The notes below the pieces were generated by a model. That model was not told the origin of the DNA and searched no databases. It was given only the letters and a program-made list of their open reading frames with translations. Source: a virus (lineage: Duplodnaviria; Caudoviricetes). Taken from it: a stretch of 64,000 bases of DNA. The position numbers and the translations under genes were made by a program. The DNA lies in IMG/VR virus record IMGVR_UViG_3300020460_000012; one strand, written 5' to 3'. Positions 1 to 64,000 of this stretch are shown here, piece after piece (within the stretch, counting starts at the first letter, position 1; every line of letters begins with the position of its first letter).

Positions 1-2
1 TT

Positions 3-533
3 TATGACACAAATTTACTAAAACAAAACATTAAGAATATACAAAATTGGGAGTACTATGGGTCAGGCAGAACTAGATTAGGTGTTGTGCTTTCTGACAA
101 AGATACAATAAAGCATATAGCTTCCAAATTCAATAAACCTAAAGATATAATTTATAAAATAGAATCAAACTGTATACATCCATACGAAAGAGTGTTACCT
201 CATACTGATCACGATAGAAGAGTAACATGTAATATTCCAGTAAGTGGTGATTTTGATAATAGCTTTGTTAAGTTTTATGCTAATAATACTACTGGATCTG
301 CAATACCTGTTGCACCCAACACTACAAAACCTAACACTGCAAAGAGATATGATAATGCAGAAATGTTAGGAAAAGTTAGTTACACAAAACCTATTTGTTT
401 TGATACGCAAAATATACATGGTGTAGATAATCTAACAAAAGAAATACGTTATATTATTACTATATCATTTCGGCTAGATCTAAGCTATGAAAATATATTA
501 AATATGTACAACAATGGAGATCTGCTTAAATGA
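3..533 (+). CDS. 2OG-Fe(II)/cupin-type oxygenase-like protein, 5' partial
   Basis: Frame is open from base 3 to the stop at 533. It has HTD...H iron-ligand spacing and a C-terminal RYIITISF strand typical of double-stranded beta-helix oxygenases. Confidence 0.6.
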   Translation, partial: YDTNLLKQNIKNIQNWEYYGSGRTRLGVVLSDKDTIKHIASKFNKPKDIIYKIESNCIHPYERVLPHTDHDRRVTCNIPVSGDFDNSFVKFYANNTTGSAIPVAPNTTKPNTAKRYDNAEMLGKVSYTKPICFDTQNIHGVDNLTKEIRYIITISFRLDLSYENILNMYNNGDLLK

Positions 534-1222
534 TTCAAGGATATGAAATAATCAAAAATTGCTTTGATCCTGTTGATCTTGCAAAGTGTAGTCAAGATCT
601 TCTTGATAGGAAAGAAGATTCGTATATCTATGAACATGATGGTAGTATAAGGAGTGTGTTTGCACCACATTGGTATAATAAAAATGTTGAAAAGTTTGTG
701 TATAATAATCCTGCAATTCCTCGTATAAAAGAATTAATAGCAGATGAAATATATGTGCATCAAGTACATTTTAATTACAAATTAGCAGGTGTAGGCGGAG
801 AATATGCATGGCATAGCGATTATACATTTTGGCATTACTATGATGGCATGCCCAATCCAAACGCTATAAGTGCCCTGTATCTTTTGGACGACATGACAGA
901 TGAAAATGGACCATTAGAAGTAAAGATTAATAGTCATAAAGGACCAGTCCAAAAACCTCCAAAAGGGGAGTGGACTATAAAGCATGACAGTAAGGAACTA
1001 CCTATAAAAACACCGTCTAAGACTGCATATAAGCGTCATACAGTGCTTGGCAAAGCTGGTGATGTAGTTTTGATGCATGCTAATTTACTACACGCTAGCA
1101 AGGCAAATAAGAGCCATAAAAACCGAAAAGTGCTATTTATATGCTATAATTCGCTAAAAAACGCCACGACAGAGGCGTTAAGACCTGGTTATATTACCCT
1201 AAAAAATTTTAAGACTGTTTAG
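530..1222 (+). CDS. Phytanoyl-CoA dioxygenase family (EctD-like) hydroxylase
   Basis: WHSDYTFWHYYDGMP, NGPLEV..NSH and distal MHANLLHAS motifs match the PhyH/EctD family. Confidence 0.8.
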   Translation: MIQGYEIIKNCFDPVDLAKCSQDLLDRKEDSYIYEHDGSIRSVFAPHWYNKNVEKFVYNNPAIPRIKELIADEIYVHQVHFNYKLAGVGGEYAWHSDYTFWHYYDGMPNPNAISALYLLDDMTDENGPLEVKINSHKGPVQKPPKGEWTIKHDSKELPIKTPSKTAYKRHTVLGKAGDVVLMHANLLHASKANKSHKNRKVLFICYNSLKNATTEALRPGYITLKNFKTV

Positions 1223-2345
1223 TAATGTTGATGTGTGTTAGTACGTTTTCGTACTTTATCTCGGCATTTAAGAGCCTTTTATCAGTGGTGATTGCATAGC
1301 CATTTAAGCCTACAAGTAAGTCCAAACGCCTTAAGTATTGTTGTTGATTTGGTAGTTTGAGCTCATCATATTCTACTCCAGGACGCATAGATACTTTATA
1401 TTTTCCTTTTCCTAAGTTAAAATATCTAAATACCACTGCTTTATCAAGCTTAATTTTTTCTTTTGTCTTATGTACAATACTATCCATTAATATTCTATTA
1501 TAATTACAATTGGCAGAATATTTTATTATAGTTTGTCCACTTGTACTTAATCTTGGACTAAAGTCTACAAGATATGGAACATTATCACGGACTACAAAAT
1601 CAGCCATAAAAGGACCATTATTATAGTCTAAGCTTTCGCACATAATCTTGCAATAATTTCCTATATCACACTGTACAGACGTATCTACTTTGCTAGGCCA
1701 AGTAAACCCTGTTTCAGCTCTAAACGGAAGATCACTAATTTCTATGTCATATATACAGTCTAAAATATATTCTCCATCTACTATTCTGCCTGATACACTT
1801 ACAGTTGGCCCTTCAATAAACTCTTGGTATATGTAATGGGAGTTTAGATCATTATAATGTATATCATCCAAAAAGTATCTATATTCACTCCAATTGTTTA
1901 ACACTTTGATACCGATCCCGCCAGTGCCGTTAGCAGGTTTTGCTACCACAGGAAATTGTCTTCTTAGTTTTAAATGGGTTATTGGTACAGGTATACCAAT
2001 ATTATATGCATGGTTAGTATAATTTTCTTTACTACTTAATATATCACATTGCTGTTTGTTAATACCTACTAGATCATGAATATATGGCAACATCATATCA
2101 TTATACAAAGGAAAAATATAATCAATTTTGTGTGTAGATATAATTTCTCTAAGTTGATTTGCAAGTTCCTTTCTATCATCGGTGCTAATAATAAAATTAG
2201 GAATTTTATCTGGTACAGTAGGTAGTAGTTTGTCTAAAAAATCACTTACATGTGTCTGCCATGTATATAACTTATAATTGTTTAGTTCTTGTGTAGTGTA
2301 TCTTAAATTATCACTTTGATAGTTTATAATTACTTTAGGAGCCAT
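1209..2345 (-). CDS. ATP-grasp ligase (amino-acid/peptide ligase type)
   Basis: FPVVAKPANGTGGIGI, YQEFIEGPTVSV and ADFVV..VDFSPRL ATP-grasp motifs. Confidence 0.8.
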   Translation of the reverse strand: MAPKVIINYQSDNLRYTTQELNNYKLYTWQTHVSDFLDKLLPTVPDKIPNFIISTDDRKELANQLREIISTHKIDYIFPLYNDMMLPYIHDLVGINKQQCDILSSKENYTNHAYNIGIPVPITHLKLRRQFPVVAKPANGTGGIGIKVLNNWSEYRYFLDDIHYNDLNSHYIYQEFIEGPTVSVSGRIVDGEYILDCIYDIEISDLPFRAETGFTWPSKVDTSVQCDIGNYCKIMCESLDYNNGPFMADFVVRDNVPYLVDFSPRLSTSGQTIIKYSANCNYNRILMDSIVHKTKEKIKLDKAVVFRYFNLGKGKYKVSMRPGVEYDELKLPNQQQYLRRLDLLVGLNGYAITTDKRLLNAEIKYENVLTHINITKQS

Positions 2346-2946
2346 ATGTAACCTTATCCCTCATAAATGTGTTCATATAGTGAAATTTCATACTAACAAA
2401 TCTTATTGTTACATCATACGGTAAAGGCTTACCTCCTAAGCAATGATCATACAATTTGTTTCCAGTCATATGTCCTGCTTTTACATATGCGGCATCTGTA
2501 ATATTATATTTTTCATCGTACAATTTACCCATCTTATCACCAAACTTTGATACATTTTGTCCTTGTAGTTGATTGCTTCCTTTTTTACTTACATTGTCTA
2601 TGTCAAATTTTCTAATCCAAAAAGCACCCCACTTTCCTCTTTCTTCACAATCGTCTATTTGGAACTTTACAAGTTTCGATATATTTTTTATATTAGTAAA
2701 ATGACTTTGATCCCGTCTTGCTAGCAAAGTATCAGTAGTAGTCCAAGGCATATTAGGCAAGTTGTTGTTTGCAATTACTGCTTGTATTTCATCGTCATGT
2801 ATAGATGCATATACATTTCTATCATCTGCAATGTATTTTACATTTTGCCATTGTGGATCTTTTTGCAGTGAGTGTAATTCAATTTGCGTATTAATAAATT
2901 TATAAAACATTTCTTTATGTTCGAAAGTTAGTTTAACACACTTCAT
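2335..2946 (-). CDS. Hypothetical protein (possibly acyltransferase/GNAT-like)
   Basis: 203-aa ORF coupled to both neighbours. The fold guess is weak. Confidence 0.5.
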   Translation of the reverse strand: MKCVKLTFEHKEMFYKFINTQIELHSLQKDPQWQNVKYIADDRNVYASIHDDEIQAVIANNNLPNMPWTTTDTLLARRDQSHFTNIKNISKLVKFQIDDCEERGKWGAFWIRKFDIDNVSKKGSNQLQGQNVSKFGDKMGKLYDEKYNITDAAYVKAGHMTGNKLYDHCLGGKPLPYDVTIRFVSMKFHYMNTFMRDKVTYGS

Positions 2947-3881
2947 TAGTATCCGCCTTCATTTCTTAATACATGTTCGAAGAAAGGAGCTACAGTCCAA
3001 TTTTCAGTTAATCTACCCCTATTAGGATTATCATGGTCAACAACACCGTCGTCATTTACAGACCAATCTACTAATCGAATTAAGATAGTACCTATTCTTG
3101 TTTTATATTCAAACATTCTACTAGTCATTCTATCGCCATCTTGCGGACCTGCTTTAACTACTCCACTACTTGTTTCAAAAATATTTTCTTTTTTTACTCC
3201 TAGTTCTTTTACAGCTAAGTCCATTAGTTCTTCCATTGAATAACTACTATCTTGCATATGTCTACCAATAAGTCCTACACTTTTCATACGAAGCACAGGT
3301 GTTATTCTATTATAAGGAGCAGTAGTATTAAAATTTATTCCACTTTTTTCTGCAAGATCAGTGAAAACTTCTACTTGTCTACGCATTGTCCTTTCATTTA
3401 CACCTTTTGCAATAATTGTTCCTGTATTCACAGGTAATCTAGCATCGAAAATATTTTTTAAAGCTCTTACTTTTGCAGTCGCCCATTTACCTTCATCTAG
3501 TATTTTATAAACTTCGTCGTCGTCTGCACCATTCATTGAATGTAATAATAAACGCAATCCAGCATCTTTTAATTTTTGAACATATTCTGGTCTTGCTAGT
3601 TTCAGTCCATTAGTTGTTACACTAGGTCTGTGACCGTATTTTTTAACTGCGGTAATTATTTCTGGTAGATCTTCACGCATAGTAGGTTCTGCTCCGATAA
3701 TACGTATGTAAGATCTAAAAGGTAATCGCTGTAAAAAATCAAATAGTTTATGTTTGTCTAAATCAGGTATATTCCGATTAGGAATATAACAGTTAGCACA
3801 TTCCATTTGACATTTATGTGTAATATCAACTACAATATTAGAAAAGGTATTGTTTTCTGGTTGAAGTTCGAAATACTTCAT
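2946..3881 (-). CDS. Radical SAM enzyme (MoaA-like N-terminus, no SPASM domain)
   Basis: CQMECANC (CxxxCxxC) and IIGAEPT motifs. Start moved to the ATG at 3881, directly after the upstream stop. Confidence 0.85.
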   Translation of the reverse strand: MKYFELQPENNTFSNIVVDITHKCQMECANCYIPNRNIPDLDKHKLFDFLQRLPFRSYIRIIGAEPTMREDLPEIITAVKKYGHRPSVTTNGLKLARPEYVQKLKDAGLRLLLHSMNGADDDEVYKILDEGKWATAKVRALKNIFDARLPVNTGTIIAKGVNERTMRRQVEVFTDLAEKSGINFNTTAPYNRITPVLRMKSVGLIGRHMQDSSYSMEELMDLAVKELGVKKENIFETSSGVVKAGPQDGDRMTSRMFEYKTRIGTILIRLVDWSVNDDGVVDHDNPNRGRLTENWTVAPFFEHVLRNEGGY

Positions 3882-3882
3882 A

Positions 3883-4581
3883 CTAGATCCAGAACTGCAC
3901 TCGCCACAGTGTTCTCGATCCAGTAAAAGCATGGCGTCTATGCATTACTCTTATATTATCGTAAATAAGGATATCATTTGGTTCCCATTGATGTTCATAT
4001 ATATTCTTCTCACAATGTGTAATTAAATGACTTACATCTATATCAGTTTGTAGTGAACCAGGACTAAAGTATAAAACTTTATCTCCAGTGATATGATGTG
4101 TATGTGCAAATTTTCTTGTTTGCTTGCGTTTTTCTAGTATTCTTTTTTGTTGTTCAGTAAAACAATAGTTGTATGCATCTGGAGGAAAATAAGTACCTTC
4201 TTGATCTTCTAATTCTTGTTTGTTAGGATAAGTTTGGTATGCATCTTTCATATCTACAAAATCTGTAGTGCTTTTTTCTCCGTTTAATTTATTGTAGAGC
4301 ATTGTACCAAAATAATTTCCTCTACCATAACTCCAATCATTATGCCATTCTACATCTCCGTCTATAAAAAGATCTGTCTCACTAACAATTTGTATGGTGT
4401 TATTTTTATTTAAAACATGATTTTTTGTATGAACTAGTTTACCTAAACGTGTTGACATTTGTTCATAGTCGGCAACACTTAGAGATCGATTGCCTTTGAA
4501 CACAATTAATCCGTATTTTAATAACTCTTCTTGTAAATTTAGTTTATCGAAGGCGGTGATGTCATATACTTTTGGGGTCAA
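3883..4581 (-). CDS. TauD/TfdA family 2OG-dependent dioxygenase
   Basis: WHND...QWEPNDILIYDNIRVMHRR motif. Likely TTG start at 4581 with AGGA upstream. Confidence 0.85.
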   Translation of the reverse strand: MTPKVYDITAFDKLNLQEELLKYGLIVFKGNRSLSVADYEQMSTRLGKLVHTKNHVLNKNNTIQIVSETDLFIDGDVEWHNDWSYGRGNYFGTMLYNKLNGEKSTTDFVDMKDAYQTYPNKQELEDQEGTYFPPDAYNYCFTEQQKRILEKRKQTRKFAHTHHITGDKVLYFSPGSLQTDIDVSHLITHCEKNIYEHQWEPNDILIYDNIRVMHRRHAFTGSRTLWRVQFWI

Positions 4582-4591
4582 GCTTTTAATC

Positions 4592-4933
4592 CTAATAAGT
4601 CGTTTTTTTACTAATTTTATTATACTTATCAGTGTGTATAACTGTAGCACCTTCAAAGTGAGGTGTTGTAGTATATGAAAGAATGACGCAAGGGTCACCT
4701 ATTTCGCCTAATCTAGCACCCCCGCCATTTAATTCGAATACTCCTTGGTCCCCTTTAATTACATAGGTACTCCATCGGTTGCCTGTGTTAAGATTAACTA
4801 CATCAACTTTTTGATATTGATCTATATTAGCTTCATCTAAAAGAACACTACAGATAGTAACACTACCATCATAGTGCAATGATTTATCAGTAACTATTAT
4901 ATTTTGGATTTTGGATTGGATATATTCTTTCAT
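4592..4933 (-). CDS. panD: Aspartate 1-decarboxylase (pyruvoyl-dependent)
   Basis: SK..LHYDGSV self-cleavage site, RWSTYVI and LNGGGARL all align to PanD. Confidence 0.9.
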   Translation of the reverse strand: MKEYIQSKIQNIIVTDKSLHYDGSVTICSVLLDEANIDQYQKVDVVNLNTGNRWSTYVIKGDQGVFELNGGGARLGEIGDPCVILSYTTTPHFEGATVIHTDKYNKISKKTTY

Positions 4934-4939
4934 AGTACT

Positions 4940-4968
4940 ATTGTACTACAAAGTATACAATATGTCAA
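4940..4968 (-). promoter_or_regulatory. Sigma70-like promoter, probably giving a leaderless panD transcript
   Basis: TTGACA-17 nt-TACAAT, with the ATG only 6 nt past the -10 box and no SD. Confidence 0.7.
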
Positions 4969-4972
4969 TCAA

Positions 4973-6511
4973 TTAGTGTAAAGCTACCCAAGCTGTTCCG
5001 TCATAACCTTGGAACTTAGCAGTACCTACGTGGAAAATTATCATACCTGCTTGAGGATTTGTTACAGCTGAATTTCTTGCCGCATCGTCTGCAAAGTTAG
5101 GAACTTTCACAGGACCTGTAAATGCCGCAGTTGAATCTATTGTACCAATGGATAGTACAACTTGTTGAGTACCGTCTGCCTTCGTATTATACATCTGTAT
5201 TGAAGCAGGTATATGTGTTGCTTGTGGAGCCGCATCTACTACAGATCTAATACCAGAAGCACCTTTGTATGCTGATCCGTTGTAACCAGCCATTCCGTAA
5301 CCACCTAACACATCACCTATTTGTACAGCAGTTGGAGCTGATTTTGTTCCTCTAGCTCTAAGTACTCCCATACTTGAACCAAAGCTACTATCATTTGCAT
5401 GTAGAATTGAAACAGGTATTGTACCTTCTGTAGCAGTGTCGTTATAAATTCTTAGTGTTTTACTTCCTACTGATGCTTGACTACTTCCAACTATTGTATT
5501 TCTTGGAAATTGTATTGTACCGTTAGCCGCCTCTGTTGAAATAATAAAGTTAGTACCAGTGCTATTTGTAACCAAGTACATAGTGTTAGGGTCAGTAAGT
5601 GTACCTAAATGTACATTCCTACCTTGTACACTTTCTGATTTTACTGGACCTGTTACATAACCTGATATACCATCAATCATAGTCGACGAATCATCTGCAA
5701 AAACTGAACCTTTAAAAGTACCATTATGGTCACCATTCGAAGTTCCGTTGAATGTGCCATTAAATGTAGCAGTTTTGCTGTCAACAATTCTAGTTGAATC
5801 TGTAGCAAATATATCACCTTGCACATCACCAAAAAACTGACCAGTGTCAGCTTCGAATATTTTTACAGTACCAGCCGCAACAGATGTGTAAATATCACCT
5901 TGGAAATTACCAATAAAATCTCCATTAAATCTTGCTAGATTTGGATCATATGCTACAGTTCCGTTATCGTGTTTTAATTTGAGTCCGTTTGCTGTCTTTT
6001 CGCTTGTATCAATAAGTGTGGTAATGGAATTAACTTTTAAATCACCGCCTACTACATCACCTACAATTGAGCTAGTAATATGGTCTACCAGTAAACTACT
6101 ATCTGAACCAACAATAGATAGCCTCATTTGGCTATCAACTAATGCACTAGCAACAAAATTTGTACCATCATGCAGTAAAATATCACCATTGTTTGGTTGC
6201 CCATCTGGATAAAGTATATCAGTGTGTTGGTTGGCGTTACCAAATGATACTGATTCAAGGTTTGTAGGTCTCCAGTCTGCTGTACCGCCGTTATATGCTA
6301 AAACCTGTCCATTTGAAACTGTACCAACTGTAACATCTGAAAGGCTATTAAGGTTGCCACCACCGGCACCACCTTGTACTATATTACCGCCAGCAGTAGT
6401 TCCATCACCTATGTAAAGTGCTTTTGTATCAGTGGTGTAGATAAGCTCACCCGCTTTAGGCGTGATAAGCTGACGTTCTGCGTTAGTACCTCGTCTTAGC
6501 CTTAATGCCAT
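4973..6511 (-). CDS. Tail fibre/structural protein with Mtd-like N-terminal domain
   Basis: N-terminal LRLRRGT..GELIYTTDTKALYIGDG motif, Gly/Thr/Asp-rich repeats and a C-terminal GYDGTAWVALH. Confidence 0.7.
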   Translation of the reverse strand: MALRLRRGTNAERQLITPKAGELIYTTDTKALYIGDGTTAGGNIVQGGAGGGNLNSLSDVTVGTVSNGQVLAYNGGTADWRPTNLESVSFGNANQHTDILYPDGQPNNGDILLHDGTNFVASALVDSQMRLSIVGSDSSLLVDHITSSIVGDVVGGDLKVNSITTLIDTSEKTANGLKLKHDNGTVAYDPNLARFNGDFIGNFQGDIYTSVAAGTVKIFEADTGQFFGDVQGDIFATDSTRIVDSKTATFNGTFNGTSNGDHNGTFKGSVFADDSSTMIDGISGYVTGPVKSESVQGRNVHLGTLTDPNTMYLVTNSTGTNFIISTEAANGTIQFPRNTIVGSSQASVGSKTLRIYNDTATEGTIPVSILHANDSSFGSSMGVLRARGTKSAPTAVQIGDVLGGYGMAGYNGSAYKGASGIRSVVDAAPQATHIPASIQMYNTKADGTQQVVLSIGTIDSTAAFTGPVKVPNFADDAARNSAVTNPQAGMIIFHVGTAKFQGYDGTAWVALH

Positions 6512-6544
6512 GTTAATAACTCCTGGATCTTCATTTCTTATTAG

Positions 6545-6552
6545 TATTTATA
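6545..6552 (-). promoter_or_regulatory. T4-like late promoter motif TATAAATA
   Basis: Exact TATAAATA upstream of a structural gene. Confidence 0.55.
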
Positions 6553-6578
6553 CCTTTTTAGAGATAAACTTCGTTTAA

Positions 6579-6893
6579 TTATTTACGCTTCATAAAAGTT
6601 TTTGTTTGGGTTTTGACATCATTTACTAGACTAGGAGTATCTAGCTTAAATTCAACATATTGAATCATTTCGTTGTATTCTTTAAAAAAGGTATTTAGAG
6701 TCTCCTCTAACGACATCATGCCGGATTTGCCAGCAGTTTTATTTTTGTCGATGTCTATATCCCACTTTTTACCGTCAGTAAATGTTACTTGCACACTTAC
6801 TATGTATTTGACAGGAATAGCTTTTAGTTCGACATGTTCGAAAACTTCTGGCCAATAATCAACTACTTCTGCTGGTAGACGATTCTTAGACAC
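6579..6893 (-). CDS. Hypothetical protein
   Basis: 104-aa ORF coupled within the operon. Confidence 0.7.
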   Translation of the reverse strand: MSKNRLPAEVVDYWPEVFEHVELKAIPVKYIVSVQVTFTDGKKWDIDIDKNKTAGKSGMMSLEETLNTFFKEYNEMIQYVEFKLDTPSLVNDVKTQTKTFMKRK

Positions 6894-7488
6894 TCTCGAG
6901 AGACTTCTTAGAAGACTTCTTCTTGGTAGGAACCAGCTCTTCTGCTTGCTCTCTTAGTCTCTTTGCTTCTTTAAACAAAGAATCAGCTTGTGAACGATAT
7001 TGTGCGGCTAAATCATCATCGCTTAGTACACCATCGTTGTCTGCTGGTTGGTTGACAGGCGTAGCTTCTTGTACAGGAGCCTCTTCAGATCCGCTTGTTT
7101 CTTCTGGGGCCTTAAGTGCTAAATCAGCTACAGTTACACCTTTTTGTTCTGCAATTATCTTGTTTAGTTCTGCAAGATTTACAACATCATTAGTTGTAGG
7201 AGTCATTTCAACTGTATCACTAGGAACTTTCATCATCTTTCCTTGTGTATGAAATCTTGCAAGCATATTTGAACCATCTGGTAGCATAGTTCTTGCCATT
7301 ACAGTTGCAAATTCGTCAGCTTCTTGTCCAGCCGATCCCTCTACAGTTTTAATTAATGTGTCGTGTTCTTCAGCCGCCAAACTTTGTGTTTGTACAATGA
7401 CACTTTGGTCAGCTTCACCAGGTACTACCCTGTAAGCTACTATCACCTTACTTTGATTGTTGGCCATTCGGCCTACATGTTTTAACAT
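6886..7488 (-). CDS. Hypothetical protein
   Basis: 200-aa ORF with AGGAG SD and a coiled-coil C-terminus. Confidence 0.75.
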   Translation of the reverse strand: MLKHVGRMANNQSKVIVAYRVVPGEADQSVIVQTQSLAAEEHDTLIKTVEGSAGQEADEFATVMARTMLPDGSNMLARFHTQGKMMKVPSDTVEMTPTTNDVVNLAELNKIIAEQKGVTVADLALKAPEETSGSEEAPVQEATPVNQPADNDGVLSDDDLAAQYRSQADSLFKEAKRLREQAEELVPTKKKSSKKSLESV

Positions 7489-7498
7489 ATTTTTCTCC

Positions 7499-7783
7499 TT
7501 AAGATGCCGGTTGCTGAGGCTGTTGTTGTGCTACTGCTTGAAGGAAAGTTTCTAACTTTTGATAAGTTTGTCCAACAGTTACCATTTCGTTAGGTCTAAA
7601 AGCACCTCGCTGACTAGCAACATCAATAATACTTTTAATAGACTGCAAATCCTGAACGGTTAAATCAGGTCCGGCTTGAGCCTCAGGTGCCGCTTCAGAT
7701 GGTGTACCTACAGGCTCACCAGCAAGTGCAGTTGCCGCATCTGCCGCGTCTACTGAATCATTTTTTGCTTCATTATCGCTCAT
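7499..7783 (-). CDS. Hypothetical protein
   Basis: 94-aa ORF with AGGAG SD. Confidence 0.7.
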   Translation of the reverse strand: MSDNEAKNDSVDAADAATALAGEPVGTPSEAAPEAQAGPDLTVQDLQSIKSIIDVASQRGAFRPNEMVTVGQTYQKLETFLQAVAQQQPQQPAS

Positions 7784-7820
7784 AATTTTTTCTCCTATAT
7801 AATTAATTATGTTAAATTTA

Positions 7821-8102
7821 TTATGAGTACTTTAAATGTGGACAAGCTAACATAAAGTAACTCATATCTCTATTTTCTTCAAACCCAACAGTAATTATCT
7901 GAGAAAGTTTGTTGTCTTTGTCTAAAGTGACTTTGCGTCCAACGTAATATCTGTTCTTAACATTAGATTGAATCCATTTACTTAGACTTGTTTCTAGGTT
8001 GTATTTTAATGGTAAGTCAACGTATTCAAAATAAGGCACAGGTGATTTTACCTGCCTAATGTTGAAAACATTAAACGGATTAGGTTTTTTATCTTTTATC
8101 AT
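7821..8102 (-). CDS. Hypothetical protein
   Basis: 93-aa ORF with ATGA overlap to the upstream gene. Confidence 0.65.
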   Translation of the reverse strand: MIKDKKPNPFNVFNIRQVKSPVPYFEYVDLPLKYNLETSLSKWIQSNVKNRYYVGRKVTLDKDNKLSQIITVGFEENRDMSYFMLACPHLKYS

Positions 8103-9544
8103 GCGGCTTCTTCATAGTGTGCAGTTATACCAAAAGGTGCCTGCAAGTTTTTATCTCTGTTACTATGGATTACAAATACAGTTTCACAGTAGTCTTCTTC
8201 TCCCCAAGAATCCCATGCATATCCATCTGTAAACATAAGAAGTTTTTTAGGAACAATATTGTGTTCTTTCATGTAGGTCCAATTTACCATAAAGTCGGTG
8301 CCACCACCGCCGTGTACTTCATAGTCCTCTAAGCTTTCTCCGCCATCTGCACTGAAGTCTGCTTCATTGTATACTTCAGTGTCAAAGCACCACAATTTAA
8401 TATTGTAGTCTCTGTATTCATCCATAATACCTTTTACTTCACCTAAAAAATCTTTAGCCTGATCGTTGCCAATTGAACCTGACATATCAATACAGATGCA
8501 CAAATCAATAGTTTCTTGAAAATTCATTCCAGGAAGTATAGCACCAGTATGCCATCCCTTCCTACCAGGACGACTAAAAGTGTAATCATCACGTATAGTA
8601 GATTGTATTTGTTGACGTAGTATTTCACGCCAGTTCATTTTAGGTTCTGTAAACTCTTTTATCATACGTTCAACACCTGCAGGAACATTACCAGCACCTG
8701 CACTCTGTGCCGCCGAGATCATGTTTTCTTTAATCTCGTCACGTATCTTTCTAAGCTCTTCTTTACTGTATGAAGGTCGACCTTTTCCTTTAGTAGGCTC
8801 ACCGTCTCCACTATTAGCACTAGGTGCTTGTCCTTGTTGATCTTCGTTAGGATCTTTACTCCAGTCAACATGCTCATCAAGAAGTTCGCCTAGTTGTTTA
8901 AGTTCTTCTTCATCAAATTTTTGTTCAAGATCATCATATACTTCTTCAGAAGTCCAATTTTCATATTTAAAATCTTGGTAACAATCAATTATCTTAGGCT
9001 TCTCTCCAATACCTTCACGTACCAAAAGATTATTTACAATATAATCACATGCAATATTATAAAGCATTGCATCTCTATCTTCACGTCTTAAAAGGTGATC
9101 AAATACACAATGTAATATTTCGTGTGCAATAACAAATTCAATCTCACGATTGTTTAGAGCATTAAAAAACTGTGTGTTAAAATATAAGTTCCTACCATCT
9201 ACTGCGGCTGTAGGACACCAATCATCTGCAGGTACAATTCTAAGGCGTGTAGCCATATTGCCAAAGAAAGGATGCCTTAGTAGTAAACCTACACGGGCAA
9301 CAATAATGCGATCTTGTACATCTTCTCGCATTAATTTTAATTCTTCTTCAGTAAGATCTGGATTAGGCTTCCAATTCTTTTTGCCTATTTGCTCTCTGAC
9401 ACCATTTAACACTCTGCCCATATCAACGTTTTTACCTATTTTTGGAATAGGTGCATTTGAGTTTGGGTCTTCATTTAATGCATGATTAGTGATATGCTCA
9501 ATCATTGCATTTTCTTCTTGAATTTGTTTTTGTGTCAGTGCCAT
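8099..9544 (-). CDS. Metallopeptidase-like (HExxH) plus vWA domain protein
   Basis: AHEILHC zinc motif and DMSGS MIDAS motif, plus GGGTDF and FTDG. Confidence 0.9.
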   Translation of the reverse strand: MALTQKQIQEENAMIEHITNHALNEDPNSNAPIPKIGKNVDMGRVLNGVREQIGKKNWKPNPDLTEEELKLMREDVQDRIIVARVGLLLRHPFFGNMATRLRIVPADDWCPTAAVDGRNLYFNTQFFNALNNREIEFVIAHEILHCVFDHLLRREDRDAMLYNIACDYIVNNLLVREGIGEKPKIIDCYQDFKYENWTSEEVYDDLEQKFDEEELKQLGELLDEHVDWSKDPNEDQQGQAPSANSGDGEPTKGKGRPSYSKEELRKIRDEIKENMISAAQSAGAGNVPAGVERMIKEFTEPKMNWREILRQQIQSTIRDDYTFSRPGRKGWHTGAILPGMNFQETIDLCICIDMSGSIGNDQAKDFLGEVKGIMDEYRDYNIKLWCFDTEVYNEADFSADGGESLEDYEVHGGGGTDFMVNWTYMKEHNIVPKKLLMFTDGYAWDSWGEEDYCETVFVIHSNRDKNLQAPFGITAHYEEAA

Positions 9545-9579
9545 TGTGCCTATACCCTCTTTTCTAACTTTATATACAT

Positions 9580-9607
9580 ATTATAACATATTTAACAAGT
9601 TTGTCAA
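9580..9607 (-). promoter_or_regulatory. Sigma70-like promoter
   Basis: TTGACA-16-TATAAT with extended TGn. Confidence 0.7.
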
Positions 9608-9611
9608 CCAG

Positions 9612-9646
9612 AAAAATGGAGAGCGGATACATAATACCCGCCCTCC
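9612..9646 (-). terminator. Intrinsic terminator after the MoxR-like gene
   Basis: GGAGGGCGGGTA/TATCCGCTCTCC stem (G-U pairs) followed by a T tract. Confidence 0.7.
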
Positions 9647-9652
9647 TAGCTA

Positions 9653-10741
9653 TTAAGACGCCTGAGCGGCCTTAATATACTTGCCATATCGCTCGTGGAA
9701 TTCGTCAAAGCATTCCACTGCGTCTGGGTCAATGGGTAACGAATATTGAGTAAGTGCGAGCTTTATGCCCATTACAACTAACTCAGTATCAAAGTTATCC
9801 ATTGAAAATCGCAGGAAGTTGTTGACTTTATCGTCAAACTTTTTGTCACCTTTATCACATGCTTCTTTCAGCTCGTAACATAATGACACAGTGAGGGAAT
9901 ACATAGCACTGATTTCTTTACTGGTCATCTCAGTGACCTTCCCTGCGAGTATATCAGTTGGATTAGGCATTTGACTAGCAACCTTACGGTGTGCCATAAA
10001 CTTCACTGCTAGTCCTTCACCAACTGCACCACTAACCAAATCGGTTGTAGTGGATTCGTCTACATCGTCATCCAATAATTCTGAAATGAACGACCACGAA
10101 CGAGGTGTTGCAAAAGAACGACTTGGACTTTTCGGATCAAAGTCATATAAGTCTTTCTTCGCAAAAGTTAAGTAACCAACAACGTCTTGGTGTTGGTCGT
10201 TAGTAACAGCCCACTGAAACCAGTCGTCCCAAACAACTGTAAGTTCAATATGGATAAATCTGTTAGCCAACGGAGCAGGCATTCTGTATGTAACACCTTT
10301 GTCGGCCTCTCTGTTACCAGCGGCAATAATTAAAACGTTATCTGGAAGCTTATACTGTCCAATACGTCTGTTAAGTATAAGTTGATAAGCCGCCGCTTGC
10401 ACACTAGGTGCCGCGGAATTCATCTCATCTAAAAATAACACAACATAGTCAAATTGTGCCGCAAATTCTTCACTAGGTAATTCTGCAGGAGGTGCCCAAA
10501 CCATTGTGCCTGCATTGCTATCAAAATACGGAATACCTTTAATATCTGTAGGTTCCCATAGTGATAGTCGAATATCAATTAAATGACTGTTACCTAAGTC
10601 ATTTGTAATCTGTCCAACAATATCGGACTTACCAATGCCTGGGGGTCCCCATAAGAAGATTGGACGTTTCTTCGTCATAGCATGTCTAATGCTCTTCTTA
10701 GCTTGGTTTGGTCCTACTGTTCTAAGTGCTGTCTGTTCCAT
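9653..10741 (-). CDS. MoxR-like AAA+ ATPase
   Basis: Walker A GPPGIGKS, Walker B FLDEMN, AAGNR and PLANRF motifs. Start moved to the ATG at 10741 (GAGG SD). Confidence 0.9.
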   Translation of the reverse strand: MEQTALRTVGPNQAKKSIRHAMTKKRPIFLWGPPGIGKSDIVGQITNDLGNSHLIDIRLSLWEPTDIKGIPYFDSNAGTMVWAPPAELPSEEFAAQFDYVVLFLDEMNSAAPSVQAAAYQLILNRRIGQYKLPDNVLIIAAGNREADKGVTYRMPAPLANRFIHIELTVVWDDWFQWAVTNDQHQDVVGYLTFAKKDLYDFDPKSPSRSFATPRSWSFISELLDDDVDESTTTDLVSGAVGEGLAVKFMAHRKVASQMPNPTDILAGKVTEMTSKEISAMYSLTVSLCYELKEACDKGDKKFDDKVNNFLRFSMDNFDTELVVMGIKLALTQYSLPIDPDAVECFDEFHERYGKYIKAAQAS

Positions 10742-10807
10742 TGTATTTCCCTCTGTATCTAACATAAGTGTTAAAGTTATCAGTGCTAATTTCTAACTTA
10801 TATATAC

Positions 10808-10835
10808 AGTATAGCACCTTTTACATAAATGTCAA
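10808..10835 (-). promoter_or_regulatory. Sigma70-like promoter
   Basis: TTGACA-16-TATACT with extended TGn. Confidence 0.7.
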
Positions 10836-10854
10836 CCGGAAAATACGTTTTTTT

Positions 10855-11517
10855 TTAAAAAAGATTAGAAATTTCTTGTGCAGATTTTGTATTAAAATCA
10901 ATGCCAACATTAATTCGTAAGCTATTAGGATTATCTTTTTGGACACTATGCCATTCAAAATGGTTAAAAATTAACCATTTATCTTCTACTAATTCAGCTT
11001 GGTCTGCTACTTCTAGCTTCCTTACATCAGGAATTCTGTATTCGTCAATAACCTTAAAATCTTCTGTATTCTTCCACCAAGTAGTTTTTTCTTTGTCTCC
11101 TTTTAGTAATCTAAATATGCTAGCCTTTCTATAATGTCCTTTATGCGGATAAAGCATGGTGCCGCCAGTGCTTACTTGTAAAATAGGTTCCATTTCGTCT
11201 CTACCTAGATCTTTAATACAATCTGGTAGGCTATCTATTAATTCGTCAGCTAAGTCATCTGGTAAACTGTATTGGCTAAATTCCAATCTTGTAGCACCCG
11301 GAAACTTACGAAGCATTAATAGTTTCCTTCTCATTAGTTCTTTAGCATCTCTAACACCGACTATTTGCTCCATTTCTTTTATGGTACTGCTATGACTTAA
11401 TCGTCTCCATGCTGGATTTCTTAGAATAAATTTATCTAAAGGTGTATTTTTGATCTTTTCACATATGTCGGTTGAAAATTCATTTTCAATATATTTGTAA
11501 TACATACTATCGCTCAT
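10855..11517 (-). CDS. Putative 2OG-Fe(II)/cupin oxygenase-like protein
   Basis: PHKGH...FNHFEWHSV..RINVGIDF pattern. Confidence 0.55.
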   Translation of the reverse strand: MSDSMYYKYIENEFSTDICEKIKNTPLDKFILRNPAWRRLSHSSTIKEMEQIVGVRDAKELMRRKLLMLRKFPGATRLEFSQYSLPDDLADELIDSLPDCIKDLGRDEMEPILQVSTGGTMLYPHKGHYRKASIFRLLKGDKEKTTWWKNTEDFKVIDEYRIPDVRKLEVADQAELVEDKWLIFNHFEWHSVQKDNPNSLRINVGIDFNTKSAQEISNLF

Positions 11518-12091
11518 ATTGTATATTGAAGCTAATACTAATTCTTTCGTGGTCTGTTGTATTTGTATATGTACCGTGTTCTAATACTCCAGGCCATAAA
11601 CCTATCAAACCTTCTTTAGCTTGTATTTGTTGATCTCCATTTATACAACCATATATAAAATTTGGAGTTAGTAGTTGTAATGGAGTTTGGAAATAAATGT
11701 TGCCGTCACGTTCGTTGGTTTGTAAATAGTATACACCAGCTATATCATTTGCACCATGATCATGCCTATGTGCATATTGTCCTTTACATGTTTTTGTAAA
11801 CCAACTTTGTGTAATGTGATATTTTCTTTCAAACTGAAATCCAATTTGGTCTAAGTAATTGTTGAGGCTTTTATCTAAAAAATTTAAAAATAATTTACAA
11901 TCCATATCTGTAAGGATATCTCTGGTAAATGGGTCTTCGCTTAGATAGTGCGTATCTTTACCCCAACCTTTCTTTCTAGAAAATTTTAATTTTTGGTATG
12001 TTAAAAATAATTCATTTTGAATGGCTTTAAATTTCTCGCCATGCACTTGATCCCAATACATAGGAGTAGGAAAATGGCCCTGTGTTGGCAT
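11507..12091 (-). CDS. Putative 2OG-Fe(II) oxygenase
   Basis: HDH..IAGVYYLQ, WPGVLEHG and RISISFN motifs. Confidence 0.8.
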   Translation of the reverse strand: MPTQGHFPTPMYWDQVHGEKFKAIQNELFLTYQKLKFSRKKGWGKDTHYLSEDPFTRDILTDMDCKLFLNFLDKSLNNYLDQIGFQFERKYHITQSWFTKTCKGQYAHRHDHGANDIAGVYYLQTNERDGNIYFQTPLQLLTPNFIYGCINGDQQIQAKEGLIGLWPGVLEHGTYTNTTDHERISISFNIQYER

Positions 12092-12597
12092 TATATCTCC
12101 TCTAAGCTTGGTAGTTGTCCTGTTATTTGTAATGTATAACGGTCCGTAAGACCTATATTAGCCGCACTATGCCGACAAAAAGCATCAAATAACACAAATT
12201 CTCCTCGCTTGTAATTTACTATTGCCCTATGTTCTATATCAAAATAATGCCCCGGCTCCCAGTCTTGTAATACAATTACTGCTCGCCAAACCTTAGATTT
12301 TTCAACATTAAATAATTTTTGGTATGTTAAAAAGTGGTCTACATGTCTTGGCATAATATCTCCTGTGGACATTTTATAAAATGTAAATCCACAATTTGAT
12401 AGACCTATTTTTTGTGCAATAGTGTTAAGCCATTCAAAGTTTTCTTTGACTACACACATTTCGCCAGTAAAACTATCATGTTTATAACCTTGGCGTTTCC
12501 ATTCTGTTATATCATCTGCATACGCAGATTGTTTTTTATAATTTAATTTTTTATACTCATCATTTACGGGAAGATCTACTTGTCCTTGAAACCACAT
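12091..12597 (-). CDS. Putative 2OG-Fe(II)/Asp-Asn hydroxylase-like cupin
   Basis: PRHVD...HSAANIG..RYTLQITG motifs. Confidence 0.7.
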   Translation of the reverse strand: MWFQGQVDLPVNDEYKKLNYKKQSAYADDITEWKRQGYKHDSFTGEMCVVKENFEWLNTIAQKIGLSNCGFTFYKMSTGDIMPRHVDHFLTYQKLFNVEKSKVWRAVIVLQDWEPGHYFDIEHRAIVNYKRGEFVLFDAFCRHSAANIGLTDRYTLQITGQLPSLEEI

Positions 12598-12599
12598 TA

Positions 12600-12986
12600 T
12601 TAACCTTTCTCTGTTGTTCTTGACATTGCCTTTGTTAAACCATATTTTCTTAAGTCTCCTGAAAAAAGACTAAGTTCGACTGCTTTCTTTTCGTTTGTAA
12701 CAACAATAGATCTTGGTCCAATATAGTAAGGACAATCTATAAACTTATCTAAGAATATTATTACCTGTGTAGTCAAAGGCATATCTTTTGGGTAAGGTAC
12801 ATCATATGTTGCTAAATCGATTTCATTAATTACGTCAAATCCAGCTTCTGTTAATCTAAGTCCTCCTTGGCCTTTATCCCTTGTGTTTTTCCACCACAAA
12901 GGCATAAATTCTTTAATTGATACTTCGTTTGCACTTTTACCTTGTTCTTTTAAAAAGATTTTGGTATATGCTTCTTTCCAGTTCAT
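12600..12986 (-). CDS. Hypothetical phage protein
   Basis: 128-aa ORF coupled within the operon. Confidence 0.7.
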   Translation of the reverse strand: MNWKEAYTKIFLKEQGKSANEVSIKEFMPLWWKNTRDKGQGGLRLTEAGFDVINEIDLATYDVPYPKDMPLTTQVIIFLDKFIDCPYYIGPRSIVVTNEKKAVELSLFSGDLRKYGLTKAMSRTTEKG

Positions 12987-13273
12987 TCCTCTGTAACTAC
13001 TTCGCCATCGGTAAGTTTGTACACTGCAAATGCTTCGCTGTCGAACATATCATTTAGTTTTTTAGCTAGATTGTGTGCATGTCCTGGATTTGAAAAAGAA
13101 ACTTTCTTATACTTTGGGCCAGGGTAATTTGTTAGCATATTTGCACTTTTTAAATTAAATGGCTTTTCTTGATAAAACACAGCCCAAATAGCTTCAGCTT
13201 CTAATACTTGATCTGCCTTATAATTGTCGTTATTAATATGCTCTAGAATTACTGTTGGTTTCGGTCTGCTCAT
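12983..13273 (-). CDS. Hypothetical phage protein
   Basis: 96-aa ORF preceded by a GATAAATA motif at 13312-13319. Confidence 0.7.
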   Translation of the reverse strand: MSRPKPTVILEHINNDNYKADQVLEAEAIWAVFYQEKPFNLKSANMLTNYPGPKYKKVSFSNPGHAHNLAKKLNDMFDSEAFAVYKLTDGEVVTEE

Positions 13274-13331
13274 ATACGTATCCTTCTATTAACTACGTAT
13301 ATATTTATCTCTTTTTACATTAACTGCATAC

Positions 13332-13574
13332 TTATTTCCAGCCTGCACCTCCATCTACATTAACTTCTATTACTTCATCTGACTTAGTGCTTTCTGCAAC
13401 TAATTTTTCAAGATCTCCTTCAAGTCTTGACATAACTATACCCAATGTAAATGCTAAATTTTTAGCAGTAGCAATATCTATATTAACATTTCTAGCTTGA
13501 CTTTGGTCAGCACTTTTTACTGTTTGAATAAATTGCTGAATAGGTATAGTGTTTAGTGTATTATCTATTGGCAA
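13332..13574 (-). CDS. Hypothetical protein
   Basis: 80-aa ORF overlapping its upstream neighbour. Confidence 0.65.
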   Translation of the reverse strand: MPIDNTLNTIPIQQFIQTVKSADQSQARNVNIDIATAKNLAFTLGIVMSRLEGDLEKLVAESTKSDEVIEVNVDGGAGWK

Positions 13575-14028
13575 TTGACAACTCCTGCCTCATCTCAACA
13601 TCAGTTTTAAAAGGCCCTTTTGATTCATATCGTTCTATTGTTACTAGCTTAGGACAAAAACTTTTGACCCAACCCTTGTCGAAATGTATAATATAATATC
13701 CTGCACAATATAAACTATTAGATTTTGACGATTTTGTAAAAAGAGGTAATTTACGTTTTACATCATACATAGTGTTGTATGGTGTTACACTTGTAGGAAA
13801 GCCATGCACGATTTTTTCAGAATTTTTAATTTTTTTCGGTACATCGTTATCCCAAGTAATAGTTCCTAATTTTTTGCTTATTTGTCTTTGATTGTCAAAA
13901 AAGCATGTTTCATCATTACAAGAATAAAGATACCTATCATCATTATAGCTTAGTGTGCCTACCTTTTGCCCATTATCCTCAACAATCCAAAATTTATTTT
14001 TTAAAACTGTACTAATTTTTATTGTCAT
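13561..14028 (-). CDS. Hypothetical protein
   Basis: Start moved to the ATG at 14028 (ATGA overlap with the exonuclease stop). Confidence 0.65.
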   Translation of the reverse strand: MTIKISTVLKNKFWIVEDNGQKVGTLSYNDDRYLYSCNDETCFFDNQRQISKKLGTITWDNDVPKKIKNSEKIVHGFPTSVTPYNTMYDVKRKLPLFTKSSKSNSLYCAGYYIIHFDKGWVKSFCPKLVTIERYESKGPFKTDVEMRQELSIANR

Positions 14029-15011
14029 GCAGGGTACCTCGCTTGTAATGGTTGGGCATAATGAGAAGCCTGGTCTGCAATTTTCTGCATATCCCATTTT
14101 GCACAAAATTTCATAAGACGCATACCAACTTGTGAAATTTCTTTAGGAGTCATCGACTCTTCTATCACATCATTTATAATACTACGAATGTTACCAGGTT
14201 GTGCAGACAAATCACATAATATTACATTTCTATTGTAATCATCTAATACACGATGTTCTACACCTTCATGATCTACCCAACGTTGTAGCATCATATTATT
14301 CCAGTTAAACCCTTTTGTATCTTTATCAGCAAATGCTTCTATAAGGCCGACTTTGTTCTTAGTGCCTTTTTTACGTACACCAGGATAAGCAGAAAAGACG
14401 TTATCGCTTGTGTCACCACGCATACATTTTTCAAATAACATAAATGCAGGATCTGGAGCAGGCTTTGCTTCTTTAGTTTTTTTATCAATTACAGGAGCAC
14501 CTTTGTCTGTAAAATAACCTTCATGTGTAATTGTTGTATTACTTACACCGTTATACTGTTTTACATTAGGTGCAATAAGTTGTGCAAAGTCACCATCAGT
14601 AGATATAATAACATGATTGTCACGCGGATGAGATTGTATCCAACCTGCAATAAGATCATCAGCTTCTAGCTGGGAATGTTGCATAACTGTGCAATTTGTT
14701 TTATCTGTAACAAAGTTTTTAAATTCGTCGAATACTTCCCAAAAAAGGGTATCTTCTTCAGCCTCTTTAGCAGTAAGAGCATCACGTGCTACTTGCCTAT
14801 TTCTTTTGTAAGGCTCATAAAAATCCTTACGCCAACTACGACCTTCTAGACAAAAAACAACATGATCTGCATCAAAGTCTTGCCATGCCTTTTTAATACT
14901 ATTAAGAGTAATATGGAGAGCCATACCTACTTTAGTATCAAGATCACCACGGACTACGTGTCTAGCACGAAAGAATGTATTTGCAGTATCAACTAGTACA
15001 TATGTACTCAT
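14025..15011 (-). CDS. 5'-3' exonuclease / RNase H (FEN-like)
   Basis: LVDTAN, EGRSWRK..YK.NR, LEADD, STDGDF and RGDTSDN motifs. Confidence 0.9.
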   Translation of the reverse strand: MSTYVLVDTANTFFRARHVVRGDLDTKVGMALHITLNSIKKAWQDFDADHVVFCLEGRSWRKDFYEPYKRNRQVARDALTAKEAEEDTLFWEVFDEFKNFVTDKTNCTVMQHSQLEADDLIAGWIQSHPRDNHVIISTDGDFAQLIAPNVKQYNGVSNTTITHEGYFTDKGAPVIDKKTKEAKPAPDPAFMLFEKCMRGDTSDNVFSAYPGVRKKGTKNKVGLIEAFADKDTKGFNWNNMMLQRWVDHEGVEHRVLDDYNRNVILCDLSAQPGNIRSIINDVIEESMTPKEISQVGMRLMKFCAKWDMQKIADQASHYAQPLQARYPA

Positions 15012-15040
15012 AAGTCAGTCCTTTACTAAAATTATAGTTT

Positions 15041-15069
15041 ATTATAACATATGAATAAATCTTTGTCAA
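15041..15069 (-). promoter_or_regulatory. Sigma70-like promoter
   Basis: TTGACA-17-TATAAT consensus. Confidence 0.75.
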
Positions 15070-15070
15070 C

Positions 15071-15802
15071 TCAAAGTTTGAAATATTCTGTGTTATTATC
15101 AGAATCATGTTCTTTTTTTAAGTCTGGCTTTTTAAAGAACTTTTCTGGATCAATAAAGGTCCTATGCTCCAAATGTTCTAGACATCCGAAGTATGGAGGC
15201 ATATACAAGTATATGTCCATTGCTAAACTTACTCTTGGTTCTTCTCCCTCATATACTGGAACAAAATGTTCTACATATCCAGGAAAAAATGTTAAGCCTC
15301 CTTTTACATTTGGTAATGACACAGCCATTTCCATATGTTCATAAACTGTGCTACTATCTTTATAGTCGTCCAAATGCATATTTGCACTTAGATAAGTAGA
15401 TTCTCCCGCACAATGTCGGTGTGTATCAATTTTATCACCTTTACGTAATATATTATACCAACAAGTAAAATGTAAATGATAGGGCTGGGTTTTATCTTGG
15501 AATATAAATTCTGCCCATTGAAATCTTATAAATTCAAGCAAATCTTTCAATTCAGGACATTCATCTGCAAAGTCAAATACATGATATCTACCATATCTAG
15601 TAGTAACTTTATCTTCATCTAATCCTGTTCTTCCTTGTCCTTGCCACGGAAGTTTTAGGACTTCTTCTTCTTTTCCTATTAAGAAATTTCTTATTGTATC
15701 TATTTTATCTTTCTGATCCCACTGTGCAAATCCTAGTGGTGCGTCCCATGAAGGAGCATAAGGGGTTACAGGCTGTTGGCTCTTTAACCTTGTAATGTGC
15801 AT
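15071..15802 (-). CDS. Putative 2OG-Fe(II) oxygenase
   Basis: HRH..YLSANMH, FFPGYVEH and RVSLAMD motifs. Confidence 0.7.
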   Translation of the reverse strand: MHITRLKSQQPVTPYAPSWDAPLGFAQWDQKDKIDTIRNFLIGKEEEVLKLPWQGQGRTGLDEDKVTTRYGRYHVFDFADECPELKDLLEFIRFQWAEFIFQDKTQPYHLHFTCWYNILRKGDKIDTHRHCAGESTYLSANMHLDDYKDSSTVYEHMEMAVSLPNVKGGLTFFPGYVEHFVPVYEGEEPRVSLAMDIYLYMPPYFGCLEHLEHRTFIDPEKFFKKPDLKKEHDSDNNTEYFKL

Positions 15803-16209
15803 TAAGACACCTCAGACTTTCCCTTGTCAATAGGTACAACATTTATGTATCCCATATCTCTGTCTGTAGATTGTCCTTCTTCTTCTAGCATTTGTATAAC
15901 AATGCTTCTAAACCAAGCATCAACAATAGCTTCATTTGTTTCGCCACTGTATCCTGCGTCAAGTAGTTCTTCAATAAATTGATTGTTCCAATCAAGTTCG
16001 AAGAATCCGTTTTTAATATTTTCAGGATTTACCTGCGTATCGAGTACTGCTACCCAAGCTTTGCCCGCTTTAGTTGCTTCTTGTTTTTCTTTTTCAAGAA
16101 CTGCTCTTCTTTCATCTTCTGAAGAAACTGGCACAACTTCTGGTTCGGGTTTCTTTCCTAACGTTTTGTTTACAAAATCTGCAAACCAAGATTTTTCATT
16201 TTTTGTCAT
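15802..16209 (-). CDS. Hypothetical phage protein
   Basis: Start moved to MTKNEK (GGAG SD); contains FFELDWN. Confidence 0.65.
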   Translation of the reverse strand: MTKNEKSWFADFVNKTLGKKPEPEVVPVSSEDERRAVLEKEKQEATKAGKAWVAVLDTQVNPENIKNGFFELDWNNQFIEELLDAGYSGETNEAIVDAWFRSIVIQMLEEEGQSTDRDMGYINVVPIDKGKSEVS

Positions 16210-16451
16210 ACAGTTATCTCCTCCTTCCTTACTTTTGATGCCCACCATTTGTCAAGTATAAAATACCAAACTGAATTGGCAATCGGTTCAACAATAGCGT
16301 CTGTAGCCGCTACTGATAAAGGTACATCTGCAATTAACATCAAGCAAGTAATTGCAATTATAAAATGTCCTATGGTGTATATTACTGTTCTTGTTAAAGA
16401 ACCTTTGCTTTCTCTAATTACATTCCATATTCCTACTGTTAGTTCTGTCAT
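16206..16451 (-). CDS. Small membrane protein (DUF2061-like)
   Basis: RTVIYTIGH...EPIANSVWYFILDKWW pattern with two hydrophobic segments. Confidence 0.6.
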   Translation of the reverse strand: MTELTVGIWNVIRESKGSLTRTVIYTIGHFIIAITCLMLIADVPLSVAATDAIVEPIANSVWYFILDKWWASKVRKEEITV

Positions 16452-16544
16452 ACTAACCCCTTTCTTCTAAGCTTTTCGATATCAATAGGCGCCTTCATAG
16501 CCTTATCGAGTTGCTCTTTGCCTTTGTCTTTTTCTTTGACTTTA

Positions 16545-17444
16545 TCAAGTACCCCACGCATTTCCGAATAAGGATATGTGGAGTCTTGGCGTAAATCTCC
16601 ATCCTCTTTCCATACACGCCTCCGCAACTTCTTGAACATTGAGATTATACTCTTCAGAGCGTCCCCCCAACGGCATAAGATATACCGGACAGTTGATCCC
16701 GGCGCTACGATACTCTTCGACAGCTCTAGTAACTTCATCAAAGTCATCTTGAGTAGCAACCACAAACTTAAGATAAAGATCACTACCATCCACATTGTAA
16801 TACTGACTAGCAATGTCAGGCTTAATAGCAGTATCCCAAGGTTCTCCGCTAACCGATAGTTTTGGGGAACAAGACCAAGTGATTTCAAATCTGTTTTGAT
16901 TGCTGAGATAGTCGACAAAATCATCGTGTAACTTTTGTGTAGTATTTGTTTCAAATGTAACATTTTTTAAATCTCGCATACGTGGATGATTAAATAGCTC
17001 AATGTAAAGCCGTTGCCACGCTAACAACGGTTCACCGCCAGTCATAATTAAGTGTATATCTTGTCCATTATCCTGTGTCCACTTACCTTGAGGAGTAAGT
17101 GATAGTAAATGTTCAACAACTTCATCAACTTCTGCTTGTTTGTTAAAATGTTTAAATTCAGGATATATACTTGCGTAAGTATCACAACCTGTATGTATAA
17201 TAGGTAAATCGTTAAATTCTACAGTTGTTTTATGTACTCCCCTTGCAATTAGATCAGCAACTTCAGCATTATGTTTTTTTCCTGCTTTATGTTGTTCCCA
17301 TCTATCTCTTTTTTCATCTGTACCAAAGTTCATACAACGAAAGTTACAACCAAATGTACGTAAAAAAACACTTGGCACTCCTACAAACTTGCCTTCACCT
17401 TGAACGCTATAAAAAGCTTCTGAGTATCTAAGCTTATTTCCCAC
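16545..17444 (-). CDS. queE: 7-carboxy-7-deazaguanine synthase (radical SAM)
   Basis: SEAFYSVQGEG, FLRTFGCNFRC, TGGEPLL, ETNT, CSPKL and RLHISL motifs; adjacent to folE. Confidence 0.9.
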   Translation of the reverse strand: MGNKLRYSEAFYSVQGEGKFVGVPSVFLRTFGCNFRCMNFGTDEKRDRWEQHKAGKKHNAEVADLIARGVHKTTVEFNDLPIIHTGCDTYASIYPEFKHFNKQAEVDEVVEHLLSLTPQGKWTQDNGQDIHLIMTGGEPLLAWQRLYIELFNHPRMRDLKNVTFETNTTQKLHDDFVDYLSNQNRFEITWSCSPKLSVSGEPWDTAIKPDIASQYYNVDGSDLYLKFVVATQDDFDEVTRAVEEYRSAGINCPVYLMPLGGRSEEYNLNVQEVAEACMERGWRFTPRLHISLFGNAWGT

Positions 17445-18123
17445 AAGCAAACTCCTGCTGAAGTTTTACATTGTCAATAAACTCTTTTTTAGTTGCAGGA
17501 TCATTTTTAAATGCACCACGTAACACTGTAGTCTGTGTCAAACTACTGTGGGCTCTGATACCTCTGTTTTCGCAACAACCATGTGTAGCTTGAACATAAA
17601 CTCCTACATGTTCGCTACCAGTTTCTTTTTGTATTGCATTTGCAATCATAACATTAAGTTCTTCTTGCAATGTTCCTCGCATAGCACACCATTGAGCAAT
17701 ACGTGTATATTTGCTTAGTCCTAATAATTTGGGTCCAGCAATGATACCAATATATGCTACACCTCTTACTGCTTGATGATGATGTGAACATAAACTTGTA
17801 AGTTCACTCCTAACAACCAACATACCTTCATAACCATTTTCGATGTAGTTAGGAAAACTACTTGGATTAGGCATTGGATCATAACGACCAGACATAATCT
17901 CATTGATATACATCTTAGCCATACGCCTTGCAGTATCTTGGCTGTTAGGATCTGTTTTCGTATCAATTAACAGTTTTTGTAATACATTTTCAAAAGCAGG
18001 AACTGCTTCTTCAATTAGTTGTTGCTTATCGCCTTCTTCAAGTACATCACTAATATTGTCATTAGCCCAATACCTAATACCAGCTTCTTCTAGCTTTTCT
18101 TTAATTTCTTCTACTTTGCTCAT
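17434..18123 (-). CDS. folE: GTP cyclohydrolase I
   Basis: SLCSHHH, GLSK..R, LQEEL and HGCCENRG motifs. Start moved to MSKVEE (GGAG SD). Confidence 0.95.
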   Translation of the reverse strand: MSKVEEIKEKLEEAGIRYWANDNISDVLEEGDKQQLIEEAVPAFENVLQKLLIDTKTDPNSQDTARRMAKMYINEIMSGRYDPMPNPSSFPNYIENGYEGMLVVRSELTSLCSHHHQAVRGVAYIGIIAGPKLLGLSKYTRIAQWCAMRGTLQEELNVMIANAIQKETGSEHVGVYVQATHGCCENRGIRAHSSLTQTTVLRGAFKNDPATKKEFIDNVKLQQEFACGK

Positions 18124-18179
18124 TTTTTTCTCCGATGTTGAGGCAGTGGATTGCCAATACAATGCATAATTTTATTATT

Positions 18180-18208
18180 ATTATACATTGTATTTAGGTT
18201 TTTGTCAA
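18180..18208 (-). promoter_or_regulatory. Sigma70-like promoter for folE-queE
   Basis: TTGACA-17-TATAAT consensus. Confidence 0.75.
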
Positions 18209-18423
18209 GCGTTTTCGCTTTTATCTCCAAAGTATTTGTCTAATACTTCAAGTTGATCATGGTAAGTAGCTATTTCGTTTAGTTCTTTTTCCATAGCTTC
18301 GATAACATCAGGATGTTCACCAATTCCTGCAGGATTATTTAGGTATACTTCAACATTACCGATGTGTTTTTGTATGTGTCCGTGTGCGTGGCTACGTAGA
18401 GCCTTTAGTAATTTATCTCTCAT
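18205..18423 (-). CDS. Conserved-looking small phage protein
   Basis: MRDKLL...NPAGIGEHPDV; start moved to 18423. Confidence 0.65.
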   Translation of the reverse strand: MRDKLLKALRSHAHGHIQKHIGNVEVYLNNPAGIGEHPDVIEAMEKELNEIATYHDQLEVLDKYFGDKSENA

Positions 18424-18814
18424 TTGCTTCCTCCGTAGATTTGTAATTACCTTTTGCTGGAATAACATGTCTGACTCCACCACGTGGATCTTCCATGTCT
18501 CCGTTTCTTCTAAATATTAAATGTACATGTGGGTACATGCATGTTTGTCCTGCACTCTCCCCTACATTTAATCCGACATTGTATCCAGTGATATTGTTAT
18601 TTTTACTTTCAACATTGTCGTATCCCATAGTAACTGCATAATTAAAACACTTCAAAATATTTTCTTGTGTTGCTTCTCTAGGTACAATAAGAGTATGTCC
18701 TTCTGTAACTGGAAAAGCATCTTTATAGACTATGAAATCTCTTGTCTCCAATTCAACGTCTGTCCATGGAGCTCTTTTTTGTTCTTGTGCTAGTGTAAGT
18801 GTGTCTGCCTTCAT
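18413..18814 (-). CDS. HIT family nucleotide hydrolase
   Basis: FPVTEGH and AGQT..HVHL HIT motif. Confidence 0.9.
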   Translation of the reverse strand: MKADTLTLAQEQKRAPWTDVELETRDFIVYKDAFPVTEGHTLIVPREATQENILKCFNYAVTMGYDNVESKNNNITGYNVGLNVGESAGQTCMYPHVHLIFRRNGDMEDPRGGVRHVIPAKGNYKSTEEANER

Positions 18815-27408: not shown

Positions 27409-30081
27409 TTAAGTTCCAAAATCAAATAAGCTGTTAAATGTATTGTGTTGCTTTGTATCTTCAAGTGGGTAATCAAGCACACCAATTAAATTGTCAAGTT
27501 TGTTATCAATTATAGTTTCAGCCATTGCGGCATCATCAAACGGAAGTTCTTTAAACCAATCAGGAATATGTAATTCATCTGTTGGATATGCTACACTTGT
27601 ATAACCTAACGGGTTTTGTTTTAGCTTACACACAATTACTTTCATACCATCTACAATTTCTTGAGAATATTTGTCGCCGTTCATACGTTTAAGTGTATTC
27701 CAATTAATGCTCGCTCTTACATGGCCAGGCATATTTGCCTTTCCCTGTTTCTCCTCCAGTCTCTGATAGTGACCAATTTTATTTGCACGTTTCGGCGAAC
27801 CTTTTTCCCAGCCAGGACGTTCACTGAATTCTTTTCTGAATACAGTAATACGTTCTAGTACATCTTCTTGAGGTGCATTTGTAAGTACCATAAGTAGTAA
27901 TTCACTGAGAAACTCTTGCATAAAAACAGGAGTATCTGATCTACGCAAGTCTAAGCCCATTGCTTTTACTTTTCCTGCTTTACCATCTACGTCTGTTCTA
28001 AAACCTTCGTTATCAATAACCAGTGCCGCATAACGTTTTTTTGTAATATATAATCCGCTTTCAGCAACAATCTCTCTACCTGCCGCAATTACATCTGATC
28101 GTGTCTTTGGACAATGGAATGCTTGTAACATGAACTTTTCAAATGTAGTATTTGCCGCTTCGCATACTTGATCATATAAAGTAATTACGTTGTCTTTCGA
28201 CCAAGGAATCTTTTTGCTTTCAATATCATTTTTCAATGTAGGATATGCACTAAAGTAACAAGAGTCAGTATCACCATAAATCATAGCTTCGCCAACATGA
28301 TCATACTTTCCAGTAATTACTTTGTTTACTTCTGCTGACATATGCTTTACAATAGTTCTACCTGTCAGTGTAGTAGACTGACCAATACGTTTATCGAAAA
28401 AACGACAGCCAGGGTTGAGAATAGCGCCGTACAAGCTATTAAGATTAATTTTTTTAACAAGTTGTCTTTTGTCCCAGTACTCTGTTTCGATTGCATTTCC
28501 AGCATCCTTTGCTTTTTTAAGTTGTGCTTGTAGTTCTTTACGTTCGCTATACCAACGTTTTAGCAGTCCAGGAATAACACCTTCATGCTCTGTAGTAAAA
28601 ATTGTACCATTCGAACTTAGCATCCAAGGTTTGTTACTATCAAAGATAATTTTGTAAAGTTCTGCACCACTTACTACTTCAGTATTACCATTTTCAAAGT
28701 CAACTGTTAGTGCAACATCTTTACGTTGATCCATAACTGCATCATATTCCTCTGTAGCAAATTTACCTTCCCAACTCCCTGCAAATGATTTCTTCTTTAA
28801 AGTTGTATCTTCGTGTACACGAGCTTCACTTATTTCAGGACGTATTTGTCCTACGATAGTTGCTGGATCCATATTTAATGCACGAATAACACTCGGATAT
28901 AGACTGTTTAAGTCCATACTACCTATCCATTTATGAAGTCCTTTTTTAGGAAATGCAACATACGCACCTGCCGCGGCTGTGTTTTCGCTATCATCTCTTT
29001 TAGGTCTATTTGGAACTTGCATGCCTCTATGATGTGCTTCATTAACAATAGCTTGTTCTGTAACTGCTACTGCACCCATTGTGGTCTGTAGCAAAACAGT
29101 ATTTGCATGTGCAAGTTCGTTACTTAGATCAATGAATCTTAGTTTTTTGTCCAGCTTGTCCAGTAGTGCGGTATCTTGTATGTTGTATTCAATGAATTTT
29201 CTAAAGTCATTGTTGTACAATTGATCCAAAGTTCCTTCATAAGGCACTTTGTTCTCACCAACTTCGATTTCACCAATAGCATCAAGTCTATAACTGTGTC
29301 TTTCTTCATATGTGTATTTACGATATAATTCTAAACTATCTAAATGCACTCTGCCTATTAGGTCAAAGGTAACAGCTGATTTTCCATACTTTTCATACTC
29401 ACGTTTTTTAGGCAGTTGTCCCCATAAGCAAAATCTTCTTGTATCGTCTTTACTTAATACTCTACTTGTTCTATTTACTGTGTAAGGAATATCATATCCT
29501 TCACTATTCCAACCACTTAGTATGTCAGCATCTTCAATTAGTGTTAAAAAAGTATCGATCATTTCGCTTTCTTTTTCAAAAAGCATTACATTATCAATAC
29601 CTTCAAGTTCTTTTTTAGCTTGATCCATTGTAAGGGTCTTTGGAGGGACTGCCAAGCAGACCATTGTTTCTAGCCACTGTAAATATACAGCAATAGAGGT
29701 AATAGGCATAAATGGATCAGCAGGATCAGCAAAACCTCTCTCTGGATCAAAGTCAGTCTCGATATCAAAGAATGCAATGTTTAGTTTTGGTGCATCTTGA
29801 TTAAGATAATTTTCGCTTAAACATTGGAATATAGGATTAATGTCGCTTTCGAAAAGTTGTTTGTCTCGATTAATTGCAACTTCTTTACGAAAGTCTTTTG
29901 TGTTTTTGCAAACAATTCGACTCAAAGGGTCATCATATATACTTCTATATTTGCCTCTTTGGTCTTTATAATAGAATGTGTACTTTGCCTGATATTCAGT
30001 ATAATGTCTTTTGCCTTCTTTACGCTCAACGACTCTAATAATGTCAGAGTCCCTATCAAATAGTGCGTCTACGTAACTCAA
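27409..30081 (-). CDS. Family B DNA polymerase with 3'-5' exonuclease
   Basis: FDIETD (ExoI), DLNSLYP, KINLNSLYG and YGDTDS motifs. Probable TTG start at 30081 with AGGAG SD. Confidence 0.97.
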   Translation of the reverse strand: MSYVDALFDRDSDIIRVVERKEGKRHYTEYQAKYTFYYKDQRGKYRSIYDDPLSRIVCKNTKDFRKEVAINRDKQLFESDINPIFQCLSENYLNQDAPKLNIAFFDIETDFDPERGFADPADPFMPITSIAVYLQWLETMVCLAVPPKTLTMDQAKKELEGIDNVMLFEKESEMIDTFLTLIEDADILSGWNSEGYDIPYTVNRTSRVLSKDDTRRFCLWGQLPKKREYEKYGKSAVTFDLIGRVHLDSLELYRKYTYEERHSYRLDAIGEIEVGENKVPYEGTLDQLYNNDFRKFIEYNIQDTALLDKLDKKLRFIDLSNELAHANTVLLQTTMGAVAVTEQAIVNEAHHRGMQVPNRPKRDDSENTAAAGAYVAFPKKGLHKWIGSMDLNSLYPSVIRALNMDPATIVGQIRPEISEARVHEDTTLKKKSFAGSWEGKFATEEYDAVMDQRKDVALTVDFENGNTEVVSGAELYKIIFDSNKPWMLSSNGTIFTTEHEGVIPGLLKRWYSERKELQAQLKKAKDAGNAIETEYWDKRQLVKKINLNSLYGAILNPGCRFFDKRIGQSTTLTGRTIVKHMSAEVNKVITGKYDHVGEAMIYGDTDSCYFSAYPTLKNDIESKKIPWSKDNVITLYDQVCEAANTTFEKFMLQAFHCPKTRSDVIAAGREIVAESGLYITKKRYAALVIDNEGFRTDVDGKAGKVKAMGLDLRRSDTPVFMQEFLSELLLMVLTNAPQEDVLERITVFRKEFSERPGWEKGSPKRANKIGHYQRLEEKQGKANMPGHVRASINWNTLKRMNGDKYSQEIVDGMKVIVCKLKQNPLGYTSVAYPTDELHIPDWFKELPFDDAAMAETIIDNKLDNLIGVLDYPLEDTKQHNTFNSLFDFGT

Positions 30082-30188
30082 TTTTTTCTCCTCGTTGCTT
30101 TTGGCCAACTTAACCGTCTACATGCCCTGTGGGCGATATTGTACTTATTCAAGTATTTTACCTTGTAAAGTATTTGTGGTTGTAATCA

Positions 30189-30467
30189 TTAATTTACCAC
30201 AATTTGTATTAACGCAATAGTATTCATTACAACAAACCAACTACATAAGAAAATTGTAAATGCGGCCTTTCTTATCACTGTGCTTATCAAGCCCAATATA
30301 CTTCCTATTAAGTACATAGGAATAAAAATTTCAGTAGCAGGATCTAGCACTGTCCAAGTTAGCACCGCACTAGCACTTACTAAAAATAAAGTTTCAAAAA
30401 ACTCACAGTAAAATGCAAACGGACTTAGCCGGTAGCTTTCCTTAAAATATCTAACGACTCCATTCAC
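30189..30467 (-). CDS. Small multi-pass membrane protein
   Basis: Three hydrophobic segments. Confidence 0.65.
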   Translation of the reverse strand: MNGVVRYFKESYRLSPFAFYCEFFETLFLVSASAVLTWTVLDPATEIFIPMYLIGSILGLISTVIRKAAFTIFLCSWFVVMNTIALIQIVVN

Positions 30468-30724
30468 TTATCTTTACCCACTGTCACAACTAAAGTTTCA
30501 AGATCGTCAAAAGCGTCGGCATGTGCCGCCCAATCGCCTTTTTGTGCAATTTTGATTGCTTTGTTTATAAGAGTGGGTTTAATGTCTAATTCTTCAGCAA
30601 CTGCTTTTACAGTTTCTTTTAGACCCGTGTTTAAATCTTCTATTTCTTGTAATACTGTAACACCTTCGTTCACAAGGCGTTCTAATTTGGCCTTCTCTTC
30701 AGGTCCATAAGTACGATCACTCAT
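30464..30724 (-). CDS. DsbA/GapR-like dsDNA-binding protein
   Basis: Helical EIEDL..LKETVKAVAEELDIKP..INKAIK pattern. Confidence 0.6.
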   Translation of the reverse strand: MSDRTYGPEEKAKLERLVNEGVTVLQEIEDLNTGLKETVKAVAEELDIKPTLINKAIKIAQKGDWAAHADAFDDLETLVVTVGKDK

Positions 30725-30758
30725 AATTCCTCCATTAGGTATTTGTGTAATTGTATCT

Positions 30759-30787
30759 ATTATACTACAATTTTATGAGGTTGTCAA
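30759..30787 (-). promoter_or_regulatory. Sigma70-like promoter
   Basis: TTGACA-17-TATAAT. Confidence 0.75.
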
Positions 30788-30790
30788 CTA

Positions 30791-31687
30791 TTATTTTGCT
30801 TTAAGTGCCGCCCAGAGTTGGGACTTGATAGATTCTGTAGCGTAATCTTTTTTATGTTTTGTAATACCTGCTTTGGCATCTTTTTTCTTATCTTTATGCT
30901 TACCAGCGGCTCCACTTTTACGTAAAGCTTCCATATCACGCCAATTTGGATCTCTAGCTTTCATAAGTTTTGGCTTCTTTTTGCCTTCTACAAATTCTTT
31001 TATTACATCTTCAAGATAAGCTATTCTTGCTTCTAATGCTTCAATAGTACCAGTGCCTGCTTTTGCGTCTACTAATGTAAACTTTTTACCATTTACCGAC
31101 ATTATTTGTTTACGGCTTATAGCGTAAGTAGCACCTTTCATATTAAGTTGGATTTGTGGTTTGCCTTCACCATCAACTTTGCCTTGGATTAGGTCAACTA
31201 CAGGTACATCTTTTCTAAATTGTCCTTTTGCATTCTTATATGAAACTAGATCACCTTTAGCTAAAGTATGACCTTCTTTACTTGTTGGCCAATCACCACC
31301 TTGTGGCTTTGGTGCAGGTTCTCCTGGTTTTGGCTTTGGTGCAGGTGTAGTACCTTTTACAGGAGCAGGCTTATCTTTTGGAGCATCTAATTTAACATTA
31401 AGTGCATCTACTTTGTTATAATTTTTAAAACCATGTTTAATAGCATCTAACGGAGTAGCTTCATTCAATTGCACTCCGGCAAGTTTAGCAAAATCGCTAA
31501 CACTATAATCTTTATCTACTGGAACCGATCCTGGTTCAACTTCTACAGTTTCTGTAATTGTTTTATTTAAAACTTCATGTCCAGAGGGTGCTTCTCCTTC
31601 AGCCATCTCTCTAATTTTTCGTATATCTTCCGCAGGATCTGCAGGATCAAGTTCAAATAACTTTTGTTGGAGTGCATGATAATCCAT
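30791..31687 (-). CDS. Putative internal head/cargo protein
   Basis: Recurrent x-x-E junctions (KLFE, LNE, VEG, ATE) flanking Lys-rich and Pro-rich modules. Confidence 0.55.
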   Translation of the reverse strand: MDYHALQQKLFELDPADPAEDIRKIREMAEGEAPSGHEVLNKTITETVEVEPGSVPVDKDYSVSDFAKLAGVQLNEATPLDAIKHGFKNYNKVDALNVKLDAPKDKPAPVKGTTPAPKPKPGEPAPKPQGGDWPTSKEGHTLAKGDLVSYKNAKGQFRKDVPVVDLIQGKVDGEGKPQIQLNMKGATYAISRKQIMSVNGKKFTLVDAKAGTGTIEALEARIAYLEDVIKEFVEGKKKPKLMKARDPNWRDMEALRKSGAAGKHKDKKKDAKAGITKHKKDYATESIKSQLWAALKAK

Positions 31688-32166
31688 TATTTTTTTCTTT
31701 TGCCAGAAGCTTTCCCAGCATGTACAGCTTTACGATGTGCGGCTGATTTAAACTTACCTTCTAGTTTTGCATGTAGTTGCTCTTTGTAAGTTTTTTCTTC
31801 CGGTATACTATCATCGTTGCAATTACAGTGTTTGCAGTTTGGAGGACATTCGCAGTCTTCTCTTTTTACATCACTACCGCAACACTCATCTTTGCAATGT
31901 GTATCTTTTTGTGATTCTGACATTGGGCTATTTTCATAATCTAAATGATGATAAACAGAACCTAGCATTTCACTAGCTTTTGTAATTTTAGATTGTATCC
32001 AACCTTCAAGGCCATCAGCTTCGCTTACATTTTTAAGCATCTCGTGAAGCTTTATTGAATACTTTGCGGATTTGTAAAGCTGAGCACGGGCCATTTGCAC
32101 TTCGTGATCTCTTTCAGCAATGTCTGCTAGTTCGCCTAATCCTTCTTCTATTTCTGCTTTTCTCAT
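31687..32166 (-). CDS. Putative internal head protein with Cys-rich module
   Basis: N-terminal MRKAEIEE; internal CKDECCGS..CECPPNCKHCNC. Confidence 0.6.
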   Translation of the reverse strand: MRKAEIEEGLGELADIAERDHEVQMARAQLYKSAKYSIKLHEMLKNVSEADGLEGWIQSKITKASEMLGSVYHHLDYENSPMSESQKDTHCKDECCGSDVKREDCECPPNCKHCNCNDDSIPEEKTYKEQLHAKLEGKFKSAAHRKAVHAGKASGKRKK

Positions 32167-32193
32167 TTTAGGTTCCCGTTGTTCTATACGTAT

Positions 32194-32412
32194 TTATCGT
32201 TTTATAGCCTTGCCGCCCATTACGTTGGCCTTGAGATCTAGTGCATTTTTAGCTGTGCCGTCTGAATTTGTAGCTTGCGGTGCTTCAGGTGCTCCATACT
32301 TGCCTTTTTTCTTTACTTTGCGTTTTGCTCCAGGCACACTTGCAATGGTTGCAATACTACCCGCGACGGTTACACCAGATTCACTAGTTTCTAATATTTC
32401 TTTAATTTTCAT
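32194..32412 (-). CDS. Small basic putative internal head protein
   Basis: N-terminal MKIKEILE followed by a Lys-rich body. Confidence 0.6.
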   Translation of the reverse strand: MKIKEILETSESGVTVAGSIATIASVPGAKRKVKKKGKYGAPEAPQATNSDGTAKNALDLKANVMGGKAIKR

Positions 32413-32493
32413 TTAGCACCCGCAATCAGAACCTGCACAAGTGCAGGGTGAGCAAGTACAATTTTCGCATTTGCAATTTGGATTTGCACACAT
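32413..32493 (-). CDS. Metallothionein-like 26-aa peptide (not in ORF track)
   Basis: AAGGAG SD; MCANPNCKCENCTCSPCTCAGSDCGC with 9 Cys; the stop abuts the next ATG. Confidence 0.8.
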   Translation of the reverse strand: MCANPNCKCENCTCSPCTCAGSDCGC

Positions 32494-32512
32494 AATAAAT
32501 CTCCTTATAATA

Positions 32513-32520
32513 TATTTATC
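32513..32520 (-). promoter_or_regulatory. Late-promoter-like GATAAATA
   Basis: Same octamer occurs in short intergenic gaps at 13312, 32191, 38502, 46160, 55445 and 60883. Confidence 0.55.
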
Positions 32521-32524
32521 CTAA

Positions 32525-32815
32525 TTATTTTCTTTTGCCACGAAATCTTCTTACGTGTCCTTCGTAAAAAATCATGGTATACCAAGGTGCATTTCTAGGC
32601 ATTTTTCTTGTATATTCCCACGCCACATTGTTTTTATCAATCCATACTACATGATAACCTGCCCACCTACGAGAAGGATACCATTCTGTACTGCCGCCTT
32701 TTGTAATGAGTTGTTCGAGGGTCCAATGATAACAATTATTTTTTTTAGTAAAAAACCTTACAGGCCAAAACCAAAAAAAGATAGCTATGATTAAGCCTGT
32801 ATTAACCAATTTCAT
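32525..32815 (-). CDS. Hypothetical membrane-anchored protein
   Basis: N-terminal hydrophobic segment; Trp/Tyr-rich. Confidence 0.55.
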   Translation of the reverse strand: MKLVNTGLIIAIFFWFWPVRFFTKKNNCYHWTLEQLITKGGSTEWYPSRRWAGYHVVWIDKNNVAWEYTRKMPRNAPWYTMIFYEGHVRRFRGKRK

Positions 32816-32826
32816 GTAAGTAATTA

Positions 32827-35112
32827 TTATTTTTTAGAGCGACCGCTTTTCATATTGGCGCACCAATGATACATAGCACGTTTTTCGCCTGAGGAATTTT
32901 TGGCTCTTTTACGTAAATCAGTGACAGAACCTTTACAACTTGCACCTGAACGTTTCACACGTCCTGGTCTGCTTTTGCCTTTTTTCTTACCATCTGCAAA
33001 ATTTTCGGTTGCAGGTTCTTTGATTTTTTGTTTTATTTCTTTTGCTGTCCTTTGGAACTTGTAATCTTTGTATTTAAAACCTATACCACCAGCGTTTTCC
33101 CAGGACTCTATATTTTTGCCAAAGTCATCTATTAGTATATTAGGTGTGCCGTCTTTTTGTGTTGCAAATTGTGCTTTGTTATGTGTTACAAAAACATTTT
33201 TTGGCGGAAAAAAACTTAAATTATTTTTAATCCATTCACGTTTGTGTGGTTCGCTACGTGGATCATCTGCTAGTGGACTGGTACATATACTATAACTACC
33301 TTTTACTTGTTTTATTAATCCTAATAGCTCTTTTGCTTTAGGAAGTAATGGTAAATTTAACCAAAAGTCATCTATATCTTTGATATCACCTATTGCTTGT
33401 GCAGGATCTTTTATATCTTTCCAATTATCAACGCCTTGTGACTTTGACCATTCACCGAAAAAGTCAGCAAGTACACCATCCATGTCTACATAAATTTCAG
33501 AGTTTTTTTTTATTTCGCCTAAAGCTTCCCTAAGACTTTCATCTACGTGACCGTCATCACCGTGCTTATCTGCGTCTTGTGTTTTATAACCTATACGATT
33601 TAAATGCTTTTTTAAATGTTTCTTTTCTTTTTCTCCACCAAAAGGAACAACCATTACATCTGGTTCATCTCTGTTTGCTCCTTTTTTTACACTCTTGATA
33701 TTAGCAACATGCTTTCCTATACGAAGAAAGTCATAAGCAGTATCTGCTTTTGTAAGAAAAGTATTCTTTGGATTCTTAAAATGATCTGCTTCAAATATTT
33801 CTAGTATTTTTTCTAGTGTAAAAGGTAATCTAGCAACATCTGCTTCTTTAATTCCTAACATTTGTAGTGCAGTATATCTATGATGTCCGTTTACTATTCT
33901 ATTTTTACTATCTATAATAATAGGATTATAGTCGCCTGCAACAATATTGTCAACTTGTTTTTTAAAATTTTCTAGTATACGTTCCTCTTGTACAGGAATA
34001 AGCTTTTTTATATCTATAGTTTCAAGACTATGTTTGATATTTTCAAGTTGCTTGTTTTTAATTTGCGGTAGTTCGTTTCTAGTGTAATTTGATTTAAGTT
34101 TACGTTTTTTTTTAGGTTTCTTATCTAATGAAAGTTTTTTAACATTCATATATTCACCACCAACAGGAACATCCTTTGTAGCATTTTGTTTTGTTACAAT
34201 GCCAACACCGTATTCTTTAACTTTGTTTTTTACATTTTTAGCTTTACCGCGTCTATCTGGATTAGGATCTTTTTTCCTTTTGCGTTTAACAGCATTTGCT
34301 ATAGCTTTTTTGCCACCACTTGATCTTAGACTTGCGGCTTTTGACTTACTTAAACACTTTGGCTTGCCCTCACCAGGTTTAGAATCACCACACTTACCTA
34401 TACGCTCACCTTTAGTGTTATATCTATCCCAGCCGCCACCACCTGCACCGCCTTTTTTACCTTTACCAAACCATGCACGTAGATCTTCCTTTACGAGATA
34501 TCCAGTATCGTCTACATAATGTCCTGGAGGTATGGGTTTACATTGCTTACTATCGTTACAGTAGTATTCACCGTCTTTACATTGTTCAGAGTTTTTTTTT
34601 ATTTCGCCTGTTGTGCCTTCGAACATTTGGTCATTCATATCTAGCCATTGCATCAAAGGATAAAGTGTATTGACTACTAAATTAGCAAAAGCTGCCGCAC
34701 CCATATGATCATTGCTATGCTGTAAATCGGGTTTGTAAATTCTTTCCATTTTTTTAGCTTCGCCCCGTAAAGCCATTACATCTTTTAAAATAGGTTTTAA
34801 TTTGTCAGGAGCACCTGCAGGAAATCCGCCTAATTTGTTTTCCATCCAAGTATATACGTCATATACATCGTTTACATATTCATTTGGTAGATTGCCTTTG
34901 TATTCTTGTTGCCCTCTTTCAAGCTGTTTTCCTTTACCTCTAAGTTGGGCAAGTACTTCTATAGCATCTCTTGTGCTACTAATACTAGCTTCTTCAAGGT
35001 CTGCTTCATTTTTTACACAATTAGGCACACGTTTTCCGAACATAGTTTTCATGCCCTTCTTTTTGTAGCCCTTCCAGCAACGTGTTCCTTCTTTGAAATC
35101 ACTGTATCTCAT
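32827..35112 (-). CDS. Modular polyprotein: basic Cys modules, ParB/Srx-like domain and HAD 5'(3')-deoxyribonucleotidase
   Basis: IIIDSKNRIVNGHHRY (ParB-like), IYVDMDGVLADF...LIDD (HAD), separated by Glu junctions. Confidence 0.8.
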   Translation of the reverse strand: MRYSDFKEGTRCWKGYKKKGMKTMFGKRVPNCVKNEADLEEASISSTRDAIEVLAQLRGKGKQLERGQQEYKGNLPNEYVNDVYDVYTWMENKLGGFPAGAPDKLKPILKDVMALRGEAKKMERIYKPDLQHSNDHMGAAAFANLVVNTLYPLMQWLDMNDQMFEGTTGEIKKNSEQCKDGEYYCNDSKQCKPIPPGHYVDDTGYLVKEDLRAWFGKGKKGGAGGGGWDRYNTKGERIGKCGDSKPGEGKPKCLSKSKAASLRSSGGKKAIANAVKRKRKKDPNPDRRGKAKNVKNKVKEYGVGIVTKQNATKDVPVGGEYMNVKKLSLDKKPKKKRKLKSNYTRNELPQIKNKQLENIKHSLETIDIKKLIPVQEERILENFKKQVDNIVAGDYNPIIIDSKNRIVNGHHRYTALQMLGIKEADVARLPFTLEKILEIFEADHFKNPKNTFLTKADTAYDFLRIGKHVANIKSVKKGANRDEPDVMVVPFGGEKEKKHLKKHLNRIGYKTQDADKHGDDGHVDESLREALGEIKKNSEIYVDMDGVLADFFGEWSKSQGVDNWKDIKDPAQAIGDIKDIDDFWLNLPLLPKAKELLGLIKQVKGSYSICTSPLADDPRSEPHKREWIKNNLSFFPPKNVFVTHNKAQFATQKDGTPNILIDDFGKNIESWENAGGIGFKYKDYKFQRTAKEIKQKIKEPATENFADGKKKGKSRPGRVKRSGASCKGSVTDLRKRAKNSSGEKRAMYHWCANMKSGRSKK
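33496..33520. repeat. 25-bp direct repeat, copy 1
   Basis: TTCAGAGTTTTTTTTTATTTCGCCT, identical to 34585-34609. Confidence 0.85.
34585..34609. repeat. 25-bp direct repeat, copy 2
   Basis: Identical to 33496-33520; both encode GEIKKNSE in the same ORF. Confidence 0.85.
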
Positions 35113-35303
35113 TTTTTTGACTTATTCCCCCAGTTTTTTGCGCCTACTTTACGACAACGTACTAATGCACCACTTGCATATGCACTTGGCCAAACTTTAT
35201 AGCGACTTTTAACTTTGTGATAACAAGCATCTTTTTTGCCAGCGGCTTCATCAAATTCTGCTTCTGTTACAAGTTTTTGTTCTGTTACTTCATTTGTTTT
35301 CAT
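35109..35303 (-). CDS. Small basic protein (DUF5872-like), putative internal head protein
   Basis: MKTNEVTE..TEAEFDEA then KKDACYHKVK..WPSAYASGALVRCRK. Confidence 0.7.
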   Translation of the reverse strand: MKTNEVTEQKLVTEAEFDEAAGKKDACYHKVKSRYKVWPSAYASGALVRCRKVGAKNWGNKSKK

Positions 35304-35304
35304 T

Positions 35305-35550
35305 TTACCAAACCTTCTTAATATGATATTCTATCGGCTTCAAAAATTTCAATTCATTCCTATTATTATCTAGATCTTTAAAAATAATGTGCTTTGGTGT
35401 TACCTTTATTAATTTCTTTGCTTTGTATTTAACCTGTTTTGTGGATTCAGTCCTAGTTCCGTCAGCATGAACCAATGTATCGTTTGGTACTGTTAATATA
35501 AGTTCATACTCTTCTTTAGTAACTCGTTGCCACCAAGTTCTTAAGCTCAT
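35305..35550 (-). CDS. Hypothetical protein
   Basis: 81-aa ORF coupled within the operon. Confidence 0.6.
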   Translation of the reverse strand: MSLRTWWQRVTKEEYELILTVPNDTLVHADGTRTESTKQVKYKAKKLIKVTPKHIIFKDLDNNRNELKFLKPIEYHIKKVW

Positions 35551-35756
35551 TACTTCCTTCCTCTAAATGTTGCCCCTGTCATATAAGGCTTGCTAAACCA
35601 TAGTTCAAACCATTCCTTATCTCCAGGCTTAATATTGTTTTCCTTTTCTTTCTTTTTTAGCTCATTTGCAGTTTTACTCATATTCTCCAAAGTATATTCT
35701 GTGTAACCTTTAAATTCATTTACACCTGCTAGTTCTTTTAAACGTTCAATATTCAT
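35550..35756 (-). CDS. Small putative internal head protein
   Basis: N-terminal MNIERLKELAGVNE. Confidence 0.6.
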   Translation of the reverse strand: MNIERLKELAGVNEFKGYTEYTLENMSKTANELKKKEKENNIKPGDKEWFELWFSKPYMTGATFRGRK

Positions 35757-37063
35757 TTTTTCTTCTTTAAACGTCTTCTAAGTTTATCTATATCATCTGC
35801 CGCGTGATCTGGATTATCTTTATCCAATGAATAGTATCCAGGTCCTTTTAAATTTTTTAATGCCTTCTTTATTCCTTCTAAAATATCTTCATCTGTAACA
35901 GTAAAGTATTTTTTATTTCTTGTTTTTACTTTTTGACCACTTAATTGTTTAAGTATAAAGCTTAGTTTTTCTACATCAGTTTCTTGACTTGCAAATTTTT
36001 CAATTTCTCTTTGTAAGTGTGCTATTAATGCTGATCTGTCTAAAACAAGATCACCTTCGTTTGCGTTTTCCTCTACTTGTACACGTATTCCTAAATTTTT
36101 AAATAAATTCTGAGCACCTTGAAAAGTCTTTAATGCTTTTTGCATAAGCTCTTGTTCATCTTCTGCTCTAGTATCATAAAAATTAATAAATTTTGTTGCT
36201 TCTTTAGGACCAATAAAAATTTTGCCTCCTGAACTTGCTGTCATATCACCTGTATCTTTATAACTTAGTGGCCAAGGATTCTGATCTTTTCTTGCACTTA
36301 TATTTGTTAAAACATCTATCTTAGGTCTTTGTTGTGCTACTTTAAGTTCTGCAATATCTTCTTGGTTTTTTGCAAGTTTAGTTGCTGTTGCATACATTAC
36401 AGCATCAGCATCTTTTCCGTAACGCTTTTTAAAACTACTTTTTGTTTTTTTCATACCCTTTACAATACGTTCTTTTTCTTTTTCTTCACCTTTTGTAAGT
36501 TCTCGTTCTGTAATTCCCATTCCTTTGCGTACTGCATCATATAAAGCATTGGCTAATTTTTGATCTATTACACCTTGTTTGAAAGAATCAAAATCGTCTG
36601 ACATTGCCGCGGCTCTCATTTTACTAGCACTCATTCCTTCTGCACCGTCAGCGTCAGGATCACGTTCTCCAGCACTTACAACTTGTATATTTTTAAAATT
36701 ATACTCCTTGCCATTATATTTTGTAATTAATTCTTTGAAATCATCTACTCTGTCACTGCCAGCTACATAAGTTATACTGGTATAACCTAAAGACTCCAAT
36801 TTTTGTAATGCTTTTATAATAGTATTAACACTACTATCACCTACTGTAACATTGGGAAAAAATTGCTTTGCAAATTTAAGCTTTGTTTGAAAATCTAAAG
36901 GGTCAGTTTTTGGTTTTTGTGTTTGGGTTATAAACAGAAAAGGATCACCTTGCTGGGAAGCTACAACGTCAACTAACTTTTTGTGACCTATAGTGGGAGG
37001 ATTCATTCTCCCAAATGCTAGTGTTGCCGCCTTTTCGGCTTCATATAATTCCCTGACCAGCAT
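35753..37063 (-). CDS. Cytidylyltransferase-like (HxGH) nucleotidyltransferase with C-terminal modules
   Basis: FGRMNPPTIGH, AGSDR and MSASKMR motifs; N-terminal MLVRELYE. Confidence 0.85.
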   Translation of the reverse strand: MLVRELYEAEKAATLAFGRMNPPTIGHKKLVDVVASQQGDPFLFITQTQKPKTDPLDFQTKLKFAKQFFPNVTVGDSSVNTIIKALQKLESLGYTSITYVAGSDRVDDFKELITKYNGKEYNFKNIQVVSAGERDPDADGAEGMSASKMRAAAMSDDFDSFKQGVIDQKLANALYDAVRKGMGITERELTKGEEKEKERIVKGMKKTKSSFKKRYGKDADAVMYATATKLAKNQEDIAELKVAQQRPKIDVLTNISARKDQNPWPLSYKDTGDMTASSGGKIFIGPKEATKFINFYDTRAEDEQELMQKALKTFQGAQNLFKNLGIRVQVEENANEGDLVLDRSALIAHLQREIEKFASQETDVEKLSFILKQLSGQKVKTRNKKYFTVTDEDILEGIKKALKNLKGPGYYSLDKDNPDHAADDIDKLRRRLKKKK

Positions 37064-37393
37064 TTAGTATGCTCCAGTTTCAATCTGTTTCATTTCTTCA
37101 CCAAAAATTTTGTTTATGGCTTCGTCACGATCTTGCAGTTTAAATATTTTATCTCTACTGCCTAATTTAAACTTTTCGCAGTATTTGTCCATAGCTTCAT
37201 CTACAATAGGACCTAATACTTGCTGTGGTACAATACTCTTTTGCCCATCATGCATATCTTTCATTTTCATAATACATGGATACATTCTTTTACGGTAAAA
37301 CATAGGGTCGTTACGCATGAAAATAGATAGATCATCTACAACGTCATAAGGTAAATTATCAGTATGTGGTGTTGCGAATTCATTTATTTTCAT
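37064..37393 (-). CDS. Hypothetical protein, putative head cargo
   Basis: N-terminal MKINE. Confidence 0.65.
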   Translation of the reverse strand: MKINEFATPHTDNLPYDVVDDLSIFMRNDPMFYRKRMYPCIMKMKDMHDGQKSIVPQQVLGPIVDEAMDKYCEKFKLGSRDKIFKLQDRDEAINKIFGEEMKQIETGAY

Positions 37394-37410
37394 TTTTTCT
37401 CTCTAACTTC

Positions 37411-37584
37411 CTAATATCGAGGTATACTTGCTTTAGCCTGTAAATCATTGCAACGATTTTCCATACCTTGTAGTTGCATTTTTAATTTACTAATTTCTTC
37501 TTTGAGCTTTGTAATTTCTATGTCTTTTGCTCTCACTTCTTCTAATCCTCTATAGCCGTACTCTGTATAACCACCATCTACCAT
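37411..37584 (-). CDS. 57-aa coiled-coil protein (not in ORF track)
   Basis: MVDGGYTEYGYRGLEEVRAKDIEITKLKEE...; fills the gap and overlaps the upstream stop. Confidence 0.55.
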   Translation of the reverse strand: MVDGGYTEYGYRGLEEVRAKDIEITKLKEEISKLKMQLQGMENRCNDLQAKASIPRY

Positions 37585-38144
37585 TTACGGCAACTCCAAT
37601 ACCTCGCTTTTGTTCTTGGTCCTGGATTGTCGCAATTATGTCTAGCTCTAAAACTCCTACGTCTTGCAGGGTTAGATTTTTTAATTTTCATGTTTGGGTC
37701 ACCAAAGTTTACTTTTTTGATATTTTTTGTTTTGGGGTCTCTTACATAAACTTTAAACTTTTTGACATCCCCACGGGTTGGCTTTCCCAATTTTACTTTA
37801 CGCCCCCTGTACTCTGCTTCATCTAAATCGTCATCTTCGTTAAACCACATTACTCCATATTCTTCGTAAAAGTCATCACCGTCATATGTTTCTTCATCGA
37901 GGTCGTCTTCTAAATCAGTGCTTATTTCAATATCAAAATCTTCATGCCCTTGTTCAAACATATAGTTAGCTAAACGATTTGCATATTCTGTAGCTTCGTC
38001 TTCTGAAAGTAATCTAGCCAAAGGTATTTCAATAACTGTTGCACCCTGTTCTGATTCGTATACTTCGCTACTAGGAAAAATTGATTCATCTAATTTAGTT
38101 AGTGATTCATGTTTTTCCATTACTACTCTTACAAAATTTTCCAT
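37578..38144 (-). CDS. Acidic N-terminus plus basic C-terminal module (DUF6321-like)
   Basis: LDEAEYRGRKV junction, KVNFGDPNM and ARHNCD..YWSC. Confidence 0.7.
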   Translation of the reverse strand: MENFVRVVMEKHESLTKLDESIFPSSEVYESEQGATVIEIPLARLLSEDEATEYANRLANYMFEQGHEDFDIEISTDLEDDLDEETYDGDDFYEEYGVMWFNEDDDLDEAEYRGRKVKLGKPTRGDVKKFKVYVRDPKTKNIKKVNFGDPNMKIKKSNPARRRSFRARHNCDNPGPRTKARYWSCRKW

Positions 38145-38154
38145 TTTTAATTCC

Positions 38155-38496
38155 TCAATGATTCATTACAATACTGTTTATAGTGCCATCCGTATAAGAC
38201 ACATGGGCTCTAAGCCAAATATAGTTTCCAGTAAAATTGTTTATAGTTGAGCCAGTATCATTAGATAATACAACACTATCTACATGAAACCAATCAGCGG
38301 TGCCGGGTGTTGTTGCAAGTGTTGCTTCTACTTTTAAGGTTCCTGTAAACCCAGTATAGTTGTATTGTACAGTATGAAGGCCATCACTGCGGCCGTAGTA
38401 CCCGTCACCTTTAAATTGTTCGCCTGTTATAAAGGTTTGTGTACTATCGCCTGGATGCGTATTTGCTGATAAAATTATTTCACTATTACTGCTCAT
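38155..38496 (-). CDS. Hypothetical (virion-associated?) beta-rich protein
   Basis: GDGYYG..GLHTVQY; preceded by GATAAATA; probable start MSSNSE. Confidence 0.6.
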   Translation of the reverse strand: MSSNSEIILSANTHPGDSTQTFITGEQFKGDGYYGRSDGLHTVQYNYTGFTGTLKVEATLATTPGTADWFHVDSVVLSNDTGSTINNFTGNYIWLRAHVSYTDGTINSIVMNH

Positions 38497-38500
38497 ATAA

Positions 38501-39199
38501 CTATTTATCAATAGTTGGAGGCATGTACACTAAATTGTATGTGCCTCTTATAGCGTGTCCTACTAACATTTGCACAATAGATAATACTTTCTCGTCTCTT
38601 ACATGAAAGTAAAAACCACCCAAATTTAAATTATCATCTATTGATTGTAGAGCTTTATCACCTATCCTTGATTTATCTCTATTTGCACGTAGCCAATTAG
38701 CAAAATCAGGAGCAACTTTTTCGTCTTTAAATATTACTCTGATAGGAAATTCCGTCTTAGTGTTTACAATAATATTATCTTCTTTGAGGATATGTCCTAC
38801 TGCTGGAGCAGGTCGCCAAATTCCGTGTATAGAATTTTCTAATTTGTCTATTAATTTGTATAAAAGTGTGTCATTGTTTGTATAAACAGAAATACTAGCT
38901 CCAGTTTCTACTCTTATTTTATACTCTTTTTCATCTTTTAATAGCAAATATAAATTTTTTGCACCTAAATAATCATCCATAGGTACTTCACGTTCTGTTC
39001 TAAAAACTTTTTGTACTAATGGTTGTCCATTACGGTAATTGCTTGCAAAAGAGTCTAACTGTTCTCTTGCAAAATCTAAAGATTTACTTTTCTGATTTTC
39101 TGATCTAAATATTATGTTGAGTTGATTTTTAAGCTCGACTTTAAATAAGTATTGTTTAAAAAATAACTTCTTTGTCTCATACTGTTTCAACGATTTCAT
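38501..39199 (-). CDS. Hypothetical protein
   Basis: 232-aa ORF overlapping the clpA end. Confidence 0.7.
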   Translation of the reverse strand: MKSLKQYETKKLFFKQYLFKVELKNQLNIIFRSENQKSKSLDFAREQLDSFASNYRNGQPLVQKVFRTEREVPMDDYLGAKNLYLLLKDEKEYKIRVETGASISVYTNNDTLLYKLIDKLENSIHGIWRPAPAVGHILKEDNIIVNTKTEFPIRVIFKDEKVAPDFANWLRANRDKSRIGDKALQSIDDNLNLGGFYFHVRDEKVLSIVQMLVGHAIRGTYNLVYMPPTIDK

Positions 39200-41423
39200 C
39201 TTTTACACAATCCAATTTAATCTCTTTATCTCTATAATCAATAGTTAAAGAGCCACCATTTTTAAGATCACCAAATAACATCTCTCTTGCAAGTTTACGT
39301 TTTATATCTTGATCAATTACTCTTTGTAAAGGTCTTGCACCCATTTTAGGATCAAATCCTTTTTCGACCAAGTAATCTAATGTGTCGTCAGTGATAGTAA
39401 TTGCAATATCTTTTTCAATAACCATTTGTTTAAGTTCCAGTAGAAACTTACCTACTATTTTCATCATTACTTCTTTGCTTAATTTAGCAAAAGTAATCAC
39501 ACCATCTAATCTATTTCTAAATTCAGGAGCAAAGTAACGTTTTAAGTCGGTATCTTCATACTCTTGTTCTAATGTTTTGGTAAACCCAATAGTGTTTTGT
39601 TCGGCTTTTTCTGATCCTAAATTTGTTGTTAGTATTAAAGTACAATTTCTAGCATCAGCTACTTTACCATTAGAGCCTGTAACTTTACCGTTGTCCATAA
39701 GTTGCAGTAAAATCGTACTTACATCAGGGTGAGCCTTTTCAATTTCATCTAGCAATAAAACACAATTAGGAAATTCCTGTAACTTAGTAATAAGCAATCC
39801 ATTATTTTCTTCATATCCAACATATCCTGGAGGAGAACCAATTAGTTTTGCTACACTATGTCTTTCCTGATACTCACTCATGTCAAATCTAACAAGTTTG
39901 ACTCCTAATCCTTTTGCAAGTTGTTTAGCAGTTTCAGTTTTACCTGTACCAGTAGGACCCATAAACACAAAAGAACCTATGGGCTTATCGTTTGCTTTAA
40001 GTCCTGCTTGACTTACTAGCACTTTGTCTACAATACTTTCTATTGCTTCATCTTGACCATATACAGAACCTTTAATATTCTTTTCTAGATTTGCTAAACT
40101 TTCAGTTTCTTTTTCTGCAATTCTTTCTGTAGGCATATCAACTATTTTTGCAAGCTCAAACTCTATTTGCTCTGCGCCTACTACTTTTTCTTGTTCTGCA
40201 ATATCGTTTACTTTGAATCTAGAGCATGCAATATCAATTAAGTCTATTGCTTTATCAGGAAGTTTTTTATCTGACTGATATTTTATACTTAATTTAATAG
40301 CAGTATCTATTGCTTCTTCTGTAATTGTTGTCTCGTGAAACTTTTCATAATATTTTTTAATACCAACTAAAATATCTTTGGTAGTTTCTTTTGTAGGTTC
40401 TCCTATAGTTACTCTTTGAAACCTACGCATTAATGCACGATCTGACTCGAAGTACTTTCTATATTCTTCCCACGTGGTTGATGCAACCACTTTTAAATCA
40501 CCTTTTGTCAAAGCAGGTTTTAACATATTTGCTAGATCATTAGAGTTATTACCGCCGCCTGTGCCTGCACCATTCATCATATGTGCTTCGTCGATAAACA
40601 TTATAGTCTTGCCTTGCTTGATTAGTGCAGATAAAACTAATTTAAACCTTTCTTCAAAGTCGCCTCTATACTTAGACCCTGCTAGCATTGCGCCTATATC
40701 TAAATTATACACCTTGTATTCTTTAAGAAAAGAAGGAACTTTGTCATTTTCTATATTATATGCCAAACCTTCTGCAATAGCTGTTTTACCAACACCTGGA
40801 TCCCCTACCATTAGGACATTATTTTTTTGCCTGCGTCCTAATGCAAGTGCTAAACTTTCTAGTTCATTTCCACGTCCTATAATTGGATCTATTTTTTCTC
40901 TTTTAACCTGATCATTTAGATTTGTTGTAAAGGCTCTTAAAGCCCTTTTAGCTTCTCCACTTACTTCTTCTTCATCGTAAAGATCATGTGCAATTTCTGC
41001 ATCAAGGAATTCTGCAAATCCTGGTTTTGTTACTCCGCCTTTTTCTAAATAATATACTGAAACTGATTTCTTCTCATTCAGCATACTTAATACTACATCT
41101 GTAAGATCAATAGTATTTCTACCAGCAAATAATACTTGTGTAAATGCCCTATTCAATACTCTTTCCACAGTATGGGTTTTTTTTGGTTTAAATTTTTCGT
41201 TATCAGTAATAATGTCCTGCATATTATTTTTTAAATGATGCTCTAAATTTCCTTTTATGTACTCAATATCTGCACCAAACATAGTAATAATATTACAGAA
41301 CTTTTCTTCGCAAAAAATTGCATAAAGTAAATGTTCTAATGTAACATATTCATGCTGAAGCTTTTTGGCATCATTAATTGCTTTATCAAAAACTAACTGT
41401 AACTCTTTAGACGGTTCTACCAT
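39177..41423 (-). CDS. clpA: ATP-dependent Clp protease ATP-binding subunit (ClpA-like)
   Basis: Clp N-domain, two AAA modules (GDPGVGKT, GPTGTGKT), RFDMSEY and GARPL; no ClpB middle domain. Confidence 0.92.
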   Translation of the reverse strand: MVEPSKELQLVFDKAINDAKKLQHEYVTLEHLLYAIFCEEKFCNIITMFGADIEYIKGNLEHHLKNNMQDIITDNEKFKPKKTHTVERVLNRAFTQVLFAGRNTIDLTDVVLSMLNEKKSVSVYYLEKGGVTKPGFAEFLDAEIAHDLYDEEEVSGEAKRALRAFTTNLNDQVKREKIDPIIGRGNELESLALALGRRQKNNVLMVGDPGVGKTAIAEGLAYNIENDKVPSFLKEYKVYNLDIGAMLAGSKYRGDFEERFKLVLSALIKQGKTIMFIDEAHMMNGAGTGGGNNSNDLANMLKPALTKGDLKVVASTTWEEYRKYFESDRALMRRFQRVTIGEPTKETTKDILVGIKKYYEKFHETTITEEAIDTAIKLSIKYQSDKKLPDKAIDLIDIACSRFKVNDIAEQEKVVGAEQIEFELAKIVDMPTERIAEKETESLANLEKNIKGSVYGQDEAIESIVDKVLVSQAGLKANDKPIGSFVFMGPTGTGKTETAKQLAKGLGVKLVRFDMSEYQERHSVAKLIGSPPGYVGYEENNGLLITKLQEFPNCVLLLDEIEKAHPDVSTILLQLMDNGKVTGSNGKVADARNCTLILTTNLGSEKAEQNTIGFTKTLEQEYEDTDLKRYFAPEFRNRLDGVITFAKLSKEVMMKIVGKFLLELKQMVIEKDIAITITDDTLDYLVEKGFDPKMGARPLQRVIDQDIKRKLAREMLFGDLKNGGSLTIDYRDKEIKLDCVKDEIVETV

Positions 41424-41424
41424 A

Positions 41425-42291
41425 CTATTTTATCTCTTCTTTTAAATTTCTAATTTTATTTAACAAATTCTCATCTGCTATTTTAGGTGTTTCGACATCA
41501 ATAATAACGTGTATGTTACCACGTTGTTTTGAATGTATGTCAGTTATTCCATAACCTGGAATACTAAATCTTTGGCCTGGATTTGTGCCTGGTGGTATTG
41601 TTAATTTTACTTGCCTATTGTCTAATGTGTTTACTATTATAGCACATCCTAGCAATAAGTCAAATAGATTTATTACTTTTCTTGTAATTAAATCGTTATT
41701 TTTTCGCTCCCAACCTTGAACTGGACTAACTTGAATAACAACATGCAGATTTCCCCTCCTTAATTCCTTATGTCTATCGTCACCGAGCCCTTGATATTGG
41801 ATAGTATCTCCGTCTTTGGCTCCAGGCGGAATATCTATATTTAATGTTTCCGTTCTACCTGAACCAAGTTGTATTTGAACAACTAAATTTTTACCATTTA
41901 CAACATCATGTAAATCAATATTTGCAACAATACGCATGTCTTGATTTCTTGGAGGTTGTCTACGCATATTTGCAAAAGGATGTCCGCCTTGAAACATGCC
42001 GTCAAATGGAGTGCCTGCAAATGGATTCCCATTACTTAAATCGTCTGCATTAAAATGGAAATTAAAACCTTGTGGACGTTGTTGCTGGGGATCAGTAGTA
42101 CCGTATTGGTCGTACATTTGACGCTTGCTTGGATCTTTTAATGTTGCATAAGCTTCATTAACTTTTTTGAATTGCTCTTCGTCACCTCCCCTATCAGGGT
42201 GGTGTTGCATGCTTTGTTTTTTGTAAGCTTTTTTTAATTCCGCGTCAGAAGCTTGCTTACTTACACCAAGTATATCATAAAAGTCACTCAT
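41425..42291 (-). CDS. dnaJ: DnaJ/CbpA-type co-chaperone (no zinc finger)
   Basis: DFYDILGV..HHPDRGG J-domain, G/F region and C-terminal domain. Confidence 0.9.
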   Translation of the reverse strand: MSDFYDILGVSKQASDAELKKAYKKQSMQHHPDRGGDEEQFKKVNEAYATLKDPSKRQMYDQYGTTDPQQQRPQGFNFHFNADDLSNGNPFAGTPFDGMFQGGHPFANMRRQPPRNQDMRIVANIDLHDVVNGKNLVVQIQLGSGRTETLNIDIPPGAKDGDTIQYQGLGDDRHKELRRGNLHVVIQVSPVQGWERKNNDLITRKVINLFDLLLGCAIIVNTLDNRQVKLTIPPGTNPGQRFSIPGYGITDIHSKQRGNIHVIIDVETPKIADENLLNKIRNLKEEIK

Positions 42292-42328
42292 ACTACTACT
42301 TATTTGTAGTAGTATTAGTGTTTACTAG

Positions 42329-42703
42329 TCACGATTCTTTATTATGATTTGTAGAAGTTGAATTTACATATAATCCAAACCAAGCCGCACCTGCACCTAC
42401 AACAACACTTACAAGTCCTGCTTGTTGTGTGTTAGGATCAGGTAGTGCCATGAACCACATAGTAACTGCATAAAGTAGATAGATGTACATGCTTATGAAC
42501 ACTCTTGGAAATATTCTCCAACGACTAAAGTATTCAGGTGCTATCCACAACCATCCATCTTTTGATACAGGTTTTGTTTTCCACCATCCGTCTGAATCGG
42601 CAGGAGCAGGAGCATCTGCTTCTAACTCTGCGATTCTATCACGCATTGCATCATAATCGGCCCTGCTTACATTTACTGTATCTTTACTAGTTCCTGTTGC
42701 CAT
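42329..42703 (-). CDS. Holin-like two-TM protein
   Basis: Two TM helices at the end of the lysis cassette. Confidence 0.5.
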   Translation of the reverse strand: MATGTSKDTVNVSRADYDAMRDRIAELEADAPAPADSDGWWKTKPVSKDGWLWIAPEYFSRWRIFPRVFISMYIYLLYAVTMWFMALPDPNTQQAGLVSVVVGAGAAWFGLYVNSTSTNHNKES

Positions 42704-43122
42704 TACTTCTTCCCTCCGTTTTTAATTTTGTTAATTTCTTGTGCGTTTTCATGTATTTTATTTTCGTTATGCTCTGGTTTTGTATCAAATATAACCTTTT
42801 CTAGTTTAAGGAAAGGTATACGCTCATTAGGAACATACCTCCATACATAATCTCCATCAAATTCACCCGAAGTTTTCGTAACACCGAATACTGTTTGGGT
42901 AATACCAATCTTTACAATTAATGCACGTTCGCCGTCGAGTATAACTTTATCACCTTCTTGGAATTGTTTGTTCATACTAAAAGCTAAACCTTTAGCAATC
43001 TTCCCTGCAAAATCTTTAAACCACAAGGTAATTACCACCATTATAAGTACACTTATAAACGGCATTATTAATAAAGTTATATCATTTGCTAGTGTTGCTA
43101 CGTCCATTATTTCATTTTCCAT
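42703..43122 (-). CDS. MscS-like membrane protein
   Basis: TM helix followed by FQEGDKVILDG..IVKIGITQT, resembling the MscS beta domain. Confidence 0.5.
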   Translation of the reverse strand: MENEIMDVATLANDITLLIMPFISVLIMVVITLWFKDFAGKIAKGLAFSMNKQFQEGDKVILDGERALIVKIGITQTVFGVTKTSGEFDGDYVWRYVPNERIPFLKLEKVIFDTKPEHNENKIHENAQEINKIKNGGKK

Positions 43123-43396
43123 CGCCCTTACCTTTCTGTAACCTTCTGATTTCTAACTCAAGAAAATTAATTCTTTCTTCCAGTTCATCAGTTCGCTTCG
43201 CTACATTAGGATACTTTGTCCTCCATGCTATATCCTCCTTATTGAGAATATCAATGCCATACCGATCGGTTGCCCAAACAGCTATAGCTTCGTATTTTTT
43301 GTAACACCAAACGCCTGCTTTAGTATCTTTGAACCACCTGGTAGTCGCCGCTCCGAGCAGACTGCCTGCAATACTTGATACTATCCATAACCACAT
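43112..43396 (-). CDS. Membrane-anchored coiled-coil protein
   Basis: N-terminal hydrophobic segment; TATAAATA at 43420-43427 upstream. Confidence 0.6.
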   Translation of the reverse strand: MWLWIVSSIAGSLLGAATTRWFKDTKAGVWCYKKYEAIAVWATDRYGIDILNKEDIAWRTKYPNVAKRTDELEERINFLELEIRRLQKGKGDGK

Positions 43397-43441
43397 TCGG
43401 TACTCCTGTTAGTTATATGTATTTATAACTATTTGGAGGTA

Positions 43442-43900
43442 TTATTTGAAGGGATTTAATTTATCTAGCACAGATTCGCTATTGTTATTCTTTTGTTGCT
43501 GTTCATTAATTTCATCTTGTGTAGATTCAATTCTTTTATTAGCACTATCTAATGCTTCACTAGATTTTTCATAATATTGTTTGTATGCCGCAATTATTGT
43601 TTGCTGTTGTTGCACTAAAGCTCTAATAGCACTAAAATTTGTACTTAGGTTTTCGTAGCCTTGGCCAGATAATCCAAATATTGCTAAAGGTTGCCCTGAA
43701 GCTTTTAGATCTGCAATGACTTCTTCTAGGTTATCTTCGGTTACAATTATCCATTTTACCTCTTTCATTGTAACAGTATCTACAGGTGGTACTATTAATG
43801 AGGGTTTTTCAATAGGTTTTGTGCTTACAGTAATGCTAGGTGGTACAGATGCACAGCTAGTCAGTAGTAGTAGGACCAGGCCAGAGCCAAGGACATTCAT
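43442..43900 (-). CDS. o-spanin-like lipoprotein
   Basis: Lipobox LLTSC and Pro-rich N-terminus; overlaps the i-spanin end. Confidence 0.7.
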   Translation of the reverse strand: MNVLGSGLVLLLLTSCASVPPSITVSTKPIEKPSLIVPPVDTVTMKEVKWIIVTEDNLEEVIADLKASGQPLAIFGLSGQGYENLSTNFSAIRALVQQQQTIIAAYKQYYEKSSEALDSANKRIESTQDEINEQQQKNNNSESVLDKLNPFK

Positions 43901-44321
43901 TATTGAACGCTTTTCCACTTTTCGCCTCCTTTTCTTTATCGGTTAACGGTGCGCCACTTAATATTTCAAAACATCTTCCAGCATTGACTGTCCCTCTGTT
44001 AATCAATCTTGTGATACTTTTTGGTCTTTCTGCGGCTAATGAGTTTAAATCATGTTCAGCTAACTTTTGAGATAACACATTGTTTTGGGCTCTTGCGGCT
44101 CTAAATTCAGAATTTACTTCTTCTAAGTTTTTTTGCAAAGCTTCGTAGCTTTCTTTTTGTACTCTTAAAGCTTCTTCATTTTGTGCTACAGCAATTTGTA
44201 ATTTTTCGGCATTTAGTCTGTGTATCTCGGCAGTTTTTTGTAAATTGGTTACATAGGTGTAGGCTCCTCCTGCTCCTGCGAGCAACATCAGGATAAGCAC
44301 TACTTTAATCGATCCGAACAT
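43857..44321 (-). CDS. i-spanin-like protein
   Basis: N-terminal TM plus long coiled coil and C-terminal Cys pair, directly after the endolysin. Confidence 0.7.
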   Translation of the reverse strand: MFGSIKVVLILMLLAGAGGAYTYVTNLQKTAEIHRLNAEKLQIAVAQNEEALRVQKESYEALQKNLEEVNSEFRAARAQNNVLSQKLAEHDLNSLAAERPKSITRLINRGTVNAGRCFEILSGAPLTDKEKEAKSGKAFNNECPWLWPGPTTTD

Positions 44322-44339
44322 ATATTTAATTATCCAAAG

Positions 44340-44852
44340 TTAAATCATACTAACTGCTAATTCGGTTGTTTCTGTATTCCTTCTAGTCCAACCTCTTCCA
44401 AAAGTTTCAAAAGTTTTTAATTTTTCATAATAACTTTGTCTATTATCTTGGAAAGTTTTAATAGCACCTTCTAAACCTACTTCATCAACGTAATTTGCTA
44501 CAGCTCTAAGTGTATTTGGCCCTATTCCGCCATCAACAGTTGTACCAATCATACGTTGTAAGTATTTAGCCGATCTTCCAGTGCCTGCATTAACTCCAAA
44601 ATCAAAAACACATAAATCTAAACCTCTTGGTAGATCATCGCACTTCATTCTATCCCAATAGTTTTTCCTATAAATTGGTGCTACATCTTCTACAGTTAGA
44701 TCTTTCATGTTTTTATTACCGCCCCATTCTTCGTAAACTCTTTTAGTAACTCCTAAATTAGTTTCTCCTCCTGGATCTTTTGGGTGATTTACATATCCGC
44801 CTTCGTGATGTAAAATAGCTTTTAAACATTTGTCATAATTTTCACTTGCCAC
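44340..44852 (-). CDS. Endolysin, glycoside hydrolase family 108 with peptidoglycan-binding domain
   Basis: HEGGYVNHPKDPGGETNLG, VDGGIGPNT and FGRGW..R motifs; GTG start. Confidence 0.93.
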   Translation of the reverse strand: MASENYDKCLKAILHHEGGYVNHPKDPGGETNLGVTKRVYEEWGGNKNMKDLTVEDVAPIYRKNYWDRMKCDDLPRGLDLCVFDFGVNAGTGRSAKYLQRMIGTTVDGGIGPNTLRAVANYVDEVGLEGAIKTFQDNRQSYYEKLKTFETFGRGWTRRNTETTELAVSMI

Positions 44853-44901
44853 TTTTCTTCCTTTCAGTTAGCTTGATATAGGTCGCGGAAAACGCCTAAA
44901 G

Positions 44902-45627
44902 TTAGTTTTGTATTCTTTCAGTAACCAGAACGTGTTTGTCATTTTCGAATGTAAGTTTGTTACCGTACTTAGTGATATTGTAATCGCCAATATACTTGCT
45001 TAAAAAAATAATTTCTGCAAAGTCATTAGCATTAAAAGACTCTTTGATACTATCTAAAGTCTCTTGTGTAGGACCAAAATCTACAACTTTAAATTGTATA
45101 GGATCAGCCCATTTCTTTTTAAGTGTTAAAGTTGTTTTTCTTAGCTCAACAGATTCTAAATAACTTTTATTAAAAAAGTTTTTATAATTGTTAATACTAT
45201 TTTCATTTACTGAAACACTAATTCCATAGTCGTCGGCACTAGTAGGTATATTTTCATCTAATGCTTCTTGTGTAAGATCTAAACTACGAAAATTTTTGTA
45301 ATAACGGAATCTAAAATCATCACGTCCTGTTAGATTTTTCATGCCATCGGCTAATTCCATAATTTGCTCACCAGCTTTCTTGGATCTTTCTAATTCTACG
45401 AATACTTTATATGTGCCATCATTTTGCTCACTATTTGTAGAGTCAGCATCTAATACAAAAGTATATCCTCTTTCTAAAAATTCTTCAAGATCTTTTGCTG
45501 ATTCTTTTGTAATTGTGCTAATTGCTACAGTTACAATATCTTTGTCATCACCCATTTTTGATTTGTATGAATCTATTTCTAAAATGCTATCAACTAAATC
45601 TTTTAAATCGTTTTGTTGTAGTGTCAT
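44902..45627 (-). CDS. Hypothetical phage protein
   Basis: 241-aa ORF containing IDSYKSKMG. Confidence 0.7.
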   Translation of the reverse strand: MTLQQNDLKDLVDSILEIDSYKSKMGDDKDIVTVAISTITKESAKDLEEFLERGYTFVLDADSTNSEQNDGTYKVFVELERSKKAGEQIMELADGMKNLTGRDDFRFRYYKNFRSLDLTQEALDENIPTSADDYGISVSVNENSINNYKNFFNKSYLESVELRKTTLTLKKKWADPIQFKVVDFGPTQETLDSIKESFNANDFAEIIFLSKYIGDYNITKYGNKLTFENDKHVLVTERIQN

Positions 45628-46127
45628 TATACTGCCGCCTCCTCAGGTGCTTCTGCAGTTTCGTCTGCTGTTTGTTGTGGTGCTGGAGGAGCTACATTAA
45701 TCATATTTTGCTCTGTATATCCTGTGTAGATATCAGCAATAAGTTTTTTTGGCATTTGTATTTGTACAATCCAGATAGGTTTTCTGTCAAGTTTACCCTT
45801 TTTTGTGCCTGGTCTAATATCATCTGGGCTTTCTATTTTCCTTGGTACTACTAAGTGTGATTTTTGGTATGAAACTTTACAATCATAGTCAAGTAATCGC
45901 TTGCCACCCGTAGGATCAGGCATTTCAGTTCTTGGCCACATAAATGAACAAGTTACCCAATGTCTATCTATATTCGGACCAGAACATAATTCGCCATCTT
46001 TCCAATTAGAGTAAACATATAGATCTAATTCGTCTAATACTCTTTCATAGTCTTTCAGTACTTGGAAAGAAGTATTATTGTCGTATATCGACTCAATGTT
46101 TTTAATAATATCTACTACATCTTGCAT
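45627..46127 (-). CDS. Hypothetical phage protein
   Basis: 166-aa ORF preceded by GATAAATA; contains MPDPTGG. Confidence 0.7.
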   Translation of the reverse strand: MQDVVDIIKNIESIYDNNTSFQVLKDYERVLDELDLYVYSNWKDGELCSGPNIDRHWVTCSFMWPRTEMPDPTGGKRLLDYDCKVSYQKSHLVVPRKIESPDDIRPGTKKGKLDRKPIWIVQIQMPKKLIADIYTGYTEQNMINVAPPAPQQTADETAEAPEEAAV

Positions 46128-46289
46128 TTTAAATATTCCAAGCTTTTCTGTTCTATACTTATTTATCGACTTTTTAGAGTTAACTTACCTTTTTTCGGTG
46201 ATCCTTAACATACTAAATATTAGTGTAGGGACGTTTAGCCTCTACGGTTGAACGACTTACTTCTTTAATATCCCAAAGGAGGACAATTT

Positions 46290-47015
46290 ATGGGTGCAAA
46301 ACGAGCCTCTCGTAAGAGACATAACTCAAGCAATAACTACAGCAATGTAGTAGAACTCAACACATATCAAAAACAACGAAACGTTACAATAATTCCCCGA
46401 AATAAAAATCAAGAAACTTATGTTTTAAAACTGTTAGATGACACCAAGGACATAGTCTTTGGAATCGGTCCGGCTGGTACAGGAAAAACACTACTAGCAG
46501 TTCAGGTCGCAGTAAAATTATTTAAGGCAGGCGTTATTGATAAAATTATTGTAACTAGACCAGCAGTCTCAGCTGATGAAGATCTAGGGTTTTTACCTGG
46601 TACATTAGAACAAAAAATGGCACCATGGACAAGACCTATATTCGATGTTTTAAGAGAATATTTTCAAGCAAGGGAAATAGAAGGTATGATTGATGAAGGC
46701 ATCATTGAAATTGCGCCATTAGCATATATGCGTGGGCGTACTTTTAAACACAGCTTTATTTTAGCTGATGAGATGCAAAATGCTACCCCTAATCAAATGA
46801 AAATGTTACTAACTAGACTTGGCGAAGGAAGCCAAATGGCTGTAACAGGCGATTTAGCACAAGCTGATCGCTTGAATGAAAACGGCTTAATTGACTTTGC
46901 TCGCAAGCTAACAAATAGTAACCTTAGCCATTTGGACATAGTCCACTTCGCTCAAGGAGATATTGAGCGACATCAAGCAGTTAAGGAGGTCCTGGAAATA
47001 TACGGAGATGAATGA
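46290..47015 (+). CDS. phoH: PhoH family ATPase
   Basis: GPAGTGKT, TRPAV..LGFLPG, MRGRTF, DEMQN and TGDLAQAD motifs; GGAGG SD. Confidence 0.95.
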   Translation: MGAKRASRKRHNSSNNYSNVVELNTYQKQRNVTIIPRNKNQETYVLKLLDDTKDIVFGIGPAGTGKTLLAVQVAVKLFKAGVIDKIIVTRPAVSADEDLGFLPGTLEQKMAPWTRPIFDVLREYFQAREIEGMIDEGIIEIAPLAYMRGRTFKHSFILADEMQNATPNQMKMLLTRLGEGSQMAVTGDLAQADRLNENGLIDFARKLTNSNLSHLDIVHFAQGDIERHQAVKEVLEIYGDE

Positions 47016-47016
47016 A

Positions 47017-47044
47017 AATAGTGGGGGAGAAATCCCCCACTATT
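47017..47044. terminator. Bidirectional hairpin terminator
   Basis: Perfect 12-bp stem AATAGTGGGGGA-GAAA-TCCCCCACTATT between convergent genes. Confidence 0.85.
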
Positions 47045-47123
47045 AATCCGGAAATAGGTGTATCACTATCATAGCAAATACGATGTATGCTATACCTATA
47101 ATTATAGGACTTAATTCACCCAT
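47043..47123 (-). CDS. 26-aa membrane peptide (not in ORF track)
   Basis: MGELSPIIIGIAYIVFAMIVIHLFPD, starting 3 nt after the pqqA stop. Confidence 0.5.
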   Translation of the reverse strand: MGELSPIIIGIAYIVFAMIVIHLFPD

Positions 47124-47126
47124 CAC

Positions 47127-47198
47127 TTAGTTGCTCTTAGCATACATTGTGATTTCGAAGCCAAGTCTTATATTTTCATACGTTGGTTTTGTCCACAT
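47127..47198 (-). CDS. pqqA: Coenzyme PQQ precursor peptide (not in ORF track)
   Basis: AGGAG SD; [23 protein letters not shown] matches PqqA MWxKP..RxGFExTxY including the ExxxY pair. Confidence 0.92.
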
Positions 47199-47397
47199 AG
47201 TTTTTCTCCTGTGCAATTTTAAAGAGATCTTCGGCAGCACAATGTGGTGCAGACCTACAATCTCTTAGGTTTCTCTGGAATCTAAGAGGATCTATAAAGT
47301 TCATAGGTTGTGGATCATCGTAGTATTCCAAAAAATCTGTTGGGCCAGGTGTATGGCAACCGGCTAGTAAAAAACAAACTAATAAAAGTTTTTTCAT
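47176..47397 (-). CDS. Lipoprotein
   Basis: [14 protein letters not shown] lipobox. Confidence 0.75.
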
Positions 47398-47567
47398 CTA
47401 ATCATCCTTTGTTGTATTTCTCTATAATTCATGCTAACATTAGGCCTTAAACTCTGCATGAAGATATCTTGATTTCTCATAGTTTGCATAGACCAGTCTT
47501 GTGCCGACCTTTCTGGCAAATTACTACAGCCAGTTAATAAAATACATGTAAGTATTAGTCTTTTCAT
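47394..47567 (-). CDS. 57-aa lipoprotein (not in ORF track)
   Basis: MKRLILTCILLTGC lipobox; ATGA overlaps at both ends. Confidence 0.75.
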   Translation of the reverse strand: MKRLILTCILLTGCSNLPERSAQDWSMQTMRNQDIFMQSLRPNVSMNYREIQQRMIR

Positions 47568-48862
47568 TTTTCTGCTAACATCCTTTGAGCTTTTAGCTCA
47601 TTGTATCCTTCCTCATCTAAGTGTGTAATTGCAAGCCAGGCATGAGTCATTTCATCTCCTGTCCTACTACCACCCATTACCCACATGTCAGGATCAGGAT
47701 TGTTTGGGTTATTTGCGGTATTGTCATACCACTGCTTCAATATAATAACTGCACCTGCAGGTATTAATGGGGCTACATGTGGTTCAAATAAATGACTGTG
47801 ATGCCATGTTGCACTCCAATTAGATATTTGACTCACAGGTTCTGTACGACCAGTTTCTGGATAAAATATTTCTAAACTAGCCGCATTCATTCTCAAATGT
47901 CCATGTGGTTGAAAGCTATCTAAACGCACAGGATGATCAAAACTGTGGAAACCTTGTGTCATATGATAGCCATGTGGAGGAATAACGATATCGTCTTGAT
48001 TGCCTAGCCGATATAAACTTAAATCTTGTTTGTATTTCAGTTCTTGGCTTTCCTCTTCGCTGTATAACCAAAGTCCAATTTCCACCACGTTGTCTTTGAT
48101 AACTGTACCTGGAGCCATTGTTCCTAAACCGCCAGGAAACATATGTATGTCCCAACGAACTTGTGAATTTGCAGGAAGTGTTCTGCAAACTCCTTCCGGG
48201 ACAATCTCTCCCCACTTTCCCATAGCGTATTCCGTAAGCATACCTTCACGACCTCCATCAATAACTACATTAGAATTAGCATGATGAACTACAGACTTTG
48301 CATCGCCTCTAGGTTTTACTTGCACTGCTTTAATACATCTGTCTTCTGTGAGTCCTGTTGGTACTAGATGCTTGTGCCACAGATCGTTACCACTTGCTGG
48401 AATATCTATAGGAACGCTAGGAATTATTAGATTCGGTGGACCAAAGTCTCCAGCAAAATTCCATTGGTCTGGATCAGCAAGATTAGGAGGTTGTACGACT
48501 ATGTCGGTATCTCCGTATTGGGAGCCTGAGTCTACCCAAGCTACTATTGTATCTATTTCTTTTTGTGACAGTCGCCAATCACCTTGTAGGTCTTGTATGC
48601 CTATTCCGTGGTCGTAAGCATACGGAGGCATTTCTCTACTAGCTACTTTCATTTTAATTAATGGTGCCCAAGGACGAACTTGTTCGTAGCCCTCAAAACT
48701 CATAGGGCCTATACCGCCTGGTCTATGACATATTAAGCAATTATTATTGATTATCTTTGCTACATCATCTGTGTAAGTTTGTGCATGCACTCCAGATGTA
48801 AAATACATCAAGCCCATAAGCACAAGTAGGTCTATCGCCAATAAGGATTTGTTCGTTTTCAC
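47564..48862 (-). CDS. Secreted c-type heme / copper type II ascorbate-dependent monooxygenase-like protein
   Basis: Signal peptide, CLICH heme motif, VVHHAN, PHGH and GDEM Cu ligands of the PHM/DBH family. Confidence 0.8.
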   Translation of the reverse strand: MKTNKSLLAIDLLVLMGLMYFTSGVHAQTYTDDVAKIINNNCLICHRPGGIGPMSFEGYEQVRPWAPLIKMKVASREMPPYAYDHGIGIQDLQGDWRLSQKEIDTIVAWVDSGSQYGDTDIVVQPPNLADPDQWNFAGDFGPPNLIIPSVPIDIPASGNDLWHKHLVPTGLTEDRCIKAVQVKPRGDAKSVVHHANSNVVIDGGREGMLTEYAMGKWGEIVPEGVCRTLPANSQVRWDIHMFPGGLGTMAPGTVIKDNVVEIGLWLYSEEESQELKYKQDLSLYRLGNQDDIVIPPHGYHMTQGFHSFDHPVRLDSFQPHGHLRMNAASLEIFYPETGRTEPVSQISNWSATWHHSHLFEPHVAPLIPAGAVIILKQWYDNTANNPNNPDPDMWVMGGSRTGDEMTHAWLAITHLDEEGYNELKAQRMLAEK

Positions 48863-48905
48863 GCATGTTACCTCGCTATGTTAGGATATAAAAATATTTA
48901 TAATT

Positions 48906-48934
48906 AGTATATTATAAAATCAAGAGATTTGCAA
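48906..48934 (-). promoter_or_regulatory. Sigma70-like promoter
   Basis: TTGCAA-17-TATACT upstream of the monooxygenase. Confidence 0.5.
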
Positions 48935-48950
48935 GCGTTGTTACAAAAGA

Positions 48951-49673
48951 TTACAATTTAGTATCGTTTGAATCTACTTTAAAGATTTTCTTTTCTGTCA
49001 TAAATTTCCTCCAACCTTTGAAAGTCATAGAAAATAAAGAATTTATTGCGTTTAATCTATCCAAAGTAGATGTTCTTACTTTTCCTGTACGTGCAGTTAC
49101 AACTTGTCTTTGAAAAGGAATAGCTTGCACTATAGGCGTGCCTTGTTTTATTAAAAATTGCTTATGTTCTTTTACCATTATATTGATAGGAGATACAAGG
49201 GCACCTTTATCATGGTCTATTACGCCTGGTACAGCTTCAAAATTTTGATCTTCATGATATAGCATAGGCAAATACAATATACTCCAATTTTTTTCAGCAT
49301 ATGTAAGCCACGGATTATCAAGTTTAATTGGTGTTCTTACTTTAAATTTAGTATCTAAAAAATCGCCAATTTGATCTTTATAATGCACTGCATGGGTATT
49401 ATTTGGATCACTATATCTTACAAACATCTCATCGTTATTTGGAATAAATTCCATATCACACCATGCTGGAATAACGTAACCTAAGCCTATATAGTCTTGT
49501 ATTCCAGGACAAATTTTTACTGAAAAAATATCGTCAATTCTATGGTCACCTTCTTTAATTTTAATTGGTAAATTTCTAAATTTTTCAGGGACAAATTCTG
49601 AAGCAGGCTTTATTGGAGCAAACTTTCTTACTGCATAATTATTTGTTTCGAAATATATTTGTGGTTTTGCCAT
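48951..49673 (-). CDS. Hypothetical protein (dUTPase-like beta fold, DUF6065-like)
   Basis: KICPGIQDY..GYVIPAW, KLDNPW, PGVID and GTPIVQAIPF pattern. Confidence 0.55.
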   Translation of the reverse strand: MAKPQIYFETNNYAVRKFAPIKPASEFVPEKFRNLPIKIKEGDHRIDDIFSVKICPGIQDYIGLGYVIPAWCDMEFIPNNDEMFVRYSDPNNTHAVHYKDQIGDFLDTKFKVRTPIKLDNPWLTYAEKNWSILYLPMLYHEDQNFEAVPGVIDHDKGALVSPINIMVKEHKQFLIKQGTPIVQAIPFQRQVVTARTGKVRTSTLDRLNAINSLFSMTFKGWRKFMTEKKIFKVDSNDTKL

Positions 49674-50350
49674 TAAAGATCATCTATTAATGGAAATATT
49701 TCTGCAATTATTTTAGCACACTCTTTTGCTATTTCCATATGTTCCTTTTGTGTGCCATTTGCACTTCTAAGATCAATGTAATGTACCCAACTACGTAATG
49801 TGCCGTTCATGTAAAGTCTTGTTTTTGTTAAACCTTCAGGTAAAACTTTACGTGCAACTTCTTTGGCTATACCTGCTTTAATAGCCCAATCATATGCTCT
49901 GCCTGCTGTAAAAATTACATCTTGTTGTAGTTCTTCCCACCGATTTATAAGCTCTGGCATACCGTCATCAGCTAGATTAATTTCTATACTATTTTGTCTA
50001 TTCTTTTTATCTTGTAATCTAGCTTCACTTGTTACAAAATACTCGCCTTGTTCTTTTGGTTCTGCATACCTTTGAGAAAATTCTTGAAATGCAAAACTAC
50101 GATGCCTTACAATTTGGTGTGCAATATCTCTAGTAGTGTCAATCTCTAGAACGGCATTTACCATTTCAAGTGGAGACCAGTGTTGATGCTTAATTAAATA
50201 TTTAATTAGCTTCTCACTCGTTTCACTATTAATTTGTGCAGAAGGATTACTTACTCTAGCACAAAACGCAATTAAGTCTTGTACATTCTCTAATCCTTCA
50301 TTTAAAAATTCTTTGCTAGGTGCTGTGTAGCTTACTAATCTAATGGCCAA
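49673..50350 (-). CDS. thyX: FAD-dependent thymidylate synthase
   Basis: RHRSFAFQEFSQRY (RHRx7S), HWSPLE and LRSW motifs. Confidence 0.95.
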   Translation of the reverse strand: MAIRLVSYTAPSKEFLNEGLENVQDLIAFCARVSNPSAQINSETSEKLIKYLIKHQHWSPLEMVNAVLEIDTTRDIAHQIVRHRSFAFQEFSQRYAEPKEQGEYFVTSEARLQDKKNRQNSIEINLADDGMPELINRWEELQQDVIFTAGRAYDWAIKAGIAKEVARKVLPEGLTKTRLYMNGTLRSWVHYIDLRSANGTQKEHMEIAKECAKIIAEIFPLIDDL

Positions 50351-50517
50351 GGGGCTTCTCCTTTTAGTTCCTCTATCCTTCTTTTCAAAAATCCAATCGT
50401 TGTATGGATATGTCCAGTATCATGTTCGCGTAGTAGTGTTTTATAGTATTCTATTTCTTCTTCTATTACATCTATACGTACAATATCATTTATAAGTTTT
50501 TTGTGTTTAGTCTCCAC
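50335..50517 (-). CDS. Hypothetical protein
   Basis: 60-aa ORF containing TGHIHT; coupled on both sides. Confidence 0.6.
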
Positions 50518-50845
50518 GACCTGGTTCCTCCGAAAAGTACTTCATCTTATCTTCAACCTCTGCCCATTCACTTGCATCTTCAGGAACATCTTCAGGACGT
50601 ATTTGTGTTATATTAGGCCAAATTAAACTATACTTTTCATTTAAGTCAAATATTTTTTGTGTTGATTCGTGATCTTGAACTATTGCATCTACAGGACACT
50701 CAGGCACACATACTCCGCAATCTATACATTCATCTGGATTGATAACAAGCATATTCTCACCCTCGTAAAAACAATCCACAGGGCATACTTCTACACAATC
50801 CATATGCTTGCACTTAATGCAATTTTCATTTACTAGATACGTCAT
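50507..50845 (-). CDS. fdxA: Ferredoxin (FdxA 7Fe-type)
   Basis: [18 protein letters not shown] and [12 protein letters not shown]; acidic C-terminal extension as in proteobacterial FdxA. Confidence 0.92.
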
Positions 50846-50852
50846 ACGTTAT

Positions 50853-51770
50853 TTACTTAATGCTAGCCAGTCTAATTAATGTAGCGGCTAAATTAATCTC
50901 AGGATCTGCAACTAATGTATGATCAACAAGTCCTTGTTTGATAAACAATACTGCTTGATCTTGATTTGCATCATCACCAAATAATTCTATATTGTCATAT
51001 AACCAACGATAAATTTCCTCCATCTCTTCTGGACGGACTGCTCCACATAAGAGCTTACGTGCTTCTTGTATTTTTCCTGCTTTAAATAATTCGACCATGT
51101 CAAGCTTCCAGTCAGCTTCACCTGTGTCGCCTTCATTTGGTCTTAACAAGCTACCATCTTGACAGTTCATTTGTACTGTGTTAATGCACTTACGTAAATC
51201 AGGATATGTTGCTTTGACATACGTATCAAGAGTATCTAAATCAGGAGTAACACCTTCAGTAATAAGAATTTCGGCTACTCTTGCTGTAAATTCTGTTTGA
51301 TCAATTTTTGCTATATGGAATCCTTGGCACCGACTATGTAATGCAGGTATTACACGATTAGGATAGTTGCAAGTAAGAATGAATCGAGCAGTAGTATGAT
51401 ACTCTTCCATAACACCACGCAACGCCGCTTGAGCGTTAGGGGATAAGTAATCAGCCTCGTCTAGTAATACGACTTTAAAATCACCAAACGGAATCATCTG
51501 TACAAAGTTGACAATTTTATCACGAACATCGTCAACTGAGTTTGTTCGTGATGCGTTTATTTCTAATATATCTAAATCATTTATTTCAAGTTCATTGAAT
51601 AATAATTTTGCAAGTGTAGTTTTGCCAATACCAGCATTTCCGCTAAACAATAAATGGGGAATAGTCTTATCTTTTATCCAAGTTTTTACCTGAGCCTTTT
51701 GTGCTTCATCTCTAAAAACATAACCATCTACAGTTTTAGGACGATACTTTTCTACCCATAAATCTTTCAT
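50853..51770 (-). CDS. Clamp loader AAA+ subunit (RFC small / gp44-like)
   Basis: WVEKYRP, GNAGIGKT, LDEAD and SRC motifs. Confidence 0.92.
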   Translation of the reverse strand: MKDLWVEKYRPKTVDGYVFRDEAQKAQVKTWIKDKTIPHLLFSGNAGIGKTTLAKLLFNELEINDLDILEINASRTNSVDDVRDKIVNFVQMIPFGDFKVVLLDEADYLSPNAQAALRGVMEEYHTTARFILTCNYPNRVIPALHSRCQGFHIAKIDQTEFTARVAEILITEGVTPDLDTLDTYVKATYPDLRKCINTVQMNCQDGSLLRPNEGDTGEADWKLDMVELFKAGKIQEARKLLCGAVRPEEMEEIYRWLYDNIELFGDDANQDQAVLFIKQGLVDHTLVADPEINLAATLIRLASIK

Positions 51771-51785
51771 TTATTGTTCTTCCTG

Positions 51786-51872
51786 TTATATTAATATTAT
51801 ATATGATATAGCTAATATGGAGACACCTAATATGAAGCTCGCACTTGCTAAAGCGTAAAAGAAACTGCTCAT
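51786..51872 (-). CDS. 28-aa membrane peptide (not in ORF track)
   Basis: MSSFFYALASASFILGVSILAISYIILI; ATGA overlap. Confidence 0.5.
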   Translation of the reverse strand: MSSFFYALASASFILGVSILAISYIILI

Positions 51873-52405
51873 CTTTTTATACCTAATTCTTTATATGCTT
51901 CTTGCACAGATTTTGCTTGAAAATAAGAGTCTGCAAGAGCATTGTGAAGATCACTTTGCATTTTCTTTCTTGGATCTTCTTTACAACAACTAAACAGTGT
52001 TCGGCTATCCTTTATTTGCCAAAACTGCCAGGGAATCGGACGATCGAAGTTCCTGTATAGATCTTCTAGAATTGTTATGTCAAAACCATAACCATGACCC
52101 CATATTACGTCTGTACCAACTAACCATTTGGTTAATTGATCTAGCATAAGATCTATGTTCATACGACCATCTGAAGAAAATGCTTCTTCCATTACCTTAG
52201 GGTCTTGTTTACTCCACCATTCAATGGTGCTATCTGAAGTAGTTCGACCAGCATCGTGTTGCTGATCTATATCTGGCTTAATGTATAATTCAGAATGAGG
52301 TTCATCATTTGTTATAGGATTAAATTTTACTGCGCCTAAACTTAATATCTGACAACTTGGTTTAGTATCAAGTGTCTCTAAATCAATCATTGCATGTGTA
52401 GTCAT
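51869..52405 (-). CDS. DEDDh 3'-5' exonuclease (DexA/RNase AS-like)
   Basis: MIDLETL, FDITIL and HNALAD motifs. Confidence 0.88.
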   Translation of the reverse strand: MTTHAMIDLETLDTKPSCQILSLGAVKFNPITNDEPHSELYIKPDIDQQHDAGRTTSDSTIEWWSKQDPKVMEEAFSSDGRMNIDLMLDQLTKWLVGTDVIWGHGYGFDITILEDLYRNFDRPIPWQFWQIKDSRTLFSCCKEDPRKKMQSDLHNALADSYFQAKSVQEAYKELGIKR

Positions 52406-52406
52406 T

Positions 52407-52532
52407 CTAAGCCAACTTTGTTAAAATTACGATTTGTAGTATTAATACAACAATAGGAACAATAGTTCTAATAAGTTCCATTGTATGATTGTATTCGTCT
52501 AATTTTCTTTCTAGCCTGTTTCTTCTTGCCAT
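52407..52532 (-). CDS. 41-aa membrane peptide
   Basis: MARRNRLE...IVPIVVLILQIVIL; TAATG coupling. Confidence 0.55.
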   Translation of the reverse strand: MARRNRLERKLDEYNHTMELIRTIVPIVVLILQIVILTKLA

Positions 52533-52693
52533 TAACCCTTCCTGTTTTCTTGCCCAATTCCTGTAATTATTAAAAATACATATAGAATAGGCCATGCCCA
52601 ACCAGTAAGATATCCAGTCACATGAAGAACCATTAGCACTATTCCAGTTAATCCGGTTGTGCCTAAACCGCTAAGTTGTGTGGGTAATTTCAT
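52532..52693 (-). CDS. 53-aa two-TM peptide (not in ORF track)
   Basis: GAGGAG SD; MKITHTQLSGLGTTGLTGIVLMVLHVTGYLTGWAWPILYVFLII... Confidence 0.6.
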   Translation of the reverse strand: MKLPTQLSGLGTTGLTGIVLMVLHVTGYLTGWAWPILYVFLIITGIGQENRKG

Positions 52694-52716
52694 AGCTACT
52701 CCTCATTAATATTACT

Positions 52717-52745
52717 ATTATAACTTAAATTTTGGAGTTTGTCAA
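52717..52745 (-). promoter_or_regulatory. Sigma70-like promoter
   Basis: TTGACA-17-TATAAT. Confidence 0.75.
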
Positions 52746-52754
52746 GCGTTTTTG

Positions 52755-53165
52755 TTATAAATCGCCTTCTTTTCTGTTTTCGGAGTAGTAAGCATCAAAG
52801 TCTCCGCCTGGGTAACGTGCTTTTAGCTTATCTATATTCATTTGGATAACCTCATTTGGATCAATATCAAGAGCCATGCACCCTTGCATCCAATACCACA
52901 TAATATCACCTAGCTCACGTTGCATGTGCCAAATGTTATCTTTGTCCAAAGGTTTTCCTTGGAAAACAATTTTTTTGATTATTTCTGTAAATTCTCCTGC
53001 TTCGGCACTAAGTCCTAAACAAGCTGTTAATAGTCTAGGCATATCAGTAGTGCGTTCATTTTGCAAACCGTTCCAACGCATTTGAAAATCGCTATTATTT
53101 TTACTTTCAGTGCTAGTTACTGCATCAACGAATTCTTGATACTTGTTGAGATCAATATTTTTCAA
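52755..53165 (-). CDS. mazG: MazG-like NTP pyrophosphohydrolase
   Basis: EAGEF...RELGDIMWY motif. Confidence 0.88.
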   Translation of the reverse strand: MKNIDLNKYQEFVDAVTSTESKNNSDFQMRWNGLQNERTTDMPRLLTACLGLSAEAGEFTEIIKKIVFQGKPLDKDNIWHMQRELGDIMWYWMQGCMALDIDPNEVIQMNIDKLKARYPGGDFDAYYSENRKEGDL

Positions 53166-53179
53166 GGTAGCCTCTTTCT

Positions 53180-53590
53180 TTAATGGTGTAATGCTGGTTC
53201 AAAAGTTGAAGGTATACTTAATGACTCTCCTTGACCAACTTCGGTGCCAATGTTAACACCAGCTGGTTTTTCGTTGCTATAAGCAAGTATACTATCTAGC
53301 TCAACTTTACGTACTTCTAATTCTTCTGTATCGGTATTAACCTTTAGACCTCTAGTCCAACGTCCATGCGATACTAGAATCCAATCGCCTTCGTTGTATG
53401 GATCTTTATTGCGAGGGCCTTTACTATATACTCTGCCCCATCTTGGATATATTCCACGTGTTGTAGCATCATCACTGCTAATAATTAATCCACTTGCCGT
53501 AGTTTGCTCACCAAACCACATATCTACGACTAGTACGTCTTCGCCTTTGGCGCGGATATTTCCTTTAATTGCATTAATGTTTTGAGCCAT
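53180..53590 (-). CDS. groES: GroES-like co-chaperonin
   Basis: EQTTASGLII mobile loop, GRVYSKG and GDWILV motifs. Confidence 0.75.
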   Translation of the reverse strand: MAQNINAIKGNIRAKGEDVLVVDMWFGEQTTASGLIISSDDATTRGIYPRWGRVYSKGPRNKDPYNEGDWILVSHGRWTRGLKVNTDTEELEVRKVELDSILAYSNEKPAGVNIGTEVGQGESLSIPSTFEPALHH

Positions 53591-53592
53591 TT

Positions 53593-54027
53593 TTAGTCAC
53601 CTTGCTTTTTTACAAAATTGCCGTCTGCGTCTTCGATCCATTCATCATCTGCTTCAGCCTCAGCCATCATTTCTTGTTCTTCTTCAGTGAGTTCTGGTTG
53701 AGCTTCTACTACAGGATCTGCTTTTACTTTAACTTTTTTAGTTTTTTTAGCTACTGCAGGTTGTTGCTCTTCTTGTACAACTTCTTGTGTTGGTTCAGGA
53801 GCACCTGATTCGTGTGAAACAGTACCTGCTGTTGCATAATGTTCTGCAACAATTTCTTCACGCTTACGGATAATTTTACCTCCTGGTCCTAATTCGTCAC
53901 CACGTGCATTTACCCTAGCATTTCCTACTGCTGGTGTAAGTTCATTACGTTTGCGAAGTAGATCCATGTCGACAACTTTACCACGTAGGCTTCTAATTTG
54001 TTTTTTACCACCTGATACTTTTGACAT
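53593..54027 (-). CDS. Hypothetical phage protein
   Basis: Contains RSLRGKVVDM and NARGDELGPGG; acidic C-terminus. Confidence 0.7.
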   Translation of the reverse strand: MSKVSGGKKQIRSLRGKVVDMDLLRKRNELTPAVGNARVNARGDELGPGGKIIRKREEIVAEHYATAGTVSHESGAPEPTQEVVQEEQQPAVAKKTKKVKVKADPVVEAQPELTEEEQEMMAEAEADDEWIEDADGNFVKKQGD

Positions 54028-54055
54028 ATGTTTGCCTCCTTTATTATATACTTAC

Positions 54056-54577
54056 TTATCTCATGAACTCATTGAAGTCCAGGCCATACTGGATTGAGTT
54101 TACTTTGTGTACGCCTATTAGATATAAAATATAGCTTGCTACGCTAGATCCACGTCCTACGCCCCAAACAATATTATTTTCACGCATAAAATCTACAAGA
54201 TAAACCATATAGCATAGAAGATCTAGCATACCACGAGCTTCGTATTCTATAATTTCCATTTCAACTCTTGTTACCGACTCATGATCAGGACATCGTTGTT
54301 CTAACCAACTAAAAATATCCATGTTTTTATATTCATCTGGCATAAACCATTCAGATTGAAGTACGCCATCAAATTCATCTTTGTTAACGTCTAGTGGAAT
54401 ATATTTTGTAAGTTGTGATATTCCTTGTTCAGTAGCCGCTTTATTAAACAAATCAATATCGTCACTTTCATCACATAATACAACATGGCATTTATCAACG
54501 TGCCCGCTGTAAATCATATCGATAAGATCTTTATTAGAGAATCGTGGTATACCTAGTTCATCTGTTTTCATAAGCAT
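54056..54577 (-). CDS. DnaE (Pol III alpha)-like fragment
   Basis: VWGVGRGSSVASYILYLIGV..F.EF motif; ends before the catalytic PDxDxD. Confidence 0.8.
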   Translation of the reverse strand: MLMKTDELGIPRFSNKDLIDMIYSGHVDKCHVVLCDESDDIDLFNKAATEQGISQLTKYIPLDVNKDEFDGVLQSEWFMPDEYKNMDIFSWLEQRCPDHESVTRVEMEIIEYEARGMLDLLCYMVYLVDFMRENNIVWGVGRGSSVASYILYLIGVHKVNSIQYGLDFNEFMR

Positions 54578-54586
54578 TTGTATAGT

Positions 54587-54826
54587 TTAACTGATATTAA
54601 TCAAATTGTCAAGAGAATTATCATCATTTTGTTGACTTTGTTGACGATTAAGTTCTTTTGCTCTGCGGTCTTGTAATTCTATTTTGTAAATGTCCAAAAC
54701 ATTTGCAATTTGTTGTTGTAAAGATAAGTTTCGTGTTTGGAAATATTTTCTTTGTAAATCACTCACTTTTAATTCAAGCTCTTGAATAGAGAAATGTTCT
54801 AAGCTATCTATATGAGGGTTTATCAT
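54587..54826 (-). CDS. Hypothetical protein
   Basis: 79-aa helical ORF in the operon. Confidence 0.6.
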   Translation of the reverse strand: MINPHIDSLEHFSIQELELKVSDLQRKYFQTRNLSLQQQIANVLDIYKIELQDRRAKELNRQQSQQNDDNSLDNLINIS

Positions 54827-54828
54827 TT

Positions 54829-55425
54829 TTAAGTGTATTGACCTAAGTATTGTGCAAATACTGTTGTACCACTATTGTAAGTCCAAAATTTTACAAGTAA
54901 TGGATTAGTAGCACTATCAAGTGTAAGTTGTGCCGCACTACCTGCGCCTGATACTCTTGGATAGTTTGTATCATATTTAATTGTGCCGCCGCCTGCTACT
55001 GTAAATGTAGCAGTTTTTGCTGTATCATTACCTAAAAGGCTTAGTACCATTTCTGCATACATTGCTCTGGAAGGCCAATCAGAAAGATTAAAAACAATTG
55101 ATGATGTGCCTACAGGTAAATTAGTTGTAATAGTTTGATAATGACCATTTAAAAAACTTACATTTAAACCTGTTACTACTGTACCAACATTATGGTATTG
55201 TTTAGTTTGTAATTGTATATTTGCATCAGCAATATTAGTACCATTAAAGTCATTTGACTTATTAAGTTTTGCACTTTCAGATTGCAATGTTGTAATTTCA
55301 GATTTTGCTGTTGCAAGTCCTGTTTTAATTACTGTAAAGTTATCACGAAATCCTTGCGTATCGTTATCCACACCCGCTATTGGATATGCCGCATCAATTG
55401 TGTCACTTATAATATTACTGGCCAT
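54829..55425 (-). CDS. Putative tail/baseplate structural protein
   Basis: YPIAGVDNDTQGFRDNF N-terminus plus a short coiled coil; GATAAATA upstream. Confidence 0.6.
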   Translation of the reverse strand: MASNIISDTIDAAYPIAGVDNDTQGFRDNFTVIKTGLATAKSEITTLQSESAKLNKSNDFNGTNIADANIQLQTKQYHNVGTVVTGLNVSFLNGHYQTITTNLPVGTSSIVFNLSDWPSRAMYAEMVLSLLGNDTAKTATFTVAGGGTIKYDTNYPRVSGAGSAAQLTLDSATNPLLVKFWTYNSGTTVFAQYLGQYT

Positions 55426-55456
55426 TTTATTTCCTCTACTTTATTATTTATCGCTT

Positions 55457-58400
55457 TTACGTGTTAAATTCGTAATTTGCGAATAGAATATATTGTTCGT
55501 TGTTTTCTTCCTCTGTTGACTTGACAATATATCTATCAATATCAAATGTAATAGTTTTAGTGTCAAATCCATTATTTCTTATATTTTTAAGTATTTCTAC
55601 TGCTTGCCCAGGCTTACAATAACAGATTGGTATAGCTGTAACATAATCTAGTTCTTGGAATCCTGCTTGTGGTGTACGCATCCATAAAGGCAAATAGTTT
55701 CTTTCATTAGCACCTATACCTTTGATATTATCTCTCATATTGTCTATACTAGATATATATCTCAAATTATCTTTTCCCTGACTAACTTTGATTGCGTTAC
55801 TATCTGTTTTGATTGTGTTAGTAACAGGTCTAAAGCGTTGAGGTTCGGAATCTGTAAGTTGTAAAGTAACAGTTGTAGTGCCACCACCTTTTAGGGTAAC
55901 TTCAAAATCATTATTATCTGTATCTACAAATTGGTTCTCACTACTATCACTGCTATCTCTAGTTTCAACAATAAGCACATCTTCTAATTCTTCGAATATA
56001 AATTTAGTGACGCCTCGTGTATAAACAGGAAGGGCATCATAACCTTGGTTATATTTTTGTTCGTCATCTTTTGGACTATATTGCACACTATCAACTGTAA
56101 TCTCTTTCTTTGTGTTAATTGTAAAGCTGGATTTTGTTTTGCCAGTTTTAGAATTTGCAGGATCAATTACTTCAATATAAATTATTTCATACACATCTTT
56201 TGCTGTAGATCCTATACCTGTAGTTGCCTTTGCAGATTTAAAATCTCCTAAAATATATTTTTTACGTTTATGATTCTTTGCGGCCGCGGCTACAAATTTG
56301 TCTACTTTTTTAGATTCTATGCCAGCATACACAAGCATTTCTAAATTTCTTCTAACACCATAATTGGGATCATTTGCTCTATAAATTTTATCAGGATCAA
56401 ATATAGTTCTATCTGAAATAAAGTTTGCATACGTTGTTCTTTCAGCACTAGGTAGTAAAGGACGCATGTATATATCTGTATACTTTTTAGGATCAACATC
56501 AGATACAGTTAAAGTAAACTCCCTTTCAATAGCTGTATAATTAAATCTGTCCCTTGCTTCAATTGTGAATTTATATTTTCTATCAAATGTAGTATCACCA
56601 GGTAGAACACCGTCCCAGGTTACTGCTTTTTTTTCAAAAGTTGTTAAACCTAATGAACCAGGTGTGTTAAACTGTTGTGCATTTCCAATAATTTCACCAT
56701 CTATTGCTAATGTCATTCCAAAAGGTAACTTTCCAGACTTGAGATTGTAAATCATTCTTGTATCTGGGACTGTAGTTTCTGCTTCAACTTTTAAATTACT
56801 AATATAATTTGCAGGTATACTTCCTAAGTTGGCTGCTGTAATCCATTTAATAGAACTATCAATTTCCCCAATTATTTTTACTGAAAATGTTTTTGTTGTG
56901 CTTGGAATGTCTTTAGTATTTGCAACAATAATATTTTCACTAAATGAGTCTCCTCTAAATAATGCAACACCGTAATTGTTACCTTGTGTAAGTTGTCTTG
57001 ATAAATTAACATCAAAGAGTAGCCTATCTTCATTATCTCTCAAAAGCGTAACTAAAAGTTGTGTACTATCGTCTGTTGCAAAATGTGCTTTTATATTAGA
57101 AACTATTCTACTTGTTGCTGTACTAGGAACATGTATTCTCCATCTAGTTGCTTGGTCATTCATAACATTAACATATGCTACTCCACCATATGCCGCTTGA
57201 AGAACTTGTTTCATTGCTTCTACTCTATCTGTAAGTGTCATGCCAGCTACTGTTTCTGCGATTTCTGTCCAGTTTGAAGCTGTAAATACCAGCTGTGTGA
57301 CGCCATTTACACTTGTGCCTGCAGACTGCACTGTATGAGCTACTGTACATTTATAAATTTTTCCATCTCCACCTGTTGCTGTAGTATTAACAATCATATC
57401 ACCTACGTAATAATTTGTGCCTAATGCAATATTTCTTGGAATACCTACAGGATAAATTTGATCGTTAGCAGGAGAAAGCTGTTGTATTTCATATTCAATA
57501 TAAGGAGTAATTTCATTAATTTGATATCTTTCAGATTCTGTAAATCTTAAATATCTTTTATTGTACTTTTCTTTATTAGCTTCACTGAATCTGTTTACAA
57601 ACACATAATCTTGTCCTGACACTGCAGAACGACTAGGAACTAAATTAATACTAGGTGCAAGTGTTTGATCCACAAATATTATGTCGTAGTCTGCATTCCT
57701 ATCGTCAACACTTGTTACTTTATATGATCTATTTTCTAACAATATGTCTCTGTTCACTAACTCAAACAGATCATTAACACCATCTAATGAACCAGTTAAA
57801 TTTAATTTTCCTATTTTAAAATTATTTTTACCAAGTAATGTTTCTTCATAAAATGTTCCTACAATACTTACACTTTCTAAGTCATTTGTCATCCTTGTTG
57901 CACGAACTGTAAACTTATAGTCTTGTGTAATCGCCGCTTGATAAGGAATATTACCTACTAGCTCTCCTAAGTCCTTATCTAATACTAAACCTGGTGGTAA
58001 TATACTTGGTGTTCCATCACTGTTTATATCTTCTAATGAATAAAACATTTTTCCTTCTAATGTAGGATTATCAACAACGTCCAAGTAAATAGTTTGATAA
58101 TTGTTTGCTCTTCGAAATCCTAAATTACCAGGTGTAATCCAAGTAGGTTGTCTTACATTTGTTGCGTCTGATTTAAACACACCTGTACTTGCATTCATTA
58201 ATGTGTTATCTGCTTTTAAGAAATCATCACCTACTACATAAATTGAAAATTCTCTCCTTACAAATGATTCACCGTCTGTAACTGTTACCGCAAAAGGATA
58301 ATATCTATTTAACTTTCTTGGATTAGATGTAGGTTCACTGTAATCATAATTCTGACTATCATAAAAGTAGCTTGAAAAGCCGTTATTAGGCAGTGTACCA

Positions 58401-60865
58401 TAGTCTAACGGAAGTGTACCATATTCTTGCGAATCATAACCCCCATACTCAAATCTTTTGTCTAAAGATAATAATGGATCAGTTATACCTGTCAATAATC
58501 CTGTTTCGGACATAGATATACCAGGTGGTAATGTGCCATCTCCATCTGCAATAAAGAATGATAATTCATCGCCTGCCGCTAAATCTGTATCTGTTGCCGC
58601 TAATTGAAAATTTATTTGAGCACTGTCTAATACATAAAAAACATTATTAGGACCTACTGGTAAATCACCAGCGGCTGTACCCCATACTGGATCATCTGGC
58701 CCAGTAACAGCAAAGTCAAGTGTACGATCCTGCCATGATCCTTTATAATTTGCTCTAATAACTGCTGTAAAAGTTTTATCGTATGCAACTTCATATACAG
58801 TTCCTACTACTCTTGTTCCTTCTAAACGTGTTCCATTAGGTAAGCTTCCGCTTATAAGTTCAAGTGTAGGTGTAACACCATTTGCAATAGGTAGTTGAAT
58901 ATCAACTACACTCCTTTCAATTAAATTAGTAAGTTTTGTGCCTGTAGGAATATTCCATAAATGATTTATATCAAGCCTATCTTGTAATAGTCTTTGATCT
59001 ACTTCTGCAGGTACAAGTGTTCTGCTTTGTTTTGTCTCTGTACCAAATATGTAAGGATAGCTAGGCTTAACTGAAGATATGCTTGTATCTGCTGTCGTTT
59101 CTTCGAATGTTAAAAAATATGCATAAGTTCCATCTGGAAAATCTGGAGTTTTTACATATCTTCCATTGTACCTATCAAGAGTACCGTGCCCTCCTTTGTA
59201 TACAAAGTCTTGTAAAAAGCTTCCAGCTGTCAGTGTAACTTGTCCTATACCTTCTACATCTACTACTCTATCATATTTAAAATCACCCGGTCTATGATCA
59301 TCATTTGGATGTAGTAAATAGCTTGATTTCATTTGAACAACGGCTGTAGTGTTATCTATTCCTGTTTGATATCCGTACGGTCCATAAATAGGATAACCGT
59401 CAAAGCAATATCCAATTATTTTACTATGTCCGTCTATATGCCTAAATTTATCTCCGTTAAAATCCGTAGCGTTGTAATAAGCATTAGCAGAATATATCCT
59501 ATTTGTATTCCAACTATTGTATAAAAAAGATCCATTGTGGTAATGATAAGATCCGTTTATTTCAGGATGCCCTCCCCCGTTGTCTACTCCATATGTAGAA
59601 CCTAGATGCACTGCATTAAAATTAAATCCTATAGGTGGAAATATGTTTGTACCAGGAATAGCATGATCACCTGCACTTGGACTTGTAGCAAGTACTCCAT
59701 TTGCAAATATTCCCATTCCGCCTAACTCCATTTTATCTGGATTAGCAGTGTTTTCTCCGGCTCTATTTTTTATTCTAAAATTATAATTTTGTGCTTTTAT
59801 AACATTTTTATTGACTCCAAAATCCCTTACGCCTGTGTTTGTCATACTTTGTCCTGCTAATGCAGGATACGGATCGCCATTACTCGTAGCAGTGATTACT
59901 TGTCCGTTAAAGGTAAATTGTGTTGCACTAGGATAAGTTCCTTCCTCATCTACAATATTAAGTCTATTAGGATTCCATTTTACTGCACTAATTACACTAG
60001 GCATACTTGGTTGATTGTCGTGTACAAATACAAAGTTATTTTGCACAATAGTTTTAACAGAAGCTGTTGCTTCATGCCCGCCTGGATATTTGTAGTGAAG
60101 TACATCTCCGTGTGGAGTGTTATATGTATATTTGAAAGTGCCACCTATATCAGATGCACCTACATGATCAGGTATTTGGGTACCTGTAAATCCTTGCCCT
60201 TTAGCCGCGACAAATGCACTAGCTTGTGCAGATAAAAATGTATACCCAAACTCATGAGCTCCTCCTGCATATGGAAATCCTGTATCAGTAGTACCATGAA
60301 AGCTTACAAATTTACGTGGTCTAAAAGGTATTTTAATTGTTGGGTAATTTGAAGCATTTATTCCTGTAGACGCTTCGTTAACAGGTATGTAAAAGTTATT
60401 ATTCCTATACATAGGATTAAAAAATGTTGTTGCTACTGTAACTATTTGATCAACAGATGAATCTGATAATTGCACATAAGCCCGATTACAAAGAGCCGCG
60501 CCGTTACTAAAACCTACTAATCTGATTTTTGTTCCGTCTACATTTTCGTATGCTTTTAAATTATCAATTAGATCCTCGAGCATTCTTAAGTCTGGTGCTT
60601 TAGATTCTTCATGAGCTACATTCCAACTATTTAAGTATCCAGTTGGAGCGATTAGTATATGATCAGGTAGATACGTATTCCATTCGTTAAGCATACCTTG
60701 TCCTGTGCCGCCCATTCCATGTAATAATATAGCAACAGGAATACGTTTGTTATTTAAAGTAGATAGGCTAGGAACTCTTACAGCAATAGGATATGTATAT
60801 CCGTTTGGCTGTTGAAACCATGTTTTAGTTATAGTGATCGTTGTATTAGATTGTAATCTAGCCAT
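55457..60865 (-). CDS. Large baseplate-wedge-like protein with N-terminal esterase and YHYH domains
   Basis: GFSNG/HGTTD/GGHE alpha-beta hydrolase triad, YHYH..FDGYPIYGP, repeated LPPG..L Ig-like units and a C-terminal LPLWMRTPQ..CYCKPG. Confidence 0.7.
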   Translation of the reverse strand: MARLQSNTTITITKTWFQQPNGYTYPIAVRVPSLSTLNNKRIPVAILLHGMGGTGQGMLNEWNTYLPDHILIAPTGYLNSWNVAHEESKAPDLRMLEDLIDNLKAYENVDGTKIRLVGFSNGAALCNRAYVQLSDSSVDQIVTVATTFFNPMYRNNNFYIPVNEASTGINASNYPTIKIPFRPRKFVSFHGTTDTGFPYAGGAHEFGYTFLSAQASAFVAAKGQGFTGTQIPDHVGASDIGGTFKYTYNTPHGDVLHYKYPGGHEATASVKTIVQNNFVFVHDNQPSMPSVISAVKWNPNRLNIVDEEGTYPSATQFTFNGQVITATSNGDPYPALAGQSMTNTGVRDFGVNKNVIKAQNYNFRIKNRAGENTANPDKMELGGMGIFANGVLATSPSAGDHAIPGTNIFPPIGFNFNAVHLGSTYGVDNGGGHPEINGSYHYHNGSFLYNSWNTNRIYSANAYYNATDFNGDKFRHIDGHSKIIGYCFDGYPIYGPYGYQTGIDNTTAVVQMKSSYLLHPNDDHRPGDFKYDRVVDVEGIGQVTLTAGSFLQDFVYKGGHGTLDRYNGRYVKTPDFPDGTYAYFLTFEETTADTSISSVKPSYPYIFGTETKQSRTLVPAEVDQRLLQDRLDINHLWNIPTGTKLTNLIERSVVDIQLPIANGVTPTLELISGSLPNGTRLEGTRVVGTVYEVAYDKTFTAVIRANYKGSWQDRTLDFAVTGPDDPVWGTAAGDLPVGPNNVFYVLDSAQINFQLAATDTDLAAGDELSFFIADGDGTLPPGISMSETGLLTGITDPLLSLDKRFEYGGYDSQEYGTLPLDYGTLPNNGFSSYFYDSQNYDYSEPTSNPRKLNRYYPFAVTVTDGESFVRREFSIYVVGDDFLKADNTLMNASTGVFKSDATNVRQPTWITPGNLGFRRANNYQTIYLDVVDNPTLEGKMFYSLEDINSDGTPSILPPGLVLDKDLGELVGNIPYQAAITQDYKFTVRATRMTNDLESVSIVGTFYEETLLGKNNFKIGKLNLTGSLDGVNDLFELVNRDILLENRSYKVTSVDDRNADYDIIFVDQTLAPSINLVPSRSAVSGQDYVFVNRFSEANKEKYNKRYLRFTESERYQINEITPYIEYEIQQLSPANDQIYPVGIPRNIALGTNYYVGDMIVNTTATGGDGKIYKCTVAHTVQSAGTSVNGVTQLVFTASNWTEIAETVAGMTLTDRVEAMKQVLQAAYGGVAYVNVMNDQATRWRIHVPSTATSRIVSNIKAHFATDDSTQLLVTLLRDNEDRLLFDVNLSRQLTQGNNYGVALFRGDSFSENIIVANTKDIPSTTKTFSVKIIGEIDSSIKWITAANLGSIPANYISNLKVEAETTVPDTRMIYNLKSGKLPFGMTLAIDGEIIGNAQQFNTPGSLGLTTFEKKAVTWDGVLPGDTTFDRKYKFTIEARDRFNYTAIEREFTLTVSDVDPKKYTDIYMRPLLPSAERTTYANFISDRTIFDPDKIYRANDPNYGVRRNLEMLVYAGIESKKVDKFVAAAAKNHKRKKYILGDFKSAKATTGIGSTAKDVYEIIYIEVIDPANSKTGKTKSSFTINTKKEITVDSVQYSPKDDEQKYNQGYDALPVYTRGVTKFIFEELEDVLIVETRDSSDSSENQFVDTDNNDFEVTLKGGGTTTVTLQLTDSEPQRFRPVTNTIKTDSNAIKVSQGKDNLRYISSIDNMRDNIKGIGANERNYLPLWMRTPQAGFQELDYVTAIPICYCKPGQAVEILKNIRNNGFDTKTITFDIDRYIVKSTEEENNEQYILFANYEFNT

Positions 60866-60899
60866 ATCATTTCCTTACAACGTATTTATCGGAATAGGA

Positions 60900-61697
60900 T
60901 TATACGGCAATAGGGCCAAAGTCGACTTCTACTTCTTCTTCAGCTGTGATAGATCCCATCTCTACATCTGATTGTGCAATACGAAAATCTATCATATTAC
61001 TTACAGTTTGTGAAAATGCACCAAAGTCCATTTCAGTAAATCTGTTGCTATAGGTAGCAGGGTCAACACCATTTACTAAGCCAGTTACATTACCTGTTAA
61101 TGGTCCAGTAAATCCTGTTGAAGCTATAGTGCCTGCATTGCTTATGTTATAACCTGCCGCATCTAAGTTGCCTCCTAACACAGGCGTAGTATCTTCTGAT
61201 AACTCTAATGCGTCTGATTTATTTGCAAGCTCTATCCATGCACCACCGTGACTGTAATAAGCGCCTCCTGTACTATGGACATGTGCAAATAGTCCGTGGT
61301 ATGTACTTGGATTTGGTAAATCTGCAATGTTTTGATAAACGTTGTTATACTTTATTCTAGCGTCAGCAAAGTCATATTCTTTTGTAACATATGGGTCGCC
61401 TGTTACCGTGCTTTGTGTTAGGTCGTAAACTTTATCATTTGCAATGGTAATATTATCATCTGTTACAGTCAATGATATTCCTGCACCGCCTACAATTTTC
61501 TTAAATTTTAAATCATAGTTAATTCTTTCTTTGAATAATCCTTCACCAGTTGACCCAAGATTTGTTACTGTCGTTTGCTCATCATCACGTAGGTCCAATT
61601 CGTTAAAATTTGCATTTACTTTTACAAATGCTTCTCTTAAATCATCACCAGTTCCGTCGTTTGCTGTATTACCTATATTAATTAGTTGTACTGCCAT
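60900..61697 (-). CDS. Baseplate/tail-fibre attachment protein (gp9/gp10-like N-terminus)
   Basis: INIGNTANDGTGDDLREAFVKVNANF motif. Confidence 0.7.
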   Translation of the reverse strand: MAVQLINIGNTANDGTGDDLREAFVKVNANFNELDLRDDEQTTVTNLGSTGEGLFKERINYDLKFKKIVGGAGISLTVTDDNITIANDKVYDLTQSTVTGDPYVTKEYDFADARIKYNNVYQNIADLPNPSTYHGLFAHVHSTGGAYYSHGGAWIELANKSDALELSEDTTPVLGGNLDAAGYNISNAGTIASTGFTGPLTGNVTGLVNGVDPATYSNRFTEMDFGAFSQTVSNMIDFRIAQSDVEMGSITAEEEVEVDFGPIAV

Positions 61698-61719
61698 CTC
61701 TTTTATCCTTATATACTAT

Positions 61720-63999
61720 TTATGCAGATCTTATTGCCATGTAAATCATAGTGCCGGTATTTATGTCACCACTTGTGGATGTAATTTTAAATCCTGTATT
61801 AGTGAAGTCTATAAGTGATGCCGCTTGATCAATATCTGTGGCATTAGCACTAAGATACTGATCGTTGCCGCCAGTAACTACACCTCTAACAGAGTCAAAT
61901 ATATACCAATTGCCTACATCACTATTAGACCTTTTTATTAGTACCCACTGTGGTTGCCAGCCTAAGTCAACTGTTGGACCATCAGCAGAACTATTACCAG
62001 TGTAGCTACCACACTTAATAATATCAAGATCACCATTAGTGCCAAATCCGCCGTCGCCATCGTTGTGAGCGAATAGGTAGGCTTCGTATTGCCATGTACT
62101 TTGATTAGCTTCATAACCTACAGTAATATTATTCCTTGAAGTCCCTTGTAAATAACTACCTTGTACATAAGCACCGCTAGGAGCAGTCCAATTAAATGCT
62201 GATCCTGAATATGTAGTGCCAGTATCTCTAGTTCCTTTTATAGAATCTAAGGCCATTTGTTTGCCAGAAGCAGAAGTATTTGCTCCAAAGCTTCTGTGCC
62301 AAGTCCACCAACTAGTACCGTTAGTATTAGTTGATTTTATAATAACCATTCCTGGATCAGAATCTAAATTATGAGATAATACCTGTTGTGAATTTGTATC
62401 TCCGGTGTAAGAAACTATATCAAAGAATCTAGGGGCTTTGCGGAATGTCCAAGAGGCGTAATTATTTCCATTTATATTAAAGCCTGATCCGCCAACACCA
62501 GAAACTTGTTCTAATTTAAAGCCGTCGCTATTCCATTGTGAAATTCCGTCTTGGTAATCTAGCATATCATGTTGTCCATTTGTAGTTAGACATTGAATAG
62601 CAAACAATGCTGGATTACTTGATGTAAAAGTTGTAGCTGTCCATCGATGCCCGTTTGCCAAAGTTCTATCTTTAATCCAAACCAATCCACCTTCACCAGC
62701 AAGATTAATTCCATTGGTTATCGTTTGTGTAGCACCATTTCCAGTATACAAAGATGTTGAAAAAATACTGTTGGTTTCTAAGAAGCTGGCGCCTGGCTGT
62801 GCTACTGCGTTCGGCCATACTGTAGTGCTAAAAGTATCAGAAGTTGCATAGGGAGTATATGCAATCCTATTTGTATTTGAATTAGGTGCCCATCCAGAAG
62901 CTCCGCTTACATTATGCATACTGGTCATAATAGAACCATTAGGTTTAGAAATAACTTTTCTTCCATAATTATTATATAACGCATACCCTAAAGGATTATT
63001 AGATTGTACGCCTGATTGTGTTCTACTATTGTCATTCCATTCTGGACTTAATGACCCTCCGTCAACATAACTAAACCATTCCCACATACCTAAAGTTAGT
63101 AAGAAGTAATATTCACGCATCATTAATGCACGTAACTCTGTGTCTGATCCCGGCCATGTACCATAATTGCTTGTGTCAAAAACTCCATTATTCACTGCTT
63201 CGTTACAAGCATTATAAATATCACTTGTTTGATTATTTTGTGCAAATTCAGTAGGAAATGCCGCAGGTAAAGCATAAACTGTTAATGTGTGTAATGCATG
63301 TTCTACACTTTCCATTATTTGTGTATTAGCTGTGTATCCTGCTCCTGTATCATCATATTCCCAAATGTAATCTACATTTTGGAATCTATCTTTAATCAAA
63401 TCTAGTCCAAGATAAAAATTTCCTGCGTTATCTGCTGTAACGGAAGGATCGTAACTAGCACTAGGATTGTAACCTACAAATTGTGCTACATTATATGATT
63501 TCATACCTGCAATGGCCGCTTGTTGATTGGAAGCAACAACATCAGTGCCTGTTGGGTCTAATAGCATTTCATACAATCTTGCAGTTTTTTCTAAAAATGA
63601 ATCTGTAACTGCTGGCTGTCCACCTACTGCTCCCCATGCACATAAACGCAAACCTCTCACATCTAAATGCTTTGCAAATGGTCGCATTTCAGTGCTTGTT
63701 ACAATAGCTTTAGACTCATAATCTGAATTGCCAGCACAATTAATACTGTCATAATCGTCCCAGTTATCCTTTGTGCCTTGATACATTAAATCTTTAGTGC
63801 TATTAGAATGTGCCCAAGTTTTTAATCCTGCAGGAGATATTCCCGGAGATGATTCAAGCACTGTTGCAAGCATGCCACATACATTAGGAGTAGCCATACT
63901 TGTCCCTGAAATTTTCATATTATATTGTGAGCCCTCTAAAGGATGTGTTACTCGTGTTACTCCATCTAAGACTTTATCATTTGAGCCTGAGTTATCATC
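61720..63999 (-). CDS. Tail-associated protein with S8 peptidase C-terminal part and beta-repeat fibre domain; 5' partial
   Basis: Frame is open to the window edge. SGTSMATP subtilase serine motif; YTGNG/GWQPQWVLIKR repeats typical of phage fibre domains. Confidence 0.75.
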   Translation of the reverse strand, partial: DDNSGSNDKVLDGVTRVTHPLEGSQYNMKISGTSMATPNVCGMLATVLESSPGISPAGLKTWAHSNSTKDLMYQGTKDNWDDYDSINCAGNSDYESKAIVTSTEMRPFAKHLDVRGLRLCAWGAVGGQPAVTDSFLEKTARLYEMLLDPTGTDVVASNQQAAIAGMKSYNVAQFVGYNPSASYDPSVTADNAGNFYLGLDLIKDRFQNVDYIWEYDDTGAGYTANTQIMESVEHALHTLTVYALPAAFPTEFAQNNQTSDIYNACNEAVNNGVFDTSNYGTWPGSDTELRALMMREYYFLLTLGMWEWFSYVDGGSLSPEWNDNSRTQSGVQSNNPLGYALYNNYGRKVISKPNGSIMTSMHNVSGASGWAPNSNTNRIAYTPYATSDTFSTTVWPNAVAQPGASFLETNSIFSTSLYTGNGATQTITNGINLAGEGGLVWIKDRTLANGHRWTATTFTSSNPALFAIQCLTTNGQHDMLDYQDGISQWNSDGFKLEQVSGVGGSGFNINGNNYASWTFRKAPRFFDIVSYTGDTNSQQVLSHNLDSDPGMVIIKSTNTNGTSWWTWHRSFGANTSASGKQMALDSIKGTRDTGTTYSGSAFNWTAPSGAYVQGSYLQGTSRNNITVGYEANQSTWQYEAYLFAHNDGDGGFGTNGDLDIIKCGSYTGNSSADGPTVDLGWQPQWVLIKRSNSDVGNWYIFDSVRGVVTGGNDQYLSANATDIDQAASLIDFTNTGFKITSTSGDINTGTMIYMAIRSA

Positions 64000-64000
64000 T

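What the first reader, a model, noticed from the sequence alone, without database searches (positions are those of the whole stretch)
3..4968. Phage-borne small-molecule biosynthetic island: PanD, TauD, radical SAM, ATP-grasp and two further oxygenases
Five tightly coupled minus-strand genes (panD, TauD, rSAM, unknown, ATP-grasp) run from one sigma70-like promoter and converge on two plus-strand Fe(II)/2OG enzymes. PanD makes beta-alanine, and ATP-grasp ligases of the carnosine-synthase / L-amino-acid-ligase type form amides from such substrates. The set therefore reads as a pathway to an oxidised beta-alanyl amide or to a modification of protein or DNA, not a single auxiliary gene. No panB or panC is in the window. 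The product is inference.
Basis: partly seen in the sequence, partly recalled or inferred. Interest (0 to 1): 0.8.

Follow-up and report, generated by a model that had tools for sequence, protein, structure and literature searches.

The report
Phage beta-alanine ligation gene cassette
A lineage of giant marine phages carries a conserved gene set that most likely makes beta-alanine from aspartate and joins it by an amide bond to an unknown partner, with hydroxylating enzymes attached. It looks like a virus-encoded small-molecule pathway, but its product is still unknown.

Summary
The window lies on a 335-kb phage contig that carries a terminase and a PolB. It holds panD, TauD, a radical SAM gene, a 203-aa gene and an ATP-grasp gene, tightly coupled behind one promoter. 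This operon converges on a PhyH-family oxygenase and a small AspH-like oxygenase.

New here:
- The 203-aa "unknown" has a GNAT fold.
- The ATP-grasp is closest to L-amino-acid ligases, PurT and PurK.
- The PhyH enzyme is closest to the free-substrate hydroxylases EctD and GriE.
- About 11 divergent gene orders in marine viral contigs all keep PanD, the ATP-grasp and PhyH. Nearly all keep the GNAT-like gene.
- TauD and the radical SAM gene are an optional insert. They also occur elsewhere without PanD.
- The promoter ends 6 nt before the panD ATG in 10 of 10 loci, so the mRNA is probably leaderless.
- All 14 PanD-bearing viral contigs found put an ATP-dependent amide ligase just downstream. Ten have the ATP-grasp and four have three Amidoligase_2 domains.
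- The MAG lineage lacks panB, panC and panD, which argues against a pantothenate role.

Beta-alanine ligation is well supported. The product and the acceptor remain inferred. The scan had already noted the short panD-GNAT-ATP-grasp form on other DNA (e1-5410688, e1-5410699, e1-5410709).

The parts
1..533 (+). orf186 (186 aa; its ATG lies 27 nt before window position 1). A divergent AspH/LpxO-like cupin and probable Fe(II)/2OG oxygenase.
   Evidence: The start was read from L001. HxD...H-x9-R is invariant in 8 homologues. Seven of 8 members weakly match PF05118 (best E 8.8e-05). In some relatives a paralogue sits directly after panD.
530..1222 (+). PhyH-family Fe(II)/2OG hydroxylase of the EctD/GriE-like clade, which acts on free small molecules (230 aa).
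   Evidence: Pfam PhyH scores 91.3 bits. The NCBIfam ectoine hydroxylase model scores 111.7 bits, below its 336.5 cut-off. The profile's best PDB hits are EctD 3emr (9.6e-40), GriE 5nch and EctD 4mhr. H95, D97 and H183 are invariant.
1209..2345 (-). ATP-grasp carboxylate-amine ligase (378 aa) of the L-amino-acid-ligase / PurT / PurK structural class.
   Evidence: Pfam ATP-grasp_3 and ATP-grasp_4 match. The AF2 model has pLDDT 86.8. Structural matches are 3vot at Z 31.7, PurT at 30.0, YwfE/BacD at 29.7 and PurK at 29.3. The profile hits 3vot at 7.8e-10. The family is seen only in viral and metagenomic contigs.
2335..2946 (-). GNAT-fold protein (203 aa) with no Pfam match; a core member of the cassette.
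   Evidence: The AF2 model has pLDDT 68.5 and pTM 0.67. All Foldseek and VIA hits are GNAT acyltransferases, with Z 10.6-13.3. Homologues at 22-58% identity sit in the same position in nearly all related loci.
2946..3881 (-). Radical SAM enzyme with a single cluster (311 aa); an optional module member.
   Evidence: C24-x3-C28-x2-C31 (positions in the 311-aa protein) is invariant. There is no further Cys in the sequence. The nearest solved relatives are GDGT-MAS 7tol (9.1e-20) and MoaA. Homologues at 40-74% identity occur in viral contigs with or without PanD.
3883..4581 (-). TauD/TfdA-family Fe(II)/2OG oxygenase (232 aa from the TTG at 4581); an optional module member.
   Evidence: Pfam TauD scores 84.9 bits. 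H80, D82, H214 and R223/R227 are invariant. The nearest solved relatives are TfdA, ScoE and TauD, all weak. It travels with the radical SAM gene.
4592..4933 (-). PanD, a pyruvoyl-dependent aspartate 1-decarboxylase (113 aa).
   Evidence: Pfam scores 100.8 bits. Alignment to E. coli PanD 1ppy keeps K9, Y22, G24-S25, R54, T57, Y58 and N72. These residues are invariant in 5 phage homologues. It is the only PanD in the genome bin.
4940..4968 (-). Sigma-70-type promoter TTGACA-17-TACAAT. Its -10 box ends 6 nt before the panD ATG and there is no Shine-Dalgarno sequence, so the mRNA is probably leaderless.
   Evidence: The same layout (TTGACA, 16-17 nt, TAnAAT-like box, 6 nt, ATG) is kept in 10 of 10 loci of the lineage, whatever gene lies upstream.

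Best explanation
This is a modular biosynthetic cassette specific to a lineage of marine jumbo phages.

The invariant core is PanD, a GNAT-fold protein, an ATP-grasp ligase of the L-amino-acid-ligase/PurT type, and an EctD/GriE-like hydroxylase transcribed convergently. A small AspH-like oxygenase is usually present too.

Proposed mechanism:
1. PanD converts host L-aspartate to beta-alanine (inferred from intact catalytic residues).
2. The ATP-grasp forms an acyl phosphate and makes an amide bond between beta-alanine and a second small molecule (inferred from family and linkage).
3. The GNAT-fold protein transfers an acyl group to a free amine of the substrate or product, or otherwise handles beta-alanine (inferred from fold only).
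4. The 2OG oxygenases hydroxylate the substrate or product.

TauD and the radical SAM gene, and in relatives a second TauD, a desaturase-like gene or a sulfotransferase, fill a variable slot between panD and the GNAT gene. They act as optional tailoring enzymes, or possibly as an independent cargo module.

The operon has its own sigma-70-type promoter, separate from the tail-fibre gene upstream. It probably gives a leaderless mRNA.

The expected product is a hydroxylated, possibly N-acylated, beta-alanyl amide made in the infected cell. Its role is unknown.
For: - Families and catalytic motifs are intact.
- Genes are tightly coupled or overlapping.
- About 11 gene orders at 38-76% ATP-grasp identity all keep PanD upstream and PhyH convergent downstream. 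A still more distant ATP-grasp, about 30% identical, does the same.
- A scan starting from PanD found 14 viral loci. Ten have this ATP-grasp. The other four have PanD followed by three Amidoligase_2 domains plus a methyltransferase. That is a non-homologous amide ligase in the same place.
- Rhodococcus phage Jace (record NC_047974, organism field 'Gordonia phage Jace') flanks its PanD with a P-loop ATPase-GNAT fusion and a CoA-transferase-like gene.
- The ATP-grasp and the PhyH enzyme are each closest to enzymes that act on free small molecules.
- The promoter and its 6-nt distance to the ATG are conserved in 10 of 10 loci.
- The bin and four relatives have no PanB, PanC or cellular PanD.
- The ATP-grasp family was not found in 200 genomes of the same order or in a pattern scan of GTDB species genomes.
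- Near-identical DNA occurs in marine metagenomes from 10 studies.
Against: - No enzyme activity, product or transcript has been observed, and no RNA run holds the stretch.
- All related loci belong to one phage lineage with conserved flanks. Part of the linkage may therefore be inherited gene order, not selection for function.
- The ATP-grasp's structural lead over PurT and PurK is small (Z 31.7 against 30.0 and 29.3), and it misses every NCBIfam cut-off.
- The GNAT-fold model is only of moderate quality, and no acyl-CoA motif is evident.
- TauD and the radical SAM gene occur without PanD elsewhere, so they may use another substrate.
- Desaturase-like genes lie in the slot and flank. A distant ATP-grasp relative sits in a cluster rich in carrier-protein and desaturase genes. 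Both hint at lipid substrates.
- The host is uncertain. Co-binning with a Marinimicrobia MAG does not prove infection.
Confidence: 0.5

Rival explanations
1. The cassette modifies a macromolecule and does not make a free metabolite. The ligase would add beta-alanine to a carboxylate on DNA, on a virion or host protein, or on a lipid or glycan head group. One DNA candidate is 7-carboxy-7-deazaguanine, made by this phage's DpdA/QueE genes. The oxygenases, radical SAM enzyme, sulfotransferase and desaturase-like enzymes would then sculpt the appendage, as in thymidine hypermodification.
For: - Phage DNA hypermodification clusters show the same combinatorial mix of radical SAM enzymes, decarboxylases and acetyltransferases. 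They also hold amidoligase-domain genes of unknown role (PMC8989533, read).
- Earlier notes report a 7-deazaguanine cluster without queC in this window (not re-tested here).
- A PP-loop ATPase with a QueC-like N-terminus is a constant neighbour.
- PanD in the other two phage lineages lies among DNA-metabolism genes: UvdE and a 5'-3' exonuclease in one, and ParB-like and exonuclease genes in the other.
- Desaturase-like genes, an AspH/LpxO-like oxygenase and a radical SAM enzyme nearest to the lipid enzyme GDGT-MAS suggest lipid substrates.
- A distant ATP-grasp relative lies beside an acyl carrier protein.
- The cassette always follows the Mtd_N fibre gene.
Against: - The ATP-grasp and PhyH enzymes are closest to enzymes of free small molecules, not to protein- or nucleic-acid-modifying types.
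- PanD enzymes are known to act on free aspartate (established knowledge).
- No amino-acid:DNA transferase or 5-hmdU kinase was seen in the cassette.
- The cassette's own sigma-70 promoter separates it from the fibre gene.
- The 7-deazaguanine genes lie more than 11 kb away.
Confidence: 0.25
2. The genes are not one pathway. A hypervariable cargo slot after the tail-fibre gene has collected independent auxiliary genes. PanD would simply raise beta-alanine supply, for example for coenzyme A, and the oxygenases and radical SAM enzyme would have unrelated targets.
For: - The slot content varies greatly between relatives.
- The radical SAM + TauD module sits after a fibre gene without PanD in L014 and occurs alone in many contigs.
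- Marine phages are known to carry many stand-alone 2OG oxygenases (general knowledge).
Against: - PanD, the GNAT-like gene, the ATP-grasp and PhyH stay together through every rearrangement, with overlapping reading frames.
- PanD is paired with an amide ligase in 14 of 14 viral loci, using two unrelated ligase families.
- PanB and PanC are absent from the bin and four relatives, so beta-alanine could not enter pantothenate there.
Confidence: 0.12
3. The GNAT-fold protein is not a transferase. It would be a PanZ/PanM-like factor that binds pro-PanD and triggers or controls its self-cleavage. The chemical core would then be only PanD plus the ligase.
For: - PanZ is a GNAT-fold protein. PanZ chains 4cry_B and 4crz_B match the model at Z 10.7 over 116-117 of their 127-128 residues.
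- The GNAT gene is linked to panD in this lineage.
- A GNAT domain also lies next to PanD in phage Jace.
- No canonical acyl-CoA loop is evident in the alignment.
Against: - PanZ ranks equal with dozens of ordinary acetyltransferases.
- The protein is about 75 residues longer than PanZ.
- PanZ-dependent PanDs are known only from some gammaproteobacteria (PMC4537548, abstract seen).
- The complex prediction gave no verdict, so it counts neither way.
Confidence: 0.13

Closest known systems
L-amino-acid ligases (BL00235, YwfE/BacD) and carnosine synthase: ATP-grasp enzymes that make dipeptides from free substrates
   Same: The three-domain ATP-grasp fold is shared. BL00235 (3vot) is the best structural and sequence match (Z 31.7; 7.8e-10). 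Carnosine synthase sets the precedent for beta-alanine as an ATP-grasp substrate (established knowledge).
   Different: Identity is only 14-16%. PurT and PurK score almost as well. No curated family cut-off is reached. The enzyme is linked to PanD, a GNAT-fold protein and 2OG oxygenases, which known ligases of this type are not. The substrates are untested.
Butirosin (BtrI/J/K/O/H) and closthioamide (CtaD/E/F/G) pathways: an ATP-grasp plus a decarboxylase build omega-amino-acyl amides, with hydroxylase and acyl-transfer steps
   Same: The logic is the same. An acidic amino acid is decarboxylated to an omega-amino acid (GABA or beta-alanine). It is joined by an ATP-grasp and then hydroxylated or transferred (PMC7183216).
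   Different: Those pathways work on a carrier protein and use a PLP decarboxylase that rejects free aspartate. This cassette has a pyruvoyl PanD, no carrier-protein gene and no papain-like ligase. It is also viral.
Phage thymidine hypermodification clusters (M6, ViI, PaMx11, SP10)
   Same: They are phage-encoded and combinatorial. They mix radical SAM enzymes, decarboxylases and acetyltransferases, and metagenomic relatives add amidoligase-domain genes (PMC8989533).
   Different: No 5-hmdU DNA kinase or amino-acid:DNA transferase was seen in the cassette. The decarboxylase here is pyruvoyl PanD, not a PLP enzyme. The radical SAM enzyme is MoaA/GDGT-MAS-like, not like spore photoproduct lyase.
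Ectoine pathway tailoring (EctA GNAT acetyltransferase, EctD hydroxylase)
   Same: The PhyH-family enzyme's best solved relative is EctD. A GNAT-fold protein is encoded in the same cassette.
   Different: The ectoine hydroxylase equivalog cut-off is missed by far (111.7 against 336.5 bits). There are no EctB or EctC homologues. The small cupin-like protein has a 2OG-oxygenase motif.
Cellular pantothenate pathway (panB, panC, panD)
   Same: PanD with all catalytic residues.
   Different: panB and panC are missing from the window, from the 89%-complete bin and from four related genomes. The partner is an ATP-grasp, not pantoate-beta-alanine ligase.

Membership tests
Aspartate 1-decarboxylase PanD (PF02261 / TIGR00223) | Domain match above the curated threshold | tested here: met
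   Pfam scores 100.8 bits against a cut-off of 25. The stricter NCBIfam equivalog cut-off is missed (79.3 against 106 bits).
Aspartate 1-decarboxylase PanD (PF02261 / TIGR00223) | Gly-Ser self-cleavage site that forms the pyruvoyl group, plus K9, Y22, R54, T57, Y58 and N72 (E. coli numbering) | tested here: met
   Alignment to E. coli PanD 1ppy. The residues are invariant in 5 phage homologues.
Aspartate 1-decarboxylase PanD (PF02261 / TIGR00223) | Decarboxylates free L-aspartate to beta-alanine | not testable with these tools
   Needs an enzyme assay.
L-amino-acid-ligase type ATP-grasp | Three-domain ATP-grasp fold, with the closest solved relative being an L-amino-acid ligase | tested here: met
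   The AF2 model has pLDDT 86.8. 3vot scores Z 31.7 over 365 residues. The margin is narrow: PurT 30.0 and PurK 29.3. The profile hits 3vot at 7.8e-10.
L-amino-acid-ligase type ATP-grasp | Reaches a curated family score (DdaF, PylC, RimK and others) | tested here: not met
   All NCBIfam hits are far below their cut-offs.
L-amino-acid-ligase type ATP-grasp | Joins two free amino acids or amines with ATP giving ADP + Pi; uses beta-alanine | not testable with these tools
   Needs an enzyme assay.
GNAT acyltransferases | GNAT fold | tested here: met
   Model pTM is 0.67. All top Foldseek and VIA hits are GNATs, with Z up to 13.3.
GNAT acyltransferases | Sequence-family match and the acyl-CoA pyrophosphate-binding loop (Q/R-x-x-G-x-G/A) | tested here: inconclusive
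   There is no Pfam or NCBIfam hit. No such loop is evident by eye after strand 4 in the 7-sequence alignment. The alignment is shallow and the model is of moderate quality.
Ectoine hydroxylase EctD / PhyH family | PhyH domain with an HxD...H iron triad | tested here: met
   Pfam scores 91.3 bits. H95, D97 and H183 are invariant. The best PDB hit is EctD 3emr at 9.6e-40.
Ectoine hydroxylase EctD / PhyH family | Equivalog-level score for ectoine hydroxylase | tested here: not met
   TIGR02408 scores 111.7 bits against a cut-off of 336.5.
TauD/TfdA Fe(II)/2OG oxygenases | TauD domain with an HxD...H triad and a 2OG-binding Arg | tested here: met
   Pfam scores 84.9 bits. H80, D82, H214 and R223/R227 are invariant.
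Radical SAM (SPASM/twitch subgroup considered) | CX3CX2C cluster motif | tested here: met
   C24, C28 and C31 are invariant.
Radical SAM (SPASM/twitch subgroup considered) | C-terminal auxiliary-cluster cysteines | tested here: not met
   The sequence has no cysteine after the CX3CX2C motif.
Thiotemplated ATP-grasp/decarboxylase pathways (butirosin, closthioamide) | Carrier protein (PP-binding) and a PLP-dependent decarboxylase in the cluster | tested here: not met
   No PP-binding or PLP decarboxylase hit appears in the cassette or in any related locus. The decarboxylase is the pyruvoyl PanD.
Pantothenate biosynthesis operon | panB and panC present with panD | tested here: not met
   PF02569 and PF02548 were not found in the bin or in four related genomes, while control genomes gave hits.
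Phage thymidine hypermodification cluster | 5-hmdU DNA kinase and amino-acid:DNA transferase (aGPT-Pplase) | not tested
   The cassette genes matched none of the Pfam or PHROG families of that kind. The rest of the 335-kb contig was not searched for them.

The most novel reading that the evidence does not exclude
The cassette makes a new hypermodified DNA base. The phage's own DpdA/FolE/QueE genes, which lack queC, would place 7-carboxy-7-deazaguanine in DNA. Beta-alanine from PanD would then be amide-linked to that carboxylate by the ATP-grasp or by the neighbouring QueC-like PP-loop enzyme. Oxygenases and the radical SAM enzyme would decorate it differently in different strains.
Probability: 0.07. 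Interest if true: 0.9.

Novelty: new variant of a known kind. Interest (0 to 1): 0.62.

Why it matters
Phage-encoded pathways that build a dedicated small molecule are rarely documented. I found no report of a viral PanD coupled to an amide ligase, and no cultured phage in GenBank carries this ATP-grasp. The cassette is widespread in the ocean. It has a fixed core and an exchangeable tailoring slot, which is how natural-product gene clusters diversify. If the product is a free beta-alanyl compound, infected marine cells produce a virus-specific metabolite of unknown role: an osmolyte, a signal, an inhibitor or a precursor. If it is instead attached to DNA, lipid or protein, it is a new kind of modification. 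Either way, the three- or four-gene core is small enough to test directly by expression in E. coli.

Tried and rejected
- PanD-GNAT complex prediction: no verdict (score 0.00 against a mark of 0.32). It is not used as evidence either way.
- GenBank phages: no DNA match for the first 8 kb of the window. There is no ATP-grasp homologue, and only distant radical SAM hits.
- The only true phage PanD in GenBank is in Rhodococcus phage Jace (record NC_047974, organism field 'Gordonia phage Jace'). Its neighbours are not homologous to the ATP-grasp or the GNAT-like gene here.
- The unknown ORFs of the stand-alone radical SAM/TauD module (166, 198 and 200 aa) are unrelated to the GNAT-like protein.
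- PHROGs gave nothing useful for the cassette.
- The orf186 family profile found no solved structure by sequence.
- The protein-atlas look-ups added only generic GNAT and ATP-grasp labels.
- The GTDB pattern scan and 200 genomes of the same order held no ATP-grasp relative.
- No RNA run holds the stretch, so neither expression nor the leaderless start could be checked.
- The Iyer 2009 amidoligase paper is not in the library.
- My recollection that closthioamide uses a PanD-like enzyme was wrong. CtaF is a PLP enzyme that acts on carrier-bound aspartate.
- A pantothenate-boosting role for PanD was considered and judged unlikely, because panB and panC are absent from the bin lineage. The host assignment is uncertain, however.

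Full report
**Setting**

The window is the reverse strand of positions 93,494-157,493 of a 335-kb contig (C57). The contig sits in an 89%-complete, 2.36-Mb metagenome bin. It carries a large terminase, a phage-type PolB, an exonuclease and other phage families. It also has 10 tRNAs and a tmRNA, in long one-directional gene blocks. It is therefore a jumbo-phage genome or a large part of one.

By RpoB, the rest of the bin belongs to the Marinimicrobia (Neomarinimicrobiota). Co-binning does not prove that this is the host. Near-identical DNA is held by marine metagenomes from 10 studies, and no RNA run holds it.

**The observation**

On the minus strand, in order:
- panD, 4592-4933
- TauD, 3883-4581
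- radical SAM, 2946-3881
- a 203-aa gene, 2335-2946
- ATP-grasp, 1209-2345

I corrected two starts. TauD begins at a TTG preceded by AGGA, which gives the 232 aa of its homologues. The radical SAM gene begins at the ATG one base after the TauD stop. The genes are separated by at most 10 nt or overlap.

On the plus strand there are two genes:
- A 186-aa gene starts 27 nt before the window and overlaps the start of the next gene.
- A PhyH-family gene at 530-1222 overlaps the ATP-grasp gene tail to tail by 14 nt.

The promoter TTGACA-17-TACAAT (4968-4940) is the best match in the region.

**What each protein is**

- **PanD.** It aligns with E. coli PanD and keeps the Gly-Ser cleavage site and K9, Y22, R54, T57, Y58 and N72. 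These are invariant in five phage homologues.
- **ATP-grasp.** The model is confident (pLDDT 86.8). It is closest to the L-amino-acid ligase BL00235 (Z 31.7), then PurT (30.0), YwfE/BacD (29.7) and PurK (29.3). A family profile also finds BL00235 first (7.8e-10). This is the clade of ligases that act on free small molecules, although the margin over PurT and PurK is small.
- **The 203-aa "unknown".** It has a GNAT fold. Model pTM is 0.67, and every top structural match is a GNAT acyltransferase, with Z up to 13.3. It has no sequence-family hit, and I could not see a canonical acyl-CoA loop.
- **The PhyH-family enzyme.** Its best solved relatives are ectoine hydroxylase EctD (9.6e-40), an entry deposited as phytanoyl-CoA dioxygenase (7e01, 2e-38), leucine hydroxylase GriE and, more distantly, MysH. 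The named relatives (EctD, GriE, MysH) act on free substrates. It is far below the ectoine hydroxylase equivalog cut-off.
- **The 186-aa protein.** Its family has an invariant HxD...H-x9-R motif. Seven of eight members weakly match the aspartyl/asparaginyl hydroxylase family.
- **TauD.** It keeps its iron triad and 2OG-binding arginine.
- **Radical SAM enzyme.** It has the CX3CX2C motif and no other cysteine, so no auxiliary cluster. Its nearest solved relatives are the lipid C-C-coupling enzyme GDGT-MAS and MoaA.

**Conservation and modularity**

The ATP-grasp family (71 clusters at 90% identity) is known only from metagenomic and viral contigs. It is absent from GenBank phages, from 200 genomes of the bin's order and from a pattern scan of GTDB species genomes.

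I examined related loci from IMG/VR and from metagenome assemblies. About 11 distinct gene orders exist, with ATP-grasp identity of 38-76%. One still more distant ATP-grasp, about 30% identical, shows the same pattern. All of them read: Mtd_N fibre gene, panD, a variable slot, a GNAT-like gene of about 200 aa, the ATP-grasp, then the convergent PhyH gene.

The slot holds different contents in different relatives:
- nothing (L004, L005, L046)
- TauD + radical SAM (this window)
- two TauDs + radical SAM (L141)
- two TauDs + a desaturase-like gene + radical SAM (L003, L007, L058, L143)
- an orf186 paralogue with small unknown genes (L034, L035)
- an inverted desaturase-like + radical SAM pair (L037)

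A sulfotransferase often precedes panD. The orf186 family is present in most loci, either beside PhyH or directly after panD.

In contrast, the radical SAM gene occurs in at least 10 other viral contigs with no PanD or ATP-grasp within 8 kb. There it is up to 74% identical and is followed by two TauD paralogues. In one contig the module lies directly after a fibre gene. So the five minus-strand genes are a conserved core (PanD, GNAT, ATP-grasp) with a separately mobile TauD/radical SAM module inserted into it.

**Promoter**

In 10 of 10 loci of the lineage, a TTGACA box, a 16-17 nt spacer and a TAnAAT-like box end 6 nt before the panD ATG. There is no Shine-Dalgarno sequence. This holds whether the upstream gene is the fibre gene, a sulfotransferase or an orf186 paralogue, and the bases in between vary.

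The PanD N-terminus aligns residue for residue with E. coli PanD, so the ATG is the true start. This argues for a real promoter that is independent of the fibre gene. PanD genes of the other phage lineage have ordinary ribosome-binding sites.

**Independent support for beta-alanine ligation**

A scan for PanD in viral contigs gave 14 loci. Ten belong to this lineage. In the other four, PanD is 44-46% identical. There it is followed at once by three Amidoligase_2 (glutamine-synthetase-like) domains, a methyltransferase and, further on, LuxE/LuxC-like genes.

Two unrelated families of ATP-dependent amide ligases therefore sit beside phage PanD. This is the strongest argument that beta-alanine is used as a building block. 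The scan patterns came from this lineage, so the count of 14 is not an unbiased census.

The only cultured phage with a true PanD is Rhodococcus phage Jace (record NC_047974, organism field 'Gordonia phage Jace'). It flanks PanD with a P-loop ATPase fused to a GNAT domain and with a CoA-transferase-like protein. That is a second, independent link between PanD and a GNAT.

**Against a pantothenate role**

The phage gene is the only PanD in the bin. PanC and PanB were not found in the bin or in four related genomes that are 91-96% complete. A fifth relative (84% complete) was searched for PanC and PanD only and has neither. Control genomes gave hits. If this lineage is the host, beta-alanine cannot enter pantothenate there.

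**Mechanism proposed**

- Shown: gene content, intact motifs, linkage and promoter conservation.
- Inferred: PanD makes beta-alanine from aspartate. The ATP-grasp joins it by an amide bond to a second small molecule. The GNAT-fold protein transfers an acyl group or otherwise handles beta-alanine. The EctD-like and AspH-like oxygenases hydroxylate. TauD and the radical SAM enzyme are optional tailoring steps.

The nearest known logic is the butirosin side-chain pathway and closthioamide backbone assembly. There an ATP-grasp and a decarboxylase together build GABA or beta-alanine amides (PMC7183216). Those pathways use a carrier protein and a PLP decarboxylase that rejects free aspartate, and neither is present here.

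**Rivals**

- **Modification of a macromolecule.** Phage thymidine hypermodification clusters show the same combinatorial style and contain amidoligase-domain genes of unknown role (PMC8989533). Earlier notes report a 7-deazaguanine cluster without queC in this window. A QueC-like PP-loop gene is a constant neighbour. Desaturase-like genes, the AspH/LpxO-like oxygenase and a distant ATP-grasp relative beside a carrier protein point towards lipids. The small-molecule affinities of the ATP-grasp and PhyH enzymes argue against this rival, but do not exclude it.
- **An accidental collection of cargo genes.** This is unlikely for the core, given its constancy.
- **A PanZ-like role for the GNAT protein.** This remains open. 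The complex prediction gave no verdict.

**Verdict**

The "five-gene pathway" should be re-read as a four- to five-gene conserved core plus an optional module. The product is still unknown. I found no literature on a viral PanD-ligase cassette. The scan had already noted the short panD-GNAT-ATP-grasp form in another genome.

Noticed in passing
L001:606-3487 (just left of the window; window coordinates about -3390 to -510): A PP-loop ATPase (315 aa, SGGxDS motif) with a weak match to the QueC N-terminus. Three well-conserved unknown genes follow it (224, 235 and 200 aa; the last two are paralogues). All are constant neighbours of the cassette in every related locus, and they are more conserved (64-92% identity) than the cassette itself.
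   Followed up: partly
L001:3469-6265: A B12-type radical SAM gene (489 aa) overlaps a fatty-acid-desaturase-like gene (250 aa) and is followed by a GNAT gene (187 aa). This trio is conserved in related loci. A second desaturase-like + radical SAM pairing occurs inside the variable slot of relatives.
   Followed up: partly
L053, L054, L056, L057 (IMG/VR contigs of 44-133 kb): A different phage lineage carries panD followed by three Amidoligase_2 domains, a methyltransferase, a 287-aa unknown gene and, further downstream, LuxE- and LuxC-like genes. In L053 and L054, UvdE lies directly upstream and a 5'-3' exonuclease follows the unknown gene. This looks like a second, unrelated beta-alanine-oligoamide pathway in viruses.
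   Followed up: partly
L028 (NC_047974, Rhodococcus phage Jace; organism field 'Gordonia phage Jace'), locus 2347-5112: ParB-like gp85, gp86 (annotated 'ATP binding protein', in fact a P-loop ATPase + GNAT fusion), gp87 PanD and gp88 (CoA-transferase family III-like) sit in a row. This could be a beta-alanyl-CoA / acyl-transfer system in a cultured phage.
   Followed up: partly
L008-L025 (viral contigs): A stand-alone module made of the same radical SAM gene (51-74% identical), a 166-aa unknown gene, a TauD, a 198-aa unknown gene and a second TauD. A variant has a B12 radical SAM gene, the radical SAM gene, a 200-aa unknown gene and a sulfotransferase. Neither has PanD or the ATP-grasp nearby.
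   Followed up: partly
L041/L042 (contigs up to 380 kb): A distant relative of the ATP-grasp (E 2.8e-50) lies in another jumbo-phage-sized contig. Around it are an acyl carrier protein, three or four desaturase-like genes, a fatty-acid hydroxylase, B12 and other radical SAM genes, an AspH-like oxygenase, a Rieske oxygenase, a methyltransferase and glycosyltransferases.
   Followed up: no
L043/L044: Another distant ATP-grasp relative (416 aa) sits between the large and small ribonucleotide reductase subunit genes of a phage-like contig.
   Followed up: no
G000 contig C57:42056-42400 and contig C77: The phage contig encodes a tmRNA that ARAGORN marks as permuted, with the tag ANDNYAPEMAMAA, and it has 10 tRNAs. 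Contig C77 (153 kb) carries a terminase match with the same score as the one on C57. The bin may therefore hold a second copy or strain of the phage.
   Followed up: no
window 4973-6511 (-): The gene directly upstream of the cassette is a 512-aa fibre-like protein with an Mtd_N domain. In all relatives the cassette follows this gene, and fibre length varies from 383 to 569 aa.
   Followed up: partly

Follow-up and report, generated by a model that had tools for sequence, protein, structure and literature searches.

The question raised by this locus is why a large marine T4-like phage should encode, in a minus-strand run of about a dozen genes from ~38.5 to 30.8 kb of the 64,000-nucleotide stretch analysed here (the window), so many proteins that begin with a short peptide ending in Glu. 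Judged from its sequence, the run is best explained as a late-transcribed unit in the genome of a marine T4-like jumbo phage, and its products are probably T4-style capsid-targeted cargo, made in part as polyproteins that the prohead protease would dice. No match to psbA was found in the present phage, which is therefore probably not a cyanophage.

The unit opens with a 113-aa virion-structural-like protein without a leader (38155..38496; minus strand, as for every feature given here), which matches phrog_14467 (virion structural protein) and phrog_13657 and keeps the same place in three related uncultured phages, L006, L009 and L010. It is followed by a 188-aa protein (37578..38144) with the leader MENFVRVVME, kept in L006 and L010, a 109-aa acidic region in which aliphatic-x-E occurs 11 times, and a C-terminal domain that is basic (net charge +22) and matches phrog_7595 (E=3.6e-12). 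A 57-aa coiled-coil-like ORF (37411..37584), with no family match in a profile search, is of uncertain status as a gene. The 109-aa protein after it (37064..37393) starts MKINE/F, the slash marking the cut or candidate cut here and below, with MKINEF or MRIDEF at the head of its orthologues in the three relatives. Then come a 436-aa cytidylyltransferase-family enzyme with the leader MLVRELYE/A and appended modules (35753..37063), a 68-aa protein with the 14-aa, LAGV-class leader MNIERLKELAGVNE/F (35550..35756), an 81-aa basic ORF without a leader (35305..35550), and a 64-aa protein (35109..35303) in which the leader MKTNEVTE and an acidic linker with two further sites precede a DUF5872 module, a basic helical unit of net charge +12.

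The largest product is a 761-aa mosaic polyprotein (32827..35112), in which the leader MRYSDFKE/G is followed by a CW module, a Cys-rich module, an LRAWF basic module, a ParB-like domain, an NT5C nucleotidase and a basic tail; its N-terminal modules recur in 1411 database proteins in other combinations. Beyond it lie a 96-aa ORF with a hydrophobic N-terminus (32525..32815), probably a membrane protein and not cargo-like, and a 26-aa ORF with nine Cys and its own Shine-Dalgarno sequence and late motif (32413..32493). A Cys-rich stretch like that of the 26-aa ORF follows the leader in a 117-aa protein of L010. The run continues with a 72-aa basic protein with the leader MKIKEILE/T (32194..32412), a 159-aa protein (31687..32166) with the leader MRKAEIEE/G, a HEVQMAR domain, a Cys-rich stretch and a basic tail, which has 2381 representative homologues, and a 298-aa protein (30791..31687) with a conserved N-terminus, an acidic 76-aa pro-region ending LAGVQLNE/A, and a basic body. 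By the leader criterion, at least three products, the 81-aa ORF, the 96-aa membrane-type ORF and the 26-aa Cys peptide, are not cargo-like.

All nine leaders quoted in an earlier note on this DNA, made from its letters alone, are present as minus-strand N-termini between 30791 and 38144. They are 5-16 aa long, most often 8 aa. One of the nine, that of the 298-aa protein, does not pass a test of conservation: Glu12 of its N-terminus MDYHALQQKLFE is present but not conserved (E in 57 and A in 41 of 105 homologues), and the conserved LAGV..aliphatic-x-Glu site at residue 76 is the better candidate cut site. Two classes of leader can be distinguished, one of 8 residues (M-[KR]-x-x-[DE]-aliphatic-x-E) and one of 14-16 residues containing LAGV, both ending aliphatic-x-Glu. 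A loose form of the motif (M, then aliphatic-x-E within ~14 aa) is found in 10 of 12 cluster ORFs versus 74 of the 395 ORFs elsewhere on the contig (Fisher p=4e-6), and the exact 8-mer ^M.{4}[LIVMF].E in 6 of 12 versus 6 of 395 (p=1.3e-7). A scoring matrix trained only on leaders of related loci places five cluster genes within the top six of all 407 ORFs, with the 72-aa protein best. The three relatives carry a leader in 24 of 28 genes of the syntenic cluster versus 8 of 53 flanking genes (p=5e-10). Among full-length homologues of the cytidylyltransferase, an initial 8-mer with aliphatic-x-E as its end is present in 112 of 113, nearly all of them MxLRELFE; two carry MKFSDIKE or MKFNDIKE, the type borne by the 761-aa protein. 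The leaders thus behave as portable units.

The same motif marks the joints inside the proteins. The earlier proposal of Glu junctions between modules is borne out in that aliphatic-x-Glu precedes 90-100% of independent module-start contexts versus 22% of all positions, it being noted that the contexts counted are related sequences, so that p-values overstate their independence. Within 0-8 aa upstream of the module start, it occurs in 40 of 42 unique contexts for CW, 20 of 20 for DUF5872 and 53 of 59 for LRAWF, versus 0 of 13 and 1 of 24 for control anchors placed mid-module. In 84 homologues the HEVQMAR domain stands at the N-terminus, preceded by an 8-mer leader, and its internal occurrences have a boundary Glu (aliphatic/Thr-x-E) in 59 of 60. 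One and the same module has a leader before it at the start of a protein and aliphatic-x-E before it at an internal position, and the sequences upstream cannot be aligned. P3 of the candidate sites is V, I, L, M or F, sometimes T, and AlphaFold2 models put these sites in low-confidence, flexible stretches; in the model of the 64-aa protein, residues 1-18 are disordered and 19-53 helical. Because aliphatic-x-E is also found within folded domains, it overpredicts cuts when taken by itself, and the Glu in front of GLGxLA or of [DN]-LRxWF may belong to the fold concerned. As for the module names, DUF5872 (PF19197) and DUF6321 (PF19846) gave no match at E<=0.01 in a Pfam scan of these proteins; close homologues have precomputed PF19197 and PF19846 matches, and Atlas neighbours include DUF5872.

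These features resemble those of T4. The T4 record gives MKTYQEFIAE/A for ipII and ipIII and MAKINELLRE/S for gp24, in agreement with the likeness first proposed, and reviews describe T4 leaders of 10-19 aa whose processing depends on residues 8 and 10, that is, P3 and P1. Like IPI, IPII, IPIII and Alt, which are processed by gp21, the present proteins have a short N-terminal propeptide ending aliphatic-x-Glu, predicted late expression and predicted basic mature forms, and the contig has a gp21-type (peptidase S77) protease gene (PF03420, 91 bits) flanked by portal, scaffold and capsid genes. Related prohead proteases all cut after Glu. An enzyme is among the cargo in both cases, Alt in T4 and a cytidylyltransferase-family enzyme here. 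There are also differences: the leaders here are shorter, mostly 8 aa, and are without the aromatic residues 4 and 7 of T4 IPIII, which cyanomyovirus relatives do have (MKKFSAFLNE, MKNFSSFLTE); a second leader class contains LAGV; far more genes are tagged; and numerous cargo units are joined in polyproteins, each module having a cut motif in front of it. No Pfam or PHROG match to IPI, IPII, IPIII or Alt was found among the protein bodies here, and on these comparisons the likeness lies in mechanism and not in descent.

Late expression, also put forward in the earlier note, accords with the placement of the GATAAATA motif. Its three copies are all on the minus strand and 5-24 nt before start codons: at 38502..38509, opening the unit 5 nt before the ATG at 38496; at 32513..32520, 19 nt before the ATG at 32493; and at 32191..32198, 24 nt before the ATG at 32166, a position conserved in L006, L009 and L010. 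In the window the motif is likewise found ahead of baseplate, tail-fibre and virion structural genes. Its core, ATAAATA, is rarer in the window than expected (15 copies versus 41), and of the 13 copies on the minus strand 12 lie shortly before an ATG. Late transcription of the cargo run is thus the predicted arrangement. A perfect sigma-70 promoter just past the cluster (30759..30787) opens an early DsbA-like/polB unit. A second perfect promoter, TTGACA-17-TATAAT, lies within the 761-aa ORF (33925..33953) and is unexplained; it hints at an early, non-virion role for the C-terminal part of that protein.

Published mass spectrometry of purified cyanophage virions bears on where such proteins end up. 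The 436-aa enzyme matches phrog_3041 (E=1e-54), is 42-48% identical to cyanophage copies, and has TIGH and SASKMR as its HxGH and SxxxxR nucleotidyltransferase motifs; its homologues were detected in S-SM1 and S-CREM2 virions. This enzyme and the modules CW, LRAWF and DUF5872 have their homologues in two cyanomyovirus families found in S-SM1 and S-CREM2 virions, the virion-associated cytidylyltransferase T4-GC190 and the 'structural protein' T4-GC119. In the S-SM1 virion these are represented by 25 and 13 peptides respectively, together with their neighbours T4-GC1453, 1454 and 1455; four of five consecutive cluster genes were detected there, with 7-25 peptides each. The S-CREM2 virion contained gp154, directly preceded by a late motif, and gp155, gp156 and gp160, the last having the same three modules as proteins here, including the DUF5872 module. 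As relatives of several of the proteins have been detected in virions, the run probably specifies enzymes and small basic proteins that are packed into the capsid along with the DNA.

The main rival, unlikely yet deserving some weight, is that these are late cytoplasmic proteins, acting in nucleotide metabolism and DNA binding, which do not become part of the head, with aliphatic-x-Glu serving as linker, helix cap or site of another protease, and virion detection reflecting carry-over of abundant DNA-binding proteins. The cytidylyltransferase, NT5C and ParB-like domains have obvious cytoplasmic uses, the cluster sits among replication genes, the promoter inside the 761-aa ORF is of early type, T4-GC190 and T4-GC119 were undetected in Syn9 and S-PM2 virions, and the S-CREM2 authors themselves raised carry-over of abundant proteins as a possibility. 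However, at least five unrelated module families, and the leaders, share a boundary motif that fits the cleavage specificity of the protease family to which the phage's own enzyme belongs; the late promoters are held in common with structural genes; the run of consecutive S-SM1 detections is to be set against carry-over; and a DUF5872 homologue in an outgroup, the non-T4 Roseobacter phage CRP-7, is a bare 47 aa without an acidic leader.

It is less probable still that the proteins enter the prohead and serve only assembly or DNA condensation, as T4 gp67, gp68 and internal peptides do, with no effector delivered. The predicted products suit such a role, in that acidic, site-dense N-terminal parts, like those of scaffold proteins, stand against strongly basic bodies with mature fragments of net charge +8 to +22; an 80-aa gene that comes after the portal gene and occupies the place of T4 gp67 begins with MILRELF, resembling the cytidylyltransferase leader; and fold searches with the small modules returned no enzyme-like fold. 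On the other hand, catalytic motifs are intact in the cytidylyltransferase, in NT5C (DMDG) and in the ParB-like domain (GHHR), and homologues fuse varied enzymes to the same modules, including a pterin dehydratase and an annotated 2'-5' RNA ligase.

There is very little likelihood that the leaders are tags for another machine and not the prohead core, such as a modifying enzyme or the products of two genes immediately upstream, a ClpA/B-like unfoldase and DnaJ. The gene order (DnaJ, then the ClpA/B-like ATPase, then the cargo cluster) is conserved, but cyanomyoviruses have leader-bearing clusters with no nearby Clp gene, no radical-SAM or other modifying enzyme is found in the conserved neighbourhood, and the last residues of the leaders are exactly the protease motif. 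It is scarcely credible that Lys/Glu-rich N-termini in an AT-rich genome produced the pattern by chance or through composition, since the loose motif does occur in 19% of other ORFs but the exact 8-mer occurs in 50% of the cluster versus 1.5% elsewhere, and both the replication in relatives and the near-invariant cytidylyltransferase 8-mer contradict it.

Capsid-targeted cargo is therefore the reading we favour, and the following course of events is one that we infer by analogy with T4. The short N-terminal leader would bind the scaffolding core while the prohead is built, and the gp21-family protease would then cut after Glu, removing leaders and acidic pro-regions and, in the mosaic proteins, also cutting the aliphatic-x-Glu junction before each module. 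The basic mini-domains and whole enzymes (cytidylyltransferase-family, NT5C nucleotidase and ParB-like) would stay with the DNA and exit at infection, where any of them may act as effectors.

Several other systems offer parallels. The polymorphic ip loci of T-even phages (Repoila et al., 1994, cited in PMC9026906) likewise encode variable, unrelated basic proteins with a shared leader, clustered in a plastic region; those are single-module proteins of coliphages, whereas here modules are extensively shuffled, enzymes are fused, and the pattern is spread across marine T4-like phages. In the giant phages phiKZ, 201phi2-1 and SPN3US, a related protease cleaves many proteins of the head interior, ejection and inner-body proteins among them, after Glu, as is predicted here, and extra propeptide sites yield small fragments; P3 in the phiKZ/SPN3US type is small (A, S or G) and propeptides are ~80-130 aa, unlike the aliphatic P3, as in T4, and short leaders here. 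The Dar anti-restriction proteins of phage P1 share the concept of head-packaged proteins delivered with DNA, and are described for a different phage type with different rules of incorporation. The papers on T4-GC190 and T4-GC119 report presence in virions only and describe no leader, protease sites or polyprotein, and we found no published description of the pattern.

Finally, a broader proposal can be offered, though tentatively, as it is possible and not probable. Marine T4-like phages, including the abundant cyanomyoviruses, may share a readable cargo code in which a leader of 8-16 residues at the head of a module, or an aliphatic-x-Glu site before it, specifies prohead loading and release, and shuffled polyproteins may provide a large, fast-evolving set of small basic Cys-paired peptides and ready-made enzymes that pass into the host together with the DNA and act there before phage genes are expressed. 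If true, such a code would explain the presence of the 'core' cytidylyltransferase in virions.

The main reading of the cluster, which we consider moderately probable on the analysis as a whole, is that it encodes T4-style capsid-targeted cargo, partly as polyproteins that would be diced by the prohead protease. Nine genes with short leaders ending in Glu had been listed in the earlier note; all nine starts are present, every gene of the region lies on the minus strand, and the array is borne out by enrichment over the contig and by replication in the syntenic loci of three related uncultured phages (L006, L009, and L010). Six of the 12 cluster ORFs, as compared with 6 of the 395 remaining ORFs of the contig, C57, begin with the exact eight-residue pattern M-x4-[LIVMF]-x-E (p=1.3e-7), and a looser pattern occurs in 10/12 cluster ORFs versus 19% of other ORFs. 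A position matrix trained solely on the leaders of the three related loci places five cluster genes in the top six of 407 ORFs. Within these loci, a leader is carried by 24/28 cluster genes versus 8/53 flanking genes, and the exact 8-mer by 11/28 versus 0/53.

An 8-mer ending in aliphatic-x-Glu, mostly M-x-L-R-E-L-[FY]-E, also starts 112 of 113 full-length homologues of the cytidylyltransferase. Because two cytidylyltransferase homologues start with MKFSDIKE or MKFNDIKE, the leader type of the 761-aa protein here, the leader behaves as an exchangeable unit. For the 298-aa protein, the proposal that its leader ends at a cleavable Glu12 had to be given up, since this residue is Ala in 41/105 homologues and no credible conserved cut site lies there. 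The 298-aa family retains D-F-A-[KA]-L-A-G-V-x-[LI]-x-E at residues 66-76 in 113/120 members and diverges beyond the motif. As this LAGV...E element also stands at the N-terminus, as the leader, in the 68-aa gene and in some 298-aa homologues, there are at least two leader classes, both ending in aliphatic-x-Glu.

In T4, the recorded sites, with a slash at the cut, are MKTYQEFIAE/A for ipII and ipIII, MAKINELLRE/S for gp24, MLKEQLIAE/A for gp22, and FLTE/A at the end of the gp23 propeptide. T4 leaders comprise 10-19 residues, with residues 4 and 7 needed for targeting and 8 and 10 for processing (reviewed for T4), and the proteases of T4 and giant phages alike cut after Glu. Replacement of this Glu by Asp abolishes cleavage in T4 and leaves targeting intact. 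Cyanomyovirus 10-mers, namely MKKFSAFLNE in S-SM1, MKNFSSFLTE in S-CREM2, and MLSFKAYLAE in P-SSM4, agree with the T4 functional positions. The previously claimed resemblance to the T4 targeting sequence is supported; in the present phage, the leader is a shorter 8-mer that retains P3 and P1 (aliphatic and Glu) but not the aromatic positions. When the capsid protein is aligned with T4 gp23, no Glu stands at the T4 cut position, although candidate sites LLE18 and LSE41 lie nearby.

Glu junctions had also been claimed to part modules internally, and this claim holds. For three modules, anchors were set close to the N-terminal boundary, and aliphatic-x-Glu at most 8 residues upstream was scored over unique contexts. 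The motif precedes the CW module in 40/42 contexts, DUF5872 (the basic module of the 64-aa protein) in 20/20, and the LRAWF module in 53/59, 47 of them at exactly one fixed offset, as compared with a background over all positions of the same proteins of 22%, or 2.8% when only the fixed offset is counted. Anchors set mid-module as controls gave 0/13 and 1/24. In the LRAWF alignment, the upstream sequence is unalignable and P2 is variable, with P3 and P1 conserved. The DUF5872 homologue of CRP-7, a non-T4 Roseobacter phage, is a bare 47-aa protein without an acidic leader; this single outgroup argues against the motif being part of the module.

The N-terminal modules of the 761-aa protein recur in 1411 database proteins, arranged in many different orders and joined to various enzymes: NT5C, pterin dehydratase, and one carrying a 2'-5' RNA ligase annotation. 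Representative homologues of the N-terminal (HEVQMAR) domain of the 159-aa protein number 2381; an 8-mer leader precedes the domain where it is N-terminal, and at internal occurrences the boundary residue is Glu in 59/60, with V/I/L/M (41) or T (15) two residues earlier. Among the representative homologues (P0363-P0512), about one quarter of the internal junctions retain a Met at a distance of 5-7 residues ahead of the Glu, as M-x-K-x-aliphatic-x-E. The retained Met could come from mis-called start codons, or, as the junctions suggest, the polyproteins have arisen by in-frame fusion of adjacent leader-bearing genes. Module exchange may have left a mark as well: a 25-bp exact in-frame direct repeat, window 33496-33520 and 34585-34609, encodes GEIKKNSE in both copies and flanks a 1089-bp cassette with the Cys module, the LRAWF module, the ParB-like domain, and an internal promoter, and looks like the footprint of module gain or loss. 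The 26-aa ORF (9 Cys; window 32413-32493, minus strand) is served by a Shine-Dalgarno sequence and a late motif of its own. Comparable Cys-rich stretches occur within the 159-aa protein of this phage and in a 117-aa protein of L010, where the stretch follows a leader.

The placement of the late motifs fits late expression, as the earlier note had supposed. The ATAAATA core is found 15 times in the window versus 41 expected, an approximately threefold depletion, and 12 of 13 coding-strand copies stand immediately upstream of a start codon, including those of a baseplate/tail-fibre connector, a 1802-aa baseplate-like protein, and a virion structural protein. Distributed in this way, ATAAATA is a clear signal of late promoters in the lineage of this phage. 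Three copies, each reading GATAAATA, belong to the cluster and stand ahead of the opening 113-aa structural-like gene, the 26-aa Cys-rich ORF, and the 159-aa gene; relatives keep these positions. The S-CREM2 cytidylyltransferase gene, the product of which was detected in virions, is preceded by TATAAATA at a distance of 20 nt. A perfect sigma-70 promoter at the cluster end opens the DsbA-like/polB unit. Perfect TTGACA-17-TATAAT promoters number six in the window, all on the coding strand (0.13 expected); five are intergenic, and one (window 33925-33953, minus strand) falls within the 761-aa ORF, in the region of the ParB-like domain, from where the C-terminal (NT5C) part or genes further downstream may be expressed early. 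On the temporal expression class of T4-GC190, the cyanomyovirus cytidylyltransferase family, a search of a cyanophage transcriptome paper yielded nothing usable.

Homologues of the cluster proteins have been detected in virions. In S-SM1, T4-GC190 was represented by 25 peptides, the modular basic T4-GC119 "structural protein" family by 13, and the cytidylyltransferase neighbours T4-GC1453, 1454, and 1455 by 12, 10, and 7 (PMC3037559). In S-CREM2, the cytidylyltransferase gp154 was detected together with its neighbours gp155, gp156, and gp160 (PMC10665884), of which gp160 contains LHDWF, CW, and DUF5872 modules. Carry-over, which would place such proteins in preparations without packaging, is a caution voiced by the S-CREM2 authors themselves (PMC10665884), and neither T4-GC190 nor T4-GC119 was detected in Syn9 or S-PM2.

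Leaders are also found beyond the window. A second leader-bearing gene group (locus L018, C57 20,600-27,800) has the starts MRYHEFKYLTE (DUF6267-like, 361 aa), MLLRELY.., MLIREITDTVE, MKMSDIITE, MKVNELIDNFE, and MKVREFTKP...; two of its proteins are extremely basic, and one has a virion structural PHROG match and a late motif. Directly after the portal gene, an 80-aa gene (C57 233,727-233,969; L017:1728-1970) has a late motif and the start MILRELFYFDRE, a leader that belongs in one class with that of the cytidylyltransferase. In position and size it is like T4 prohead core protein gp67; a search for an annotated family gave none, and alt, gp67, and gp68 are listed as absent from cyanomyoviruses (review). 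Further late-motif genes with T4-like starts lie at C57 287,641-288,210, 51,777, 224,994, and 225,557; their starts include MKTFAEILNE, which nearly equals the T4 leader pattern, MRYSDFKQPLFE, MKIDEITN.., and MKINEVTLYE, so the tagged set is larger than the cluster.

The window corresponds to positions 93,494-157,493, read on the reverse strand, of the 335-kb C57, which has a T4-type portal, S77 prohead protease, scaffold, and major capsid protein, one copy each, and a family-B DNA polymerase. Among cultured phages, the cyanomyoviruses (Kyanoviridae) come closest by protein similarity, with 40-48% identity. The assembly in which the contig was binned gave no hit for psbA or for the archaeal ribosomal marker L31e, so the source is an uncultured marine T4-like jumbo phage, the host of which is probably heterotrophic. 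Over 153 kb, C57 is nearly duplicated (99.9% identity) in another contig, C77; both share a bin with a 2.36-Mb genome in assembly G000, and public homologous phage contigs are labelled Euryarchaeota MAGs. The peptidoglycan hydrolases and DnaJ/Clp genes of the phage point to a bacterial host, and thus mis-binning is probable.

The gene order, DnaJ, ClpA/B-like ATPase, a small virion-structural-like gene, the cluster, DsbA-like, and polB, is kept in related metagenomic contigs of 187-272 kb. The ClpA/B-like AAA+ ATPase (748 aa) and the DnaJ homologue (window 39177-42291, minus strand), directly upstream of the cluster, are syntenic in all three related loci within late transcription units, and a part in cargo handling is conceivable. 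In one relative, a peptide deformylase is also present at this position. No modifying enzyme for which the leaders might mark substrates was seen among the conserved neighbours. Searches with tRNA and Rfam models in and near the cluster gave no match.

Pfam matched only NT5C and, weakly, the cytidylyltransferase, and PHROGs gave no function for most cluster genes. AlphaFold2 models of two modules (moderate confidence, pLDDT 64 and 70) place candidate sites in flexible stretches beside small folded modules, and had no Foldseek match in the PDB. In the proposed mechanism, the leader would dock the protein onto the scaffolding core, the protease would strip leaders and acidic site-dense pro-regions and part the modules, and the enzymes, like the basic fragments with their net charges of +8 to +22, would stay with the DNA. 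Of the packed and processed effector arsenal proposed earlier, packaging and processing are likely, given leaders, junctions, late motifs, and virion-detected homologues; the effector role is a candidate one. The proposed mechanism is the one known from the internal proteins of T4 and from polymorphic ip loci in T-even phages; the differences are the leader sequences, the shuffled mini-modules and enzymes strung as polyproteins with a cut motif before each, and the spread across marine T4-like phages. No published account of such an arrangement was found in a literature search of incomplete coverage (cyanophage or marine T4-like targeting sequence; DUF5872, DUF6321).

T4-like myoviruses are among the most abundant marine viruses, and to our knowledge their internal head proteins have not been described. 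A sequence rule for packaging and cutting would explain the cytidylyltransferase and "hypothetical structural proteins" in cyanophage virions, and would be directly testable on existing virion mass spectra as neo-N-termini after Glu. It would also allow thousands of mosaic proteins from metagenomes (DUF5872, DUF6321, HEVQMAR domain) to be assigned a role, and yield candidates for first-minute host takeover or counter-defence.

Follow-up and report, generated by a model that had tools for sequence, protein, structure and literature searches.

The window, that is, the whole stretch of 64,000 nucleotides that was analysed, carries a cassette in which the gene E1 is followed by LP57, LP73, pqqA and a 27-codon open reading frame, all on the minus strand. 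The following features were located:

47017..47044, either strand: putative bidirectional hairpin terminator, common to the cassette and the convergent phoH
47043..47126, minus strand: 27-codon hydrophobic open reading frame, probably no conserved gene
47127..47198, minus strand: pqqA, 23-codon PQQ precursor peptide with an E-x3-Y cross-link pair
47176..47397, minus strand: LP73, 73-aa lipoprotein, ATGA overlap with LP57, LLAGC lipobox
47394..47567, minus strand: LP57, 57-aa lipoprotein, ATGA overlap with E1, LLTGC lipobox
47564..48862, minus strand: E1, predicted signal peptide, cytochrome c module and PHM/DBH-fold dicopper monooxygenase
48895..48902, minus strand: T4-late-type TATAAATA box, 33 nt before the E1 start codon
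48906..48934, minus strand: sigma70-like promoter candidate, TTGCAA-17-TATACT, 9/12 match

The junctions between E1 and LP57 and between LP57 and LP73 are 4-nt ATGA overlaps, and the start of pqqA overlaps the tail of LP73 by 23 nt. The coupling by ATGA or overlap proposed in a preliminary description of this DNA was thus confirmed and, because the genes are packed without gaps, co-transcription of the cassette from E1 to pqqA is likely. The preliminary description had counted five genes in the operon, including one for a transmembrane peptide. This holds for E1, the two lipoprotein genes and pqqA, whereas the 27-codon reading frame is doubtful because it is absent from relatives with a 98% identical E1. 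It sits in a 72-nt stretch that three of these relatives lack, and there the hairpin follows directly 3' of pqqA. Searches of Pfam, TIGRFAM and PHROG gave no family match for it. We also considered that it could be a remnant of a 154-aa membrane protein encoded at this position in other relatives, and rejected this as no significant likeness was found.

The sigma70-like promoter previously placed upstream of E1 could not be upheld. Sites with a 9/12 match occur 20 times in 3.6 kb compared with 12.7 ± 3.9 expected in shuffled sequences, so that the site is at chance level, and TTGCAA-17-TATACT is conserved in the nearest relatives only. The position of the TATAAATA box is kept in seven divergent relatives whose E1 is 80–98% identical to that of the window. 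On this strand of the window the TATAAATA sequence was seen four times, about eight being expected from base composition. As its frequency is not raised, only the conserved position argues for a promoter, and we regard the box as a candidate late-type promoter. The hairpin at the other end of the cassette has a perfect stem, as already described (12 bp; ΔG −21.7 kcal/mol; z = −5.9 against shuffles), and in the relatives the stem is kept and the loop inverted. On the operon strand its tail, UAUUUUCAUUC, falls in part within the stem; the tail on the phoH strand is rich in A and T but forms no clean run of U.

E1 starts with GTG, with GAGGT 7 nt upstream, and encodes 432 aa. The signal peptide, as read from the sequence, ends with VHA before QT. 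The adjoining module contains C42xxC45H46 and M78, the latter being part of an MPP motif and a candidate distal Met; with CxxCH, distal Met and predicted export the features of a class I c-type cytochrome are present. The catalytic part contains H193, H194 and H240 as the predicted ligands of the CuH site (HH and a distant H) and H320, H322 and M405 as those of the CuM site (HxH and M). C42, C45, H46, M78 and all six copper ligands are invariant in an alignment of 25 sequences with identities down to 28%. A profile of this alignment matched DBH (1.3e-9) and PHM (4e-7) with the ligand motifs aligned. The AlphaFold2 model of E1 (pLDDT 85.5) has a two-domain beta-sandwich catalytic core, and each of its 31 best Foldseek matches was a PHM or a DBH (E from 2e-12; TM about 0.6 on the target). 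E1 gave no Pfam Cu2_monoox match (PF01082 / PF03712) at E ≤ 0.1, and its homologues score 16–20 bits at a cut-off of 23. The cytochrome matches also stay under the Pfam gathering score (PF13442, 19.5 bits versus 27; PF00034, 15.7 versus 21.3). Because the Pfam threshold is not reached, the assignment to the superfamily rests on profile and fold. We conclude that E1 is, as had been proposed, a cytochrome c fused to a PHM/DBH-type dicopper monooxygenase, with export and metal loading predicted.

E1 has the two-domain beta-sandwich in common with PHM (PDB 1PHM, 1SDW, 1OPM) and DBH (PDB 4ZEL), and the CuH ligands HH...H and CuM ligands HxH...M occur in the same order and are aligned. The sequence identity to these enzymes is, however, only 12–14%, and E1 differs from them in being bacterial or phage-borne and predicted to be periplasmic. 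Moreover, the animal enzymes depend on ascorbate, whereas E1 is fused to a c-type haem domain, and the built-in haem of the E1 family appears to replace this dependence.

E1 is a member of an uncharacterised bacterial family of "cytochrome c domain-containing proteins", often fused to AhpC/TSA-redoxin, which comprises more than 9,700 clusters at 50% identity from Pseudomonadota, Gemmatimonadota, Acidobacteriota and others. In the literature searched we found no relevant paper on a haem-PHM family, phage or bacterial. The phage protein is 64–77% identical to family members of Pseudohongiellaceae and other Pseudomonadales. Bacterial genomes contain up to 11 copies, with tandem arrays of up to four, and in 49 of 77 bacterial loci the gene adjoins that of a conserved exported partner, about 310 aa in length, which carries a DQCCW motif at its C-terminal end. 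The phage lacks this partner; phage copies of E1 are paired instead with a phage-only lipoprotein or with the paralogue E2.

The phage E1 sequences are monophyletic (support 100) within a Pseudomonadales/Pseudohongiellaceae clade, and phage E2 clusters with E2-like genes from the same bacterial loci. A bacterial origin of E1 is therefore supported by the phylogeny. The preliminary description had suggested acquisition from a bacterium on account of a GC content higher than that of the flanks. E1 is indeed GC-rich (41.3% versus 35.3% on average for the genes; rank 2 of 64; z = +2.1), but GC3 reaches only z = +1.4, and therefore composition alone is weak evidence of acquisition; the proposal stands by the nested clade and not by this argument. 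Given the small GC3 shift and the spread of 74–90% identity within phages, GC content was also discarded as proof of recent transfer. E1 having diversified to this extent within phages, it must have been present in them for a long time.

Both small proteins between E1 and pqqA have signal peptides ending in a lipobox of the L-[AS]-[GA]-C kind, in agreement with their earlier description as lipoproteins. LP57 is a cysteine-less paralogue of LP73 that resembles members of the LP73 family, and it is retained in the relatives with 98% identical E1. The LP73 family shows the motif N-x-R-x-C-R-x5-C-x-A-E-x-L-F with N43, C47, R48 and C53 invariant; the lipobox Cys is invariant in 12 LP73 homologues. 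Members adjoin E1 directly 3' in about 20 of 80 viral loci. No homologue of LP73 or the phage lipoproteins was found in the 77 bacterial E1-family loci, and the LP73 family is phage-only. A predicted complex of E1 with LP73 received a score of 0.00, the fold of LP73 itself being uncertain in the prediction, and this speaks neither for nor against binding of the two.

The short gene pqqA, with AGGAG 7 nt upstream, exceeds the curated cut-offs of both PF08042 (38.3 bits, cut-off 21.1, E 1.2e-9) and TIGR02107 (42.7 bits, cut-off 20, E 3.3e-11), contains the Glu-x3-Tyr pair in an EITMY motif read from the sequence and is conserved in relatives. It is a true gene, as had been recognised before. It does not stand at the head of a pqqBCDE operon and is thus an orphan, as are other viral pqqA genes. 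Since the 2.36-Mb assembly with the phage contig contains no PqqD, PQQ_2 or PF01011 match, PQQ synthesis needs host enzymes. Viral pqqA was already published in 2020: Methylophilaceae phages, the Lake Baikal population VP_266, carry viral PqqA, for which a boosting role in quinoprotein metabolism was proposed (Coutinho et al. 2020, PMC7678222). By direct reading we found pqqA, alone and unannotated, in the OM43 phages Melnitz and Venkman as well; further matches occur in the phages MEP301/401/402 and P19250A. As in VP_266, Melnitz and Venkman, where a precursor of 23–24 codons with the E-x3-Y pair occurs alone and host PqqBCDE are relied on, only the precursor is encoded here. Unlike the methylotroph-phage type, PqqA of the window type resembles Pseudomonadales PqqA: a related phage PqqA is identical in 22 of 23 positions to that of one Pseudomonadales MAG (G005), and the methylotroph-phage type in only 14–15 of 22–23. 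In addition, the window pqqA forms part of the E1 operon and overlaps with the gene before it, whereas in methylotroph phages pqqA stands alone with its own terminator. A PHM-style action of E1 on PqqA was considered and rejected, as PqqA has neither a signal peptide nor a C-terminal Gly and PQQ synthesis is cytoplasmic while E1 is predicted to be exported.

The linkage of E1 and pqqA is not unique to this genome, so that this ground for refutation, named in the preliminary description, does not apply. The order E1-E2-pqqA was found in 14 of 80 related IMG/VR loci, and the linkage also occurs in other close relatives, E1-LP57-LP73-pqqA being kept in those with 98% identical E1. If the window is counted, E1/E2 and pqqA share one predicted transcription unit in 15 of 81 loci. 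Several E1 sub-clades with differing PqqA sequences have pqqA directly 3' of the E1/E2 block. On the other hand, 65 of the 80 E1 loci are without pqqA, and in five long pqqA-less E1 contigs (83–230 kb) the gene was not found elsewhere. As E1 was absent from 50,697 phage records and pqqA occurs alone in other phages, the linkage is recurrent yet optional in both directions. The interval between E1 and phoH varies, comprising LP57-LP73-pqqA, E2-pqqA with the 154-aa membrane protein, LP73 with the 154-aa protein, or other combinations. The cassette is flanked by thyX, a phrog_7084 gene and phoH, and the contigs that bear it measure 335–339 kb. With genes of cellular origin between phage flanks on a phage contig, this is a real auxiliary metabolic gene cassette. 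Its carrier is an uncultured, T4-like marine jumbo phage of about 335 kb.

The hosts are likely to be Pseudomonadales rich in both quinoproteins and E1 copies, although the assignment is uncertain. The Pseudomonadales MAG G005 contains 11 E1 copies, 21 PQQ dehydrogenases, pqqA and pqqC. Four tested genomes of the Pseudohongiellaceae-type clade nearest to phage E1 contained neither pqqA nor pqqC, so that hosts of this kind could make no use of the phage pqqA. The MAG with the phage contig was rejected as host for its want of PqqD, PQQ_2 and PF01011 matches. It contains only a weak, interrupted E1-like fragment, and the phage contig in it is probably a binning artefact.

We considered several alternatives why E1 and pqqA could be found together. 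The preliminary description had proposed that the operon wires host quinoprotein oxidation to the monooxygenase. Host PQQ dehydrogenases would then feed the E1 haem directly or via their own cytochrome, and the phage would supply an oxygenase together with the precursor of the cofactor on which its electron donor depends. In methanotrophs, particulate methane monooxygenase has been proposed to be coupled to PQQ methanol dehydrogenase. In this model a copper monooxygenase obtains its two electrons from the quinoprotein oxidation of its own alcohol product via a c-type cytochrome, and the same could apply here; E1 and PmoABC are, however, unrelated families, a soluble PHM fold as opposed to a membrane enzyme, and the coupling is a hypothesis only. 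The single transcription unit in 15 of 81 loci agrees with direct wiring. So do the bacterial genomes: each of the ten E1-bearing ones tested has from 11 to over 80 genes for PQQ dehydrogenases, and three genomes with 11 close E1 copies all carry pqqC and pqqA. Among 151 genomes of Pseudomonadales a PQQ dehydrogenase is present in 10 of 11 E1-family carriers versus 40 of 140 others (Fisher 7e-5, kinship ignored). Some bacterial loci are operon-like: in L100 the order on one strand is E1-c1-x-NHL-PQQ dehydrogenase-c1-E1, and in L113, L148 and L149 a quinoprotein lies one or two genes away. A PQQ dehydrogenase is situated within 8 kb of the E1 homologue in 15 of 77 bacterial loci (in 8 within 1.5 kb), but this is no more than chance because quinoprotein genes are dense in these genomes, with 11 to over 80 in each of the five that were tested, or about one per 55–300 kb. 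Gene neighbourhood was consequently dropped as support for the coupling. Most E1 copies of G005, G074 and G163 are far from any quinoprotein, pqqA was found within 8 kb in none of the 77 loci, most E1 phages are without pqqA and the methylotroph phages with pqqA are without E1. What stands of the proposal is the looser link at the level of whole genomes, and direct wiring is in our opinion a tentative possibility. In its strongest form E1 would hydroxylate a C-H bond and a quinoprotein would oxidise the resulting alcohol and return two electrons. That the E1 family and PQQ dehydrogenases form such a redox-neutral periplasmic C-H oxidation cycle, of which jumbo phages boost both arms, we consider unlikely.

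Conversely, E1 with the lipoproteins and pqqA could be independent cargo that landed in one variable thyX-phoH island, their common transcript reflecting nothing but the compactness of phage genomes. The interval from E1 to phoH does differ between relatives, and each module is widespread without the other. Yet the recurrence of pqqA directly 3' of E1/E2 in several sub-clades with differing PqqA and the richness of E1-family bacteria in quinoproteins are better explained by a common physiological setting than by pure chance, which makes entirely unrelated cargo rather improbable. Another function altogether, in which E1 and the lipoproteins modify the envelope or block superinfection instead of serving metabolism, would suit the phage-specific lipoproteins, without homologue in the 77 bacterial loci, the candidate late-type promoter box and a weak PHROG match of LP57 to the Cor exclusion lipoprotein (E = 0.011). 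This match covers the signal-peptide region only, and the tandem arrays and high copy numbers in bacteria are rather those of substrate-diversified catabolic enzymes, so that we judge envelope alteration or exclusion to be very unlikely.

Taken as a whole, we lean slightly towards a late auxiliary cassette of two thematically linked modules, a periplasmic E1 and a contribution to host cofactor supply. The cassette would probably be transcribed late and as one unit, and would act in the periplasm of the host and on its cofactor supply. E1 would be exported by Sec, receive its haem from host cytochrome c maturation and take up two coppers. Its haem domain would take single electrons from the periplasmic c-type cytochrome pool and deliver them to the CuH site, a role that ascorbate plays in animal PHM and DBH, while CuM would activate O2 and hydroxylate a substrate. 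The LP73-type lipoprotein could be a phage-specific accessory that tethers E1 or aids metal loading. As a separate module, pqqA would supply only the peptide consumed one-for-one in PQQ synthesis. Host PqqBCDE would convert it to PQQ, which may keep the many PQQ dehydrogenases of the host loaded after host expression fails. In quinoprotein-rich hosts these enzymes would be a main source of reduced periplasmic cytochrome c; the two modules would thus share a physiological theme without being obligate partners.

If the redox-neutral cycle were true, it would explain what a very large and unstudied family of enzymes does, and phages would intervene in the oxidation of marine organic matter in a new way. 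The predicted co-transcription of E1 and pqqA in one lineage is a testable lead to quinoprotein-rich periplasmic oxidation of dissolved organic matter. Should the coupling exist, phages would alter the oxidation of organic carbon by marine heterotrophs during infection; otherwise, the cassette still illustrates cleanly how two independent modules of host origin are stacked in one variable island of a phage. In either case E1, found on 243 IMG/VR contigs, belongs to a family that is common cargo of abundant ocean phages.

The gene run containing E1, an exported protein of cytochrome c and PHM/DBH fold, is on the minus strand, flanked upstream by thyX and a phrog_7084 gene and downstream by phoH, which is convergent with it. 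The window belongs to a phage contig about 335 kb long, which is binned in a 2.36-Mb assembly (G000:C57). The run consists of the following features.

48862-47564, minus strand: E1; GTG start, GAGGT 7 nt upstream
47567-47394, minus strand: LP57, small lipoprotein; ATGA overlap with E1
47397-47176, minus strand: LP73, small lipoprotein; ATGA overlap with LP57
47198-47127, minus strand: pqqA; AGGAG 7 nt upstream, 23-nt overlap with the tail of LP73
47126-47043, minus strand: 27-codon hydrophobic ORF
47044-47017: hairpin closing the run; perfect 12-bp stem, dG -21.7 kcal/mol, z = -5.9

The coupling of the genes by ATGA or longer overlaps and the perfect hairpin at the end of the run were both confirmed. 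From the five-gene operon of the preliminary description the four genes E1-LP57-LP73-pqqA stand; they are kept in three relatives with a 98% identical E1. The 27-codon ORF is doubtful as a gene because the 72 nt containing it are missing in these three relatives, where the hairpin follows directly 3' of pqqA. The 4-nt loop of this putative terminator hairpin reads UUUC on the operon strand of the window versus the inverted GAAA in the close relatives L172-L174, with the stem conserved. Many relatives encode, 3' of pqqA or LP73, a protein of 154 aa that has a membrane anchor at its C-terminus and a long, charged helical part (L002:8578-9042 and the equivalent position in L048, L082, and L088); this protein is not present in the window.

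The sigma70-like promoter proposed for the run could not be upheld: the candidate matches at 9/12 positions, 20 such sites occur in 3.6 kb compared with 12.7 +/- 3.9 in shuffled sequences, and only the nearest relatives retain it. A TATAAATA box is located at 48902-48895, 33 nt ahead of the E1 start codon, at a position constant in seven relatives; the window shows no excess of this motif. Going by its position alone, this box may be a T4-type late promoter. Of the four minus-strand TATAAATA boxes, two are situated 33-34 nt before a start codon (6545-6552, for a 512-aa gene at 6511, and 48895-48902, for E1 at 48862), a spacing compatible with T4-type late promoters.

Pfam matches of E1 were restricted to cytochrome c, all below threshold. 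An alignment of 25 sequences with identities down to 28% revealed ten invariant residues (C42, C45, H46, M78, H193, H194, H240, H320, H322, and M405). These comprise a CxxCH motif and a distal Met, together with the ligand sets of two copper sites, HH...H for CuH and HxH...M for CuM. Searched against the PDB, the alignment profile matched dopamine beta-hydroxylase (1.3e-9) and PHM (4e-7) with the ligand motifs aligned, and the 31 best Foldseek matches of an AlphaFold2 model (pLDDT 85.5) were PHM and DBH, from E = 2e-12. Since invariant ligands, profile matches, and Foldseek agree, E1 is predicted to be an exported dicopper monooxygenase of the PHM/DBH type that carries its own c-type haem, as had been read from the sequence at the outset. 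The family comprises 9,732 clusters at 50% identity (E <= 0.001), its members often fused to AhpC/TSA-redoxin domains, and its sole name is 'cytochrome c domain-containing protein'. Literature searches, limited to one library, returned no paper on the family or on a phage haem-copper monooxygenase cassette.

The 23-codon pqqA likewise held up: its scores exceed the curated cut-offs of both PF08042 and TIGR02107, and it contains the EITMY cross-link pair. PqqD, PQQ_2, and PF01011 gave no match anywhere in the assembly; therefore, the phage supplies the PQQ precursor only. The LP73 family consists of phage-only lipoproteins of 57-73 aa with the invariant residues N43, C47, R48, and C53 inside the motif N-x-R-x-C-R-x5-C-x-A-E-x-L-F. 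Both cysteines have been lost in the paralogue LP57, and none of 77 bacterial loci with E1 homologues contains a homologue of this family.

IMG/VR holds 243 E1-bearing contigs, and cultured phage records hold none. In the 80 viral E1 loci that were retrieved, the next gene after E1 is E2, a paralogue 27% identical to E1 with the same ligands, in about 44 and an LP73-type lipoprotein in about 20. The linkage with pqqA is not unique to this genome but recurs in 14 of the 80 loci, each time with pqqA immediately 3' of E2. Five long contigs (83-230 kb) without pqqA near E1 do not carry it elsewhere. The linkage is thus optional, and neither module requires the other.

The closest bacterial homologues of E1 (64-77% identical) come from Pseudohongiellaceae and other Pseudomonadales; those from Gemmatimonadota and Acidobacteriota are 47-61% identical. 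Maximum-likelihood analysis joined the 17 phage E1 sequences in a single clade (support 100) that branches within the Pseudomonadales clade, and phage E2 clustered with E2-like genes from those same bacterial loci, which are arranged E2-like(-), c1(+), and one to four E1-like(+) genes. Both genes descend from one kind of bacterial locus, which is a new result. The GC content of E1 is indeed elevated, as had been suspected (41.3%, second highest among 64 genes, z = +2.1); as evidence of transfer, base composition is weak because third-position GC reaches only z = +1.4. The c1 gene adjoins E1-like genes in 49 of the 77 bacterial loci (L094:4857-5801, L106:7578-8507, and 47 others). Its product, exported and about 310 aa in length, bears a C-terminal DQCCW motif in which the CC is invariant; it has no Pfam or PDB match and no counterpart in the phage, and in bacteria it is probably the monooxygenase's partner. 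One E1-like gene with bacterial neighbours (L112:8001-9329; E2-like, c1, MFS transporter, and beta-lactamase-family gene) was placed among the phage sequences of the tree, which could result from a phage-to-bacterium transfer or from a chimeric MAG contig.

The best host model is G005, a Pseudomonadales MAG labelled SAR86 NORP90, with 11 E1 copies, 21 PQQ dehydrogenases, pqqA, and pqqC; its PqqA and the one from a related phage agree in 22 of 23 residues. A concrete candidate host group is new. The four Pseudohongiellaceae-type genomes behind L093, L094, L102, and L112 have 13-36 PQQ dehydrogenase genes each and neither pqqA nor pqqC, which suggests PQQ auxotrophs heavily dependent on quinoproteins. 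Assembly G000 (rated 89% complete, 4.7% contaminated) has no PQQ genes of its own and an E1-like sequence only as a weak, stop-interrupted fragment (C58:30442-30948); the phage contig in it looks like a binning artefact, not host evidence.

The component genes are firmly identified, and the cassette they form is a genuine auxiliary unit of host origin. The preliminary description suggested that it may wire host quinoprotein oxidation to the monooxygenase, and proposed checking whether bacterial homologues of the monooxygenase neighbour pqq or quinoprotein genes. pqqA does not occur within 8 kb of E1 homologues in any of the 77 bacterial loci. A PQQ dehydrogenase (called by PF01011, E about 1e-168 for the representative) was found at a distance of up to 8 kb in 15 loci, in 8 of them no more than 1.5 kb away; in L100 it stands between two E1-c1 pairs in an operon-like stretch. 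The neighbourhood is not significant because the quinoprotein density in the five tested genomes with a nearby PQQ dehydrogenase (11 to more than 80 genes each) predicts a neighbour by chance in roughly 7-30% of such intervals, and because in G005 and two further genomes (G074, G163) quinoproteins are distant from most E1 copies. Among 151 genomes sampled from the order of G005, a full-length PQQ dehydrogenase was present in 10 of 11 E1-family carriers versus 40 of 140 non-carriers (Fisher 7e-5, kinship ignored), and PqqC in 4/11 versus 21/140 (p = 0.09, kinship ignored). Both pqqC and pqqA are present in each of the three genomes that have 11 close E1 copies, and the quinoprotein counts of these genomes are among the highest of the sample. 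Coupling is unsupported by gene neighbourhood but supported by genome-level co-occurrence, which is also new.

The best-supported model is that of two modules serving one host physiology. E1 would act as a periplasmic oxygenase fed by haem and helped by the phage-specific lipoprotein, while pqqA would provide the host PqqBCDE with the peptide consumed in PQQ synthesis. An indirect link is likely, since E1 has to be reduced by periplasmic cytochrome c, a pool that PQQ enzymes would largely feed in quinoprotein-rich hosts. The idea of dedicated wiring, or of a hydroxylase and a dehydrogenase working in a closed cycle, is attractive, but we consider it rather unlikely.

A viral PqqA from Lake Baikal was published in 2020 (PMC7678222). 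The peptide matched 12 times among 50,697 phage records. Nine of the matches belong to isolate phages of Methylophilales (Melnitz, Venkman, MEP301/401/402, and P19250A), mostly in unannotated stretches. The genes of Melnitz and Venkman, read directly from the sequence, are intact, and both are absent from the GenBank annotation. In Melnitz-1 (MZ577095.1; L009:2995-3069) pqqA has an AAGGAGG site, lies just upstream of tRNA-Leu, and has a hypothetical CDS annotated opposite it on the complementary strand. The Venkman gene (MT375522.1; L010:2501-2572) occupies an intergenic position, runs opposite to the adjacent genes, and has a hairpin of its own.

Follow-up and report, generated by a model that had tools for sequence, protein, structure and literature searches.

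The window, that is the whole stretch of 64,000 nucleotides which was analysed, forms part of a contig (C57) of 335,231 bp with a GC content of 35.8%. Among the proteins it encodes, profile searches identified a B-family DNA polymerase, baseplate-wedge and virion-structural proteins and an HNH endonuclease, and PhoH, ThyX and a GH108 endolysin are encoded there as well. The DNA polymerase shares 41-50% identity with the polymerases of jumbo myoviruses of the Rak2/GAP32/Atu_ph07 type, and megablast of 7 kb around the gene under study, pqqA, against GenBank phages returned no close cultured relative. Proteins identical to a neighbour of pqqA are found on contigs of up to 338,594 bp, and an IMG/VR relative reaches 339,794 bp. 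The carrier is a Rak2/GAP32-like uncultured marine jumbo phage of roughly 335-340 kb which recurs across samples. Indeed, the polymerase, baseplate and virion genes on the contig, together with syntenic IMG/VR contigs, confirm that the gene is phage-borne, as an earlier note made from the sequence alone had claimed.

The gene of interest belongs to a short series on the minus strand, in which a 432-aa gene is followed by a 57-aa ORF, a 73-aa ORF, pqqA, a 27-aa ORF and a terminator-like hairpin. The positions of these features are given in Table 1.

Table 1. Features of the pqqA locus (positions of the window)
Feature	Position	Strand	Remarks
Candidate sigma-70-like promoter, TTGCAA-17-TATACT	48906..48934	-	5' of the 432-aa gene; weak
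432-aa gene, secreted cytochrome c + PHM/DBH-like two-copper monooxygenase	47564..48862	-	First gene of the apparent transcription unit
57-aa small lipoprotein ORF	47394..47567	-	Lipobox LLTGC; paralogue of the 73-aa ORF
73-aa small lipoprotein ORF	47176..47397	-	Lipobox LLAGC; final 23 nt overlap the start of pqqA
Shine-Dalgarno, AGGAG	47206..47210	-	7-nt spacer to the ATG of pqqA; read from the sequence
pqqA, 23 codons + stop	47127..47198	-	Sequence; PF08042; TIGR02107; sole PqqA match in the assembly
27-aa hydrophobic ORF	47043..47126	-	Directly 3' of pqqA; GTG at 47126, ATG at 47123; reality uncertain
Terminator-like hairpin, GGGGGA-TTTC-TCCCCC + T run	47024..47038	-	Ends the unit; faces the convergent phoH
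phoH	46290..47015	+	PF02562, 244.5 bits; convergent, marks the end of the accessory region

The pqqA reading frame occupies exactly the interval and has exactly the translation given in the earlier note, and the strand, which had been left unstated, is the minus strand. The frame opens with ATG at 47198-47196 and closes with TAA at 47129-47127; the plus strand of the same interval translates into an unrelated string. The product has the size and the motif of PqqA, namely 23 aa with E15-I-T-M-Y19, in which the residues of the cross-link are encoded by GAA at 47156-47154 (Glu15) and TAT at 47144-47142 (Tyr19). The Glu and Tyr of PqqA are the two residues which become PQQ. The ribosome-binding site, described beforehand as strong, is found as an AGGAG at the expected distance from the ATG. 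On profile searches the peptide reaches 40.0 bits with Pfam PF08042 (PqqA; E 3.7e-10, cut-off 21.1), where the entire 19-position model is covered, and 44.4 bits with NCBIfam TIGR02107 (E 9.7e-12, cut-off 20), again with full coverage of the model. The latter profile is the one named in the earlier note, and with both profiles passed and Glu15 and Tyr19 in place the peptide is a true PqqA with the cross-linking residues. Furthermore, when the whole 2.36-Mb assembly was searched in six frames, pqqA was the sole PqqA match (E 8.7e-9), and no PqqA match was observed in 14 control genomes; hence it is not a chance match. The identity of the phage gene as pqqA is secure.

The exact 23-aa peptide was not found among ~ 15 billion predicted proteins. 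Since the 432-aa protein encoded nearby in this phage is called on 16 contigs of that collection, the absence of the peptide indicates that gene callers miss pqqA, just as its length had led the earlier note to expect. On the RNA side, one 155-nt seawater metatranscriptome contig, from a library which is strandless and may contain DNA, spans 47133-47286 with 0 mismatches.

We next turned to the enzymes of the pathway. PqqB, PqqC and PqqD were found by family searches neither in the window nor in the 335-kb contig nor in the 2.36-Mb bin which holds it, and the assembly is without a PqqD-like domain. For tblastn, PqqB, D, E and C of the cellular operon L142 were used as references, all four of which score above their NCBIfam equivalog cut-offs. 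With these queries the bin gave nothing beyond a phage radical-SAM core, and nothing was found in the at least 120 viral pqqA loci described below. The lack of pqqB-E, which had been noted for the window, thus extends to the contig and the bin by family searches and tblastn alike, and nowhere is the phage pqqA accompanied by pqqB, C, D or E. As orphan pqqA copies are known in bacteria (PMC9851590), missing pqqB-E neighbours do not exclude membership of the PqqA family. The radical-SAM gene of the phage (window 2946-3932, minus strand) was considered as a PqqE and rejected, with 40.4 bits to TIGR02109 against a cut-off of 381.35. Its match covers positions 9-170 of the PqqE model only, that is the generic core alone without the SPASM/PqqE-specific region, and its best match is TrsS with 83.6 bits (cut-off 490). 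No TIGR03075 match, which would denote a PQQ-dependent dehydrogenase, was obtained in the assembly, phage contig included.

The first gene of the unit encodes a protein with a signal-like N-terminus and a haem-c site, CxxCH, formed by C42, C45 and H46. Within its family H193, H194, H240, H320, H322 and M405 are invariant, even in paralogues down to 28% identity. With Foldseek, each of the best 31 matches to its AlphaFold model is either a peptidylglycine alpha-hydroxylating monooxygenase or a dopamine beta-hydroxylase, but the mean pLDDT of the model is just 61.5 and the TM-scores amount to 0.2-0.3. Apart from a weak Cytochrome_CBB3 match the protein has no Pfam, NCBIfam or PHROG match. It has no homologue in GenBank phages, and for that reason it gives no clue to the host. 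Its family comprises 5,655 homologues, which are unannotated. PHM-like proteins of this kind are common in marine viral contigs (relatives L144-L223), where tandem paralogues with a small lipoprotein behind them are frequent.

The 57-aa and 73-aa ORFs are themselves paralogous, as both match the same positions in L212-L219. Homologues of the 73-aa lipoprotein occur in 29 viral loci, usually right 3' of a PHM-like gene, which suggests that this lipoprotein is a conserved partner protein. They adjoin pqqA in L003, L005 and L066. The 27-aa ORF has no homologue in the viral loci. Promoter-like sites such as the one listed in Table 1 are not enriched over shuffled sequences (18 found, 13.7 +/- 4.0 expected). 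The closest syntenic relative, L144, has a tandem pair of PHM-like genes, preceded by thyX and a 251-aa gene and followed by pqqA and then phoH; where L144 has the second paralogue of this pair, the window has the two lipoprotein ORFs. The stretch which separates thyX and the PHM-like genes from phoH, and in which pqqA sits, is variable.

For the association of pqqA with the PHM-like gene, relatives were found through the neighbouring 432-aa gene, independently of pqqA, and then scanned with a PqqA HMM. A pqqA is present in 14/80 loci with a gene of the 432-aa type, or in 11/60 when at least 2.5 kb downstream are required. An obligate linkage of pqqA and the PHM-like gene is therefore ruled out, and with a presence in just 11/60 related loci pqqA is a dispensable, accessory gene in this phage group.

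It is conceivable that the peptide is a substrate of the phage's own enzymes, either the PHM-like monooxygenase or those of a radical-SAM island (1209-4968), which would turn it into PQQ or another product independently of pqqB-E. In those 14 independently found loci pqqA lies right 3' of the PHM-like gene, at 1-12 nt in several, and in most of them it follows a tandem PHM-like pair; moreover peptides are substrates of PHM enzymes, a radical-SAM gene is encoded by the phage and the lineage of the bin is without pqqB-E. However, the PHM-like protein carries a signal sequence and a haem-c site, which implies the periplasm. The whole module is predicted to lie there; PqqA, by contrast, is without a signal peptide. 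Nor do the PHM-like loci and pqqA travel together as a rule, since 49/60 of these loci are without pqqA and most viral pqqA are in unrelated contexts. The radical-SAM protein, far below the PqqE cut-off (40 bits, with 381 required), matches the generic core only and is encoded 43 kb away, and no PqqD-like domain accompanies it in the assembly. We consider such a use of the peptide distinctly unlikely. A bolder form, in which the host is PQQ-less and phage enzymes mature PqqA into PQQ or a related cross-linked cofactor for the adjacent and entirely uncharacterised cytochrome-c/PHM-like-lipoprotein module, appears highly improbable; if true, it would be a virus-borne cofactor pathway unlike pqqBCDE.

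In order to estimate how widely the gene is spread, a degenerate back-translation of the PqqA core was used as a DNA pattern on IMG/VR contigs. This pattern scan detected a 23-codon orphan pqqA in at least 120 contigs; every match listed is a 23-codon ORF, with an SD-like purine run 5' of almost all. The flanks of the viral copies encode podovirus-type terminase, portal and capsid, T4-type gp23, UvsX/RecA and gp32; at least three unrelated phage architectures include a pqqA, as do cultured phages. Among the matches listed there are 84 distinct viral sequences, in which Glu15 and Tyr19 are invariant, both residues having been required by the search pattern. Residue 20 is Ala in the window copy alone and Phe, Ile, Val or Tyr in the other 83/84 distinct viral sequences listed. 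Indeed, the whole tail after Tyr19 is peculiar in the window copy, where it reads AKSN compared to F/I/V/Y-x-x-R/K in relatives.

A pN/pS of 0.26 with near-saturated synonymous sites, obtained from these 84 pattern-selected sequences, was set aside as biased, the pattern fixing many residues. Among the relatives found independently of pqqA, five distinct syntenic orthologues differ from the window copy at 14-17/69 nt. The same five show 0-3 amino-acid changes in codons 1-19, and all four tail codons differ. These comparisons indicate a pqqA core under purifying selection and a tail that is free to vary.

Such a pattern also bears on the idea that pqqA is a neutral passenger, a host fragment recently captured and without a role for the phage. 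Its accessory distribution (11/60 related loci) and its place in the variable region before phoH would agree with a passenger. On the other hand, the ORF is intact in the at least 120 viral loci listed, with an SD in almost all, and a high synonymous divergence is combined with a fixed core. Moreover, the gene recurs in unrelated phage architectures, as well as in cultured phages, and the flanks show no leftover host DNA, for instance a remnant of pqqB. A passenger is hence very unlikely.

The conservation of the core is equally relevant to a second use of the peptide, that of a decoy for PqqD/E, already raised in the earlier note. As a decoy or inhibitor the peptide would occupy or titrate host PqqD/PqqE without yielding PQQ and so shut down PQQ-dependent metabolism. 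Complex prediction of phage PqqA with a cellular PqqD gave an ipSAE of 0.56 compared to 0.02 for the best control, a value which counts as a weak pass (<= 0.60), with a partner pLDDT of at least 62 and at least 87% of contacts in common between runs. In a calibration composed of proteins of 30 residues or more, 51/78 solved complexes and 2/108 mismatches reach the mark applied, and the prediction may be a recall of a solved PqqA-PqqD complex. Docking on PqqD is thus predicted, weakly, and together with the whole conserved N-terminal and core region, which is kept, it would suit a decoy; so would a tail after Tyr19 unlike that of all relatives. Nevertheless, the cross-link residues and every invariant core position are kept in at least 84 viral sequences, which would be needless for a pure blocker, and the tail of PqqA is variable in cellular copies too. 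Furthermore, phages generally profit from a sustained host energy metabolism. A decoy is accordingly improbable, and all three of these alternatives (decoy, substrate of phage enzymes, passenger) have less support than the supply of precursor to the host.

Among cultured phages, tblastn against GenBank phages detected PqqA in the OM43/LD28 phages Venkman, Melnitz (four isolates), MEP301/401/402 and P19250A. In Venkman (L225, MT375522.1, 9986-10045) the intact peptide MWTKPSATEMRFGFEVTMYVMNK is preceded by an SD and lies where GenBank annotates nothing, on the strand opposite to the early genes around it. In Melnitz-1 (L224, MZ577095.1, 74888-74941) the intact peptide MKWTKPVAQEMRFGFEVTMYIMTR, again with an SD, is likewise unannotated and a 'hypothetical protein' on the opposite strand, Melnitz1EXVC043M_151, is called over the locus. 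The Melnitz paper contains no report of a phage pqqA, and PQQ appears there solely as a medium supplement. GenBank records of cultured phages thus omit pqqA or annotate the wrong strand. In addition, virome surveys of auxiliary metabolic genes under-count pqqA because standard gene callers skip a 72-bp gene.

Several other records deserve mention. 'Acinetobacter phage MD-2021a' (L226, CAKLQF020000010.1) was rejected as a pqqA phage since it carries ppk and a complete pqqABCDE operon and is a contig of bacterial origin, seemingly chromosomal. An orphan pqqA without pqqB was observed on a contig of 5,003 bp with 38% GC from a 'Verrucomicrobiales' MAG (L131, WTHG01000117.1); this MAG is without PqqC, and the contig is probably a mis-binned phage contig. 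Two IMG/VR viral contigs, L102 and L104, encode a Klebsiella/Enterobacter-type PqqA, MWKKPEFVDLRLGLEVTLYISNR. No pqqB lies downstream in either, hence they provide no reference pqqB-E, and their pqqA may be orphans in enterobacterial phages.

A viral PqqA is not new as such. Coutinho et al. 2020 (Microbiome 8:163, PMC7678222) described it in Lake Baikal phages assigned to methylotrophs and already proposed for it the auxiliary metabolic role considered here. The novelty implied in the earlier note was therefore overstated, as viral PqqA has been in print since 2020 (PMC7678222) and is widespread in phages. The concept is known and the viral copies are mostly unannotated; peculiar to the present copy are the jumbo carrier, the non-methylotroph subtype of the peptide, the association with a cytochrome-c/PHM-like module and the conflict between a presumed PQQ-producing host and a PQQ-less bin.

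The question of the host was approached through the subtype of the peptide. When 185,579 species-representative genomes were scanned with a pattern specific for this subtype, 21 loci matched, of which 20 are from Gammaproteobacteria, mostly MAGs labelled Pseudohongiellaceae or Pseudomonadales. The cellular peptides of this subtype are up to 19/23 identical to the phage PqqA, and in most of the 21 loci pqqB, D, E and C follow pqqA (pqqA-B-D-E-C operons). No Methylophilaceae with the PqqA subtype of the phage was found among the same 185,579 genomes, and the peptides of OM43 phages have 13-14/23 residues in common with that of the window. The likeness is best seen in four operon copies of marine Gammaproteobacteria (L123, L139, L140 and L142; Pseudohongiellaceae/Pseudomonadales MAGs), which have the same length as the phage peptide, at most 19/23 identity to it and the pattern MWTKP...RLGFEITMY. 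In these four a verified pqqB, pqqD, pqqE and pqqC follow. They differ from the phage copy in their tail, F-S/K-x-R compared to AKSN, and the GC content of the cellular loci of this subtype is 42-62% compared to 35.8% for the phage. Judging from these sequences, a PQQ-producing marine gammaproteobacterium is the most likely source of pqqA and the most likely cell in which it acts.

The bin which holds the contig points elsewhere. Neither pqqB-E nor a PQQ-type alcohol dehydrogenase is found in it, and among 40 relatives of the bin at genus, family and order level none has a PqqC above cut-off, a PqqA or the polymerase of the phage. The bin measures 2.36 Mb compared to 0.9-1.8 Mb for seven congeners, and the 335-kb phage contig inflates it. 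Given this inflation and the lack of the phage's polymerase in any relative, the contig was probably binned by composition, which does not show that it belongs to that host. The bin as host is unsupported, as its lineage makes no PQQ and the binning is a single association without independent support. Hence the PQQ-producing host which the earlier note had deduced is reasonable in so far as the cellular PqqA closest to that of the phage are encoded in full pqq operons, but it finds no counterpart in the bin and its 40 relatives, which are without PqqC and PqqA.

PqqA is the sole part of the PQQ pathway which is consumed one-for-one, PqqB, C, D and E being catalytic or, in one case, a reusable chaperone. 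For this reason 72 bp would be enough for a phage. With the gene identity, the intact motif, the phage context, the orphan status, the wide conservation among phages and the constrained core established, we consider it probable that the gene is a functional, stand-alone phage-borne pqqA which supplies the consumable precursor to the PqqB-E of the host. In such a course of events translation would start behind the gene's own AGGAG and yield the PQQ precursor of 23 residues, which PqqD/PqqE of the host would take up during infection. Glu15 and Tyr19 of the phage peptide would then be cross-linked and the product matured to PQQ, which would keep the periplasmic PQQ-dependent dehydrogenases of the host, and hence its energy supply, running. 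We infer accordingly that the gene is expressed in infection, that its peptide is used by the Pqq enzymes of a PQQ-producing host and that the phage benefits. The predicted docking on PqqD speaks weakly for this reading as well, and so, faintly, does the 155-nt RNA contig. Against it stand the PQQ-less bin, the GC content of the phage, which is well below that of the cellular loci with this subtype, the absence of pqqA from most related loci and the Ala at residue 20.

An increased flux to host PQQ had been suggested in the earlier note as a possible effect. The supply of precursor itself draws its plausibility from the literature on pqqA dosage and cell-free conversion (PMC9851590, PMC7936290). 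Methylotrophs possess several stand-alone pqqA copies, some of which are the most highly expressed (PMC9851590). According to a study cited in the same paper, cell extracts turn added PqqA into PQQ (cited in PMC9851590), and work cited in PMC7936290 attributes a higher amount of PQQ in G. oxydans (Gluconobacter) to overexpression of pqqA alone.

Compared to known systems, the precursor-supplying gene proposed here is closest in kind to that of the Baikal Methylophilaceae phages (VP_266, PMC7678222), which likewise have a stand-alone gene for the PQQ precursor, read as an auxiliary metabolic gene for dehydrogenases. Those phages are from freshwater and have been assigned to methylotroph hosts, whereas the carrier here is a marine jumbo myovirus of ~ 335 kb; in addition, the Baikal group has a viral methanol dehydrogenase while no PQQ-type alcohol dehydrogenase was found in the present assembly. 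The OM43/LD28 phages (Venkman MT375522, Melnitz MZ577095-98, MEP301/401/402, P19250A) share with the window an orphan pqqA of 23-24 codons with an SD and E-x-x-x-Y, without pqqB-E. Their PqqA are 55-61% identical to the window peptide and of another subtype, RFGFEVTMY, as opposed to the RLGFEITMY of the window, which is the type of Pseudomonadales/Pseudohongiellaceae Gammaproteobacteria. Their carriers, phages of 38-44 kb and a Kyanoviridae myovirus of 141 kb, have a known host, a methylotroph, and belong to lineages different from that of the window phage. Stand-alone pqqA of bacteria, such as pqqA3-5 of methylotrophs (PMC9851590), resemble the phage gene as lone copies outside pqqBCDE which provide extra precursor; they share their cell with pqqB-E, whereas the phage copy relies on a host yet to be entered.

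With its 72 bp, pqqA is unusually small for an auxiliary metabolic gene, and the proposed strategy is a simple one, to bring only the consumable substrate of a cofactor pathway of the host. Its known range, which comprised phages of methylotrophs, now includes a marine jumbo phage with a PqqA of the Pseudomonadales/Pseudohongiellaceae type, which suggests that phages manipulate PQQ-dependent oxidation of sugars or alcohols beyond methylotrophy.
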